The notes: generated by a model from the sequence alone, not told the origin. DNA of 46,221 nucleotides from Candidatus Yonathbacteria bacterium CG_4_8_14_3_um_filter_46_25 (GCA_002788135.1 PFQT01000040.1:1-46221), one strand, 5' to 3'; shown: positions 1-46,221, numbered from the stretch's first letter. Made by a program: numbers and translations.

Positions 1-70
1 GTTTTTCAGCAGTTTCCACGCCGCCTGCCATTTTTTGAAAATGCTCTCTTCCAAATGGTGCTTCTTTCAT
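1..70 (-). CDS. N-terminal fragment of an unidentified gene running off the left edge
   Basis: Minus-strand ATG at 68-70 opens MKEAPFGREHFQKMAGGVETAEK..., which stays open to base 1. Only about 23 codons are visible, so no family call. Confidence 0.3.
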   Translation of the reverse strand, partial: MKEAPFGREHFQKMAGGVETAEK

Positions 71-71
71 A

Positions 72-120
72 TATGGGGTGACATTCTGCTAAGATTGGGG
101 TGATAAAGGGTAACTGTACA
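72..120. repeat. Copy 1 of a ~49-nt dispersed element with two GGGGTGA(C/T)A direct repeats 22 nt apart
   Basis: tatggggtgacattctgctaagattggggtgataaagggtaactgtaca differs at 2 positions from 20810-20858. It lies immediately 5' of the minus-strand ATG at 68-70. Confidence 0.8.
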
Positions 121-170
121 TTTTCTGTCGGTTTCCAGAAATTTTTATAAAATAGGTGCGAGCGATACCA

Positions 171-204
171 TACAAAATACTGGACGACCTATGAAGTCGT
201 CCAG
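171..204 (-). terminator. Intrinsic terminator after the 210..665 gene
   Basis: 9-bp stem ctggacgac/gtcgtccag (180-188/196-204). On the minus strand it is followed by tattttgta. It lies 6 nt past the stop codon. Confidence 0.6.
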
Positions 205-209
205 TCTGA

Positions 210-665
210 TTACTCTCCAAACACCCATGTGTCCTCCCACTCCACCCACTCGCAAATGATGGGAGAGGCCTCAATCACCTTCCGAAAGAGGCCCAAAAAC
301 CACGGCTGGTAGTCCTCGACGATCGTGTCGTAGATGGATACGCCGACGTACCCAAACGACAGATCATAGAGGTGGCCACCATAGATATCCTCCCAGTTGC
401 CCATCTTTCCAAGGATAACATCTCCTTTGGTGTAGGTAACTAGAGGGATACTTGCCGTGGTGATGCCTGCGTCGAGGAGCATCTCGTAATCCGTCTCATC
501 TGACGGATTGACGCATTCCTCGTAAAACACCTCGCGACATTCGGGTATTAACCGAACGCCGCAATAAAGTGAGCGCAGAAATCCACGTCCACTCCGATGT
601 CCGGGGACAAGAAGCGGCCCCTTGAGTCCGAAACGCCACAACGTTCCGATTTCTCCTTCTTTCAT
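210..665 (-). CDS. Hypothetical protein (151 aa), GC-richer orphan
   Basis: Long ORF with its own terminator and no recognised family. A resemblance to SUKH/SMI1-type immunity proteins is only an impression. Confidence 0.5.
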   Translation of the reverse strand: MKEGEIGTLWRFGLKGPLLVPGHRSGRGFLRSLYCGVRLIPECREVFYEECVNPSDETDYEMLLDAGITTASIPLVTYTKGDVILGKMGNWEDIYGGHLYDLSFGYVGVSIYDTIVEDYQPWFLGLFRKVIEASPIICEWVEWEDTWVFGE

Positions 666-753
666 TTTCGTCTCCTCTGGCAGTTTTCTATTCCTTTCCC
701 GTTCGGGGGAGCGCCGGTAACTCTGCCAACCGGCATTATTTCACAGACATGGA

Positions 754-2010
754 TTGGTATTTTCCAGTAAAAAAAGTATAATATGTTGCATGAAAAGTCA
801 AGACCTTGCAAAAGTGCGCTTGCCGAATTCTCCAGGGGTATATTTTTTTAGAAATGGGGCAAAAAAACCGCTCTATATCGGCAAAGCAACATCTTTGCGA
901 AGTCGTGTGCGGAGTTATTTCGATCATGACATCGCAAGAACGCGCGGACCGCATATTGAGTTGATGCTCGAAATGGCAAAGATGGTTGATTTCATCAAAA
1001 CCGATTCTGTACTCGAAGCGCTTATTCTCGAAGCTCGATTCATCAAAAAACACCAGCCGAAATACAACACCAAAGAAAAAGATGACAAAAGCTTTAATTA
1101 TGTGATTGTTACTAAAGAGGATTTTCCTCGGGTGCTTCTTGTGCGGGGAAAGAATCTCTTTGACAAGCGCCACGCGCCTGCCCACGAAATCAGGCATTCT
1201 TTTGGACCTTTTCCCAAAGGAAGGATATTGAGAGACGCTCTCAAGATTGTGCGAAAAATATTCCCGTTTCGTGATACATGCGTTCCCGGCGTTGGAAGAC
1301 CGTGTTTTAATCGGCAGATCGGACTTTGTCCGGGGGTGTGTACCGGAGAAATTACCAAGCGAGAATATGGAGAAACAATCCGTAATATCCGACTCTTTTT
1401 TGAGGGTGAGAAAAAAAATTTGCTCAAGAAACTAGAACGAGACATGAAGACGGCGGCGAAGGCACTTCGGTTCGAGCAAGCAGGGATCATTAAAAAGACC
1501 GTTTTTGCCTTTAAACATATCCACGATATCGCACTAGTAAAAAATGACAATGTTCGGCCGGAGCAAAGCGGATTTCGCATCGAAGCATACGATGTCGCGC
1601 ACCTATCAGGGAAAAATACGGTTGGAGTAATGACGGTTGCAGAAGATGGAATGGAGAAAAAAAACGAATATCGCAAGTTCAGAATACGAACTGTTGACGG
1701 CGTGAACGATACGCGGGCGCTTGCGGAGATTCTTGAACGGCGACTCGAACATTCCGAATGGCAACTCCCGAAACTTATTGTTATCGACGGAGGAGTGGCG
1801 CAAAAGAATGCGGCTGAACGGGTACTTTGCGCCGCGGGAATACGGATACCGGTCATTGGTGTGGTAAAAAACGAGCGACATCAACCAGAGCGTCTTATTG
1901 GAGATCAAAAACTGCGATCAACTCATGAGCGAAATATTGTGCTTGCAAACGCCGAAGCACACCGATTTGCCATCCAGTACCATCGAAATTTGCGCGATAA
2001 GATCAAATAA
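754..2010 (+). CDS. uvrC: Excinuclease ABC subunit C-like (UvrC) lacking the C-terminal (HhH)2 domain
   Basis: GIY-YIG block GVYFFRNGAKKPLYIGKATSLRSRVRSYF...EARFIKKHQPKYN. Cys-rich CFNRQIGLCPGVC. UVR-like RDMKTAAKALRFEQAGIIKK. Endonuclease block RIEAYDVAHLSG...LIVIDGGVAQ...AHRFAIQYHR. The ORF ends directly after this block. The start may be ATG 790 instead of 754. Confidence 0.85.
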   Translation: MVFSSKKSIICCMKSQDLAKVRLPNSPGVYFFRNGAKKPLYIGKATSLRSRVRSYFDHDIARTRGPHIELMLEMAKMVDFIKTDSVLEALILEARFIKKHQPKYNTKEKDDKSFNYVIVTKEDFPRVLLVRGKNLFDKRHAPAHEIRHSFGPFPKGRILRDALKIVRKIFPFRDTCVPGVGRPCFNRQIGLCPGVCTGEITKREYGETIRNIRLFFEGEKKNLLKKLERDMKTAAKALRFEQAGIIKKTVFAFKHIHDIALVKNDNVRPEQSGFRIEAYDVAHLSGKNTVGVMTVAEDGMEKKNEYRKFRIRTVDGVNDTRALAEILERRLEHSEWQLPKLIVIDGGVAQKNAAERVLCAAGIRIPVIGVVKNERHQPERLIGDQKLRSTHERNIVLANAEAHRFAIQYHRNLRDKIK

Positions 2011-2116
2011 CCCTTTATGTAGTGTAGAGTAGAAAATATAATTTGAGATATAAAAAACGGCCACTACAATGCTGTAGCGACCGGCGGGAATTTCTTTTTG
2101 CGATTGTCAGACGTGA

Positions 2117-2359
2117 CTAGTTCAAGGACATTAGAATTCGTACATGCGGAGTTTTTGTGTTTGACCGACATGTTTCGCACCATGGATGAGCATATTCATG
2201 CGGGTACATTCCACCTTGGTGAATAGTCAGCACCATGATTATCGTAACCGCGATTGCTTCTCCAGTCGATTTGCACACATAGAATCCGTCATCATTGTGC
2301 ATGCCATGCTCCTTCAGCCACTGAAAATCTTCTGGTAAAACTTGATAAAGTGTGCGCAT
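2117..2359 (-). CDS. Small hypothetical protein (80 aa)
   Basis: The ATG at 2357-2359 (minus) is preceded by GGAGGT plus a 4-nt spacer. No family recognised. Confidence 0.45.
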   Translation of the reverse strand: MRTLYQVLPEDFQWLKEHGMHNDDGFYVCKSTGEAIAVTIIMVLTIHQGGMYPHEYAHPWCETCRSNTKTPHVRILMSLN

Positions 2360-2470
2360 GACTACCTCCACAGAGTGAAAAACAAGAACCCCGTCTGTTT
2401 TCAGAGTAATACTCTAAAAAATCCTGTCAATATCTGTTTGAGCGGAATGGGACAGATAATAATTAGTCAC

Positions 2471-2929
2471 TCAGTCAAAAAGTTTTTCCACCACCTCTTT
2501 TACATCGTTACCATCAGCTCTTCCTCTTAATTCTTTCATGATGACACCGATCAGTATGCCGATTTTTGCTTTATCATCCGCACGTAACTCTTCTTTTTTT
2601 CGTTTTGCCACCGTCGCTATTTCCTCTTTGCTCATCATCTTTGGGAGATATGCTTCCAAACACGCAAGCTCGGCGCGTTCACTCTCCACGAGGTCGTTCC
2701 TTCCGCCCGCTTCAAATTGCTCGATCGAGTCTTTGTGTTGTTTTGCCATTCGTTTGATGACCGTTTCTGCCGCGTCATCCTCAAGAATCTCTTGCGGAGT
2801 GCGCTTTTTTGCCACCAGTTCATTGATAAACGCGGCGAGGATTCTGCGCAAGACACCCAAACGTATAGTATCTTTCGCAAGCATTGCTTTCTTGATCTCT
2901 TCTTTTATCGTTTCGTGGATCGTGTTCAT
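2471..2929 (-). CDS. GatB/YqeY domain protein
   Basis: MNTIHETIKEEIKKAMLAKD...RLGVLRRILAAF...KRMAKQHKDSIEQFEAGGRNDLVESERAELACLEAYLP is the typical YqeY pattern. The start is taken at internal ATG 2929 (the ORF opens at 2953). Confidence 0.8.
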   Translation of the reverse strand: MNTIHETIKEEIKKAMLAKDTIRLGVLRRILAAFINELVAKKRTPQEILEDDAAETVIKRMAKQHKDSIEQFEAGGRNDLVESERAELACLEAYLPKMMSKEEIATVAKRKKEELRADDKAKIGILIGVIMKELRGRADGNDVKEVVEKLFD

Positions 2930-3060
2930 GGTTAATGGCCGATTAGCCGGCACGTTTAATTATACAACGACTGTCGATATATGCCACATGTCGTTTTTCT
3001 TTGTGGTATACTGCGTACGGTAATAATCAGAGTAAAATCATAATCAAAGACAGTGCTTTT

Positions 3061-3810
3061 ATGTCACAATACTACAACCCGAAAAGAACGAAATTCCTTT
3101 ATGATCCGGCGAGTGTCGCCCCATTCAAGATCAGTCGTTCAAAAATAGATCTCTTCCTTGAGTGCCCGCTTTGTTTTTATCTCGACCGAAGACGCGGGGT
3201 CGGAAGACCGCCCGGTTTCCCGTTTTCTCTCAACTCCGCCGTCGATAAACTGCTCAAAAAGGAATTCGATCTCTATCGGGCGCGACAAAAACCGCATCCT
3301 CTAATGAAGCATTATGGCGTTGCCGCACATCCGTTTGCGCATAAAGACCTCGATAAATGGCGTGAGAACTTTGTTGGTGTGCAATACCGCCACGCACCGA
3401 CCAATTTCATCGTTACCGGCGCGGTTGACGATGTGTGGGTGAATGACAACAAAGAGCTTATCGTGGTTGATTATAAGGCGACCAGTAAAGACGGGGAAGT
3501 GAATATCGATGCCGATTGGCAGATCGGGTATAAGCGTCAAATGGAAGTTTACCAGTGGCTTTTGCGTAACAACGGGCATGATGTTTCAAGTACGGGGTAT
3601 TTTGTATATTGCAACGGCAATACGGACAAAAAATCGTTTGACGCGAAGCTTGAATTTGATATAAAATTGATTCCTTATACGGGAAATGACGATTGGGTAG
3701 AGCGTACACTGATGAACGCGCACGCGTGTCTTCGCGCGGATATGGCGCCAGCTTCGGCACTTGACTGTGATTATTGTCAGTATCGTAATGCTGTTGCTAA
3801 AGCTCTGTAG
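3061..3810 (+). CDS. PD-(D/E)XK (RecB/Cas4-like) nuclease with Cys cluster
   Basis: N-terminal ECPLCFY, VVDYKATSK core, QMEVYQWLL (QxxxY) and C-terminal CDYCQY. The start is taken at ATG 3061 (the ORF opens at 3001). Confidence 0.65.
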   Translation: MSQYYNPKRTKFLYDPASVAPFKISRSKIDLFLECPLCFYLDRRRGVGRPPGFPFSLNSAVDKLLKKEFDLYRARQKPHPLMKHYGVAAHPFAHKDLDKWRENFVGVQYRHAPTNFIVTGAVDDVWVNDNKELIVVDYKATSKDGEVNIDADWQIGYKRQMEVYQWLLRNNGHDVSSTGYFVYCNGNTDKKSFDAKLEFDIKLIPYTGNDDWVERTLMNAHACLRADMAPASALDCDYCQYRNAVAKAL

Positions 3811-3912
3811 AGCCATATTATTGAGTTTTTATATAAGCACTTGACAAAAAATGATTCGCATGGTTGTATAAGGAGAGGGAAGGGAAACGCTTCTTGAAAG
3901 AAAGGAGGGGTT

Positions 3913-4479
3913 ATGTTATCTGTAAAGGTGCTCCTTAGGGGATCGGACGATCCTTTGAGGGCGAAGTTTCTGGCCCTTCGGCGGGCCGTGTACTGCGATC
4001 GTCTCGGGTACGAAACGCCCGAGACGGAAGCAGACAACCACGATGAATGTGCCACATTTGTCGTGGTGGTAGACGGGGCGGCGGTAGTGGCCGGGTGTCG
4101 CATCGTATGCGGACGCGACGTGACGCTCCCCATGCAGGAACGCCTGCCGGGGATTTCGGTTCCACAAAACGTTGCGGAGGTGAGCAGGGCAATCGTGGCA
4201 TCACGGTCGCCGTGCGTTGACCTCCTGTTGTACGCTGGAATATTTCGGCACCTCTTCCGCAAACGGTACGTGGCGGGAGTGGCGCTCTTTGACCTTGCGT
4301 ATTACCGCAAGGTAAACGGGATCTTTCCCGGCTTCTTCCGGAAAATCGCGGAAGAGGAGTGGGAACATGCCGGTGTCCGGCATATTCCCATCGTGGGGTA
4401 CCTGAAAGACTTTCGGCAGTATGCTGAGAGTCTGATCCCACGGATCGGGCGCGCCGATCCGCATCCGGAGGCTGTTTAG
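3913..4479 (+). CDS. GNAT-fold acyltransferase resembling LuxI-type autoinducer synthases / N-acyl amino acid synthases
   Basis: LRRAVYCDRLGYETPETEADNHDECATFVVVVDGAAVVAGCRIVCG...AEVSRAIV parallels the LuxI-family block R..VF..RLgW...E.D.yD...G.V.GC.RL...E.SRf. SD AAGGAGGGG lies 3 nt before the ATG. The gene is markedly GC-rich (about 57-67% on hand-counted lines). Confidence 0.5.
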   Translation: MLSVKVLLRGSDDPLRAKFLALRRAVYCDRLGYETPETEADNHDECATFVVVVDGAAVVAGCRIVCGRDVTLPMQERLPGISVPQNVAEVSRAIVASRSPCVDLLLYAGIFRHLFRKRYVAGVALFDLAYYRKVNGIFPGFFRKIAEEEWEHAGVRHIPIVGYLKDFRQYAESLIPRIGRADPHPEAV

Positions 4480-4485
4480 TTTATA

Positions 4486-4522
4486 CCGCCCTGCACCACA
4501 ATTGGTGTAGGGCGGTTTTTTT
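4486..4522 (+). terminator. Intrinsic terminator after the GNAT-like gene
   Basis: 13-bp stem ccgccctgcacca/tggtgtagggcgg with loop caat, followed by ttttttt. Confidence 0.85.
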
Positions 4523-4717
4523 ATATTTCCTCCCCATTATCCATTATACGACTTGCGATGTCGTATAATGGAGAGACTCTAGGGTAGCAAGTCTCATAAT
4601 CTTCTCTTCAATATGTTAAGCATATCATGCTTCTTGGCGTATCGAAGCTTGTATTCTTTAAAGTGAAGTAAAAATATTTTTCTCAATGCCCAGTTGAGTT
4701 TCGCAAGCCACCATTCT

Positions 4718-4738
4718 GCTGAAAAGGTCGGACCTTTT
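4718..4738. repeat. 21-nt repeat gctgaaaaggtcggacctttt (contains the 17-bp palindrome AAAAGGTC-G-GACCTTTT), copy 1
   Basis: Identical 21-mer at 39567-39587. A partner arm gaggaccgaccttgcgg at 4765-4781 can pair with it. Confidence 0.8.
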
Positions 4739-4872
4739 ACCCAAGGAAACCCTTGCATGAGCGCGAGGACCGACCTTGCGGAAGATAACTATAAGGCATT
4801 TCTAGATTTTAGTATTGATTTACTACTTAAGAGCCTTATTAGAATTAAGGGAAATGAAGAAAGCGTGTTATA

Positions 4873-5976
4873 ATGAGCATTATGAATGGGACATTTTTAG
4901 GATATGTCATTTTAGGAATTGTAATCGGTGCGATATGCGCCGCTTTTTTGGTGTTCTATTTTGGCCGTCGGCGCGAAAGTGGGAATGGAAACAATCTTCT
5001 TCTTTTGCAAAACCAAATGAATGAACTTTCAAAAGTGATCGACACGCGTCTTAGTGAATCGCGCAAGGATATGCGCGAAGCAGTGCAGACACAATTTAGC
5101 GAATCTCAAAAGCTAGTACGAAATATCAATGAACAAGTGACGAAGCAATTAGTCGAGGTTACAAAGGGCGTCACGGAAGCAAACGAAGCGAGCAAGCAGG
5201 TGTTTTCGATTGCCGAAGGGCTTCAGAATCTCGAGAAAGTGCTCAAACATCAGAAGCAGCGGGGAAATCTTGGAGAAGCGAGTCTTAAACTCTCACTCGG
5301 CAATATTCTTTCTCCCGACGACTATCAGACGCAGTATCTCTTTGAAAACGGCGACCAAGTGGACGCGGTGATAAAAACCAAAGAAGGTCTTATCCCCATT
5401 GACGCGAAATTCTCGCTTGATAATTACAATCGTATCGTCAATGAAAGCGATGAAGATCGAAAAACGGCTTTGGAAAAAGAGTTTCGCAACGATCTGAAAA
5501 AACGAATAGATGAAACGGCGAAATACATCAGACCAAAAGAGGGGACACTACCATTCGCATTCATGTTTATCCCCGCCGAGGGGATATATTACGATCTTTT
5601 GGTTAACGAGATCGGCGCGGTCAAGGTTAACACGCGCAGTCTGATCGATTACGCGTATCGAGAAAAAAAAGTTATTATCGCGTCGCCGACAACATTCGTC
5701 GCGTATCTGCACGCCGTGGCGCACGCGCTCAACGCGTTCAAGTTCGAAAAGAATCTTGAGGGGATCAGGACGAATGTGGACAAGCTCATGCGGCATCTGA
5801 AAGCATACGACGAATATTTCAAAAAAGTCGGGAAGTCGCTCGGTACGACTGTTGGGCATTACAACTTGGCATCAAAAGAACTTGGTAAGGTTGACAAAGA
5901 TATACTGCACATCACCGGTGATGCGATAGGAATGGAAGCGGAATTGTTGGAGCGGCCGAGCGGATCCGACGAATAA
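4873..5976 (+). CDS. rmuC: DNA recombination protein RmuC
   Basis: N-terminal TM helix and a coiled-coil segment. This is followed by the RmuC core GNLGEASLKLSLGNIL...VDAVIKTKEGLIPIDAKF...FMFIPAEGIYYD...IIASPTTFVAYL. Confidence 0.85.
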   Translation: MSIMNGTFLGYVILGIVIGAICAAFLVFYFGRRRESGNGNNLLLLQNQMNELSKVIDTRLSESRKDMREAVQTQFSESQKLVRNINEQVTKQLVEVTKGVTEANEASKQVFSIAEGLQNLEKVLKHQKQRGNLGEASLKLSLGNILSPDDYQTQYLFENGDQVDAVIKTKEGLIPIDAKFSLDNYNRIVNESDEDRKTALEKEFRNDLKKRIDETAKYIRPKEGTLPFAFMFIPAEGIYYDLLVNEIGAVKVNTRSLIDYAYREKKVIIASPTTFVAYLHAVAHALNAFKFEKNLEGIRTNVDKLMRHLKAYDEYFKKVGKSLGTTVGHYNLASKELGKVDKDILHITGDAIGMEAELLERPSGSDE

Positions 5977-6047
5977 TCGCGAAAACTCAGGGCAAAAATG
6001 AGGTTATTATGCGTATGTGGTCATTTATGGTGTAGTGCCATAAAGTG

Positions 6048-6075
6048 TTGACAAATCGTACTCTGCGCATAATAT
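6048..6075 (+). promoter_or_regulatory. Sigma70-like promoter candidate (TTGACA-16-TAATAT)
   Basis: TTGACA at 6048-6053 and TAATAT at 6070-6075. It points into the structured region at 6080-6203. Confidence 0.4.
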
Positions 6076-6079
6076 CAAC

Positions 6080-6203
6080 AACGAACAGAGGATTCCTTAT
6101 GTCCTCTAAAGATATCGTAGTAAGAATCCTGGAAGGGACACTTAACCAAGGCCTTATTCGTAGGTCGGTTTTCCCGGTTAAGCGTCCCTTTCAGGATTTT
6201 TTC
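6080..6203 (+). ncRNA. Structured RNA candidate (sRNA or leader) ending in a long hairpin plus U6
   Basis: Hairpin 1 is aggattcctta.../...gtaagaatcct (6089-6130). Hairpin 2 has a stem of about 22 bp, aatcctggaagggac-cttaacc / ggttaag-gtccctttcaggatt (6125-6198), then tttttt. The two hairpins share the aatcct segment. No ORF. Confidence 0.45.
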
Positions 6204-6404
6204 GTTTAGTTAGTATTGACACTTTTCTTTCATTATATCATGTATATTAATCAACAACAAAAAATATTAACAACGTTTTATGATGGTATAGCATTAAAAA
6301 CGTACACTTTTAAATTAACGCCTTGATCTGACGGGGAAACCAGTTGAAGGCGATTGTTTTCCATGCAGTTTCCTCAAGAAATAATAGTTTAATTACGCAA
6401 CCCG

Positions 6405-6449
6405 AAGACCATCGACGGCCATGCCGTCCACATGGTCTTTTTGTTTTTT
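6405..6449 (+). terminator. Intrinsic terminator in the long untranslated region upstream of the surface-protein locus
   Basis: aagaccat-cgacggc / gccgtc-cacatggtctt hairpin followed by tttttgtttttt. Confidence 0.7.
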
Positions 6450-6619
6450 GAAAATTGCATAAGTGAATAGAGTTTAAACGGCATCTCGTGACGTTTTATT
6501 CGTCGCTTACATTCTACCTTTCCAAGTTACGAGCTGGCGTTTGGACTTTAATAAGTTCAAGTGAGGTCGATACGGTACCCACGGGTGCTTTTTATTACCA
6601 GAATAATTCGATAAATACT

Positions 6620-7024
6620 ATGAACAAGATCATTGCGGGAGTAGCGACGGCGACATTGTTCGCAATAGCTTCACCGGTATTCGCTTCTACTGGCCATGGA
6701 TGGTTTTATAGCAACAACGGAGGCGATATTACGGTGACGAATAACAACAGTGCGCATGTCCAGAACACGGTAGCTGTCAACGCAAACACTGGTTACAACA
6801 CCGCTGACGGCGGAAATGGCGACCAGGGTGGCAACGGCGGAAACGCGACGGGTAGCCATGTCTGGTGGTGGTTCCAAAACAACGGAGCCGCTAATGCTGG
6901 CAATGCCGGGAATGGCGGAGCTGGCGGTACTGGCGGTTTGGTTGTGACCGGACACGCGGATGCGCTTTCCGATATTGCGAATGTTGTAAACACCAACATT
7001 ACTCGCATCACACGGGGTTTGTAA
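6620..7024 (+). CDS. Secreted Gly/Asn-rich protein carrying one copy of the locus-specific repeat module (P1)
   Basis: Signal peptide MNKIIAGVATATLFAIASPVFA. NSAHVQNTVAVNANTGYNTADGG...TGHADALSDIANVVNTNITRI matches the module repeated in 7688..10774. The start is taken at ATG 6620 (the ORF opens at 6488). Confidence 0.7.
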   Translation: MNKIIAGVATATLFAIASPVFASTGHGWFYSNNGGDITVTNNNSAHVQNTVAVNANTGYNTADGGNGDQGGNGGNATGSHVWWWFQNNGAANAGNAGNGGAGGTGGLVVTGHADALSDIANVVNTNITRITRGL

Positions 7025-7045
7025 TTCCGTCTATATTCAGTGGAT

Positions 7046-7072
7046 TTTATTGAACACCGAGTGTCCAATAAA
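7046..7072. repeat. 27-nt palindromic element, copy a (one arm mismatch)
   Basis: tttattgaacaccgagtgtccaataaa has 12-nt arms and a 3-nt centre. It lies 22 nt after the stop of 6620..7024. Other copies are at 20754, 28658 and 43232. Confidence 0.85.
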
Positions 7073-7203
7073 CTGGGTAACGAGTAACGAAGCGTGAGGA
7101 GTTGGAATCGAGTCTTGCTCCTCCCTTCGGATAAGCCAGTCGATGCGTTCTTCGCGGCTGAAGATACCAATTGCTGGTTTATGCGAGGGTATTCATTATC
7201 AAT

Positions 7204-7713
7204 ATGCATATATCGGTAAAAAAGTTACGTTTCTTGTCATTGGCGGGCGTCGCCCTTGTTTTTGGAGGATTCCCTTTGTGTGTTGCGGCGGATTCGGTTG
7301 ATATTATCAACACGGTATCGGTTAGAGCGTCGAGCGGGAATGGGGGAAATGCGAAAGGGAGCGTCCATATCGAAACTATTGTCAATGGAACCACTGTTGA
7401 ATCGATTGATGAGTATGCGGAGGATCCTATGAATGTCCGGATTGAGAAAACGAGCGAGATACGCACCAATACCGTGGTTGCCTCCATCGTGGCTGACGAT
7501 ACGGCTCTGATGGCGGGAGCGACGACCACAGCGGAAAACACCGCTTTCGTAAAGAGAGATACTTTTCCCGGGGACCACGGACTTGGACAAACGGAAATCG
7601 AGGTTGAGGAAACACCCGCCGCTTTAGAACAAGCTTCACTATCGTTTGGCCAATCGATTGTTTTAGCTTTTAATCATCTTCTCTCATATGTTTTTTCATT
7701 CTTTAACGCGTAA
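7204..7713 (+). CDS. Secreted protein with a half repeat module (P2)
   Basis: Signal peptide MHISVKKLRFLSLAGVALVFGGFPLCVAA. DSVDIINTVSVRASSGNGGNA resembles the first half of the module. Hydrophobic C-terminus. Confidence 0.6.
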   Translation: MHISVKKLRFLSLAGVALVFGGFPLCVAADSVDIINTVSVRASSGNGGNAKGSVHIETIVNGTTVESIDEYAEDPMNVRIEKTSEIRTNTVVASIVADDTALMAGATTTAENTAFVKRDTFPGDHGLGQTEIEVEETPAALEQASLSFGQSIVLAFNHLLSYVFSFFNA

Positions 7714-10700
7714 TACGAGGGCGAATTCGTTTAGGTGGCGAATAATCGGCGGAATACTTATTGTTTCGCTTCTTTCGATACGTTTTCCGATGCCAATTGT
7801 GCTTGCCGACGATGCGAACGATCAGACGGCAGTCGTTGATACCGTTGACCAAAGCAATGATGCGCCACTCGCGAAGACCGCGTCGGAAACATCGGCAATC
7901 ATTGAGACGGGCAACGCGATGAGCGAGGCAGAAATTGCGAATACGGTTAATACAAATACTACCGACACCGATTCCGCTGTCGTCGATGACGATGCATCGT
8001 TTATTCCCGCGGAGGAAGCGGTGGAAACGACGCCGGATATTTCTTCGGATACAATACCAACCGAAGATACCGCCTCCGTATCTTCACTTTCCGACGAGAG
8101 TGCCGAAACATCACCCGAATCGCCGGACAATAATACCGTTGTAAGCAACGAAAACGACGCGATTCTGGAAAATACAGTTGAGTCGAGTGCGCAGACCGGG
8201 GGCAATGAAGCATCCGGCGCGGGCATAAGTTCCGTCACTACCGGTAATGCGTTCGCCGGAGCGAATATTATCAATGTCATCAACACAAACGTACTCAATT
8301 CAACGGGTCTTTTGCTTCTCTTGAATAATTTCTTCAACGTTACGGACGACTTTGATCTCCGAAATATTTATTTTCCTTCCACGAGCGCCGATCCAGTTAT
8401 CGAGAATTCGGAAGGCGCATTTGAAGCGGAAGATGAGCCGTGCGATCCCGATGTGTGCGCGCAAAGCTCTACAATCGCCTCCAAGAATATCAACACCGCG
8501 CAGATTATAAATGATGTCGTGGTTCGGGCAAATACGGGGCAAAACATGGCAACAAGCGATAACGCGACCATTGATACCGGAAACGCTTATGTGGGGGCAA
8601 ATGTGGTGAATATCGCCAATACCAATATTGTTGACTCAAATTATCTTATTCTCGAGATCAACAATTTTGATGATTGGTTTGGAGACTTCGTGTTCCCGTC
8701 GAGCGGCGCTCTTAACGGTTTATTCGGTTTTGGAAATAGTAACGCCGCGGAGCAAGATGAAGACACGGCGAATATCAGCAATGCCAACGATGCCATCGTG
8801 ACAAATAATGTCACGACAAATGCTTTGACTGGCGGAAACGAGATCACCGGCGCTGGCGACGGGTCAGATGTACGGACTGGAAACGCTGTTGCTTCGGCGA
8901 ATATTGAAAATATAGTCAATCAAAATATTTTTAACACTGATTCATTTTTGGTTATTTTTAGAATTCATGGGAACTGGATCGGCAATATCTTCGGTTCACC
9001 AAACGGACTCGCATGGCAAGAAACTCCGGGTGGAATAATGCTCTTTAATGGAGATTTCTCCGAGAACAGTGCGAATAGCAAGAAAAACGCCGTTACTAAT
9101 GTAAATAATGATGTAAAAAACAACAATCTCGCGAATATCACCAATAATGTCAATGTTTATGCTCTGACTGGCGATAATAAGGTCGCTGGCGCGAATAGTT
9201 TGATCAATACGGGAAACGCCTACGCGGCCGCGAATATTGTCAACGTCGCAAACGCGAATATTGTCGGAAAGAATTGGGTTTTGGCAATCGTGAACATATT
9301 TGGAAATTGGACCGGCAATGTCGCCTTTGGGAAGCCCGACCTGTGGATTGGCGGTATGGTGGAAACCAAAAAATATCCCGTTGATCCCGGAACATGGATG
9401 AAATACCGTTTTACCGTGGTTAACCGAGGCGACGCGGATGCAACTGATGTATCAGTTATAGACACACTCGACCTGCGTCATCTGAAATATCGCAAGCCCG
9501 CCAACGCTGAATTGCGCGGCGACACTATCGTGTGGCATATAGGCACTATAGTGCCCGGCGGGACAGTTGAGCTTGAGCTTGATGCGCAGGTTACGAGCGG
9601 TAATATTCCAAACGGCACCATGACGATAGATAACACAGTAACCGCAACAAGCGCGGAAAATGACCAAAATAATGCGGATAATAGAGAGATGGTAATCTTT
9701 GATGTGTACAAACCATCCGCTATAAGCTGGACTGATGTGATTCTTACGCCTGATCCGCACTTATTCGTAGTAAAAACGAATAACACCACTGGTCCCATAA
9801 CGGCAAGCAGTACGGTTGATTACACCATCACGATAAAAAATAAAGGTGGGAGCGCATACCACTCAGTAGTGGTTGATACACTAAAAAACGAAAAAGGTGA
9901 TGTTATTAATGAGGAGGTATGGGATCTTGGTGAAATAGTTCCGAATGAAGAGATAACCGTTGATTATTCGATATTTTTCACTGCAAGCACCACGCCGGGA
10001 GGATATACAAACACAGCACAAGTACACGCGATCGGACGCAATGCCTCTCTTGATCCGTTTTATGGGTGGTTTGCGGATTCAGAAGTAACTACCAGTACTA
10101 TTACCATCCTTGGAAACCCGCCTATGACGTTTTTTGGAGAGACTCCATGGAGCAATGCTACCTCTGTCGTTATGGAGAACGCAACGCCGCCAACTCGTTC
10201 AATTATTGCGCAGAACACTATTTTGACCAAGAATATTAACAGTACCTACGCATTGCTCGAGAAACCTTTCCGTGGCATTCAAGTTATGAAAGGAGATAGC
10301 GCTACTATCGAAGATGGCGGGAACGACGAAATATCCGTTACGGAATTTGACCCGAGCGAGGTGTGCTCGCTTGAGAAGCCCGATCCGAGACCAAACTCAT
10401 TCGCTGATCTTATGCTCGCGCTCGGACTTGGCGATCTGGCAAAAGGCGACGGTGGTGGTACCAATGGCGCATTCGTATATCTCGCGTTGACATATTTGAT
10501 ACTCTATCTCCTCTACTCGACATACCGGGAAGAGGCGCACAGGCGGCTATTCTATGACCTTGACTCTCCGCAGGGGATAGCCGCTCTGTTCGCGAATGGC
10601 ACGACACTCGCTTATATCATTGCAAGTATCACGGGAATTACCGAAGCGCTTACTCCACTCGTGATGATAAATATCATGCTTATTTCAACCGTCTTTTTTT

Positions 10701-10774
10701 TCAACTATCACGACGAATTGTCGCGCTACTTCTCAAGGATGGCGGCATTCGTAAGGTTTACCAGCTTTCTTTAG
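7688..10774 (+). CDS. Large anchored surface protein (P3): acidic Ser/Thr-rich linker, four repeat modules, two DUF11/CARDB-like domains, C-terminal multi-TM region
   Basis: N-terminal anchor. There are four copies of N.A.I.N.V...A.TG.N...G...TGNA.A.ANI.N..NTNI....L.L..N.F..W.G...F (about aa 155-550) plus a half copy at aa 73-92. VVNRGDADATDVSVIDTLD and ITIKNKGGSAYHSVVVDTL are conserved-repeat (DUF11-like) signatures. The last ~150 aa contain hydrophobic helices. Confidence 0.8.
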   Translation: MFFHSLTRNTRANSFRWRIIGGILIVSLLSIRFPMPIVLADDANDQTAVVDTVDQSNDAPLAKTASETSAIIETGNAMSEAEIANTVNTNTTDTDSAVVDDDASFIPAEEAVETTPDISSDTIPTEDTASVSSLSDESAETSPESPDNNTVVSNENDAILENTVESSAQTGGNEASGAGISSVTTGNAFAGANIINVINTNVLNSTGLLLLLNNFFNVTDDFDLRNIYFPSTSADPVIENSEGAFEAEDEPCDPDVCAQSSTIASKNINTAQIINDVVVRANTGQNMATSDNATIDTGNAYVGANVVNIANTNIVDSNYLILEINNFDDWFGDFVFPSSGALNGLFGFGNSNAAEQDEDTANISNANDAIVTNNVTTNALTGGNEITGAGDGSDVRTGNAVASANIENIVNQNIFNTDSFLVIFRIHGNWIGNIFGSPNGLAWQETPGGIMLFNGDFSENSANSKKNAVTNVNNDVKNNNLANITNNVNVYALTGDNKVAGANSLINTGNAYAAANIVNVANANIVGKNWVLAIVNIFGNWTGNVAFGKPDLWIGGMVETKKYPVDPGTWMKYRFTVVNRGDADATDVSVIDTLDLRHLKYRKPANAELRGDTIVWHIGTIVPGGTVELELDAQVTSGNIPNGTMTIDNTVTATSAENDQNNADNREMVIFDVYKPSAISWTDVILTPDPHLFVVKTNNTTGPITASSTVDYTITIKNKGGSAYHSVVVDTLKNEKGDVINEEVWDLGEIVPNEEITVDYSIFFTASTTPGGYTNTAQVHAIGRNASLDPFYGWFADSEVTTSTITILGNPPMTFFGETPWSNATSVVMENATPPTRSIIAQNTILTKNINSTYALLEKPFRGIQVMKGDSATIEDGGNDEISVTEFDPSEVCSLEKPDPRPNSFADLMLALGLGDLAKGDGGGTNGAFVYLALTYLILYLLYSTYREEAHRRLFYDLDSPQGIAALFANGTTLAYIIASITGITEALTPLVMINIMLISTVFFFNYHDELSRYFSRMAAFVRFTSFL

Positions 10775-11166
10775 TAAATAATCCTTTTCTTAAAGCAAAA
10801 AGTTGTCCTTATCGCTTCGTTGTTTACACTCGAAAGCATGGAAAGTGACGAGGGATGGGCTATCGCGGAACCGTGAAGCAAAACGCCCATCAATCTTGAA
10901 AATGTACGCAAGCACGCGCCAAAAGCCGTGAATTTTTTCAGACAATGACCCATTTGTTTCATTTGAGAGCAATGGTCTTTTTAAGTAAAAATTCGATATT
11001 ATATCGACTGTCGAACATGAAAAAAACATTTTTACAAAAGAGGAAAGAGTATTCGAAACGCCTTGGCACTTGATGCGATTTTGAAAATTAATTAAAAACA
11101 ATGAAGCATTAAAATACTTCCGAAGAAAAGCACATAAAATCAAATTGGCAACTCGATTTTTCATCA

Positions 11167-11227
11167 AGGACAATTAGTATAGGACAATATATTACGGCTT
11201 TATAAAGCCGTTGCTAGTTGTCCTATA
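11167..11227. promoter_or_regulatory. Nested inverted repeat with three GGACAA half-sites upstream of the TasA-like gene
   Basis: aggacaat occurs at 11167-11174 and 11181-11188. tataggacaa (11178-11187) pairs with ttgtcctata (11218-11227), enclosing the hairpin acggctttataaagccgt (11194-11211). Confidence 0.4.
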
Positions 11228-11355
11228 GGGTGCTATTTGACATCGAAAAAAAAGTATTTTTAAGCTTGTTTCGCGCAGTTGACATGACTGTTCTGGCGGT
11301 TAAAGTTTTATTATCTAGTGTGGTTGAATAGCTTGACGCGCTAGGATGAACCAAT

Positions 11356-13464
11356 ATGAATAAACACCACGCAGCAAAAATTTTTTCAAAGATACTGATA
11401 GCAGTCTTGTCGATCGGAATCAACTTGGGAACTTTCGGGAATATCGCTTTTGCCGATTTCGATGAAACAGCCACTGAAAGCTCGGCGGGGAATGTCATCG
11501 GAGCCGGAACACTTGATCTTGGTCTGGTTGCCACATTGTCTCCGTGGGTATTCGATCGATCCACCGGAACGACCACAGCGGAAAAAACGATCGGCATCGC
11601 ATCTTTTGGAACTTTGCCGTTCCAATACAACGCTTCGACCACTGTTTCGGCGGAGTGTATTGGGATTGACGCGGAGATCCGCCTAACTGGCCAAACGATA
11701 TATTCCGGTGCTCTTGAAAATGCGACCACTTCTGCGACGACCACACCCGGAGATATTTCATTATTGTTAACGCTTCCCATCGGGTATGAACAGGGCGTGG
11801 CATGTTCATTTGATGTTGATTTTCGCGCGTGGCAGACAAACGTTGGGAATTATGGTGAAAATGGTTTTTCTGACGCGGCTTCACTCAACGAGCGAGTGTC
11901 GGAAAGTTCGGTAATGATCAATAAGGTTTACTACGATGTAAACACGGAGTATGGCACGGAAGCGAACGAGTGGATCGAGCTCCGCAATAACGCGTCATCC
12001 ACCGTTGATATCTCCGGATGGCGACTGTGCGACAACGTTTCATGTGACGAACTGCCCGAAGGATCATACATTACCGGTTTCGGACACACGCTTGTTTCCG
12101 CGACAAGCGCTACATGGCAATACTGGAATATTCCCGACAATTTTGCGAAAATCGTAATCGACGATAGCAAGATAGGGAATGGTCTTGGCAATGCCGGTGA
12201 TATTTTGACGCTCGAGAGATCAGATGCCACGGTCGTTGACGCGATGAACTGGGGCACCGATACAAGCTATTGGAACCCAGGGATTCCCCTTGTTCTTGGT
12301 GAGGGGTACGCGCTTGGCCGAATAACGAATGTTGACACGGATACCGCGTCTGATTTTAAGGAAATGGCTCCGCCGACTGTCGACCTTTTGAGTCCGGACG
12401 AAGCCGATGATAGTAGGTTTTGGTATTGGGGTCAGTCTTATGCGATTACCTGGAACGCCGATAATCTTCACGGGAGTAACGAGGATCTCTCAATTGATCT
12501 GTATTACATCAAAGATGAAAATCATAACCAAGTTATCGACAACGCTGATACTATACATGTCATAGCAGACAACATTGCCAATAGCGGAGCATACGACTGG
12601 ACAGTTCCGAGTGGGTTTGTGGGATATATCTGGGTAAGGGTTGTCGCGACGGCTCCGGAAAATCCGATGCTCTCAAGCCAAACAACCAGTGGAAAGATAT
12701 ATGACCCATTCCCGACGAAAATGTGGGAGAATGACCCGGATGGCGTCATAGATATGATTATTGCGGATACGGCAGACGAGGGGAAAGTCGTGCTTTCCGA
12801 CACCGTTGACCGGCTAGAAACTGTTGGCTCTGTGGCAGACGCAGATGAAGAATTAGCGGAGGACGAGGTGGTGCCATATAACCATAACATTGAAATAAAC
12901 CGGAACGATGGTGAGTTTGTATCAGGCGAGATTAGCCAGACACTGGAAATGTCAACAACGTCAATAGAGAGCGAAGAAAACGAAATTGAAACAGTGGCAG
13001 AAGAGCCCGTTCTCGACCAAGCAGATACTATAACGACAGATGTCAGCGCCGACAGCGTTCTTTCTGAAAGCGGTAATATGAATGAAAAATCAACACCAGA
13101 GACTGTAATAAATACGGAAGACGTTAAAACAGAGCAGGATGACAAGATAACCGATGATGAAGTTGTGTTGGAGATAAAGGTAATAGTTCATGGTGAGACT
13201 GACGTGGCGGTAATACAGGAAATGGGCGAAGGCGATGCGGTGCTTTCTGTCGCTGAAGTTGACACGATAGTGCAAGGTAATCGCGCTGATAGAGATACCG
13301 CAAAAGAAATAGTTGATAATTATGTTGATGTTCGTACTATACCGGTCACTCTGGAGCCGGCAGACATGATAGTCACTGATATTCTGTTACATACTTTCGA
13401 TAATGATGGCGATAATCAAACTACGACGGAAGAATTTGTGGAAACGTCGCAAGCGCCACGGTAA
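11356..13464 (+). CDS. TasA/camelysin-like protein (P4) with SipW-type leader, lamin-tail domain, Kre9/KNH-like domain and acidic tail
   Basis: KILIAVLSIGINLGTFGNIAFADFDETATESSAGNVIGAGTLDLGL resembles the TasA/CalY leader plus AGTLDL strand. The domain ends CSFDVDFRAWQTN (compare TasA FSFEATQWNG). The LTD signature is INKVYYDV...ANEWIELRNNASSTVDISGWRLCD...GDILTLER. WYWGQSYAITWN...IANSGAYDWTVP is Kre9-like. Confidence 0.7.
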   Translation: MNKHHAAKIFSKILIAVLSIGINLGTFGNIAFADFDETATESSAGNVIGAGTLDLGLVATLSPWVFDRSTGTTTAEKTIGIASFGTLPFQYNASTTVSAECIGIDAEIRLTGQTIYSGALENATTSATTTPGDISLLLTLPIGYEQGVACSFDVDFRAWQTNVGNYGENGFSDAASLNERVSESSVMINKVYYDVNTEYGTEANEWIELRNNASSTVDISGWRLCDNVSCDELPEGSYITGFGHTLVSATSATWQYWNIPDNFAKIVIDDSKIGNGLGNAGDILTLERSDATVVDAMNWGTDTSYWNPGIPLVLGEGYALGRITNVDTDTASDFKEMAPPTVDLLSPDEADDSRFWYWGQSYAITWNADNLHGSNEDLSIDLYYIKDENHNQVIDNADTIHVIADNIANSGAYDWTVPSGFVGYIWVRVVATAPENPMLSSQTTSGKIYDPFPTKMWENDPDGVIDMIIADTADEGKVVLSDTVDRLETVGSVADADEELAEDEVVPYNHNIEINRNDGEFVSGEISQTLEMSTTSIESEENEIETVAEEPVLDQADTITTDVSADSVLSESGNMNEKSTPETVINTEDVKTEQDDKITDDEVVLEIKVIVHGETDVAVIQEMGEGDAVLSVAEVDTIVQGNRADRDTAKEIVDNYVDVRTIPVTLEPADMIVTDILLHTFDNDGDNQTTTEEFVETSQAPR

Positions 13465-13473
13465 ATATTATTT

Positions 13474-14814
13474 ATGAAAAAAACACCATTTAAACTATTT
13501 ATATCGTCATCTCTTCTTGTGATTGGCATGTTGACGCTTGGAGTATCTCTCGTCCATGCCCAGAGTATTGATGTTAGTTTCGGGAATGAGCCATTCTTTA
13601 ACGACCTTAATCTAGCTCCCGGAGAAAGCATCGCGCGCTATATTGATGTCGCCAATCTCGGAACCACAACCCGACAAGTGATCGTGCGCGGCACTTCAAC
13701 TGACGCGTGTTCCGATGTGTGTATTGGAGATAAACTTTCTTTCGAGATACACGAGGCGACGAGTACTCCGTTCAACGATACGGTTGCCACATTTTTAAAC
13801 GCGGGAGAGATCGTGCTTGGCACTATCGCACCGGGCGACGTGGCGCATTATGACCTTACCGCCACGCTTGATTTGTCTACGGGTAATAGCTACCAAGGAC
13901 GTTCAATCTCGTTTGATCTCGTTATCGGTTTTAGTACTGTCGATTTAAGCGGCGACAATGGTAGCGGCGACACGGGAGATGACTCCGGTTCGGGTGGAAG
14001 CGGAGATGGTAATAGCGGCGGTGATTCAGGCGAAGACGGTATGGGCGGAAGCCAAGAAAATGTTATTCTCTCACAAGGTGGTGGTGGAGGCGGTAATGGT
14101 CCAATCGTTATCAGTGAGAACCTTCTCATAACCAATGAACATATCAGTGATATTAACATTGCGAACGGCACCGCGGTCATTGTATGGAATACTAATCGTC
14201 CCGCCACAAGCCAGGTGGTGTTTGGGAATGCTTCGGAAGGTCCGTACAGTATTAATATAACACAGCAAAACTTTGGTTATGCGCATTCAACCATCGAAAA
14301 TCCGAACAGAACGACCACGCATATTGTTATTGTTGCCGGTCTCAAATCGGGTGAAAAATACAGCTATCGCGTCGTTTCTCGTGAGAATACTTCGATACCG
14401 ACATTGAGCCAAGAGCATCAATTCATTTTTTCCGAAAACGGATTAGAGATCGTTTCCGGCAGCGGATCAGATGGAAGCGGAATGGGTGGTTCGTTTGAAA
14501 GCGCAATCGTTCCTCCGGGCAACGATAACCGGACTCCTGGGTTGGGAAACGAAGGCGCTTACGACACTACCACTCCGATTGAAAGCGATACAAACGGAAA
14601 TGGAGAAAAATTCACGGTTATGGGAATGACGGCTAGTGGTATCTTGGGAGGTCTTGCCGCGGCGCTCTTTGCCTTGGAACAACTGCCTGGATGGGCTCTC
14701 TGGTTTATCATACTTATTGCCATTATTATCATTTCGTATATCACCAGGCAGTATTGGCAACCCTACCTCGTAGGCGATGATTTGAACAGTTCAAAAGATA
14801 TCCCTAAAAAATAA
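13474..14814 (+). CDS. Second TasA/camelysin-like protein (P5) with Gly/Ser/Asp linker, FN3-like domain and C-terminal TM anchor
   Basis: Sec signal peptide. LNLAPGESIARYIDVANLG and GNSYQGRSISFDLVIGF parallel TasA NLKPGD... and NKYQGNSIKLQFSF. TAVIVWNTNRPATSQVVFG...GEKYSYRVVS is FN3-like. The C-terminus is LWFIILIAIIIISYI. Confidence 0.6.
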   Translation: MKKTPFKLFISSSLLVIGMLTLGVSLVHAQSIDVSFGNEPFFNDLNLAPGESIARYIDVANLGTTTRQVIVRGTSTDACSDVCIGDKLSFEIHEATSTPFNDTVATFLNAGEIVLGTIAPGDVAHYDLTATLDLSTGNSYQGRSISFDLVIGFSTVDLSGDNGSGDTGDDSGSGGSGDGNSGGDSGEDGMGGSQENVILSQGGGGGGNGPIVISENLLITNEHISDINIANGTAVIVWNTNRPATSQVVFGNASEGPYSINITQQNFGYAHSTIENPNRTTTHIVIVAGLKSGEKYSYRVVSRENTSIPTLSQEHQFIFSENGLEIVSGSGSDGSGMGGSFESAIVPPGNDNRTPGLGNEGAYDTTTPIESDTNGNGEKFTVMGMTASGILGGLAAALFALEQLPGWALWFIILIAIIIISYITRQYWQPYLVGDDLNSSKDIPKK

Positions 14815-14826
14815 CGAGTCGGGAGC

Positions 14827-14855
14827 TTGCGCGATCAAGAACATTAGGGTATTAT
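14827..14855 (+). promoter_or_regulatory. Promoter candidate for rplU (TTGCGC-17-TATTAT)
   Basis: The -10 ends 10 nt before ATG 14866, so the leader is very short or absent. Confidence 0.45.
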
Positions 14856-14865
14856 ACACGACAAT

Positions 14866-15195
14866 ATGAATGTGGATTTTGCGGTAATAGAAACCGGTGG
14901 AAAGCAGTATAAGGTTTTTACAGGCACCGCCTTAACTACCGAGAAACTTCCCGGAGATTATAAAAAAGGAGACACGGTGGTCTTTGACAAGGTACTCCTT
15001 TTCGATGACGGAAAAAAGACCGTTCTCGGGACTCCCTATATCAAAGGCGCAAAAATTGAAGCGGCTTTTGAGGAAACAGGAAAAAAGCGTAAGGTAACAG
15101 TAATAAAATACAAACAAAAAAGCAGGTATTTCAAGAAGCGGGGACACCGGCAACCATATTCAAAAGTAACGATCGCGTCTGTCAGCGCGGCTTAA
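14866..15195 (+). CDS. rplU: 50S ribosomal protein L21
   Basis: FAVIETGGKQYKV...VVFDKVLL...KVTVIKYKQKSRYFKKRGHRQPYSKV. Confidence 0.95.
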   Translation: MNVDFAVIETGGKQYKVFTGTALTTEKLPGDYKKGDTVVFDKVLLFDDGKKTVLGTPYIKGAKIEAAFEETGKKRKVTVIKYKQKSRYFKKRGHRQPYSKVTIASVSAA

Positions 15196-15213
15196 AGCAT
15201 TGTATCATTCTCT

Positions 15214-15249
15214 AAAAAAGACCAACCGTATTATACGGTCGGTCTTTTT
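15214..15249. terminator. Bidirectional intrinsic terminator between rplU and the convergent orphan gene
   Basis: aaaaaagaccaaccgta tta tacggtcggtcttttt. The stem is flanked by an A-run and a T-run. Confidence 0.8.
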
Positions 15250-15255
15250 AACGTT

Positions 15256-15711
15256 CTATTCGATGTCGATGTCGATGTCGGCGCACTCCACCACATTTCC
15301 GCACCCGTCGAATAGGATAACTCCATCGGTGTTGACGTTCACGAGCGCCGTAAGCGCCTTGTCGGCGTAATGCGTCGAAACGCGAAGTCGTCCCCTGCCC
15401 AGAAACACCTCTCCGTCCAGAGAAACAACCCGCTCCTGCTTTGCCACGAGTATAAATTCCCTTGATGGAATTTCTTCCATACTCAAGCCCAAACTGCAGA
15501 TGACGCGGACAAGTCCGTCACCTTTGACCTCTGCGCACATCTTTGTGCCGGCATAGGGGAGCAATCGCTGATGCCAACACGCATAGAATGCCCACGGCAC
15601 AGCCGTGTAACTGGTCGGGATGGTTCCCCACAGCGAGATCGGACCATCCTTACACATTTCGGCAACACCCGCATCCTTCTGTACAACAGCAATACTTGGG
15701 GAGATGCTCAT
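15256..15711 (-). CDS. Hypothetical protein, GC-rich orphan
   Basis: ORF with about 58% G+C on hand-counted lines and no recognised family. The start is taken at MSISPS (the ORF opens at 15744). Confidence 0.45.
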   Translation of the reverse strand: MSISPSIAVVQKDAGVAEMCKDGPISLWGTIPTSYTAVPWAFYACWHQRLLPYAGTKMCAEVKGDGLVRVICSLGLSMEEIPSREFILVAKQERVVSLDGEVFLGRGRLRVSTHYADKALTALVNVNTDGVILFDGCGNVVECADIDIDIE

Positions 15712-15881
15712 CTGGTCCTCCTGGGATCGGGTTGAACAACACAAATTATCCTGCCGACAATGTAGGATGAATAAGCAATTCTGTCAAGGTTTTGCGAAAG
15801 TAATCCTACCGCCTTTAGCCGTTTCAGATTTTAACCGCCAGATTATTACTCAAGTCGATGTCGAGACGTGAGAAAAAGGTA

Positions 15882-16508
15882 TTATCCTCTATTTTTAAGA
15901 GCGTTTTTGAGTGTTTCGTCGTCAGAATATTCAAGTTCGGTACCAGTTGAAAGTCCACGTCCCAGTGTTGATACTTTAAGCCGGTTTTTTGTGATGAACG
16001 GTTCAAGTATTTTTTGTATATAGAGAGTTGTGTTCTCGCCTTCCGTGGTCGCTGAAATGGCCAAAATGACCTCAAGCGAGGTGTTTTTTGCAGAAATGGT
16101 GTTAATACGCGCAACCAACTCCGCCGCTCTCACACGCTCTTTGGGAGCCTTGTCGAGAATGGGAATCGTTCCGCCAAGTACGAAAAAAAGCCCATGATAA
16201 ACACCCATTTTCTTGATATTTTCAAGGTCGGTATCTTTTTCAACGACCATAAGTATACTGGTATCGACGTTTGGATCAGTGCATATTTTACATAGCTCTT
16301 GTTGTCCGCGGGTTTCTTTTGGAAAGAAACGATAACAACCAGAGCATTGCCCGACTGATCTTTTGACATCTAAAATAAGCTCGGCGAGTGTTTTCACAAA
16401 TTGATCATCCCGCGAAAGCAAAAAATACACCAATCGTTTCGACTGTCGCGTTCCGATGCCCGGGAATTTTGTGAAATATTCCGCTAGTTTTTCGATAGTA
16501 TTGTTCAT
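15882..16508 (-). CDS. recR: Recombination protein RecR
   Basis: IEKLAEYFTKFPGIGTRQSKRLVYFLL, zinc finger CSGCYRFF...CKICTD, and Toprim block ILMVVEKDTDLENI. The start is taken at ATG 16508, which avoids overlap with dnaB. Confidence 0.9.
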   Translation of the reverse strand: MNNTIEKLAEYFTKFPGIGTRQSKRLVYFLLSRDDQFVKTLAELILDVKRSVGQCSGCYRFFPKETRGQQELCKICTDPNVDTSILMVVEKDTDLENIKKMGVYHGLFFVLGGTIPILDKAPKERVRAAELVARINTISAKNTSLEVILAISATTEGENTTLYIQKILEPFITKNRLKVSTLGRGLSTGTELEYSDDETLKNALKNRG

Positions 16509-16536
16509 AGAAATTGTCTCATGGGGCGGGTTTTTC

Positions 16537-17910
16537 TTAGAAATCCTCGAGGTTTTGATCATGATCGCGTCTATTGCTGTCGACATTGAGGAATGTCACT
16601 TTTTTATCATCAAAATACAGCTCCACCATGCCGGTCGGACCATTACGGTGCTTCTCAATGAGGATTTCGGCTATGTTCGGCTTTTCGGAATTTTCATTGT
16701 ATTTGTCATCACGATGAATGAACATCACCACGTCAGCGTCTTGTTCGATTGATCCGGAATCACGCAAGTCAGAGAGCCGTGGTTTGTCGCGGCGCTGTTC
16801 TACGGCGCGTGAAAGTTGAGAGAGCGCAAGTACCGGCACTTTGATCTCCCGAGCAAGACTTTTAAGCGAACGAGAGATTTCAGTTACTTGATTCACCATC
16901 GAATCGTAATTTTTCGTCGTATTCATGAGTTGGAGATAATCGACAATGATAAGTTCAATATTGTGTTCGGCTTTCAGACGACGCGCGGCGGAACGCATAT
17001 TGATGATATTATTGCCCGGTTGATCATCAATATAGATCGGCGCTTTCGCTAATCGGTCGAGAGAGTCTTGAAGCTTCTGAAACTCTTCATCCGCTCTCAA
17101 GTTGCCGGTGCGCAGTTTCCACGCGTCGACGCGCGATTCTGCGGCAAGCATGCGATCGACAAGCTGTTGAGAACTCATCTCAAGCGAAAATATGCCAACC
17201 GGTATATTGTGCATGACCGCGGTTTGGCGCGCGATATCAAGCGCGAGTGCCGTTTTTCCCATTGATGGGCGAGCGGCAAGGATAATGAGATCCGATTGTT
17301 GTAAACCGGAGAGCTTCTCGTCAAGTCCGGTAAACCCGGTAGGGATTCCGCGCAACGTGTTGGTCGAGTTGTGGAGTTTATCAAATCGTTCCCATGCTTC
17401 TCCCAATGCGTCTTTGATACTGATGAAGTTTTGCCCAATGCCAAAATTGGTGATCCCGAATATTTTTTTCTCCGCTTTGTCGAGCAAAGTATCAACATCT
17501 TCGCTCTCATCATAGCCGAATTCGGAAATATGATCCGCGGCATCAATCAATTCTCGTAAAACGCGTTTTTTCTGGACGGTTTTCGCGTAGTGTTTGATGT
17601 TGGCGGCCGAAGGAACGATGTTGACAAGCTCGGTCAAGTACGAACTTCCGCCGATCGTTTCAAGTTTTTTCTTTTCTCGCAAACGCGAAGAGACCGAAAG
17701 AAGATCGATCGGCTCGTGTTTTGAATGGAGGTCAAGCATCACCTTGAAGATAAGGCGATTTTTTTCCGCGTAAAATGATTCGGAATCGACAACATCAACA
17801 ATATCGTGCATCGTCTCGGGTTTGAGCATGATGGAACCGAGGAGTGCTTTCTCCGAATCAATGTCTTGTGGCGGAATACGCATGGGGCCTGATTTGAATT
17901 CTTTCGCCAT
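16537..17910 (-). CDS. dnaB: Replicative DNA helicase DnaB
   Basis: IPPQDIDSEKALLGSIM, Walker A AARPSMGKTALALDIA, IIVDYLQLM, LSQLSRAVEQR. Confidence 0.95.
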   Translation of the reverse strand: MAKEFKSGPMRIPPQDIDSEKALLGSIMLKPETMHDIVDVVDSESFYAEKNRLIFKVMLDLHSKHEPIDLLSVSSRLREKKKLETIGGSSYLTELVNIVPSAANIKHYAKTVQKKRVLRELIDAADHISEFGYDESEDVDTLLDKAEKKIFGITNFGIGQNFISIKDALGEAWERFDKLHNSTNTLRGIPTGFTGLDEKLSGLQQSDLIILAARPSMGKTALALDIARQTAVMHNIPVGIFSLEMSSQQLVDRMLAAESRVDAWKLRTGNLRADEEFQKLQDSLDRLAKAPIYIDDQPGNNIINMRSAARRLKAEHNIELIIVDYLQLMNTTKNYDSMVNQVTEISRSLKSLAREIKVPVLALSQLSRAVEQRRDKPRLSDLRDSGSIEQDADVVMFIHRDDKYNENSEKPNIAEILIEKHRNGPTGMVELYFDDKKVTFLNVDSNRRDHDQNLEDF

Positions 17911-17975
17911 GGTCGTGTCATTCTAGCACATGACCCCGGTATACCGCATCTGCAAAAATGGGCAGAACCTTGTGA

Positions 17976-18296
17976 TTATTGTGGGGACAAAAGCGTTTTG
18001 CCCTGCCGAGCAAAATAAATCACACCACACATTTTAAAAAACAAAGGTGTCTGACCCCTTTCTCGTTGACTTGCCCACAGGGCGTTTTTACCGAATTTCG
18101 TTGATTCGTATAACGCCCGATACACAACCATCTCCTCGAGAGTTTCGCTGTGCCGCGCGATGCCGATCGCTTCGTACAACTTCCCTTTGTAGTGTTTATA
18201 TTTTCCAAGACGGATGTTCTCCGTGGTTTTTAAACAAGAAATTATGTTAACTCTATTCAATCCATTTTTTATGCTTGAAGAAGGAAAGCATGGCAA
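17976..18296 (-). CDS. DUF1653-like small protein (start uncertain, C-terminus atypical)
   Basis: LGKYKHYKGKLYEAIGIARHSETLEEMVVYRALY matches the DUF1653 core. The ORF overlaps the corA-like stop. A TTG at 18260 is an alternative start. Confidence 0.45.
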   Translation of the reverse strand: MPCFPSSSIKNGLNRVNIISCLKTTENIRLGKYKHYKGKLYEAIGIARHSETLEEMVVYRALYESTKFGKNALWASQRERGQTPLFFKMCGVIYFARQGKTLLSPQ

Positions 18297-19170
18297 ATGT
18301 CGCGGCTACCATTACGCCAATAATAATCCAAAAATCAAAACTGCCGCCGACGAGCGGAGTATGTTCGGTCTTCATGCCAAAGATTGCGGCCAGAAGCGAG
18401 AGCGGAAACGTGACGAACGCAAGAATTGTAAGATTCTTCATAATTTCATTTGTCTTGGTGGTGAGAAGCGAGTCGTTGGTGTCGCGCAATTCCGCAAGAG
18501 TCTCTTTGTGGCCATCAAGCATATTGTTGATCTTGTAATATTCTCCCGTGATCGCGCGTAGATAATATGAGAATTCGCTCCCGAAGAATTTTTCTCCCGC
18601 AAGTTCAAATGACTCAAGTACTTCTTTGTGGTGGCGAATTGCCTGCTTGAAGTTCAAAAGATTGCGAGCGGCACCAGAGATGACTTTGACCATTTTTATT
18701 TCGTTGCCGTTGAATATCTGACGTTCGATATCATCAAGCATGTTACTCACCGTATCAAGCTCTTCAATAAGATTTTTGTATAATTCGCGCATTAAATAGA
18801 AAAATAAATATCCCGCGTGCTCCGAGATATTGCTTTTGTCGAGGATTGAATTCACCTCGAAAACTTTTGAAAAATCATGGAGCGGATCAACAAGGTCATA
18901 ATGCGTTGTAATGATAAAATTTTTACCTATGACAAAGTCAACTTCTTGCTCGCTCTTGCCATTGTGTTTATGAATGACCGTAGGAAAATGAAGGATTAGG
19001 TAGATGCAGTTTTCATAGATGTCGACCTTCGGGCGCAATGTCGGAGAGAGAAGTTCGTCGGCGACGATAGGATGAACATGGTATTCTTCCATGATGCCGC
19101 GCACCTCTTCTTTGTCGGGGGATTCGATATCGACCCATGTCAGATTCTTGTGAGTATATCTTGAAATCAT
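18253..19170 (-). CDS. corA: CorA-family divalent cation transporter homologue with GMK in place of GMN
   Basis: CorA-like cytoplasmic domain plus two C-terminal TM helices. The signature region reads FPLSLLAAIFGMKTEHTP, where YGMNF is expected. The start is taken at ATG 19170. Confidence 0.7.
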   Translation of the reverse strand: MISRYTHKNLTWVDIESPDKEEVRGIMEEYHVHPIVADELLSPTLRPKVDIYENCIYLILHFPTVIHKHNGKSEQEVDFVIGKNFIITTHYDLVDPLHDFSKVFEVNSILDKSNISEHAGYLFFYLMRELYKNLIEELDTVSNMLDDIERQIFNGNEIKMVKVISGAARNLLNFKQAIRHHKEVLESFELAGEKFFGSEFSYYLRAITGEYYKINNMLDGHKETLAELRDTNDSLLTTKTNEIMKNLTILAFVTFPLSLLAAIFGMKTEHTPLVGGSFDFWIIIGVMVAATFAMLSFFKHKKWIE

Positions 19171-19195
19171 GTTTTGATTATATCCGCGGGTCTGT

Positions 19196-19224
19196 TTGAC
19201 CACAAGTGGATAGTTTGAGATAAT
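19196..19224 (+). promoter_or_regulatory. Promoter candidate (TTGACC-17-GATAAT) giving an essentially leaderless transcript
   Basis: The -10 ends 6 nt before ATG 19231. Confidence 0.55.
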
Positions 19225-19230
19225 GACCCA

Positions 19231-20445
19231 ATGCGACTTCAATATAAAAATACAGTGTTTGTCATCGCGGCGTTCGTGATAGTAAGCGCCTCTTTTTTCG
19301 TCGGCTTCTATTCAGGGATTGCGTACAACATGACGGACGAACGGTCGCTCCCGATCAATACCACGGACGGCATGCCCGAATCAGTCGATTTTTCAATGTT
19401 CTGGAAAGTGTGGCATATGGTGGAAGACAATTATGTTTCCATCGATACGGTGGACGAGCAACAAATGGTGTGGGGGGCGATCTCAGGGCTTGTCAGCTCG
19501 CTCGGAGATCCGTATTCAGTTTTCTTCCCGCCAAAAGAGAACAAATATTTCGAGAGTGAGATACGCGGTAATTTCGAAGGGGTTGGCATGGAGATTGGAA
19601 TTCGCGACGACGTGCTCACGATTATTGCGCCGCTCAAAGGAACGCCCGCCGGTCGTGCTGGTCTGCTTGCCAGTGACAAGATTATAAAGATCGATGAAAC
19701 GTCCTCTGCCGGACTTTCAGTTGATGAAGCGGTCGACCTGATACGCGGAGAAAAAGGAAGCACGGTCACCTTTGTCATATTCAGAGAAGGAAAGAGCGAG
19801 CCGTTTACCGTATCTTTGGTGCGAGATGTTATTGATATTCCAACGATAGAGACCAAGAAACGCGACGACGGTATTTTTGTGATCACGCTCTACAGTTTTT
19901 CAGCACAGTCACCGGATTTGTTTCGGAATGCCCTGCGAGAATTTGTTGAGTCCGGCGACGACAAGCTTGTTCTTGACCTGCGTAATAATCCTGGTGGTTA
20001 CCTGGATGCCGCGGTTGACATGGCAAGTTGGTTCCTACCGATCGGGGATGTGGTCGTCCAAGAGTCGTTTCGAAACTCATCGCACGATCTTGTGCACCGA
20101 AGCAGGGGATATGACATCTTTAACGATAGTCTAAAATTTGTCATTTTAATAAATGAAGGGTCGGCTTCCGCATCAGAGATTATGGCGGGAGCATTGTCGG
20201 AACACGGGAAGGCGATTCTCGTCGGCGAACGGAGTTTTGGCAAAGGCTCGGTGCAGGAACTCTTGCCGGTAACCGATACCACGTCGCTAAAGGTGACCGT
20301 GGCAAAATGGCTGACACCGAACGGAGTTTCAATCTCAGAAAATGGGCTTACTCCGGAGATAGATGTCTCCTTTACACAAGATGATTTTGAAGCAGGAAGA
20401 GATCCGCAAATGGACAAGGCGATCGAGACGCTCAAGGGGATGTAG
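19231..20445 (+). CDS. S41 family C-terminal processing peptidase
   Basis: N-terminal anchor, PDZ block GVGMEIGIRDDVLTIIAPLKGTPAGRAGLLASDKIIKID, and catalytic blocks LDLRNNPGGYL, GSASASEI, FGKGSVQ. Confidence 0.9.
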   Translation: MRLQYKNTVFVIAAFVIVSASFFVGFYSGIAYNMTDERSLPINTTDGMPESVDFSMFWKVWHMVEDNYVSIDTVDEQQMVWGAISGLVSSLGDPYSVFFPPKENKYFESEIRGNFEGVGMEIGIRDDVLTIIAPLKGTPAGRAGLLASDKIIKIDETSSAGLSVDEAVDLIRGEKGSTVTFVIFREGKSEPFTVSLVRDVIDIPTIETKKRDDGIFVITLYSFSAQSPDLFRNALREFVESGDDKLVLDLRNNPGGYLDAAVDMASWFLPIGDVVVQESFRNSSHDLVHRSRGYDIFNDSLKFVILINEGSASASEIMAGALSEHGKAILVGERSFGKGSVQELLPVTDTTSLKVTVAKWLTPNGVSISENGLTPEIDVSFTQDDFEAGRDPQMDKAIETLKGM

Positions 20446-20511
20446 TTTTTTACTCTAATCCACTCATAAATGACCAGCCGTTACTAAATGCCGGTCTAAA
20501 CAGCCACGCCA

Positions 20512-20539
20512 TTGACCTGTTTAGCAATAAGTGTATTAT
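20512..20539 (+). promoter_or_regulatory. Promoter candidate (TTGACC-16-TATTAT) for structured RNA 1
   Basis: The -10 ends 7 nt before the 5' arm of the closing stem at 20547. Confidence 0.5.
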
Positions 20540-20546
20540 CAAATGT

Positions 20547-20680
20547 AGGATTGTTCGTGGCCAGTTTCTTGCGCGGCGAAAGTCACTTTCCCACCTCCTG
20601 GAAGCGACTGGCCCGGGAGATTGCGCCACGAACAATCCTATTATTAGGTCTACGCTCCGGTGTAGACCTTTTCTTTTTAT
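20547..20680 (+). ncRNA. Structured RNA 1: 15-bp closing stem, apical CACCUCCU loop, own terminator
   Basis: aggattgttcgtggc (20547-20561) pairs with gccacgaacaatcct (20625-20639). Inner uucc/ggaa stem presents CACCUCCU (20592-20599). The terminator is aggtctac...gtagacct plus tttcttttt (20646-20680). No ORF. Confidence 0.5.
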
Positions 20681-20753
20681 ATTTATAGGCGACAAAGCAA
20701 TATGCTCGCAAAATCCTCGGCGTGCGGGTTGAATGAAATCCAAGTAGGGCTAC

Positions 20754-20780
20754 TTTATTGGACACCGAGTGTCCAATAAA
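20754..20780. repeat. 27-nt palindromic element, copy b (perfect)
   Basis: tttattggacaccgagtgtccaataaa. Confidence 0.9.
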
Positions 20781-20795
20781 GTATAAAATGAATTT

Positions 20796-20858
20796 TGTAC
20801 AGTTACCCTTATGGGGTGACATTCTGATAAGATTGGGGTGACAAAGGGTAACTGTACA
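20796..20858. repeat. Copy 2 of the GGGGTGACA element, here closed by 15-bp inverted arms
   Basis: tgtacagttaccctt ... aagggtaactgtaca enclose ggggtgaca at 20813-20821 and 20835-20843. Positions 20810-20858 match 72-120 with 2 mismatches. Confidence 0.85.
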
Positions 20859-20863
20859 AATTA

Positions 20864-20892
20864 TTGACACAAGTTATCGATTGCTGTACTAT
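20864..20892 (+). promoter_or_regulatory. Promoter candidate (TTGACA-17-TACTAT) for structured RNA 2
   Basis: Consensus -35. The -10 ends about 8 nt before the closing stem at 20901. Confidence 0.55.
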
Positions 20893-20898
20893 TGGCGG

Positions 20899-21012
20899 TA
20901 GGTGAGAGTTGTGTCCGGGTGGTCATCTATGCTCTCCCTCCTCCCGGCTAGGTGATTTTCCCGACACAACTCTCACCATCACGCCCCGCAGGTTTACTCG
21001 GGGCGTTTTTTT
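20899..21012 (+). ncRNA. Structured RNA 2 (sRNA or rplI leader): 18-bp closing stem, CU-rich apical loop, own terminator
   Basis: ggtgagagttgtgtc(c)ggg (20901-20919) pairs with cccgacacaactctcacc (20960-20977). Inner stem tcatcta/taggtga presents the loop ucucccuccuccc (20932-20945). The terminator is gccccg...cggggc plus ttttttt (20983-21012). Confidence 0.5.
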
Positions 21013-21038
21013 GCAAATTTGTGGAAACTGTGTATACT
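21011..21038 (+). promoter_or_regulatory. Promoter candidate for rplI (TTGCAA-16-TATACT, preceded by TG)
   Basis: Lies between the RNA 2 terminator and ATG 21061. Confidence 0.4.
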
Positions 21039-21060
21039 CATAATCACATAACATAAAAAA

Positions 21061-21513
21061 ATGAAAATAGTTTTATTGTGCGATGTCCCCAAAGTGGGAA
21101 AGAAATATGATGTGAAAGAAGTCACGCGCGGCTACGCGAGGAATTTTTTGCTCCCTCGAAAACTGGCTCAAATCGCAACCGAGAGGATTATAAGACAGAC
21201 CACCACGGAGCAAGAGAATGCGGAAGCGCGCCGCAAAATTCGCGAAGACCTTCTTCTTAAAAACATCAAAGGATTTGAAAGCATTGTAATTACCGTTCAG
21301 GAAAAAGCCAATAAGCAAGGGCATCTATTCGCGGGGATACACAAAGAAGAAATCATCTCGCTTATAAAAGAACAGACACATCTTGATATCGATGCGGAGC
21401 ATATTTTCTTGGAAAAACCGATCAAGGAGCTCGGAGAACATCTGGTGAATGTCGGAGTAGGCGATAAGCGTGCAACATTCAAGATCATCGTTGAAGAGAA
21501 AAAAGAAGATTGA
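21061..21513 (+). CDS. rplI: 50S ribosomal protein L9
   Basis: MKIVLLCDVPKVGKKYDVKEVTRGYARNFLLPRKLA. Length is typical. Confidence 0.9.
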   Translation: MKIVLLCDVPKVGKKYDVKEVTRGYARNFLLPRKLAQIATERIIRQTTTEQENAEARRKIREDLLLKNIKGFESIVITVQEKANKQGHLFAGIHKEEIISLIKEQTHLDIDAEHIFLEKPIKELGEHLVNVGVGDKRATFKIIVEEKKED

Positions 21514-21542
21514 CCTTGTCGGGAGTCAGATATCATGGCATA

Positions 21543-21583
21543 GCAAAAACTCGTCCTGCGCTGTGTGTAGGACGAGTTTTTGC
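21543..21583. terminator. Bidirectional terminator between convergent rplI and rpmA
   Basis: 15-bp stem gcaaaaactcgtcct / aggacgagtttttgc. Confidence 0.8.
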
Positions 21584-21602
21584 TGTGCCATTTATACGGA
21601 CT

Positions 21603-21875
21603 TTAGTCAATATTAACAACCTTCTTTTTCTTGGTCAAACTATTGAACCCGATCTTTCTCTTCGTGGAGAACCGCACTGTTCCTTCTTTGAGTGCGTAAA
21701 GAGTGTGATCATTGCCGATTCCTACATTCGTACCCGGCAGTATTTTGGTTCCTCGTTGTCTAACGATCACCGATCCGGGTTTTGCCTTCTCGCCGGCGTA
21801 CAATTTAGTCCCCAAGTATTTTGGGTTTGAATCACGCAGGTTTTTTGCCGTTCCTCCAGCTTTTCTATGTGCCAT
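21603..21875 (-). CDS. rpmA: 50S ribosomal protein L27
   Basis: [29 protein letters not shown]...[20 protein letters not shown]. Confidence 0.95.
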
Positions 21876-21906
21876 AATTCTAAAAAATCGCTATAATAAT
21901 GTAATT

Positions 21907-22302
21907 ATGAGTATATCGGATTTCGGACAAAAAATCAAGCACTTCTTGGAGCACAATGAAACGCTTTTTATCGCGACCATCATTATCCTTGTAGCTTTTG
22001 CTAGCTTTGGTTTGGGACGGCTTTCCAAGATTGAAAGACAGAAGGAGCCAGTGAGGATAGAGAACCCCAAAGCGATCATGCAAGCGGCGGCGATCGTTCC
22101 CGATATCGGGAACCCGGCAACCGACCATCCCGCTGGGACTTCCGAAGAGATATTCGTCGCGTCAAAGAACGGCACCAAATATCATTTCCCGTGGTGCTCC
22201 GGCGCGCAGGCAATTAAAGACTCAAACAAGATTGTCTTCAAGAGTCGAGAAGAAGCGCAACGAGCAGGGTATACGCCGGCGGCAAATTGCAAAGGGCTTT
22301 GA
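21907..22302 (+). CDS. Membrane-anchored protein with C-terminal Ada-metal-binding-like ('sunset') Cys motif
   Basis: TM helix LFIATIIILVAFASFGLG. The C-terminus is KYHFPWCSGAQAIKDSNKIVFKSREEAQRAGYTPAANCKG. The start is taken at ATG 21907 (the ORF opens at 21712 inside rpmA antisense). Confidence 0.6.
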   Translation: MSISDFGQKIKHFLEHNETLFIATIIILVAFASFGLGRLSKIERQKEPVRIENPKAIMQAAAIVPDIGNPATDHPAGTSEEIFVASKNGTKYHFPWCSGAQAIKDSNKIVFKSREEAQRAGYTPAANCKGL

Positions 22303-22347
22303 TCTCATTAGGATGGTTCCCTACTGTGTATGCTATAATTAAAGATC

Positions 22348-22881
22348 ATGATGAAAGACAAGCAGAAACTTTTTATGGTTGCCGGCGTTGTTGGGTTGAT
22401 AATATTGCTTGGGTTCGTTTTTCTATTTAAGGGATTAACAGGATCGTCAGGCGGCGATACCAGCGGGATTCTCTCCACCGATACCATCCCGTCGACAGAG
22501 GTCGCTCGCGGATATTATGGCGGATTCACGACGGATCAAAATTTTGTTGTTACCGATAGTGATACGTGGAGAAAATTATGGACGCACATATACAGCGCCA
22601 CAAAACCGAAACCGTCGCTTCCGAACATAGATTTTAAGAAGAACACCGTGATTGCCGCTTTTGGCGGGATGCAAAACAGAGATAAATATTCTCTTACCAT
22701 AGATAGCGTGGTCGAAACAGAGCTTTCTCTTATTGCTTATATTATTGAGCGCCACCCCGATCAAAGATGCAATGTCGGGAACAATACCCTTTTTGGAAGC
22801 CCGTTTTACATTATGAAGATTTCACACAGTGAAAAACCGGTCACATTCAAGAGGGAAATAAAAACTCAAGAATGCCTTTGA
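22348..22881 (+). CDS. PrcB C-terminal domain-like anchored protein
   Basis: N-terminal anchor. FVVTDSDTWRKLW...PNIDFKKNTVIAAFGG...YSLTIDSVVE...LIAYIIE...PFYIMKISHSEKPVTF follows the PrcB_C pattern. Confidence 0.6.
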   Translation: MMKDKQKLFMVAGVVGLIILLGFVFLFKGLTGSSGGDTSGILSTDTIPSTEVARGYYGGFTTDQNFVVTDSDTWRKLWTHIYSATKPKPSLPNIDFKKNTVIAAFGGMQNRDKYSLTIDSVVETELSLIAYIIERHPDQRCNVGNNTLFGSPFYIMKISHSEKPVTFKREIKTQECL

Positions 22882-22884
22882 CGT

Positions 22885-23481
22885 ATGATTATTATTGATG
22901 TTGAAACATCGGGACTTGATCCGAAAAAATATTCCATACTGAGCATCGGGGCCGTTGACTTTGACGTGCCTGACCGAAGCCCATTCTACCGGGAATGCCA
23001 AGTGTGGGACGGGGCTTTGGTTTCAAAAGAAGCGCTCGCGGTTAATGGCTTCACTGAAGCGGAGTGCTTTGATCCTTCACGAGGATTGTTCGAAGACTCA
23101 ATCCGTGCTTTTTGGCACTGGGTCGAACAGAGTAATGAACTGACAATCGCGGGACAAAATACGTCTTTTGATCGCGATTTCATCAACGATTCATTCAGAC
23201 GTGCCGGCATTGATTTTCAATTTGCGTTTAGAACGATCGATCTTCATTCTGTGTGCTATGCTTATCACCTTAAGAACGAAATTCCCATACCGCTGAAAAA
23301 TGGACACTCGGCGCTCTCTCTCGACAAGATACTTGAGTTTGTCGGTATGGAAACGGAATCACGCCCGCACCACGCACTTAATGGCGCGAAGCTTGAGACC
23401 GAAGCGTTCTCGCGGCTCTTGCGGGGGAGGGGATTTTTCGACGAATACCAGCAATACGAGATTCCCGAATATTTAAAATAA
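22885..23481 (+). CDS. DnaQ-like 3'-5' exonuclease (DEDD family)
   Basis: Exo I is IIIDVETSGLDP and Exo II is GQNTSFDRDFI. The Exo III region HHALNGAKLE is atypical: the usual Asp is not obvious. Confidence 0.7.
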   Translation: MIIIDVETSGLDPKKYSILSIGAVDFDVPDRSPFYRECQVWDGALVSKEALAVNGFTEAECFDPSRGLFEDSIRAFWHWVEQSNELTIAGQNTSFDRDFINDSFRRAGIDFQFAFRTIDLHSVCYAYHLKNEIPIPLKNGHSALSLDKILEFVGMETESRPHHALNGAKLETEAFSRLLRGRGFFDEYQQYEIPEYLK

Positions 23482-23515
23482 GTTTGTGGCATATAGAGCA
23501 CCTCTATGGCATACT

Positions 23516-24724
23516 CTATTCCGGCTCTTTCCCCGGCTGACTATCGGCGGATGAATTTTTCTTGTTCGTGTGTTTGAGTACGAAAAACTTCTTGGTCGTT
23601 TTGATAGCCGCGAGTTTTTCGCGGATATTATCCGGCAATGAGGGAAGAATCCGCTCAAGCTTCTTTTCATCCGGAGACAATACTTTATCGAGCATCTCTG
23701 CTTGTTCTAAAATGTCTTTTGCTTTTTCCATATCATAGCTTGAGCGTTCCTGAACATTTTTTGTTATATAGCCGTGCGAGCTAAAAACTCGCAAAAGCTT
23801 CCGGTCTTCCATATAGGAGAGAATCTTTTCGCGAAGCCCGGCAAGACGTTTCTTGTTCTGGTCTTCGGCATCTTTGATCTCAAAAAACTCCGCTATCGCG
23901 GCACCCGCCTCGGTGTCGTCAACAGTCATTATTTCGCTTGGATATTCGTGCGACCACATCGGGCAAATCTTTCTAAACCCGCAATAGCCGCACAAAGGAC
24001 CGGGGGTTGGCAAAAAATCGTTTTGTTGGGTCTTTTTTTCTATCTCGCGAATGGCGCCAATGACACGAACGCGGACATCGCCAATTACAGGCGCAGTAAA
24101 CGTGTTGCTCACCTTATTATTGTGTTTGAGGAAGTAGAGAGTTGTCTTGATATTTTCGCTTTTCGTCTGTGGCCAACGAGATGAAAGCGCGAGATGGTAT
24201 ATACCAAGCTGGAGATCCGATTCAAGTTCTTTTTGCGGCGGCATTCGCTTGCCGGTCTTGTAGTCAATGATCTCATAGAGATCGGAATCGGGGTCTTTAT
24301 CGATCCGATCGATGATGCCGCTTATGGTGTGAGTCGCACCGTTCAGATCATCAACAAGGTCAAATGAAAATCGTCCTTCAAGCTCGATGACGTTGAATGT
24401 CCATGGCTGATTCTTTTTGTAGAAATTCTTTAATATTTTAACCCCTTCCTCGAAATACATTTTTTCTTCCGCGTCTTTTTTCTCCGGGTTGCGCCACTCG
24501 ACCTTTTCCGACTTTTCGCCCCATTTATTCGTATAAAAATCAATGACCTCGTCGAGCGTGGGGTAAAGCGGATTACGTTCAAACATGAATTTCAGCGCGG
24601 AATGAATAATCGTGCCAAACACCGACTCGATCCGCTTCGGTTCTTTCAGTTTATCGATCTGACTGTATTTATACTTGAGCGGGCAGGTTTTATAGGTATT
24701 AAGAGCGGAATATGACGTTTTCAT
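23516..24724 (-). CDS. PD-(D/E)XK (RecB/AddB/Cas4-like) nuclease with C-terminal Cys cluster
   Basis: SYSALNTYKTCPLKYKY, GIIDRIDK...LYEIIDYKTGK, QLGIYHLAL, CGYCGFRKICP. Confidence 0.75.
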   Translation of the reverse strand: MKTSYSALNTYKTCPLKYKYSQIDKLKEPKRIESVFGTIIHSALKFMFERNPLYPTLDEVIDFYTNKWGEKSEKVEWRNPEKKDAEEKMYFEEGVKILKNFYKKNQPWTFNVIELEGRFSFDLVDDLNGATHTISGIIDRIDKDPDSDLYEIIDYKTGKRMPPQKELESDLQLGIYHLALSSRWPQTKSENIKTTLYFLKHNNKVSNTFTAPVIGDVRVRVIGAIREIEKKTQQNDFLPTPGPLCGYCGFRKICPMWSHEYPSEIMTVDDTEAGAAIAEFFEIKDAEDQNKKRLAGLREKILSYMEDRKLLRVFSSHGYITKNVQERSSYDMEKAKDILEQAEMLDKVLSPDEKKLERILPSLPDNIREKLAAIKTTKKFFVLKHTNKKNSSADSQPGKEPE

Positions 24725-24771
24725 TGAGTCATTGTAGCATACTCTCTAAAACGAAAACATCGCGCGGACAG

Positions 24772-25395
24772 CTACTGCAGGATGTTCTCCAGCACCGGGT
24801 AGATACGTTCTGCGATCTTGGCGTATCCTTTTTCGTTGGGATGGATTTCATCTGACATATATTCCGGGTGAGCGAAGAGTCCGTCGAGTATGTCCGGCAC
24901 ATAAGCAGTATGATATTTTTTGCTTAACGCTTCATAGCGATCGGCAAACCGATCCGCGAACAACCCTCCGCGCACGCCAAGCAAAAGCACGATCGCGCCA
25001 CGCGACTGAATGTTCTCAATCAACCGTGCAAGATTGTCGAACGTTTCATCAATTGGCACTTTTTTCAAATGGTCGTTGCCGCCGAGGAGCACAAGCACCA
25101 CTTTTAGTTGATACTTGTCGAGTTCATTTACGCGCGCCAATCCGTCCGCGGTCGTGTCACCCGCGACACCGAGGTTTGCGATGGAACGACCTGTTTTCTC
25201 GGAAAGAAGGTCGACGAAATTGTGTCCTTCGGACGCACCGACACCTCGCACGAGACTGTCGCCGAACGCGATGATGTTAGCTCCCGATGAAGGATAGTTG
25301 GTAATGGAGGTATCCGGTCGCAACCAAAAATATCCCGCGATGAGCGCAATTACGAAAACCGCTACTACCACAAATATGTATTTTTTCAACATCAT
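24772..25395 (-). CDS. SGNH/GDSL hydrolase, membrane-anchored
   Basis: Block I is IIAFGDSLVRG, block III is LLGGNDH and block V is DEIHPN. N-terminal TM helix. The start is taken at ATG 25395. Confidence 0.8.
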   Translation of the reverse strand: MMLKKYIFVVVAVFVIALIAGYFWLRPDTSITNYPSSGANIIAFGDSLVRGVGASEGHNFVDLLSEKTGRSIANLGVAGDTTADGLARVNELDKYQLKVVLVLLGGNDHLKKVPIDETFDNLARLIENIQSRGAIVLLLGVRGGLFADRFADRYEALSKKYHTAYVPDILDGLFAHPEYMSDEIHPNEKGYAKIAERIYPVLENILQ

Positions 25396-25462
25396 TCTTT
25401 CGGTCACTATACCATGAAATAAAGCGAGGAGCTGAACTATTTTCAGTTGTGGCGACACTCAA

Positions 25463-26311
25463 TTGCTCTGTGGTATCATAATGCTCGTGGAAACGGATAA
25501 AACACCCGCATACAACATACATACGTTCAGGAGGACAATTTGGGCTTTCTACAGGACTCAAAAAAGGGCATTTCCATGGCGTGAGACAGCAGACCCATAT
25601 GAGATACTCGTTTCGGAAATTATGCTTCAACAGACGCAAACCAGCCGCGTAGAACAGAAATACGAGCCTTTTTTGAAGCGATTTCCGAATGTTGAGACAC
25701 TCGCCGGAGCGAGCATGGCAGAAGTGCTTGCGATGTGGCAAGGGCTTGGGTACAATCGGCGCGCGCAGGCGCTCTGGAAAATGGCCAAAATCATACGCGA
25801 CGAGTTCTGTGGTGTTGTTCCGAACGATCAGGAGGCGCTTGTTGCGCTTCCCGGAATAGGGGAGGCGACCGCGTCCGCCATGCGAGTGTTCGCGTGGAAT
25901 GAACCGGCCGTCTTTATCGAGACGAACATTCGACGCGTGTTCATCCATTTTTTCTTTGCTCATGCGACGACGGTTGCTGACGCGGACATTATGCCGCTTG
26001 TAGCAAGAGCGCTCCCTCGCAAACGAGCGCGGGAATGGTACTCTGCGCTCATGGATTTCGGCGCTCACTTGCCGAAGATCATAAAAAATCCGAATCACAA
26101 AAGCAAAGGATACGCCAAGCAATCACGGTTTAAAGGGTCGAGTCGACAAACACGCGGACTGATCATCAAATTTCTTCTTACTAATGGTCCAAGCACAACA
26201 GAGCGTATCGGGAAAGAGACCAAAGATGATCGACTGGAAAAAATCCTTGCCAATCTCACTGAAGAAGGTTTGCTCGTAAAAAATAAAAAAAGATATGCCG
26301 TCATCTCGTAA
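25463..26311 (+). CDS. MutY-like HhH-GPD adenine glycosylase without Fe-S Cys cluster or NUDIX-like domain
   Basis: FPWRETADPYEILVSEIMLQQTQTSRV...GLGYNRRAQ...LPGIGEATASAM. After ALMDFGA the usual C-x6-C-x2-C-x5-C is absent. The C-terminus looks like a winged helix. Confidence 0.7.
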   Translation: MLCGIIMLVETDKTPAYNIHTFRRTIWAFYRTQKRAFPWRETADPYEILVSEIMLQQTQTSRVEQKYEPFLKRFPNVETLAGASMAEVLAMWQGLGYNRRAQALWKMAKIIRDEFCGVVPNDQEALVALPGIGEATASAMRVFAWNEPAVFIETNIRRVFIHFFFAHATTVADADIMPLVARALPRKRAREWYSALMDFGAHLPKIIKNPNHKSKGYAKQSRFKGSSRQTRGLIIKFLLTNGPSTTERIGKETKDDRLEKILANLTEEGLLVKNKKRYAVIS

Positions 26312-26960
26312 CATTTCCGATAGTACGCTCGCACGGCGAAAGAAGCAGGCGCGAAAAGTCCTCACTCGACTCGCGCGGCTTTTTCCGGACGCGAAGATGG
26401 CGCTCCGATATTCAAACAATTGGGAGATGCTTATCGCGGTCATTCTCTCCGCGCAGTGTACCGATAAAAAGGTCAACGAGGTCACTGAAGCGCTTTTTAA
26501 GAAATATCGGACACTTGATGATTATGTGAATGCCGATCTTGCGGAGTTTGAGCATCGTATCCATTCGACCGGATTTTATCACAATAAAGCGAAGAACATT
26601 TTGGGGGCGGCACGAATGCTTAAGGAACAATTTGACAGCGTGATCCCTAAAACGATGGAGGAGATGCTTCTTCTGCCCGGGGTTGCCCGGAAGACAGCGA
26701 ATGTCGTTTTAGGCAATGCGTATGGCGTGGTGGAGGGAATCGCGGTGGATACGCACGTGCGACGCCTCGCGCGCCTGTGGGGACTCACTGATGAAATGAA
26801 TCCGGAGAAGATCGAGCGTGACCTGATGGAAATCTTGCCGCGTGAAGAATGGTTCTTGTTCACCTATCGCGTAATTGAATATGGCAGGAACTATTGCCCC
26901 GCAAGACCGCGTCATGATCACATGAATTGCCCGGTGAGTAAAATCTTGGATTATCAATGA
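26295..26960 (+). CDS. nth: Endonuclease III with degenerate Fe-S motif
   Basis: NNWEMLIAVILSAQCTDKKVN, LPGVARKTANVVLG, GIAVDTHVRR. The C-terminal motif is reduced to YCPARPRHDHMNCP (2 Cys). It overlaps the upstream gene by 17 nt. Confidence 0.85.
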   Translation: MPSSRNISDSTLARRKKQARKVLTRLARLFPDAKMALRYSNNWEMLIAVILSAQCTDKKVNEVTEALFKKYRTLDDYVNADLAEFEHRIHSTGFYHNKAKNILGAARMLKEQFDSVIPKTMEEMLLLPGVARKTANVVLGNAYGVVEGIAVDTHVRRLARLWGLTDEMNPEKIERDLMEILPREEWFLFTYRVIEYGRNYCPARPRHDHMNCPVSKILDYQ

Positions 26961-27166
26961 AAAATAATTTTACTGAAAATGTTCTTTCAGTTATTGCTTG
27001 CATCCCAAAAGGCGAAATACTCACATACCGAGAAATTACCAAGCAAATCGCAAACCAAAAAGTGTATTATGTCGTAGGGAACATACTCAACAAAAATCAC
27101 AACTCGGCAATCCGATGCCACCGGGTCGTCCGTTCGGACGGCACGCCGGGAGGATATAGCCGCTGA
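26957..27166 (+). CDS. MGMT-family (methylated-DNA-protein-cysteine methyltransferase DNA-binding domain) protein, interrupted by in-frame TGA
   Basis: IPKGEILTYREI...VGNIL..N...IRCHRVVRSDGTPGGYSR then TGA at 27164-27166. The same frame continues AEQKRELLLEERKKKR to TAA at 27215-27217. ATGA overlap with nth. Confidence 0.7.
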   Translation: MKNNFTENVLSVIACIPKGEILTYREITKQIANQKVYYVVGNILNKNHNSAIRCHRVVRSDGTPGGYSR

Positions 27167-27225
27167 GCGGAGCAAAAACGAGAACTGCTTCTGGAAGAAC
27201 GAAAGAAAAAGAGGTAATATAATCC

Positions 27226-28188
27226 TTGAATATGAATACGAGTCGCGCAAAAGCCCTTGGGGCAATAATCGGCATTCCTGTCCTCGTCATCGCTTTCACT
27301 GTGGCGTGGGCGAAGAATCCGCCTGATTTGGCACACTTGTTTTCCGCGCCGACAGTGTGTGAGAAACCGCTTACCTATGCGATCGGCAGCATTGACGGCA
27401 GGTTTGGTGTTGGCGTTGTAACACTTCAAGAAGCAGTTACTGCCGCGGAAAAACTCTGGGAGAATGGGACGGGATTCGATTTATTATCGCGTGATGATAA
27501 CGCGTCGCTTAAGATTAACTTGGTGTTTGACGAACGGCAGATCAAGACGATTGAGGAAGCTCGTTTCAAAGCAAAACTCGACCAAGAGCATACTCTTTAT
27601 CAAGGTCTTGTTGCCCAATACGACACGCTGGTTGCAGTACAGGAAAAACGGCTTGATGAATACAACGCGTCTGGCGCACTCTATGATAAGCGGCTCACGA
27701 ATTATAATACGCAAGTCACTCACTGGAACAGTGCCGGTGGTGCTCCGGAAAAGGTGTACAATGAATTTGCAAAAGAGCGCTCCGATCTTGAGCGGCTCCA
27801 GCAAGAACTCGAAAACGAACGGCAAGAACTCAATCAGCAGAACGCTAACATCAACGCGCTCACTGACAAGATCAATATGTATGCCAGCACCTTTAATAAG
27901 AGTGTTGATTCCTACAACACAACTTTTACGGAAGAGCAATTTGAACAAGGGCAGTACACGGGAACAATGATAAACGTGTTCCAATTCGACGATCTTTCCG
28001 ATCTTGAAATTGTACTGGCGCATGAATTCGGTCACGCGTTCGGAATCGACCACCTGAGTAACCCGACAGCAATCATGTATTACCTGATGGAGAAGCAGGA
28101 TACCGAACGCCCGGAACTGACCGCGGAAGACGTAGCGGCCTTGCGCGGCGTATGCAGAATGGAGAACAGCACGTCGAGAAACGATTAG
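27226..28188 (+). CDS. Membrane-anchored matrixin-like (M10 metzincin) protease with a long coiled-coil insertion
   Basis: N-terminal TM helix. PLTYAIGSID...AVTAAEKLWE...ASLKINLVF is followed by about 165 aa of heptad-like sequence. Then comes VLAHEFGHAFGIDH (HExxHxxGxxH) and the Met-turn AIMYY. Confidence 0.75.
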   Translation: MNMNTSRAKALGAIIGIPVLVIAFTVAWAKNPPDLAHLFSAPTVCEKPLTYAIGSIDGRFGVGVVTLQEAVTAAEKLWENGTGFDLLSRDDNASLKINLVFDERQIKTIEEARFKAKLDQEHTLYQGLVAQYDTLVAVQEKRLDEYNASGALYDKRLTNYNTQVTHWNSAGGAPEKVYNEFAKERSDLERLQQELENERQELNQQNANINALTDKINMYASTFNKSVDSYNTTFTEEQFEQGQYTGTMINVFQFDDLSDLEIVLAHEFGHAFGIDHLSNPTAIMYYLMEKQDTERPELTAEDVAALRGVCRMENSTSRND

Positions 28189-28233
28189 CGATAATAATAT
28201 TGTGCGACATGATGCAAGGCGTTAATTAAACTT

Positions 28234-28616
28234 ATGAAGGAAAATCAAGAACCAAAAGTCGGTGTCGGGGTGATAATCTTTCGGAAAGGAAAAGTACTCC
28301 TCGAAAAACGAAAAAGGGCGCACGGAGCCGGGAATGTGCCTTTCCGGGCGGACTCTTGAGTATGGAGAATCGTTACGCATAACGCGCGGAATGAGAGACG
28401 CGTGAGGAGTATGGTATTGAGATAAAAAACATTTCGTTCCAATTCTTGTCGAATGTAACACGGTACGCACCGAAGCATCTTGAACCGGACATGGCAGAGT
28501 CATAGGGGTGGTATGCGCTTGATGATCTTCCCGCGCCGCTTTTTCTCATGTGTCAACAAGCGATCGAAAGTTACAAGACGAAACGGGCATGCTACGACTT
28601 AAACACAAAAAGATGA
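28234..28616 (+). pseudogene. Decayed NUDIX hydrolase gene
   Basis: MKENQEPKVGVGVIIFRKGKVLLEKRKRAHGAGNVPFPGG then a frameshift. A second frame gives ETREEYGIEIKNISF (NUDIX box remnant). A third gives WYALDDLPAPLFLMCQQAIESY. There are several stops and an internal deletion. Confidence 0.75.
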
Positions 28617-28657
28617 AAGAAAGCGAGGTCATAAAAATTAGCTCATTAGTAGTGGAT

Positions 28658-28684
28658 TTTATTGGACACTCGGTGTCCAATAAA
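28658..28684. repeat. 27-nt palindromic element, copy c
   Basis: tttattggacactcggtgtccaataaa. It is followed by agttttggaaaagcata, which also flanks copy d in inverse orientation. Confidence 0.9.
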
Positions 28685-28980
28685 ATAAAGTTTTGGAAAA
28701 GCATACAAAAAAATAAAAAAACTGATGGTTGCTATTGATAGATATGTGTATCGCCATCGTACATCGAGCTGATTAACGACGATGATAAAGTAGTTGCCGC
28801 GCACCTACCCGAATCCGACATTGGCTTGATTAGTAGTATGAGGGGATAGGGGCTCATACGATTAGTGCTTTGTGGGAAAGTATATAGATGTCGCACAATA
28901 TATCTTTTGCGACACTATAATAAAGAATAAAGCAGGATCCTAAAGTCGCCCTATTGCCTATCGCAAAATAATTACCGTAG

Positions 28981-29289
28981 CTACATTGCGATCACATCGA
29001 GAGTCGACGTTGCGAGCGATGATCCATCTGGTGACGTTGCGGTATCAACACCAAAAAAAGACGCGACATGAACCCAAACGAATCCCACAATGACTTTATC
29101 CCAAAGAAATCCTCCTGCTGGATACAAATAATTACCCCAAGCATACGTGGCGTGGCTCATTACCCATTGTCCAGCGCTTGATTCTGTGATAGTTTTTAAA
29201 TCGAAACTGAAATAAGAAAGCGTAACAATAACAATAATGAGTACTACGATGAGTTTCAAAAATCCGCCAGTGTTTCTTGGTGTGTTCAT
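28981..29289 (-). CDS. Small membrane protein
   Basis: MNTPRNTGGFLKLIVVLIIVIVTLSYF. TATAAT at 29299-29304 (minus) lies 9 nt upstream of ATG 29289. The upstream ATG 29307 lies immediately upstream of that -10. Confidence 0.5.
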   Translation of the reverse strand: MNTPRNTGGFLKLIVVLIIVIVTLSYFSFDLKTITESSAGQWVMSHATYAWGNYLYPAGGFLWDKVIVGFVWVHVASFFGVDTATSPDGSSLATSTLDVIAM

Positions 29290-29340
29290 GGCAACTATAT
29301 TATACATCCCAAAGATTTATCAAGGAAGAAGCTCAGTGCT

Positions 29341-30639
29341 TTACAAGTAGATTAATGGATCAAGATAAGCATTGAGGGGTGCCACCGGAATACGCGCATC
29401 CATACAGTTGGTTATGGTTTTAATATCTCCCATGCGCACTATTTTAACCCCTTGGGTCGCAAAAACGGTCAGGTGCAAGTGTGGCCCAGTTGTATATCCG
29501 GTATTGCCACTATACCCGATCACATCGCCGGTGGCGACCGTTTGGCCGCTCGATACCTTAATAAGCGAGAGGTGCCCATAAAGCGTCGAGAGGCCATTTG
29601 GGTGTTGTATAAGAACCCATTTGCCGTATGAGTAGCATCCGGAATAAGCATCGGTATTACCCGTTTCGACAACAGTTCCAGTGAGCGTCGCTTTAACCGG
29701 TGTCCCAATAGCAACACCAAAGTCCACCCCGTTATGCCCTTGCCCGCTATAAGCGCCACTTTGTGCAAATTCGGTATTGCCAAATTTCTGTGTTATTCGT
29801 ATTTTGTCGAGCGGCCACGCAAGTACGCCCTTTCCAGCCGAAGGAAGACTGCGCGGATCAATTGCAATACGAAGATCTGACTCATATTTAAGAAGTTGTT
29901 GTTCAAATTGTTCTTTCAGTGCCTTTTTCTCATTAAGGATTTTTTGATAATTTGATTCTTTATTTTTTGTTTTTGAAAGCAGATTACTCTTTTCATCCTT
30001 ATTCTCTTGCACAATCTTTTTTTTATCGCTTAATTCCGCACGCAAATCAACCAGCTGATCTTTTTCATCCTCCGACTCCGTTCGAGTATCAGATAGTTCT
30101 TCTCTCAACAATTCGAGTTGTTGAAGTTTTTCGCGCGCGACAGCATGGAATTGTTGAAGGTTCTCCATTTCAATCAAAAGCGATGAAAGATCATCGTTCG
30201 AAAGAACAATCTCAAGAAGCGTGGTATCGTCTGCTTCGTTCACTCGACGCATAATTCCTGCGATTGCCTCATTTAGCCGATTGATATCAGTCTGCTTTTG
30301 ATCAAGTTCGATTGAAAGCTTCGCAATAGTAAGCGCGGTTGAATCTATTTTCTGTTCGGTTACGATGATGTTTTTTTCAAGTTGCCGCTTTGTCGTATCA
30401 AGCATCTTGATCGAATTTTGAAAAGTATTCGCTTGGTTCCCAAGACTTTCAATTTCATTTTGGTATACTTCAATCTCCTGTTCGAGCTTCTCGATCTCGG
30501 TATTTTTAGTTGATATTTTTTGCTTTATATCGTCAACGAGCGCCGCGCGGGCGAAAGAAAGAGAAAGCAAGCATATCATTGCCGCAAAAAATAAAGATGT
30601 TGTGACGCTATGTTTCTTTGAAAATTTCGATCTTTTCAT
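29341..30639 (-). CDS. M23 peptidase with N-terminal coiled coil (EnvC-like)
   Basis: Signal anchor and a long coiled coil. M23 motifs are GHNGVDFG and GYTTGPHLHLTVF. The start is taken at ATG 30639, just after the gltX stop. Confidence 0.85.
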   Translation of the reverse strand: MKRSKFSKKHSVTTSLFFAAMICLLSLSFARAALVDDIKQKISTKNTEIEKLEQEIEVYQNEIESLGNQANTFQNSIKMLDTTKRQLEKNIIVTEQKIDSTALTIAKLSIELDQKQTDINRLNEAIAGIMRRVNEADDTTLLEIVLSNDDLSSLLIEMENLQQFHAVAREKLQQLELLREELSDTRTESEDEKDQLVDLRAELSDKKKIVQENKDEKSNLLSKTKNKESNYQKILNEKKALKEQFEQQLLKYESDLRIAIDPRSLPSAGKGVLAWPLDKIRITQKFGNTEFAQSGAYSGQGHNGVDFGVAIGTPVKATLTGTVVETGNTDAYSGCYSYGKWVLIQHPNGLSTLYGHLSLIKVSSGQTVATGDVIGYSGNTGYTTGPHLHLTVFATQGVKIVRMGDIKTITNCMDARIPVAPLNAYLDPLIYL

Positions 30640-30647
30640 ACGGTTTT

Positions 30648-32024
30648 TTAGGAGTTGCGCGCGATAAGCGTCTCGGAAGCATATCGAAGCCGTTTTAATG
30701 ATTCTTCTTTCCCTAGTATACTGACCAGCACAAATGGGTCCGGCGATTTTTCCTTTCCAGAGAGAGCGAACCGCATTGGCCACAACACATCCCCTCTTCC
30801 TTCAGAAGAAGCATACTTCCACACGGTTTCTTTCACTGTGTCGCCAGTTAGATTTTCTTCGTCAATTTCTTGCAGTAATTCTATTACTTTGTCAAGTCTT
30901 TGTTTGGTAACAAGCAGGTCAGGCGTGCCTTTCCAAAGAAGTTTCCTCGGATCATAAGTCGGACGCTCGAAGATATAATCAAATTCACCCGATTCGAACA
31001 TTGCAGAAATATCAGAGAGCGTGTTGATCCGCTCAACAATGATTAGAGCGATATTTTTAAGCATGCGTTCGGAAATTTTTTTATCGCTTTTTTTAAACTT
31101 TTCCGGAATATATTCAATAACCTTTTTTTCAAATTCTTCCGGCAACATTTTTTTTAGATACTCGCGATTCAGCCAATCAAGTTTTTCAATATTGAAAATA
31201 GCTCCGCCCTTCTGTACCCGTTCAAGCGTAAATTCTTTTACCAAATCATTCATCGAAAATAGTTCGCCGCTTCCCTCGGGATGCCAACCAATAAGCGCAA
31301 GAAAATTTACCATGGCATCAGGTAGATACCCTTTATCACGAAACTCAACAAGAGAAACCGAGCCATGTCGCTTTGAGAGTTTTGATTTGTCGTGCGCAAG
31401 GATGAGCGGTATATGCGCATAAGTTGGATGAGGGGCATCAATGGCGCTTTGCAAGAGGATCTGCCGCGGGGTATTTGAGATATGGTCCTCCCCGCGAATG
31501 ACCTGCGTTACGCCCATCTCAAAGTCGTCAACAACAACCGCCAAATGAAAGAGCGGCGTATCAATATTTTTAGCGACCACGAAGTCGCCTAATTCGGTTG
31601 TATCAAATTCGATGTTTCCGCGTATCGCGTCATGGAAGGAAATTTTGGCACCGGGATTTCTGAAGCGTATCACTTTGCCACTGCCGTCTTTCCCCTCTTC
31701 CGCTTCGTACGCAAGTCCGCGATTGATCAGTCTTTGAAGACAATCTTTATGCTTGTCTGCGCGTTCTGATTGGCGATACAATTTGTCATAAGAAATTCCA
31801 AGCCACGCAAGGCCGTTTATGATATTTTCTTCGTATTCTTTTTTGCTCCTCTCTTTGTCGGTATCCTCGATGCGCAGAAGAAAATTTCCTTCATGCTGAC
31901 GAGCGTAAAGATAGTTAAAAAGCGCCGTTCGTGCACCGCCGACATGCAATACACCCGTTGGAGAGGGCGCGAAGCGGGTAATCACTTTTTTATTGGCAAT
32001 AGACACAAGCAAACTGGAGGGCAA
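30648..32024 (-). CDS. gltX: Glutamate--tRNA ligase
   Basis: RFAPSPTGVLHVGGARTALFNYL (HIGH-type) and KLSKRHG (KMSKS-type). Confidence 0.95.
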   Translation of the reverse strand: MPSSLLVSIANKKVITRFAPSPTGVLHVGGARTALFNYLYARQHEGNFLLRIEDTDKERSKKEYEENIINGLAWLGISYDKLYRQSERADKHKDCLQRLINRGLAYEAEEGKDGSGKVIRFRNPGAKISFHDAIRGNIEFDTTELGDFVVAKNIDTPLFHLAVVVDDFEMGVTQVIRGEDHISNTPRQILLQSAIDAPHPTYAHIPLILAHDKSKLSKRHGSVSLVEFRDKGYLPDAMVNFLALIGWHPEGSGELFSMNDLVKEFTLERVQKGGAIFNIEKLDWLNREYLKKMLPEEFEKKVIEYIPEKFKKSDKKISERMLKNIALIIVERINTLSDISAMFESGEFDYIFERPTYDPRKLLWKGTPDLLVTKQRLDKVIELLQEIDEENLTGDTVKETVWKYASSEGRGDVLWPMRFALSGKEKSPDPFVLVSILGKEESLKRLRYASETLIARNS

Positions 32025-32083
32025 AACCCTTCTTCGCCATTATAATCTACAGAGTGGCAAGCGGCAAGAAAAGCATGGGGTAT

Positions 32084-33220
32084 TTAGCGTTTTTTGCCCG
32101 AGTGCTCAAAGAGAATGTTCATTATTTGCTGTGCGATCTTTTCCGCCGCGCCGGGATTGGCAAATCTACCAGCCGCCTCTCTCATTTCCTGCATTTTTGC
32201 GCCATCCTCCATTATTCGTTTTATTTCCGTCGCCAAGAGATAGGGAGAAAGATTCTTCTCTTCAATGACCTCAGCGCACCCGGCGCGAGTATACGAATAT
32301 GCATTTTTAATCTGGTGATCTCCGTTCGAATCGGTGATCGGAATAATTATTGCCGGAATGCCCCATAAAGCGATCTCGAATATGGTCGAGCCAGCGCGTG
32401 AGACAACCAGATCCGCTACCCCGCTTGCCGCGCGCATTTGGTCGTCGGAAAGAAAAGCAAGCGGTTTATATCGTTTTGCATGAGTATTGTCCTTTAATAC
32501 AATACCAAGAACATTCTCAATGCTCTTTATATTACGCATCCCAACCTGATGAATGATTTGGTACCGATCAAGAAGAAACGGTAACGCGCCAATAACAGCA
32601 TCGTTGATAATCTGCGCGCCCTGTGATCCCCCAAGAACCAGCACAACCGGAACACCCTGTTCGAGACCGAGCATTTCCAGCGCCCCGCCCCGCATCGGGA
32701 CTGTCACTTCTTCACGGATCGGATTACCAGTCACTGCGGTTCTTTTTTTGGGGAAAAATTGTGCGGCATACGGATAGGATATCGCTACCTGTTTTGCGAA
32801 TTTCCCAGCCCATTTGTTGACCCTTCCGGGCACACTGTCAGATTCGTGGATAATAACCGGTATATGCAGGAGCCGTGCGGCAAAGAGCGCTGGAAAACTC
32901 GCGTATCCCCCCTTTCCAATGACCACATCGGGATAGAGGATGAAAAGCTTGAACACCGCGCGCGTCGCCGCGATTGGAGTCTTGAATACATCGATAATAT
33001 TTTTCACTGAAAAGTACTGCCGCATTTTCCCTGTGTTCACCTTAATGAACTCAAGTTTGTTTTTAGTGACCAGACTTTCATCGTAAGGAGTATCTGACAT
33101 GTAATACAGTCGGACATCCTTGAGTCCTTCCCGATCAAGAAGTATATTTAACTTTTGGACGATAGCTATGATCGGGTAAAAATGTCCTCCCGATCCGCCA
33201 CCGGTGAATAAGACTTTCAT
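32084..33220 (-). CDS. murG: UDP-GlcNAc:undecaprenyl-PP-MurNAc-pentapeptide GlcNAc transferase MurG
   Basis: MKVLFTGGGSGGHFYPIIAI, VLGGSQGAQ, VSRAGSTIFEIALWGIPAIIIP. Confidence 0.9.
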   Translation of the reverse strand: MKVLFTGGGSGGHFYPIIAIVQKLNILLDREGLKDVRLYYMSDTPYDESLVTKNKLEFIKVNTGKMRQYFSVKNIIDVFKTPIAATRAVFKLFILYPDVVIGKGGYASFPALFAARLLHIPVIIHESDSVPGRVNKWAGKFAKQVAISYPYAAQFFPKKRTAVTGNPIREEVTVPMRGGALEMLGLEQGVPVVLVLGGSQGAQIINDAVIGALPFLLDRYQIIHQVGMRNIKSIENVLGIVLKDNTHAKRYKPLAFLSDDQMRAASGVADLVVSRAGSTIFEIALWGIPAIIIPITDSNGDHQIKNAYSYTRAGCAEVIEEKNLSPYLLATEIKRIMEDGAKMQEMREAAGRFANPGAAEKIAQQIMNILFEHSGKKR

Positions 33221-33227
33221 GCAGTAA

Positions 33228-34322
33228 TCATTTTTTCATGAATTTCGAAATGTTGAGTATGATGCCGACCTCAAACAATGCGAAAAATAACGCAGTTCCT
33301 CCGTGGCTTATAAAAAGTAGCGGAAGACCTGTCAGCGGGAAAACTCCAAGCATTGAAGCGATGTTGATCAATGACTGGAATGTTATAAGTATAACAAGCC
33401 CCAGCACTAAAAGTCCACTGAAGTAATCGGGAGCACGGGCTGATATTTGCAGTCCGCGGACGCAAAAGAGCGCAAACATGAGAAGAATGAGTACGCTGCC
33501 GACAAAGCCGAATTCTTCAGCCGCGACGGCAAAGATTGAATCTCCTATCGGTTCGGGAAGGTAGCGAAACTTTTGTATGCTTTGTCCAAACCCTCTCCCG
33601 AATATTTTCCCGGAACCGATGGCATTGAGCGATTGTTGCAGTTGCCAACTTGCGCCAGAGGGGTCGCGTACCGGATCAAGAAAGGTCATGATTCGAACCT
33701 GGAGATATGGTTTTGAATAAACCAATACGCCAAAAAGTACCGCGGCGAGCATAATCAGATAAAAAATATAGCGCCATCTTCCTCCTCCGACGAAAAACAT
33801 AAGGAATGAAACAGTCAAAATGACGATGAAAGTTCCCGTGTCCGGTTGTGTGATAAGAACGGCGGCTACGATACCTACAACAATGAGTAGCGGAAGAATA
33901 CCCTTTATGCTATGCATTTCTTTTCGCAACGACGAGAATAGCGCGCTCAAGTAGGCAATCGATCCGAACTTAAGAAATTCAGCCGGTTGAAACGAAATGG
34001 ACCCGATCTCAAGCCATCGTACCGCGCCGCCGTGAGGCAATCCAAGTCCCGGGATAAAAACAGCAACGGATGCAAGGACAGATAAAAGAAAAATATAAAA
34101 CGAATACTGCCTCCAAAAACGATAGGGTACGTTCAAGGCGATCAAGAGTGCGATACTTCCAAGGAATACCCCAAGGAATATCTGGCTGAAAGCAACGCTT
34201 GAAAATGTTGCCCCGCTTCTTGAAAGAAGCCCGAGCGACGCGGAAGAAAAAATAAACAAACCAAACACAACCAAAAAAATGGTGGTGAAAAAGAAAATTC
34301 TATCAGATTTTCGTCGTACCAT
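33228..34322 (-). CDS. ftsW: SEDS family peptidoglycan polymerase FtsW/RodA
   Basis: Multi-TM protein with QPAEFLKF, PDTGT, LPEPIGDSIFAVAAEEFGF and PLTGLPLLFISHGGT. Confidence 0.9.
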   Translation of the reverse strand: MVRRKSDRIFFFTTIFLVVFGLFIFSSASLGLLSRSGATFSSVAFSQIFLGVFLGSIALLIALNVPYRFWRQYSFYIFLLSVLASVAVFIPGLGLPHGGAVRWLEIGSISFQPAEFLKFGSIAYLSALFSSLRKEMHSIKGILPLLIVVGIVAAVLITQPDTGTFIVILTVSFLMFFVGGGRWRYIFYLIMLAAVLFGVLVYSKPYLQVRIMTFLDPVRDPSGASWQLQQSLNAIGSGKIFGRGFGQSIQKFRYLPEPIGDSIFAVAAEEFGFVGSVLILLMFALFCVRGLQISARAPDYFSGLLVLGLVILITFQSLINIASMLGVFPLTGLPLLFISHGGTALFFALFEVGIILNISKFMKK

Positions 34323-34346
34323 TTGTTGCGTTCAAACTGTTCGTAA

Positions 34347-35405
34347 TTAACCGATAAAAAACACCACCATTCCGATTATGGCACAGATCACCGAGATGAT
34401 CCAAAATCGCATCGTTACTTTATACGGCGGCCAACCAAGCGCCTCGAAGTGATGATGGATAGGCGCCACGAGAAATACCTTTTTTCCATTTCTGAGTTTC
34501 TTCGATGATATTTGTATTATATCAGAAAGTGAAGCCGCAAAGAGAGGCAGGGCGATGATCGGAAGAACCGCTACACCGTTGGCAAGAAATGCTACGACCG
34601 TAAGAGCTGTTGTAAGACCGAGAATTCCCGTTTCGGACATATAGAACCGAGCTGGTGGCACATTGAACCAGAGAAATGCAAGCGTTCCTCCCCCAACAAC
34701 CCCACAAAACGCCGCAAGATCGATCTGGTGTTGGAAAAAAGCGATTCCCGCATAGGCGCCAAAAATAGTGGCCATGATACCGCCGGAGAGCCCATCAATC
34801 CCATCGATCACGCCGCCAGAAAACAGCGCGAGCATAACAAGCATGAAAAATGGGATGAAGAAGATTCCTAGTCCGACATCTCCGACAAACGGCACATAAA
34901 AACTCGAGACATCGAGTTTAAAGAAAAACCACGAAGCACCAATGAACCCGAGAAGTAGCACGATCGCTATTCGGATACGCAGCGGAATTCCTCCCGCGAT
35001 ATACCCGCCTTTGCCAAACACAATAAGAAAGTCGTCGACAAGCCCCACGAGCGAAGCGCTGACAAGCGTAAAAAGCGGAAGCCATGTTTGCCCTCTGCTC
35101 ACCATATCCATTTTTTGCGTAAGCTCGGTCGGGAATATTTTTGATACAATCCATATTAAGGCGATAGTGATAAGAACGCTTCCCCAAATGACGATCCCTC
35201 CCATACGCGGAGTTCCGGTGTCGCGATCCTTATGGAGTTTGTTAAAGATTGGTGTGCCTCCCCCGCCGAGCGATCCCGATTTTCCTGACTGTTTTTTCCA
35301 TAATTTATATTTATACAAAAAGTGAGTAAGAGATGGCGTCATGGCGACACCGATAAAAAACGCAAGTGTTGACGGAAAAAAAACTTTTACAACATCCATT
35401 ATCAT
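34347..35405 (-). CDS. mraY: Phospho-N-acetylmuramoyl-pentapeptide transferase MraY
   Basis: TPRMGGI, VGLVDDF, DGIDGLSGG, APIHHHFE. Confidence 0.9.
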   Translation of the reverse strand: MIMDVVKVFFPSTLAFFIGVAMTPSLTHFLYKYKLWKKQSGKSGSLGGGGTPIFNKLHKDRDTGTPRMGGIVIWGSVLITIALIWIVSKIFPTELTQKMDMVSRGQTWLPLFTLVSASLVGLVDDFLIVFGKGGYIAGGIPLRIRIAIVLLLGFIGASWFFFKLDVSSFYVPFVGDVGLGIFFIPFFMLVMLALFSGGVIDGIDGLSGGIMATIFGAYAGIAFFQHQIDLAAFCGVVGGGTLAFLWFNVPPARFYMSETGILGLTTALTVVAFLANGVAVLPIIALPLFAASLSDIIQISSKKLRNGKKVFLVAPIHHHFEALGWPPYKVTMRFWIISVICAIIGMVVFFIG

Positions 35406-35456
35406 ACAAATACAACATAATAATTATACTCGCTTCCTCGCATGATAACAAATCTT

Positions 35457-36437
35457 CTACTCGGTACTTACTTTATGAACACTTGCGTCAACGAGTTTTT
35501 TCATATCGCTGAATCGTCCCTCTTCGCTTGAGCCGAGGATCGATATGGCAATGGGACGCATAAGTCCGGCATCAAAAACAACTACCAGATTTCCACCCGC
35601 AAGATCGGTAAAACCGGTCTTCGATGCGATGAGTCCGGGGATTTTCCCAATCATTTCGTTGGTATTTGATGCGCTGTGAGATATTTCACTAAGAGATTGC
35701 GCGACGAACTCACGGTATGAGGTTGACTCGAATATCTGCTGATAATTGCGTACGGCATACGCGAAGAGCGTTGTCATATCCTTCGCTGTTCCATAGGCGC
35801 CGCTCGTGACATCATCCACGTCAAGACCCGTTTCGTTGAAAAATACGGTGTTAGGAAGCGGGATTGATACGGCTTTTTCGTTCATTGCCGCAACAAACAA
35901 ACTTTTTGCTTCTTCTACCGACATTCCATAATCAACTTGCCCATAAGAACCGGCAACAGACGCAATAGCACTCGCTCCATCATTGGAAGAGGTTGTAAGA
36001 GTAAAATCTATGAGGTCAGAAAGTCTCCATTGTTCCCCGACATGAAGACCAGAATCCCCATCGAGAGCAATGTCGCCCGAGTGTACCGTCACAACCGTTG
36101 ATTTTGGGATAAGGTCAGATGCAATTACGGCCGTCATCACTTTCGTCACCGAAGCGAGCGGGAGTCGTTCATTCTCATTGTGGGCAAAAAGCGATACATC
36201 ATTTCTTATGTCGAAAACGTACGCCGCAATCGCTTCAAGTTCTATCTCATCGAACGGATCGGCCGCTTCTTTCTCGATCAAGACTTCATGCACCGATGCC
36301 TCTTCCAATTTACTCGCATGACCGAGGTCGTCAATGCCGACGTAAGGAAATATGGCAACAAACAAAATGCCAACAAGAAACATTGCCCCGAACATGTGGA
36401 TGTCTTCCCGCTCGATTTTTTTAAAAAATTGTTTCAT
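35457..36437 (-). CDS. D-alanyl-D-alanine carboxypeptidase (S11, PBP5-like)
   Basis: SxxK is LASVTKVMTA, SxN is TSSNDGA and KTG is SKTGFT. N-terminal anchor. Confidence 0.85.
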   Translation of the reverse strand: MKQFFKKIEREDIHMFGAMFLVGILFVAIFPYVGIDDLGHASKLEEASVHEVLIEKEAADPFDEIELEAIAAYVFDIRNDVSLFAHNENERLPLASVTKVMTAVIASDLIPKSTVVTVHSGDIALDGDSGLHVGEQWRLSDLIDFTLTTSSNDGASAIASVAGSYGQVDYGMSVEEAKSLFVAAMNEKAVSIPLPNTVFFNETGLDVDDVTSGAYGTAKDMTTLFAYAVRNYQQIFESTSYREFVAQSLSEISHSASNTNEMIGKIPGLIASKTGFTDLAGGNLVVVFDAGLMRPIAISILGSSEEGRFSDMKKLVDASVHKVSTE

Positions 36438-36469
36438 TTTTAATCAGTAAACTTGGTTGCCGTAAAACA

Positions 36470-37075
36470 TTACACTTCCTCCCTCGTTGTCGCGTTCTCC
36501 GTTGTCTCATTTCCCTCTTCTTCATCAGAACACTTTTCAAAGTCCGCGATTCCTTGATCGATCAACTCATATTCCGGAAGCTCTTCTGGTTTCAATATTC
36601 CAAGATACGAAAGTAGGTCAAATGTTGCTCTGTATAAAAATCCTCGAGCATGACCAGGATCGGAAACCCTTTCAACAAGACCGCGCACTAAAAGATTGCG
36701 CAAAATGAACGCTGAATTTACTCCCCTGATATGATCAATTCTACTTCGCGAGATCGGTCCTTTATAGAGTACGATCGAGAGTGTTTCAAGGCCTGCTTTC
36801 CCGATCTCTTTCGTGATCTCTTCACGTTTAAGCTTTTCAATAATGCCGCCTGCCTCGGGAATCGTACCGAGCATAACGTCATTATCTTTCTCCATCAGTA
36901 CGATCCCCCTTCCCTTAAGCCGATCTGCGAGCTCCTTGAGACCCATGGCAACGGTCGGCTCGGGAGCTTCAAGCGCCTCGGCAAGTTTCTTGATCGATAT
37001 CGGCTCCGTCTTGAAGAAGAGCACGGCTTCAAGCAAGGCGGCAAAATCGATCATCGTGTTTTGTTCTTTGTTCAT
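36470..37075 (-). CDS. scpB: Segregation and condensation protein B
   Basis: LLEAVLFFKTEPISIKKLAEAL...SRAGLETLSIVLYKGPISRSRIDHIRGVN. Confidence 0.9.
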   Translation of the reverse strand: MNKEQNTMIDFAALLEAVLFFKTEPISIKKLAEALEAPEPTVAMGLKELADRLKGRGIVLMEKDNDVMLGTIPEAGGIIEKLKREEITKEIGKAGLETLSIVLYKGPISRSRIDHIRGVNSAFILRNLLVRGLVERVSDPGHARGFLYRATFDLLSYLGILKPEELPEYELIDQGIADFEKCSDEEEGNETTENATTREEV

Positions 37076-37096
37076 GTTCTGTTCTTCTAAAATAGC

Positions 37097-37843
37097 TTAT
37101 GCATGGTAATGCGGAGTGTCGAGTTTCATTGACTCCATGTGAATATCATCAAAATTGTTCTCTTGGGAAACCAAAATGATCCCCTGCCGCACCAATTCAA
37201 GCATTGCGAGAAAGCTTACCACAATATTCCCTTTTTCCACCTTCCCCAATCCGGAAAACTCACGAAAACTTATTGAAAGCATGGACTGTATTCTCTTCGA
37301 AAGATTCTCAATGACATCCTCGAGACTGATGACTTTTTTGACGATGGCGTTCGGGATTCTCTCTTTCTTGGGAAAACCAGCGATGGTTGATCTGATCGCC
37401 GACAGTATTCCCGACACGGTAACTGTCTTGTCCGGAGAAAAAACCGGATTGATAACCCTTGATTGATTGCGCGCGAAGATAATGTTTGCACCGAAACGTT
37501 CTTGCACATGCGCAGAGAGTTCTTTGATCCGTTTATACTCATTGAGACGCCGTTCGAGATCCTCGATACTGCCGGTTTCTTCTTCGGTAAGAGTAAGCGT
37601 CGGCAGGAGCGATTTTGATTTTATGAGCACCAATGCAGAAGCGACAAGAATAAAACTCGCCACGTCGCTTGTCGGAAACGCGGTGAGATTTTGGATGTAT
37701 GCCATGTAATCATCGGCAACCTTCGCGAGAGAAATATCGTTGATAAGAAGTTTTCGTTTTTCGATCAAAGACAACAAAAGTCCAAGTGGTCCTTCAAATA
37801 CCTCTGTTTTTACGATATATCCTTCCACCATAAGCGACTTCAT
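37097..37843 (-). CDS. scpA: Segregation and condensation protein A
   Basis: EVFEGPLGLLLSLIEKRKLLINDISLAKVADDY. The start is taken at ATG 37843 (the ORF opens at 37894). Confidence 0.85.
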   Translation of the reverse strand: MKSLMVEGYIVKTEVFEGPLGLLLSLIEKRKLLINDISLAKVADDYMAYIQNLTAFPTSDVASFILVASALVLIKSKSLLPTLTLTEEETGSIEDLERRLNEYKRIKELSAHVQERFGANIIFARNQSRVINPVFSPDKTVTVSGILSAIRSTIAGFPKKERIPNAIVKKVISLEDVIENLSKRIQSMLSISFREFSGLGKVEKGNIVVSFLAMLELVRQGIILVSQENNFDDIHMESMKLDTPHYHA

Positions 37844-37973
37844 TATAGCATAAAAAAAGTGCTGTATGATTATAGGATATCGCTTGATCAGCAATCTAGT
37901 TTGTCAAAAAACAAGTCGAGCCATAAAAGACCCGACTTGAAGACTCTTTCCCGATCACAGAACTGCGAGCTAC

Positions 37974-38282
37974 CTACACCTTTTTTTTGTGCGAAGGAGG
38001 CGGAAACGCATACACGATACCGCACTCTCTGCAGTGGTAGCTTTTAATAATTTGAAATTGTTCCTTGCTCCCTGGACCAAAGATGCGTTCGTTGGGAGGA
38101 ACGACACACTCACGAAATATAACCTCAACGACATCGCCTCTGCAAACACGACATACGCCGGCTACCCTATTCTCATTGTTCACTTTCGGCAGACCGTTTG
38201 AAATACGCGCAAATTTGTCCGAAATTTTGGCTTTATCAATGAGACGCGACAGTGCCTCATAATTTTTTGGCTTGTTTGGCAT
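37974..38282 (-). CDS. Small zinc-ribbon protein (two CxxC pairs)
   Basis: CRVCRG ... CRECG. It is the first gene behind the promoter at 38339-38367. No family recognised. Confidence 0.5.
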   Translation of the reverse strand: MPNKPKNYEALSRLIDKAKISDKFARISNGLPKVNNENRVAGVCRVCRGDVVEVIFRECVVPPNERIFGPGSKEQFQIIKSYHCRECGIVYAFPPPSHKKKV

Positions 38283-38338
38283 TTTCTACTCTCCAAAAAA
38301 AGAGAAACAGTGGTGGAACAAGGTTTTTTCTGCACACA

Positions 38339-38367
38339 ATGATATCTCCGCGCGGAAACTTTGTCAA
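38339..38367 (-). promoter_or_regulatory. Promoter candidate (TTGACA-17-TATCAT) heading the zinc-ribbon/scpAB/dac/mraY/ftsW/murG string
   Basis: On the minus strand, TTGACA is at 38362-38367 and TATCAT at 38339-38344. Confidence 0.55.
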
Positions 38368-38374
38368 AATAATG

Positions 38375-38540
38375 TTTAGTTAACCATATGAGGTGACACG
38401 GTTTAGTATTTCATCTACCGATATGATAATCGGTTTTGTCTTCTTCCGTAAGGTCATTTTTTCTGCAAGGTCGGTCCTTACGAAAGTACGGAGGGGAACT
38501 AAGCTAGAGTGTTACCTCATAAGGTTAACTCTGTAAACAA
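38375..38540. mobile_element. MITE-like element: ~26-30-nt imperfect terminal inverted repeats around a ~110-nt structured core
   Basis: The left arm gtttagttaaccatatgaggtgacac pairs with the right arm gtgttacctcataaggttaactctgtaaac. The arm motif ttaaccatatgaggtgaca resembles ttacccttatggggtgaca of the 20796 element. The core contains ctgcaaggtcggtcctta. No ORF. Confidence 0.5.
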
Positions 38541-38544
38541 ACAC

Positions 38545-38933
38545 GTCCCTACTCCGACAAGAGCGTATTGATTTGATATAAGTATCGAGGTTGAACTCTC
38601 CCCTTATCGAACGGCAACTCGTCTGCTTCGCTCAAAACGGTTATCTCGATTACTTCAATCTCAATGTCCCTAGTCGGAATATTTTGGTTCATCATATTGT
38701 CGAGTCGTTTATTGACTTTCCCTCGTATTTCACGACCCGCTTCGAACAGAGCTTACCCGCTGTCTCACGCGCCTCTTTGTGATTCGGTAATGCAATAACT
38801 TGAACAAAGCCCGTTGCGTCGCGCAGATCAATAAAGATGAGCTTCTCGTGGTCTCGGCGCGCGTCAAACTAGCCGGCAATGGTCACGTCTTCTCCCCATG
38901 CGCGTTAAGGCCTTTGGTAAAAATTCGTTCCAT
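38545..38933 (-). pseudogene. aspS: Truncated, inactivated N-terminal fragment of aspartate--tRNA ligase
   Basis: MERIFTKGLNAH.GEDVTIAG*FDARRDHEKLIFIDLRDATGFVQVIALP... has TAG (38869-38871) where the GW Trp is expected. A 1-nt frameshift follows, then KVNKRLDNMMNQNIPTRDIEIEVIEITVLSEADELPF. The catalytic domain is absent and homology stops at the MITE-like element. Confidence 0.75.
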
Positions 38934-38943
38934 AGTATGAAAA

Positions 38944-39198
38944 TCAGTGGTAGAGCTCACCTTCCACCTCATCAAGTGTACCTTCCGGGTCAATAAGGTA
39001 ATGGTCAAGCATTTCCGGGTGAGCCGCGATAATATCTCCAAAAAGTTTTGCCTTGCCAGCAGTGGCAAACTCGAGCAAAGCCTCATTCAAAGGACGGCCG
39101 TTCGCGTGCCGTTGCGCAAGCTCTATTTGTATTTTGTTGCGGGCTTGCAATCGCGCTTTCACGATATCCGCTTCGTTTGGTGCTCCTTCTATTTCCAT
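38944..39198 (-). CDS. Small hypothetical protein (84 aa)
   Basis: ORF packed between the RNHCP gene and the aspS remnant. No family recognised. Confidence 0.45.
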   Translation of the reverse strand: MEIEGAPNEADIVKARLQARNKIQIELAQRHANGRPLNEALLEFATAGKAKLFGDIIAAHPEMLDHYLIDPEGTLDEVEGELYH

Positions 39199-39235
39199 CG
39201 CGCCATCATATCAAATAAACAAGTCTTTGTGTAGT

Positions 39236-39538
39236 CTACCTTTTTGACCAATCATGATCGAAATATTTCTCAAGATCGTCGTCTTTGTCGGCGCGATTCG
39301 GCTTTTCAAAGCCACATTTTCGACATTGATGAATGATCGTGAATTCGCCGGAACGCGACTCTATCCGTGACGGCTCCATCATTCCGCCGCACGACTGCGC
39401 ACGGTCGCCCGGATTAACATCGACATGTTTGCTCCAGAGACACCGCGGGCAATGATTGGTGTACCCGCTTCCCATAACGGCCGCGCCACAATACTCGCAC
39501 ATGAAATCCTCGGTTCTTTTTTGAAACTGCCGCGACAT
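39236..39538 (-). CDS. RNHCP domain protein
   Basis: FMCEYCG...GYTNHCPRCLWSKHVDVNPGDRAQSCGGMMEP...CRKCG. Confidence 0.75.
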   Translation of the reverse strand: MSRQFQKRTEDFMCEYCGAAVMGSGYTNHCPRCLWSKHVDVNPGDRAQSCGGMMEPSRIESRSGEFTIIHQCRKCGFEKPNRADKDDDLEKYFDHDWSKR

Positions 39539-39556
39539 ATCTCATTATCTTACCAC

Positions 39557-41272
39557 TCAACCGGTAGCTGAAAAGGTCGGACCTTTTTCGCTGCTTTGTT
39601 CTTCCGTTGGCACTGGAGTTGCTTGGTGCATAATCCCGGGATCAAGCTCGACATAGAACGTCGAACCCTTCCCGAGACCTGCCGATTCGGCCCAAATCCG
39701 TCCATCATGATTGCGAATGATCTCCTTCGCTACATAAAGTCCAAGCCCTGATCCGCCGGTGTGAAATTTGCTCGCGTTGGCGGCACGACTAAACTTCTTG
39801 AATATTTTCTCAATGGTTGCCTGAATCATCCCAATACCAGTATCAGAAACTATAATGAGAATTTTCTTTTTCCTAGTCTTATACATTCGCACTTTAATAC
39901 CCCCTTTGAGAGAATATTTGAGCGCGTTGTCTATTAGGTTCGAGATCACTTGGCGGATCTTCCCAATATCTACCGCAATGCGATAATCTTCTTTCGGCAC
40001 GATCTCTAGAGTAAGTGATAATCCGGACGACTCCGCAGAAGATTTCATTTCTTCGATAATGTCGGTAAGAACGTTGCCCAGATCGGCTTTTTCGAACCGG
40101 TATTCGATCTTCCCCGATTCGATCTTCGATATGTCCATGAACTCCTCAATGATTACGAGCAAACGCTTGCTTGATTCTGATATCTTCATCACTGCGCCAC
40201 GCGCGTTTGCCGAAAGCAGACCGAATGATCCTTCAAGAAGCATCGACGTGTATCCGCGGATCGCGGTAAGTGGATCGCGCAGGTGGTGAGCCGCGATCTC
40301 AACGAAGTTAGACTTTTTCTTATTGAGCTCTTGGAGGCGTATATTGACGTTATGAAGCTCCTCGGCCAGTTTTTCAACTTCCTGCCTGCTTTCCGTTTCG
40401 CGCTTAACGCTCCTAGTGAGAAAAAAACTTGATGAAACCACCAGAGCAAGAATCGTTCCTTTGACGACAAAATCAATGACTGATCGTGAGAAAATCACTT
40501 CCGTAAAAAGTGTCAGAGAAATAAGCACTATGAAAAGTTCCGTTGCCATGAGTTTTATATTCCAAAAATTGTACTTAACCATGATATATCCAATGATTGT
40601 AGCAGTAAGAAACGCCACCATGTGACCGATCCATGCCACATCATAATATCCCATGATCTGTAAAGTCAGGTTGATGATAAAAATGGAGAACATCGCGATG
40701 GCAAGAGCGATCATTATATAACGCAATTCAATCTTGAAAACGCCGGCCGCTTCGCGATATTTTCGCCATAACGTTGCAAGACTTGCGGTGAAAACCACGA
40801 TAAGATACAAAACGAAGAGAAAAAAAAGCGGGCCGCGCGCAATCTCGTTCTCCCACCCGTGCGAAACATCAGCTCTTCTCCATACGATAAGATCAGAGAA
40901 GGCGATGAGGGAGAACATGAGGAGTGACAGCACGATAATGCCAGCCGAGCGCAATTTATTAAACCGAAATTTCCCCACCGACAGCGAGTCCGCGAAAAAT
41001 ATTGACATCATGGGCATGCTAGCACCACTGATATAGAGCAAGCGAATAAGCGCTTCTTCAATGTCGCTATGAGAGATCGACTGCAAAAGTCCGGCGGTTA
41101 TCGACCACACCATGGCAGAGGCGGTTATCAGGAGGAACATGGTAGTGTCCTTTCTGCTAGAATCACGCACATATATCAATATCCCTACAACCAAAACAAG
41201 CACCCCTGAACCGAGCGTTACCAAACTTGCCGGCGTAACGGTCTCGAACAAATTCACATGCATGAAAAACAT
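39557..41272 (-). CDS. Sensor histidine kinase 1 with multi-TM N-terminal sensor (orphan)
   Basis: About 7 hydrophobic helices and a coiled coil. The H-box is FVEIAAHHLRDPLTAIRGY. HATPase_c motifs are NLIDNALKYS, DTGIGM and GGSGLGL. No response regulator is adjacent. Confidence 0.9.
   Translation of the reverse strand: MFFMHVNLFETVTPASLVTLGSGVLVLVVGILIYVRDSSRKDTTMFLLITASAMVWSITAGLLQSISHSDIEEALIRLLYISGASMPMMSIFFADSLSVGKFRFNKLRSAGIIVLSLLMFSLIAFSDLIVWRRADVSHGWENEIARGPLFFLFVLYLIVVFTASLATLWRKYREAAGVFKIELRYIMIALAIAMFSIFIINLTLQIMGYYDVAWIGHMVAFLTATIIGYIMVKYNFWNIKLMATELFIVLISLTLFTEVIFSRSVIDFVVKGTILALVVSSSFFLTRSVKRETESRQEVEKLAEELHNVNIRLQELNKKKSNFVEIAAHHLRDPLTAIRGYTSMLLEGSFGLLSANARGAVMKISESSKRLLVIIEEFMDISKIESGKIEYRFEKADLGNVLTDIIEEMKSSAESSGLSLTLEIVPKEDYRIAVDIGKIRQVISNLIDNALKYSLKGGIKVRMYKTRKKKILIIVSDTGIGMIQATIEKIFKKFSRAANASKFHTGGSGLGLYVAKEIIRNHDGRIWAESAGLGKGSTFYVELDPGIMHQATPVPTEEQSSEKGPTFSATG
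39567..39587. repeat. 21-nt repeat gctgaaaaggtcggacctttt, copy 2 (inside the last codons of kinase 1)
   Basis: Identical to 4718-4738. It encodes ...EKGPTFSA at the kinase C-terminus. Confidence 0.8.
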
Positions 41273-41368
41273 TCTTTTATTCTTTTCATTTTAACAAACT
41301 GGCATGATTTTTTCTATACACAATGCGCATAAGATCAAAAAACAGATGCTTGATGCCTCGTAATATCA

Positions 41369-41878
41369 ATGCTACACTCCAACAAGAGAAAGGAGGTGTA
41401 CGATGCAAAAAACCCTCATACGCTCTATCGAAATCGTATCCAGTGCTCTATCAACATACTTGCAAACGAGATACGAGCTATTGCGGAAAAAATTTCGCAT
41501 AATCCGCAGGTGACACCGCGTGTCAAGAACATAGAAGCATTGAGGAGGAAAATGCGCTTCTACAAAACGCATAATGTTTCTAGGATAAACGATGTGTACG
41601 GCATTAGGGTTCTTGTCGCGTCGGTTTCCGAGGTGTATGCCATTCTTGAACGGATCACGAAGGCGTTTCATGGTTATCTCGAACATGACTACATCGCGAA
41701 TCCAAAGACGCGTCCCAACGATCCCGCTCTCGAAGGAAAAGTGCTCCGCCTCTTACAGTTCATTGCGTATCGAAATGGCGTTCCATTCGAAATTCAAATT
41801 ACCACGTATGAATTTCATGCAATGAACGAGCTGCTGCACGAGGCGTACCACAAAAGAAAATATGACGGACTTGAATAG
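41369..41878 (+). CDS. Small RelA/SpoT-homologue synthetase-domain protein (SAS-like nucleotidyltransferase)
   Basis: SHNPQVTPRVKNIEALRRKM, INDVYGIRVLV, DYIANPK, PFEIQITTYEFHAMNELLHEAYHKRKY parallel RelQ/RelP blocks. The usual GYRSxH block is not recognisable (EGKVLRLLQF). Confidence 0.65.
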   Translation: MLHSNKRKEVYDAKNPHTLYRNRIQCSINILANEIRAIAEKISHNPQVTPRVKNIEALRRKMRFYKTHNVSRINDVYGIRVLVASVSEVYAILERITKAFHGYLEHDYIANPKTRPNDPALEGKVLRLLQFIAYRNGVPFEIQITTYEFHAMNELLHEAYHKRKYDGLE

Positions 41879-41890
41879 GCCTGTGAGCAC

Positions 41891-42466
41891 TTATCGCTCA
41901 CAGGTCTTTCTGTATCCATCGAGAAGTTCCCGATATTCTCGCGCGAGTACGCCATCATGGAGCATAGTGTCGAGAATGTCCCCCACCGCATCATAATACC
42001 AAAAATACTCGGCAGATGTCGCGTTGAAATGTTTCGCGATGACGTGTTCTCCGCCGTCTTTTTTGAAAGCGTCAAAGTATGCTTGCATATTGACCATTTT
42101 ATCGGCACCTACGACGATAAGCGCATCGAGAGACGCGCTTTTAATCCTATCTAAATACATTTCTTTTTTTTCTTTCCATGAAGAATATTTTTTTTCGCGC
42201 GGATGACTTACTTCGGCAACGATTCGAGCGACCCGATATCCGAATTCTTCTTGTAAAAGTTCGGGAGAAACATCGCTCGAGTCTTCAAGCACGTCGTGTA
42301 AGAGCGCCGCGATAAAGATCTCCTCATCGTCAGTATATCGCTTTACCGCAAGGGCAACTAACACCGGGTGCACAATGTAGGGAACGCGCGTACCCTTGCG
42401 ATATTGGCCATCATGTTTTTCTGCGGCGAAATAAAGCGCTTTCTTTATGTATGTGATCGTGTCCAT
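41891..42466 (-). CDS. HD-domain (p)ppGpp hydrolase-like protein (SAH/Mesh1-like)
   Basis: AAEKHDGQYRKGTRVPYIVHPVLVA, ALLHDVLEDS, FGYRVARIVAEVS. Confidence 0.8.
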   Translation of the reverse strand: MDTITYIKKALYFAAEKHDGQYRKGTRVPYIVHPVLVALAVKRYTDDEEIFIAALLHDVLEDSSDVSPELLQEEFGYRVARIVAEVSHPREKKYSSWKEKKEMYLDRIKSASLDALIVVGADKMVNMQAYFDAFKKDGGEHVIAKHFNATSAEYFWYYDAVGDILDTMLHDGVLAREYRELLDGYRKTCER

Positions 42467-42485
42467 GTAATGATGATTACATTCT

Positions 42486-43147
42486 TTACGCCCTCATAAG
42501 CTCGATATGCCCTTTGCATATCGGAAGCGACCGGTTCCGATATGACAGTGCGTGCTCAACATTAAAAGAAATGCCGCCGAATATCGACTTATTTTCAAGC
42601 GAGTTTGAACTCACGCCATGCCGTTCCAGAATATCCATGACCTCATGTTTTGTTTTTTTTATAACAGGAGTATGGTATTCGATTCCATACTCGCCAACAA
42701 ATTCCTTCATCAACAAAAGAAAATCCTCGCGTTGTTCAATATAGATGTCTCTCGTTGCTTGATACCCCGAATATCCGCATGCAATATGTTTGATGTCTCG
42801 TTTCATACAATAGAGAATAGCATCGACATGAACCGCAAGCGCAAGGGCAATCGGATACACCACATGCGTTTCGTTTGTTTTCTCGATCGCTAGTTTTCGC
42901 ACAAGATATGGATTACCATGATTGCGCGATCAGGGTCGATATATTTCGGGAAAGCCCCCATGAGCTCTGCGTGCCTAATGTCCGGCGCCGAGTCACCGCG
43001 CGGACCCACAAGCTCGGACAGTCCCTACTGACAAGTAAATAATTTCACCATGTATCCGAGGCGTGCCATCTCAAGCGCGGTCGCCGACGAATCCCGCCCG
43101 CCGGAATACAGAACAAGTGCAGTTTTGATTTTCGAGGAAGGAAACAT
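42486..43147 (-). pseudogene. Disrupted PP-loop ATPase (QueC/ExsB-like adenine nucleotide alpha-hydrolase)
   Basis: MFPSSKIKTALVLYSGGRDSSATALEMARLGYMVKLFTCQ then an in-frame TAG. The frame continues GLSELVGPRGDSAPDIRH..., then a frameshift into ...THVVYPIALALAVHVDAILYCMKRDIKHIACGYSGYQ.... Confidence 0.6.
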
Positions 43148-43231
43148 AAATAAACTATACCAACGGACGAAAGATGCGTCAAACGCTTGAATGTAGGAAT
43201 GTAGGTACACTCGGATATGCTTTTCCAAAAC

Positions 43232-43258
43232 TTTATTGGACACTCGGTGTCCAATAAA
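43232..43258. repeat. 27-nt palindromic element, copy d
   Basis: tttattggacactcggtgtccaataaa, preceded by tatgcttttccaaaac (the inverse of the copy-c flank). It lies 25 nt past the stop of kinase 2. Confidence 0.9.
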
Positions 43259-43282
43259 AATCGCCATGACGCAAGGTCAGTT

Positions 43283-44938
43283 CTACATCTTTTTCCCCTT
43301 CCTATTCTCCCACTGCGGCAATTCAATAAAAAAAGTGGAGCCATGGCCCGGACCGGCGGATTCCGCCCAGACATTACCGCGATGCGCTTTGATAATCTCG
43401 CGGGAGACAAAGAGGCCGATGCCAGAGCCAAAGCGTCCCTGCGTGCCATTGTGGCTGAACTTCTCGAAAATATTCTCAAGCGATTTGCTCACGATTCCCT
43501 TGCCCGTATCGGAAACAGCAATACGAACTTTTTTGCTCCAGTTATCATTAGAAAGCAGCACGTTTATCAAGCCGACGTCGGTATAACTGATGGCATTTGC
43601 AATAATATTGTAAACTGATTGTTTGAATTTCTCACGATCAACTTTAGCCATGACCGCGCCACCGTTATCAAACTGGAATCTGACGCTCAATCCTTTTTCT
43701 TGCGCGACCGGTTTAACGTCATTGATGATCTCTTTTAATAAGTTCTTGAGCTCGATTGTCTCAAAGCTATATTGCACTCTCCCCTGCTCGATCCGTGAGA
43801 CCATGAGGAAGTCTTGGATAATAAGCACCAGTCGTTGGCTTGATCGAAATATTTTCTCGACCGCCCGCTTCGCTTCATCGGATAAAGGACCGAATGATCC
43901 CTCGGTCAACATTGAAGCATACCCTTTAATCGCCGTCAGCGGCGTACGAAGCTGGTGTGATGCAATAGAAACAAATTCCGTCTTTTGCTGTTCCATATCG
44001 CTCAAATGTATATTCGCTTTCGTCAAATCCCCTGCAAGTTCCTTAATTCGTTCGCGAGTTTCTATGTCTTTCTTTACACCTTTGATTAAAAAAAGACTAA
44101 AAATTCCTGCTAAAAAGAGAGAGCTACCCCTAATGAAAAAAAAAGTAGTAGTTTTTGCAAGAAGTAGGTTAAAAACTAATATCATTAATATTAAGGTGGT
44201 TAGTATTTCAGCAGTTATGAGTTTTATTTCCCAAAGATTATAACGAATGATTGCATATCCTATAATTACTGACATTAAGATTGTTGTTATAGGTCCCAAC
44301 CAAAAAAATTCAAAAAACCCGAATGTTGGGAGGATAAGGTTGGTCATAACGCCAATAAGTGACGGGATGAGTGTTCCTATGAATATGTACTTAATTTGGG
44401 CTTTCAATACTCCATTGCTTTTTCTAAACTGTCGGGCTAAAACATAAAATCCTGCTATGAAATAACCCAGTATGTGAACAACATACAGTGGGTACATCTT
44501 GCCAAAAGTAATTATCTTAATTGGGTTAGTGTTTGTAATCGAATCTATAACACTATTTGGAATTATTGTTATGAAAACAATAATAAAATATGTTAGTATT
44601 ATAAAAATAGATTCCTTTCGATGTAATATTATTTTCCCTCTTGAGATAGCAAGAGAAAATAAGAAAAATAGAATTGGAATCAAACTCGCACTCAAATATA
44701 ATACCCTTGAAGAAAAGAAAATTAGGAGGGATGTATTAACTTCTTCAAATAATGCGCGGGAAAATGCCCACATCGAAACACTCCCTGCAATAAGCGCAAA
44801 AATAGTATTGCTTTTTTTTGTCTTATCGCGGTCAAGTTTGTATACCCGTAAACCGAGTACTAGGTTTACGATCCCCGCGACAACAAGAAGGATACTTTGT
44901 ATTTTGAAATCAATAATTCCACTTGTGGTCATACTCAT
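43283..44938 (-). CDS. Sensor histidine kinase 2, paralogue of kinase 1 (orphan)
   Basis: Same architecture as kinase 1. The H-box is FVSIASHQLRTPLTAIKGY. Long collinear similarity to kinase 1 through the HisKA and HATPase domains. The N-terminal half is very AT-rich. Confidence 0.9.
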   Translation of the reverse strand: MSMTTSGIIDFKIQSILLVVAGIVNLVLGLRVYKLDRDKTKKSNTIFALIAGSVSMWAFSRALFEEVNTSLLIFFSSRVLYLSASLIPILFFLFSLAISRGKIILHRKESIFIILTYFIIVFITIIPNSVIDSITNTNPIKIITFGKMYPLYVVHILGYFIAGFYVLARQFRKSNGVLKAQIKYIFIGTLIPSLIGVMTNLILPTFGFFEFFWLGPITTILMSVIIGYAIIRYNLWEIKLITAEILTTLILMILVFNLLLAKTTTFFFIRGSSLFLAGIFSLFLIKGVKKDIETRERIKELAGDLTKANIHLSDMEQQKTEFVSIASHQLRTPLTAIKGYASMLTEGSFGPLSDEAKRAVEKIFRSSQRLVLIIQDFLMVSRIEQGRVQYSFETIELKNLLKEIINDVKPVAQEKGLSVRFQFDNGGAVMAKVDREKFKQSVYNIIANAISYTDVGLINVLLSNDNWSKKVRIAVSDTGKGIVSKSLENIFEKFSHNGTQGRFGSGIGLFVSREIIKAHRGNVWAESAGPGHGSTFFIELPQWENRKGKKM

Positions 44939-46037
44939 TTATTATTTTTCCCCAACTCCTCAATGGAGCTAACTGGAAATTATATCTCTTTGCAAGTTCC
45001 ATTATTTTATCAACATGCTCAATTCTTACTTTTCCTAATGAAAAATCCTCCATGCCTTCTGCTGCGACAATCATTGTTTCCGCAAGACAAGCAAATGTAG
45101 TTCCTTCTGGTGTTCCAATATTAAAATTGTATTTAATATTTTCCGGCAATTTTACAACCCCCCCATCAATCACAATGACATCTTTTCTTTCTTCTTGTAA
45201 CGACAGTGAAACATTTTGTGGTTGTGTAATATCATAAATAATCACCCCATTTTTTAAATTATCCTTTGATAATAATACTTCGGTAGAACTTGTTGCCATT
45301 ATTATGATATCAGCATTTTTTACAGATTTAATGTCCGTAAAGGTCGAGATGGAAACTTCTTTGTATGCACTTGATAATTTATTTGCAAGTTCATTAAGGT
45401 GTGCTGCGGTTTTTCCAACCGCAAGAATATGACGAGTATATCTATCCCTTAACAACAGCTGACAAACCGCTTGTCCGATGGATCCCGTTGCGCCAACAAC
45501 CGCAAATATAAGTTTTTCATTGCGCATATTTTTTAAAGCAAGTACACGCGTAATTCCTTTGAGGGTCATCCCCACTGTAAGTGCATTCCCTGTAGTAAAA
45601 CCGACCTCGTGTTCTCTTTTTAGATCAATCCCCCCGTTTGTGATTGGAGATATCAATGCACCAAGTCCAATAACCCTTGCGCCTCTTTTTTGCGCCAACA
45701 AAACAGCTTTGTTTATAAATTTTTTTGCAAGTTTTCGGTCCGCTATCATTTGCTCCGCTGTGATTGGCAAAGAAATAATCCACCCAGGGATATTTCTTTG
45801 CCCATTTAGATTATGTACTCCTTGGATATACGAAACAGTAACTGGCCAAAAAAAGTGCGCTAACATGAATTTTATAAAACTTTTTGGAAGGTAGCGTAAA
45901 AGCGGATATTTTCGATAAATATCAGAGATATTCCTTGGGTGTACTAAAAACGCAAAACCTGCTGGGTTAGTTGGACATGGCTTGTAACGTACCATTAAAT
46001 CCGCAACGCTAGATATTGCAAGAGAGATAGTTTCCAT
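44910..46037 (-). CDS. Acyl-ACP reductase-like NAD(P)-dependent dehydrogenase (COG5322-type)
   Basis: GLGALISPITNGG, TTGNALT, AVVGATGSIGQAVCQLL, FACLAETMIVAAEG and YNFQLAPL line up with cyanobacterial AAR blocks (GGFTSI, TTGNTHT, VVGATGDIGSAVCRWL, FACFAEAMLLEFEG, HGFQPLA). It overlaps kinase 2 by 29 nt. About 30% G+C on hand-counted lines. Confidence 0.65.
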   Translation of the reverse strand: METISLAISSVADLMVRYKPCPTNPAGFAFLVHPRNISDIYRKYPLLRYLPKSFIKFMLAHFFWPVTVSYIQGVHNLNGQRNIPGWIISLPITAEQMIADRKLAKKFINKAVLLAQKRGARVIGLGALISPITNGGIDLKREHEVGFTTGNALTVGMTLKGITRVLALKNMRNEKLIFAVVGATGSIGQAVCQLLLRDRYTRHILAVGKTAAHLNELANKLSSAYKEVSISTFTDIKSVKNADIIIMATSSTEVLLSKDNLKNGVIIYDITQPQNVSLSLQEERKDVIVIDGGVVKLPENIKYNFNIGTPEGTTFACLAETMIVAAEGMEDFSLGKVRIEHVDKIMELAKRYNFQLAPLRSWGKIINEYDHKWNY

Positions 46038-46221
46038 TTTTATTAAGAAAATTTAGCAAGAAAAGCTACTATTTCTTGCGTAATTACACCCCAGAATACC
46101 AAAAATCTCTTGAAATTTCAATATAACTATCCACATATATGGTTTACCTATAAGTGAAAATGGGAAAATGGGGATAAGTACAATATTTTTCATAAATATG
46201 TGTCATAGTATCTTCTTCGGT

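Follow-up and report, generated by a model that had tools for sequence, protein, structure and literature searches.

The closest described counterparts of the locus analysed here are the tapA-sipW-tasA genes of Bacillus subtilis (5OF1, 8AUR), which include the archaeal-type peptidase SipW, and the archaeal bundling pili AbpA/AbpB of Pyrobaculum calidifontis, which are remote relatives of TasA with a conserved two-gene core of pilin and accessory protein (PMC9245690). The donor strand of TasA comprises residues 28-38 (PMC9674648), and another report attributes the fact that TasA is a substrate of SipW rather than of LepB to an aromatic P2' residue (PMC10269814). Homologues of PF12389 have been recorded in Patescibacteria (PMC9245690). 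Host attachment by bacteria of the candidate phyla radiation (CPR) is largely uncharted, and our literature search found no published work joining SipW with CPR.

The window, i.e. the whole 46,221-nt stretch of DNA that was analysed, belongs to a Candidatus Yonathbacteria genome and contains, between positions 6620 and 14814, five consecutive ORFs on the + strand (P1-P5, Table 1). All five had been proposed as same-strand genes in the original prediction and were recovered as such. A hydrophobic N-terminal segment, acting as signal or anchor, was seen in each of the five proteins, and C-terminal TM segments are present in P3 and P5, as had also been proposed. Profile searches gave domains of the DUF11/CLIPPER (P3) and LTD (P4) type, no enzymatic Pfam/NCBIfam domain was found in P1-P5, in agreement with a non-enzymatic surface-protein locus, and no tRNA or Rfam match was found in the window. 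The locus consists of two separately conserved, uncharacterised CPR surface-protein cassettes lying side by side, cassette A (P1-P2-P3) and cassette B (P4-P5). Cassette B appears to be a form that the TasA/SipW system of biofilm fibres takes in the CPR, from which the neighbouring SipW peptidase has been lost here. The explanation of the whole that we prefer, with a confidence somewhat better than even, is that of two neighbouring cassettes, B being SipW-dependent and TasA-related, A being fibrillar-adhesin-like, and the two probably cooperating.

Table 1. Positions of the features of the locus, counted from the first letter of the window.
Feature	Position	Strand	Description
P1	6620..7024	+	134 aa, secreted; cleavable-type signal VFA↓S; one copy of the P1/P3 beta-module
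P2	7204..7713	+	169 aa, secreted, no module; end overlaps P3 start by 26 nt
P3	7688..10774	+	1028-aa surface protein
P3 module region	8135..9367	+	Residues 150-560, four copies (alignments A4, A5)
P3 CLIPPER/DUF11 Ig-like stalk pair	9371..10057	+	About aa 562-667 and 690-790
P3-P4 spacer	10775..11355		581 bp, AT-rich; divides the two cassettes
Promoter-like site	11279-11306		Inside the P3-P4 spacer
P4	11356..13464	+	702 aa
P4 N-domain	11455..11910	+	aa 34-185; beta-sandwich with a TasA-like strand at its N-terminus
P5	13474..14814	+	446 aa; begins 9 nt past P4 end

Adjacent P4 and P5 genes were found in about 20 CPR genomes or loci, which span Paceibacterota, CPR3 and Portnoy-, Chisholm-, Curtiss-, Gottesman- and Roizmanbacteria. 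A SipW-type signal peptidase is encoded directly upstream of the pair in 17 of 20 loci (100 bits against TIGR02228, cut-off 51.85) and is usually preceded by proteins with TIGR04088 SipW-cognate signals, the usual order of cassette B being SipW-cognate proteins, SipW, P4, P5. Across Parcubacteria and Microgenomates, P4-P5 probably forms the core, conserved as such, of a system that depends on SipW and is related to TasA. Since the SipW gene lies immediately upstream in relatives, the SipW/TasA idea that had been put forward for this locus is sound. Sortases flank the cassette in some loci (L016, L017, L025, L042). Neither a SipW-type peptidase nor a sortase was found in the window, as previously noted, and adding the 10 kb further left, which brings the coverage to about 21 kb upstream and 31 kb downstream of the locus, did not change this result; tblastn and HMM searches detected no SipW remnant in the P3-P4 spacer or elsewhere in the window.

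P4 begins with an anchor (aa 6-32) followed by a degenerate SipW-type motif, AFA↓DFDETATESSAGNVIGAGTLDL. The rest of the protein comprises a beta-sandwich extending to aa ~185, an LTD domain (183-300; PF00932, 39.2 bits, cut-off 34.3), an Ig-like domain (~340-455) and an acidic tail (460-702) with a D+E content of 27%. A word-index search with the N-domain alone returned nothing, and homologues were obtained with the full-length query; they have a TM segment at the N-terminus only, 50 out of 50 match the LTD profile, and C101 and C150 of the N-domain are invariant (alignment A2). The SipW-type leader that the original prediction had given to P4 holds for the family, in which 14 of 31 members match TIGR04088 (best E 1.5e-6), but the P4 of the window gave no match to this model, nor did P5, and its motif is degenerate. 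The motif is degenerate in the closest relative as well; that of the window contains a 2-residue insertion but retains AxA and an aromatic residue at P2'.

A TasA/camelysin-type domain had been assigned to both P4 and P5. No direct match was obtained for either protein, since neither hit PF12389 (Peptidase_M73) or NF046066 at E≤1, and the PDB, searched by sequence and by profile with P4, P5 and alignments A2 and A3 as queries, gave chance matches only. A family-level relation was nevertheless found. PF12389 was matched by 9 of 50 P4 homologues, over profile positions ~14-77 of 196, which span just the leader and the first strands (2 of 10 matches among P4 homologues were above the gathering score), and by 2 of 16 P5 homologues. 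When the P4 N-domain was compared with TasA by hhalign, TasA residues 23-117 were aligned with 68% probability (E 4.8e-5), and the alignment keeps the register of the donor strand; the N-domain of P5 reached 40%. The AF2 model of the P4 N-domain (pLDDT 84.9) retrieved generic Ig-like, pilin and adhesin sandwiches with E of about 1e-3 to 1e-2, and TasA (5OF1, 8AUR) was not among the best 50 Foldseek matches, so that this search did not recover the TasA fold expected for P4. As far as these alignments go, the link to TasA appears to be one of family level only, and of the N-terminal part only.

P5 consists of an ordinary signal peptide (VHA↓QS), a sandwich (aa 30-155), a Gly/Ser linker, an fn3-like domain (231-317), a TM segment (397-428) and a charged tail. 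The sandwich is homologous to the N-domain of P4 (hhalign, 97.6% probability, E 3.6e-12). This alignment begins past the donor-strand segment, which P5 does not have, and the alignment of P5 with TasA likewise begins past it. Therefore, P5 would be unable to propagate a TasA-type polymer. In the homologue search the Gly-rich linker swamped the query and 2 matches were returned; 12 of 13 homologues have TM segments at the C-terminus, together with a basic tail. In the window the tail is long and holds no LPXTG motif, which, together with the lack of a sortase in the window, places the locus outside the sortase-assembled or sortase-anchored class. The possibility that P5 is a phosphatase, raised by a Pur_ac_phosph_N match, was rejected, as only the fn3-like N-terminal domain is matched and a catalytic domain is lacking.

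These features suggest a way in which cassette B may work. P4 would be exported through its SipW-type leader and cut after AFA33, so that an N-terminal strand equivalent to the donor strand of TasA is freed. P5, whose sandwich has no such strand and whose C-terminal helix lies in the membrane, would be the cell-bound acceptor, and, as a membrane-held acceptor for the strand of P4, it would tether P4 at the cell surface. More copies of P4 may join head to tail, with the LTD, the Ig-like domain and the acidic tail facing outward. Because no SipW is encoded nearby in this lineage, either a peptidase encoded elsewhere processes P4 or the leader keeps P4 anchored. In a different explanation, rather unlikely in our judgement, no strand exchange takes place and P4 and P5 are paralogous, independent surface proteins that show LTD, Ig-like and fn3-like binding domains; in this lineage P4 would be a type II membrane protein with an uncleaved leader, and P5 a type I membrane protein. 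The absence of SipW from about 56 kb around the locus is consistent with this explanation, as are the degenerate leader in both lineages without an adjacent SipW and the fold search, which gave only generic Ig-like matches. However, two independent proteins are difficult to reconcile with the strict adjacency of P4 and P5, often with overlapping ends, in very distant CPR lineages, and with their nearly constant coupling to SipW. Moreover, AxA and an aromatic P2' are kept in the P4 of the window, the aromatic P2' being the residue to which PMC10269814 attributes the SipW specificity of TasA.

In cassette A, P3 is organised as a signal/anchor, an acidic spacer, the repeat modules, two CLIPPER (DUF11) domains and a C-terminal TM anchor. 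The consensus of the module is N.N.A.I.N.V...A.TG.N.A....I.TGDAyA.ANVVNvaNTNI, and with the AF2 model of the module region (pLDDT 76, pTM 0.72, repeat cores >90) Foldseek found no structural analogue, the best E being 3.7 for the PDB and 0.12 for BFVD. An Asn/Gly-rich module had been predicted to be common to P1, P2 and P3. This was confirmed for P1 and P3: against the P3-module HMM, P1 scored 32.3 bits, a value that none of 500 shuffles reached (highest shuffle score, 7.4); its single copy is broken by a Gly/Asn-rich insert. P2 was rejected as a module carrier, as its score of 0.8 bits was equalled by 62 of 500 shuffles. Nor is the module private to this locus, as had been thought, given that at least 1654 protein clusters (50% identity) match it at E≤1e-3, 498 of these at E≤1e-30. 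The members of this family are all annotated as hypothetical proteins at present. In 33 of 51 evaluable loci, a small ORF of P1 type, with the module, is found upstream of the P3 homologue, and one locus (L004) has a P1 allele of 236 aa with two modules. In about 8 loci the gene just before the P3 homologue is a P2-like ORF (E 2e-18 to 1e-4). The stalk region of P3 matches PF01345 over two stretches (58.7 bits, cut-off 24.6) and PF24346 (29.5 bits); the family keeps K696, D730 and N775 (alignment A4), a pattern that is compatible with a CLIPPER-type Lys-Asn isopeptide triad with catalytic Asp. Cassette A probably represents a fibrillar-adhesin-like set, in which P3, fixed by its C-terminal anchor, would present four beta-modules of unfamiliar fold on two CLIPPER stalk domains, and P1 would be a secreted, copy-number-variable form of the P3 module.

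The original prediction had treated the five genes as one unit. Their conservation does not follow this scheme: P4-P5 occurs without P1-P3 in nearly all relatives, and most loci with P1-P3 have no P4-P5. On the other hand, gene fusions and, in some cases, a shared neighbourhood support a functional link of P1/P3 with TasA-like proteins. In four SipW-adjacent proteins a TasA-like domain is fused to the P1/P3 module, and in two loci (L145 and L142) genes for a P1-like protein, a P3-like protein, two SipW-cognate proteins, SipW and a P4 N-domain protein follow one another on one strand. Given these fusions of the module with TasA-like domains, which come from other genomes, cassettes A and B probably work together in a single surface structure. 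These same fusions and loci, together with the adjacency of the five genes on the same strand in the window, would also fit a single apparatus in which a TasA-like filament of P4 and P5 is obligatorily decorated or anchored by P1-P3. We consider such an obligatory assembly improbable: the closest relative (L007) has P4-P5 with no P1-P3 upstream, no P3 homologue was found within 10 kb of the Paceibacteria-type P4-P5 loci, most P3 loci have neither SipW nor P4/P5 nearby, with a SipW cassette lying within 10 kb downstream of a P3 homologue in only 5 of 38 loci, the spacer with its own promoter-like site parts the two units, and a P5 devoid of donor strand cannot propagate the filament. That P4 and P5 are functionless relics, decaying since SipW and the cognate genes, both missing here, were lost, is very improbable in spite of the diverged leader motif with its insertion, since the two ORFs are intact and identical across dozens of independent metagenome contigs, all family-invariant residues are kept (Y91, C101, C150, Q160 and those of the LTD and the Ig-like domain), and both genes are intact in a relative at 57% identity.

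A wider and much more tentative proposal can be made, namely that a SipW-dependent donor-strand assembly is widespread in the CPR, in which a membrane-anchored acceptor of the P5 type tethers TasA-like, LTD-bearing subunits of the P4 type and module proteins for attachment to hosts or surfaces, the module being a new fold family. If this is true, TasA-type strand-exchange assembly reaches a third major group, with a built-in membrane anchor, and would be the attachment structure of ultra-small, host-dependent CPR cells. The analysis gives a conserved set of genes that is open to testing (SipW, an LTD protein resembling TasA and, anchored in the membrane, its TasA-like partner) and flags a very large family of surface proteins, the beta-module of which is without known structural analogue.

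Among known systems, cassette B can be compared with tapA-sipW-tasA. In both cases SipW is encoded beside its substrates (in relatives of the locus), the substrates carry SipW-cognate leaders and an accessory second protein is present; moreover, the N-terminal segment of the P4 family aligns with the donor strand and the first strands of TasA. On the other hand, the likeness to TasA is limited to the N-terminal ~90 residues and is unseen by Foldseek, the sandwich of P4 is part of a longer chain with an LTD, an Ig-like domain and an acidic tail, and SipW is absent from the window. P5 differs from TapA, which supplies a donor strand, in being integral to the membrane, and no TapA-like donor-strand N-terminus was found in it. 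The archaeal AbpA/AbpB pair (PMC9245690) resembles the window in that no dedicated peptidase is encoded nearby, but P4 and P5 matched AbpA neither in sequence nor in fold, and they are multidomain proteins whereas AbpA is a small, single-domain pilin. Chaperone-usher pili follow the same logic of a donor subunit and an acceptor-only sandwich (e.g. FimH, a strand acceptor without donor strand), and the donor-strand pilins AggA, PsaA, CsuA/B and CfaE are among the top Foldseek matches, all of them weak. However, no usher or chaperone is present and the envelope of these organisms is of the Gram-positive type; the likeness concerns function and does not argue for homology. Finally, P3 differs from the CLIPPER-stalk fibrillar adhesins (bioRxiv 10.1101/2025.04.25.650565; PDB 9IFR) in having only two stalk domains, an anchor of TM helices instead of an LPXTG or OmpA-type anchor and, as distal region, an undescribed four-module beta structure, but it shares with them the signal peptide, the distal repeats, the tandem CLIPPER domains and the C-terminal anchor.

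The original prediction placed five consecutive genes on one strand, and all of them were found in the window (see the table below). A hydrophobic N-terminal signal or anchor was present in each of P1 to P5, as had been proposed, and the TM anchors noted for P3 and P5 correspond to C-terminal TM segments. The expectation that none is an enzyme was borne out by Pfam and NCBIfam searches, which detected no enzymatic domain in P1-P5; they revealed two CLIPPER/DUF11 domains in P3, a lamin tail domain (LTD) in P4 and an fn3-like Pur_ac_phosph_N domain in P5. Database annotation of the five proteins is limited to "hypothetical" or a domain name. The locus has housekeeping flanks (RmuC upstream; L21, RecR and DnaB downstream).

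Surface-protein genes of the locus, with strand and product length.
Gene	Coordinates	Strand	Product
P1	6620-7024	+	134 aa
P2	7204-7713	+	169 aa
P3	7688-10774	+	1028 aa
P4	11356-13464	+	702 aa
P5	13474-14814	+	446 aa

P2 and P3 overlap by 26 nt, only 9 nt lie between the end of P4 and the start of P5, and P3 and P4 are separated by an AT-rich spacer of 581 bp with a promoter-like site at 11279-11306. This gene spacing suggests two units, P1-P3 and P4-P5. Elsewhere in the window, the G+C content of positions 44001-46000, at the contig end, is 35% as compared to about 46% in the remainder, and this stretch encodes a Shikimate_DH-like protein. To the left, beyond a 151-aa gene at 210-665, strains diverge (L089 vs. 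L090): one contig continues into L31, RF-1, S2 and EF-Ts, another into a DDE transposase fragment and RNase R. The difference marks a rearrangement breakpoint just outside the left edge of the window. A 1662-aa Laminin_G_3/PA14 surface protein is encoded in L089 some 8 kb beyond.

The protein collection contained 55 P4 homologues, all with an LTD, whose available source names point to Parcubacteria/Paceibacterota MAGs. When GTDB genomes were scanned with the P4 family alignment, about 20 CPR loci emerged in which a P4 homologue is directly followed, on the same strand, by a P5 homologue; with MAG taxon labels as deposited and synteny counts drawn from tool-selected loci, these span Paceibacterota, CPR3 and Chisholm-, Curtiss-, Gottesman- and Roizmanbacteria. 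A SipW-type signal peptidase (100 bits on TIGR02228, cut-off 51.85; 113 bits on the Bacillus SipW model) is the product of the gene directly preceding the P4 homologue in 17 of the 20 loci that could be evaluated. Further upstream come between one and three proteins that have SipW-cognate leaders of the TIGR04088 type and bear choice-of-anchor C or W domains or DUF642. This upstream part is missing from the window and from its closest relative, L007 (P4 57% and P5 50% identical). The absence of SipW and sortase noted for the window was confirmed there and in a further 10 kb to the left, and neither stretch holds a SipW remnant. P4 homologues have a hydrophobic segment at the N-terminus only and acidic C-terminal tails, while in 12 of 13 Paceibacteria-type P5 homologues the C-terminal end has TM segments and, after them, a basic tail.

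SipW also occurs as a fusion protein (L025:9215-10552, L031:3-1196; L099:16906-18351, L102:18061-19620): with an LTD in Chisholm- and Curtissbacteria, and with a P4-type TasA-like domain in two metagenome loci, the latter joining the peptidase to a substrate-type domain. In locus L016, a sortase gene (12137-12775; PF04203, 85.9 bits) directly follows and overlaps that of the P5 homologue, whose C-terminus consists of LAATG, then a hydrophobic stretch, then a KNKK tail. Sortases also flank the cassette in L017, L025 and L042 and are present in L130, L153, L160, L170 and L172; several P3 homologues have a sortase 2-3 kb downstream.

The TasA/camelysin domain assigned originally to P4 and P5 was not matched directly, since searches with the window proteins gave no PF12389, TIGR04088 or PDB sequence match, but a relation was found at family level. 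The N-terminal consensus of the P4 family is T.AYYND.E.S..N.F.AG..DF.L. TIGR04088 was matched by 14 of 31 family members and PF12389 by 9 of 50, the latter over profile positions ~14-77 of 196 only, corresponding to the leader, the N-terminal strand and the PGD strand. When the P4 N-domain profile was aligned by hhalign with B. subtilis TasA (sequence checked against 8AUR and 5OF1), TasA residues 23-117 were covered with 68% probability (E 4.8e-5), and the YYND.E...N.F segment fell opposite the TasA donor strand, residues 28-39 (PMC9674648). A confident AF2 model of the P4 N-domain (pLDDT 84.9) has a TM helix and, after it, a beta-sandwich. Foldseek against the PDB returned no TasA among the top 50, giving only weak matches to sandwiches of generic Ig-like, adhesin and pilin type. 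These results support a TasA-type leader and N-terminal strand, and homology to TasA over the whole domain is probable. The SipW-type leader claimed for P4 stands in part: in the degenerate leader of the window protein, AFA/DFDETATESSAGN, the AxA site and the aromatic P2' residue are kept, but there is a 2-residue insertion and no TIGR04088 match. L007 has the same degenerate form. Judged by sequence profiles, the P5 N-domain is clearly homologous to that of P4 (hhalign 97.6%, E 3.6e-12); the alignment starts past the donor-strand segment, the signal peptide of P5 is an ordinary one, and PF12389 is touched by 2 of 16 P5 homologues.

At window 11455-11520 (P4 aa 34-55), and likewise in L007, YYND.E is replaced by FDE[ET], and the 2-residue insertion is present. 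These two are the only P4 lineages clearly without adjacent SipW. In L007, a ANSASANISANSANISAN repeat precedes the leader motif.

An Asn/Thr/Gly-rich module of about 80 residues occurs in P3 four times in full and once in part. The claim that P1-P3 share this module holds for P1 (32.3 bits, reached by 0 of 500 shuffles) but not for P2 (0.8 bits, reached by 62 of 500). Nor is the module private to the locus, as an exhaustive search matched 1654 cluster representatives at E<=1e-3, 498 of them still at E<=1e-30. Module-bearing proteins are mostly of 850-1100 aa with, as in P3, a repeat region of ~400 residues in the N-terminal part, and this region and the two CLIPPER domains are conserved across 36 aligned P3 homologues. 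Of 80 metagenome loci, 51 could be evaluated for genes upstream of the P3 homologue, and 33 of these have a small ORF with the module there, in the same orientation; in about 8 loci the P3 homologue is immediately preceded by a P2-like ORF. AF2 modelled the four-module region as all-beta (pLDDT 76, pTM 0.72, repeat cores >90), and searches of the PDB (best E 3.7) and BFVD (best E 0.12) found no structural analogue.

P1 length varies between samples: an allele of 236 aa (L004:4962-5669) differs from the 134-aa window form by a 303-nt insertion and carries two modules, which suggests recombination between repeat modules. At window 9213, within P3, one metagenome contig (L006) has an extra A (GGGAAAC to GGGAAAAC), splitting the gene into ORFs of 531 and 472 aa. 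The P3 90% cluster includes several truncated members of 472-524 aa from other samples; the split P3 reflects a recurrent frameshift variant or else an assembly error.

P1-P5 are not an obligatory five-gene set: no Paceibacteria-type P4-P5 locus has a P3 homologue within 10 kb, and of the 38 P3 loci whose downstream flank extends for >=7 kb, only 5 have a SipW cassette <=10 kb downstream. Loci L145 and L142 encode, on one strand, P1-like and P3-like proteins, two cognate proteins, SipW and a P4 N-domain protein; in the Gottesmanbacteria loci L042 and L045, P3-like genes lie a few kb upstream of SipW; and in four SipW-adjoining proteins (L025, L031, L145 and L148) a TasA-like domain is fused to one P1/P3 module. 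Because of these arrangements, neighbourhoods and fusions, the link between the units exceeds chance, and the window looks like an L145-type supercluster without its middle part (cognate proteins and SipW). In the L025 protein encoded at 10479-11888, the module is inserted inside the LTD, between the motifs INEVYYEVD and NDEWIEIYNP. In L142, the SipW cassette is followed by a membrane protein (20533-21705) with a bactofilin domain (PF04519, 27.9 bits).

The homologies, synteny, fusions and topology observed here are compatible with a mechanism in which P4 would be exported and cleaved after A33, exposing a donor-type strand, and P5, membrane-anchored and devoid of a donor strand, would accept it, so tethering P4 or possibly P4 chains. 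P3 may be an anchored adhesin displaying the new module, P1 its secreted form, and the P1-P3 set might cooperate with P4-P5. As SipW is absent near the locus, two options arise for P4. Processing by a peptidase encoded elsewhere is favoured on sequence grounds, because the window protein keeps the aromatic P2' residue, described in PMC10269814 as making TasA a poor LepB substrate; alternatively, P4 may stay uncleaved, anchored by its own leader.

PF12389 homologues in Patescibacteria have been mentioned in passing (PMC9245690), and our literature search found no published description of the cassette of SipW, LTD-TasA-like protein and anchored partner, or of the P1/P3 module. P3 resembles fibrillar adhesins in its layout, combining stalk domains of the CLIPPER type (bioRxiv 10.1101/2025.04.25.650565) with a TM anchor at the C-terminus. 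Beside this widespread family, which lacks a structural analogue in PDB and BFVD, the P4-P5 cassette is a new version of the TasA/SipW kind.
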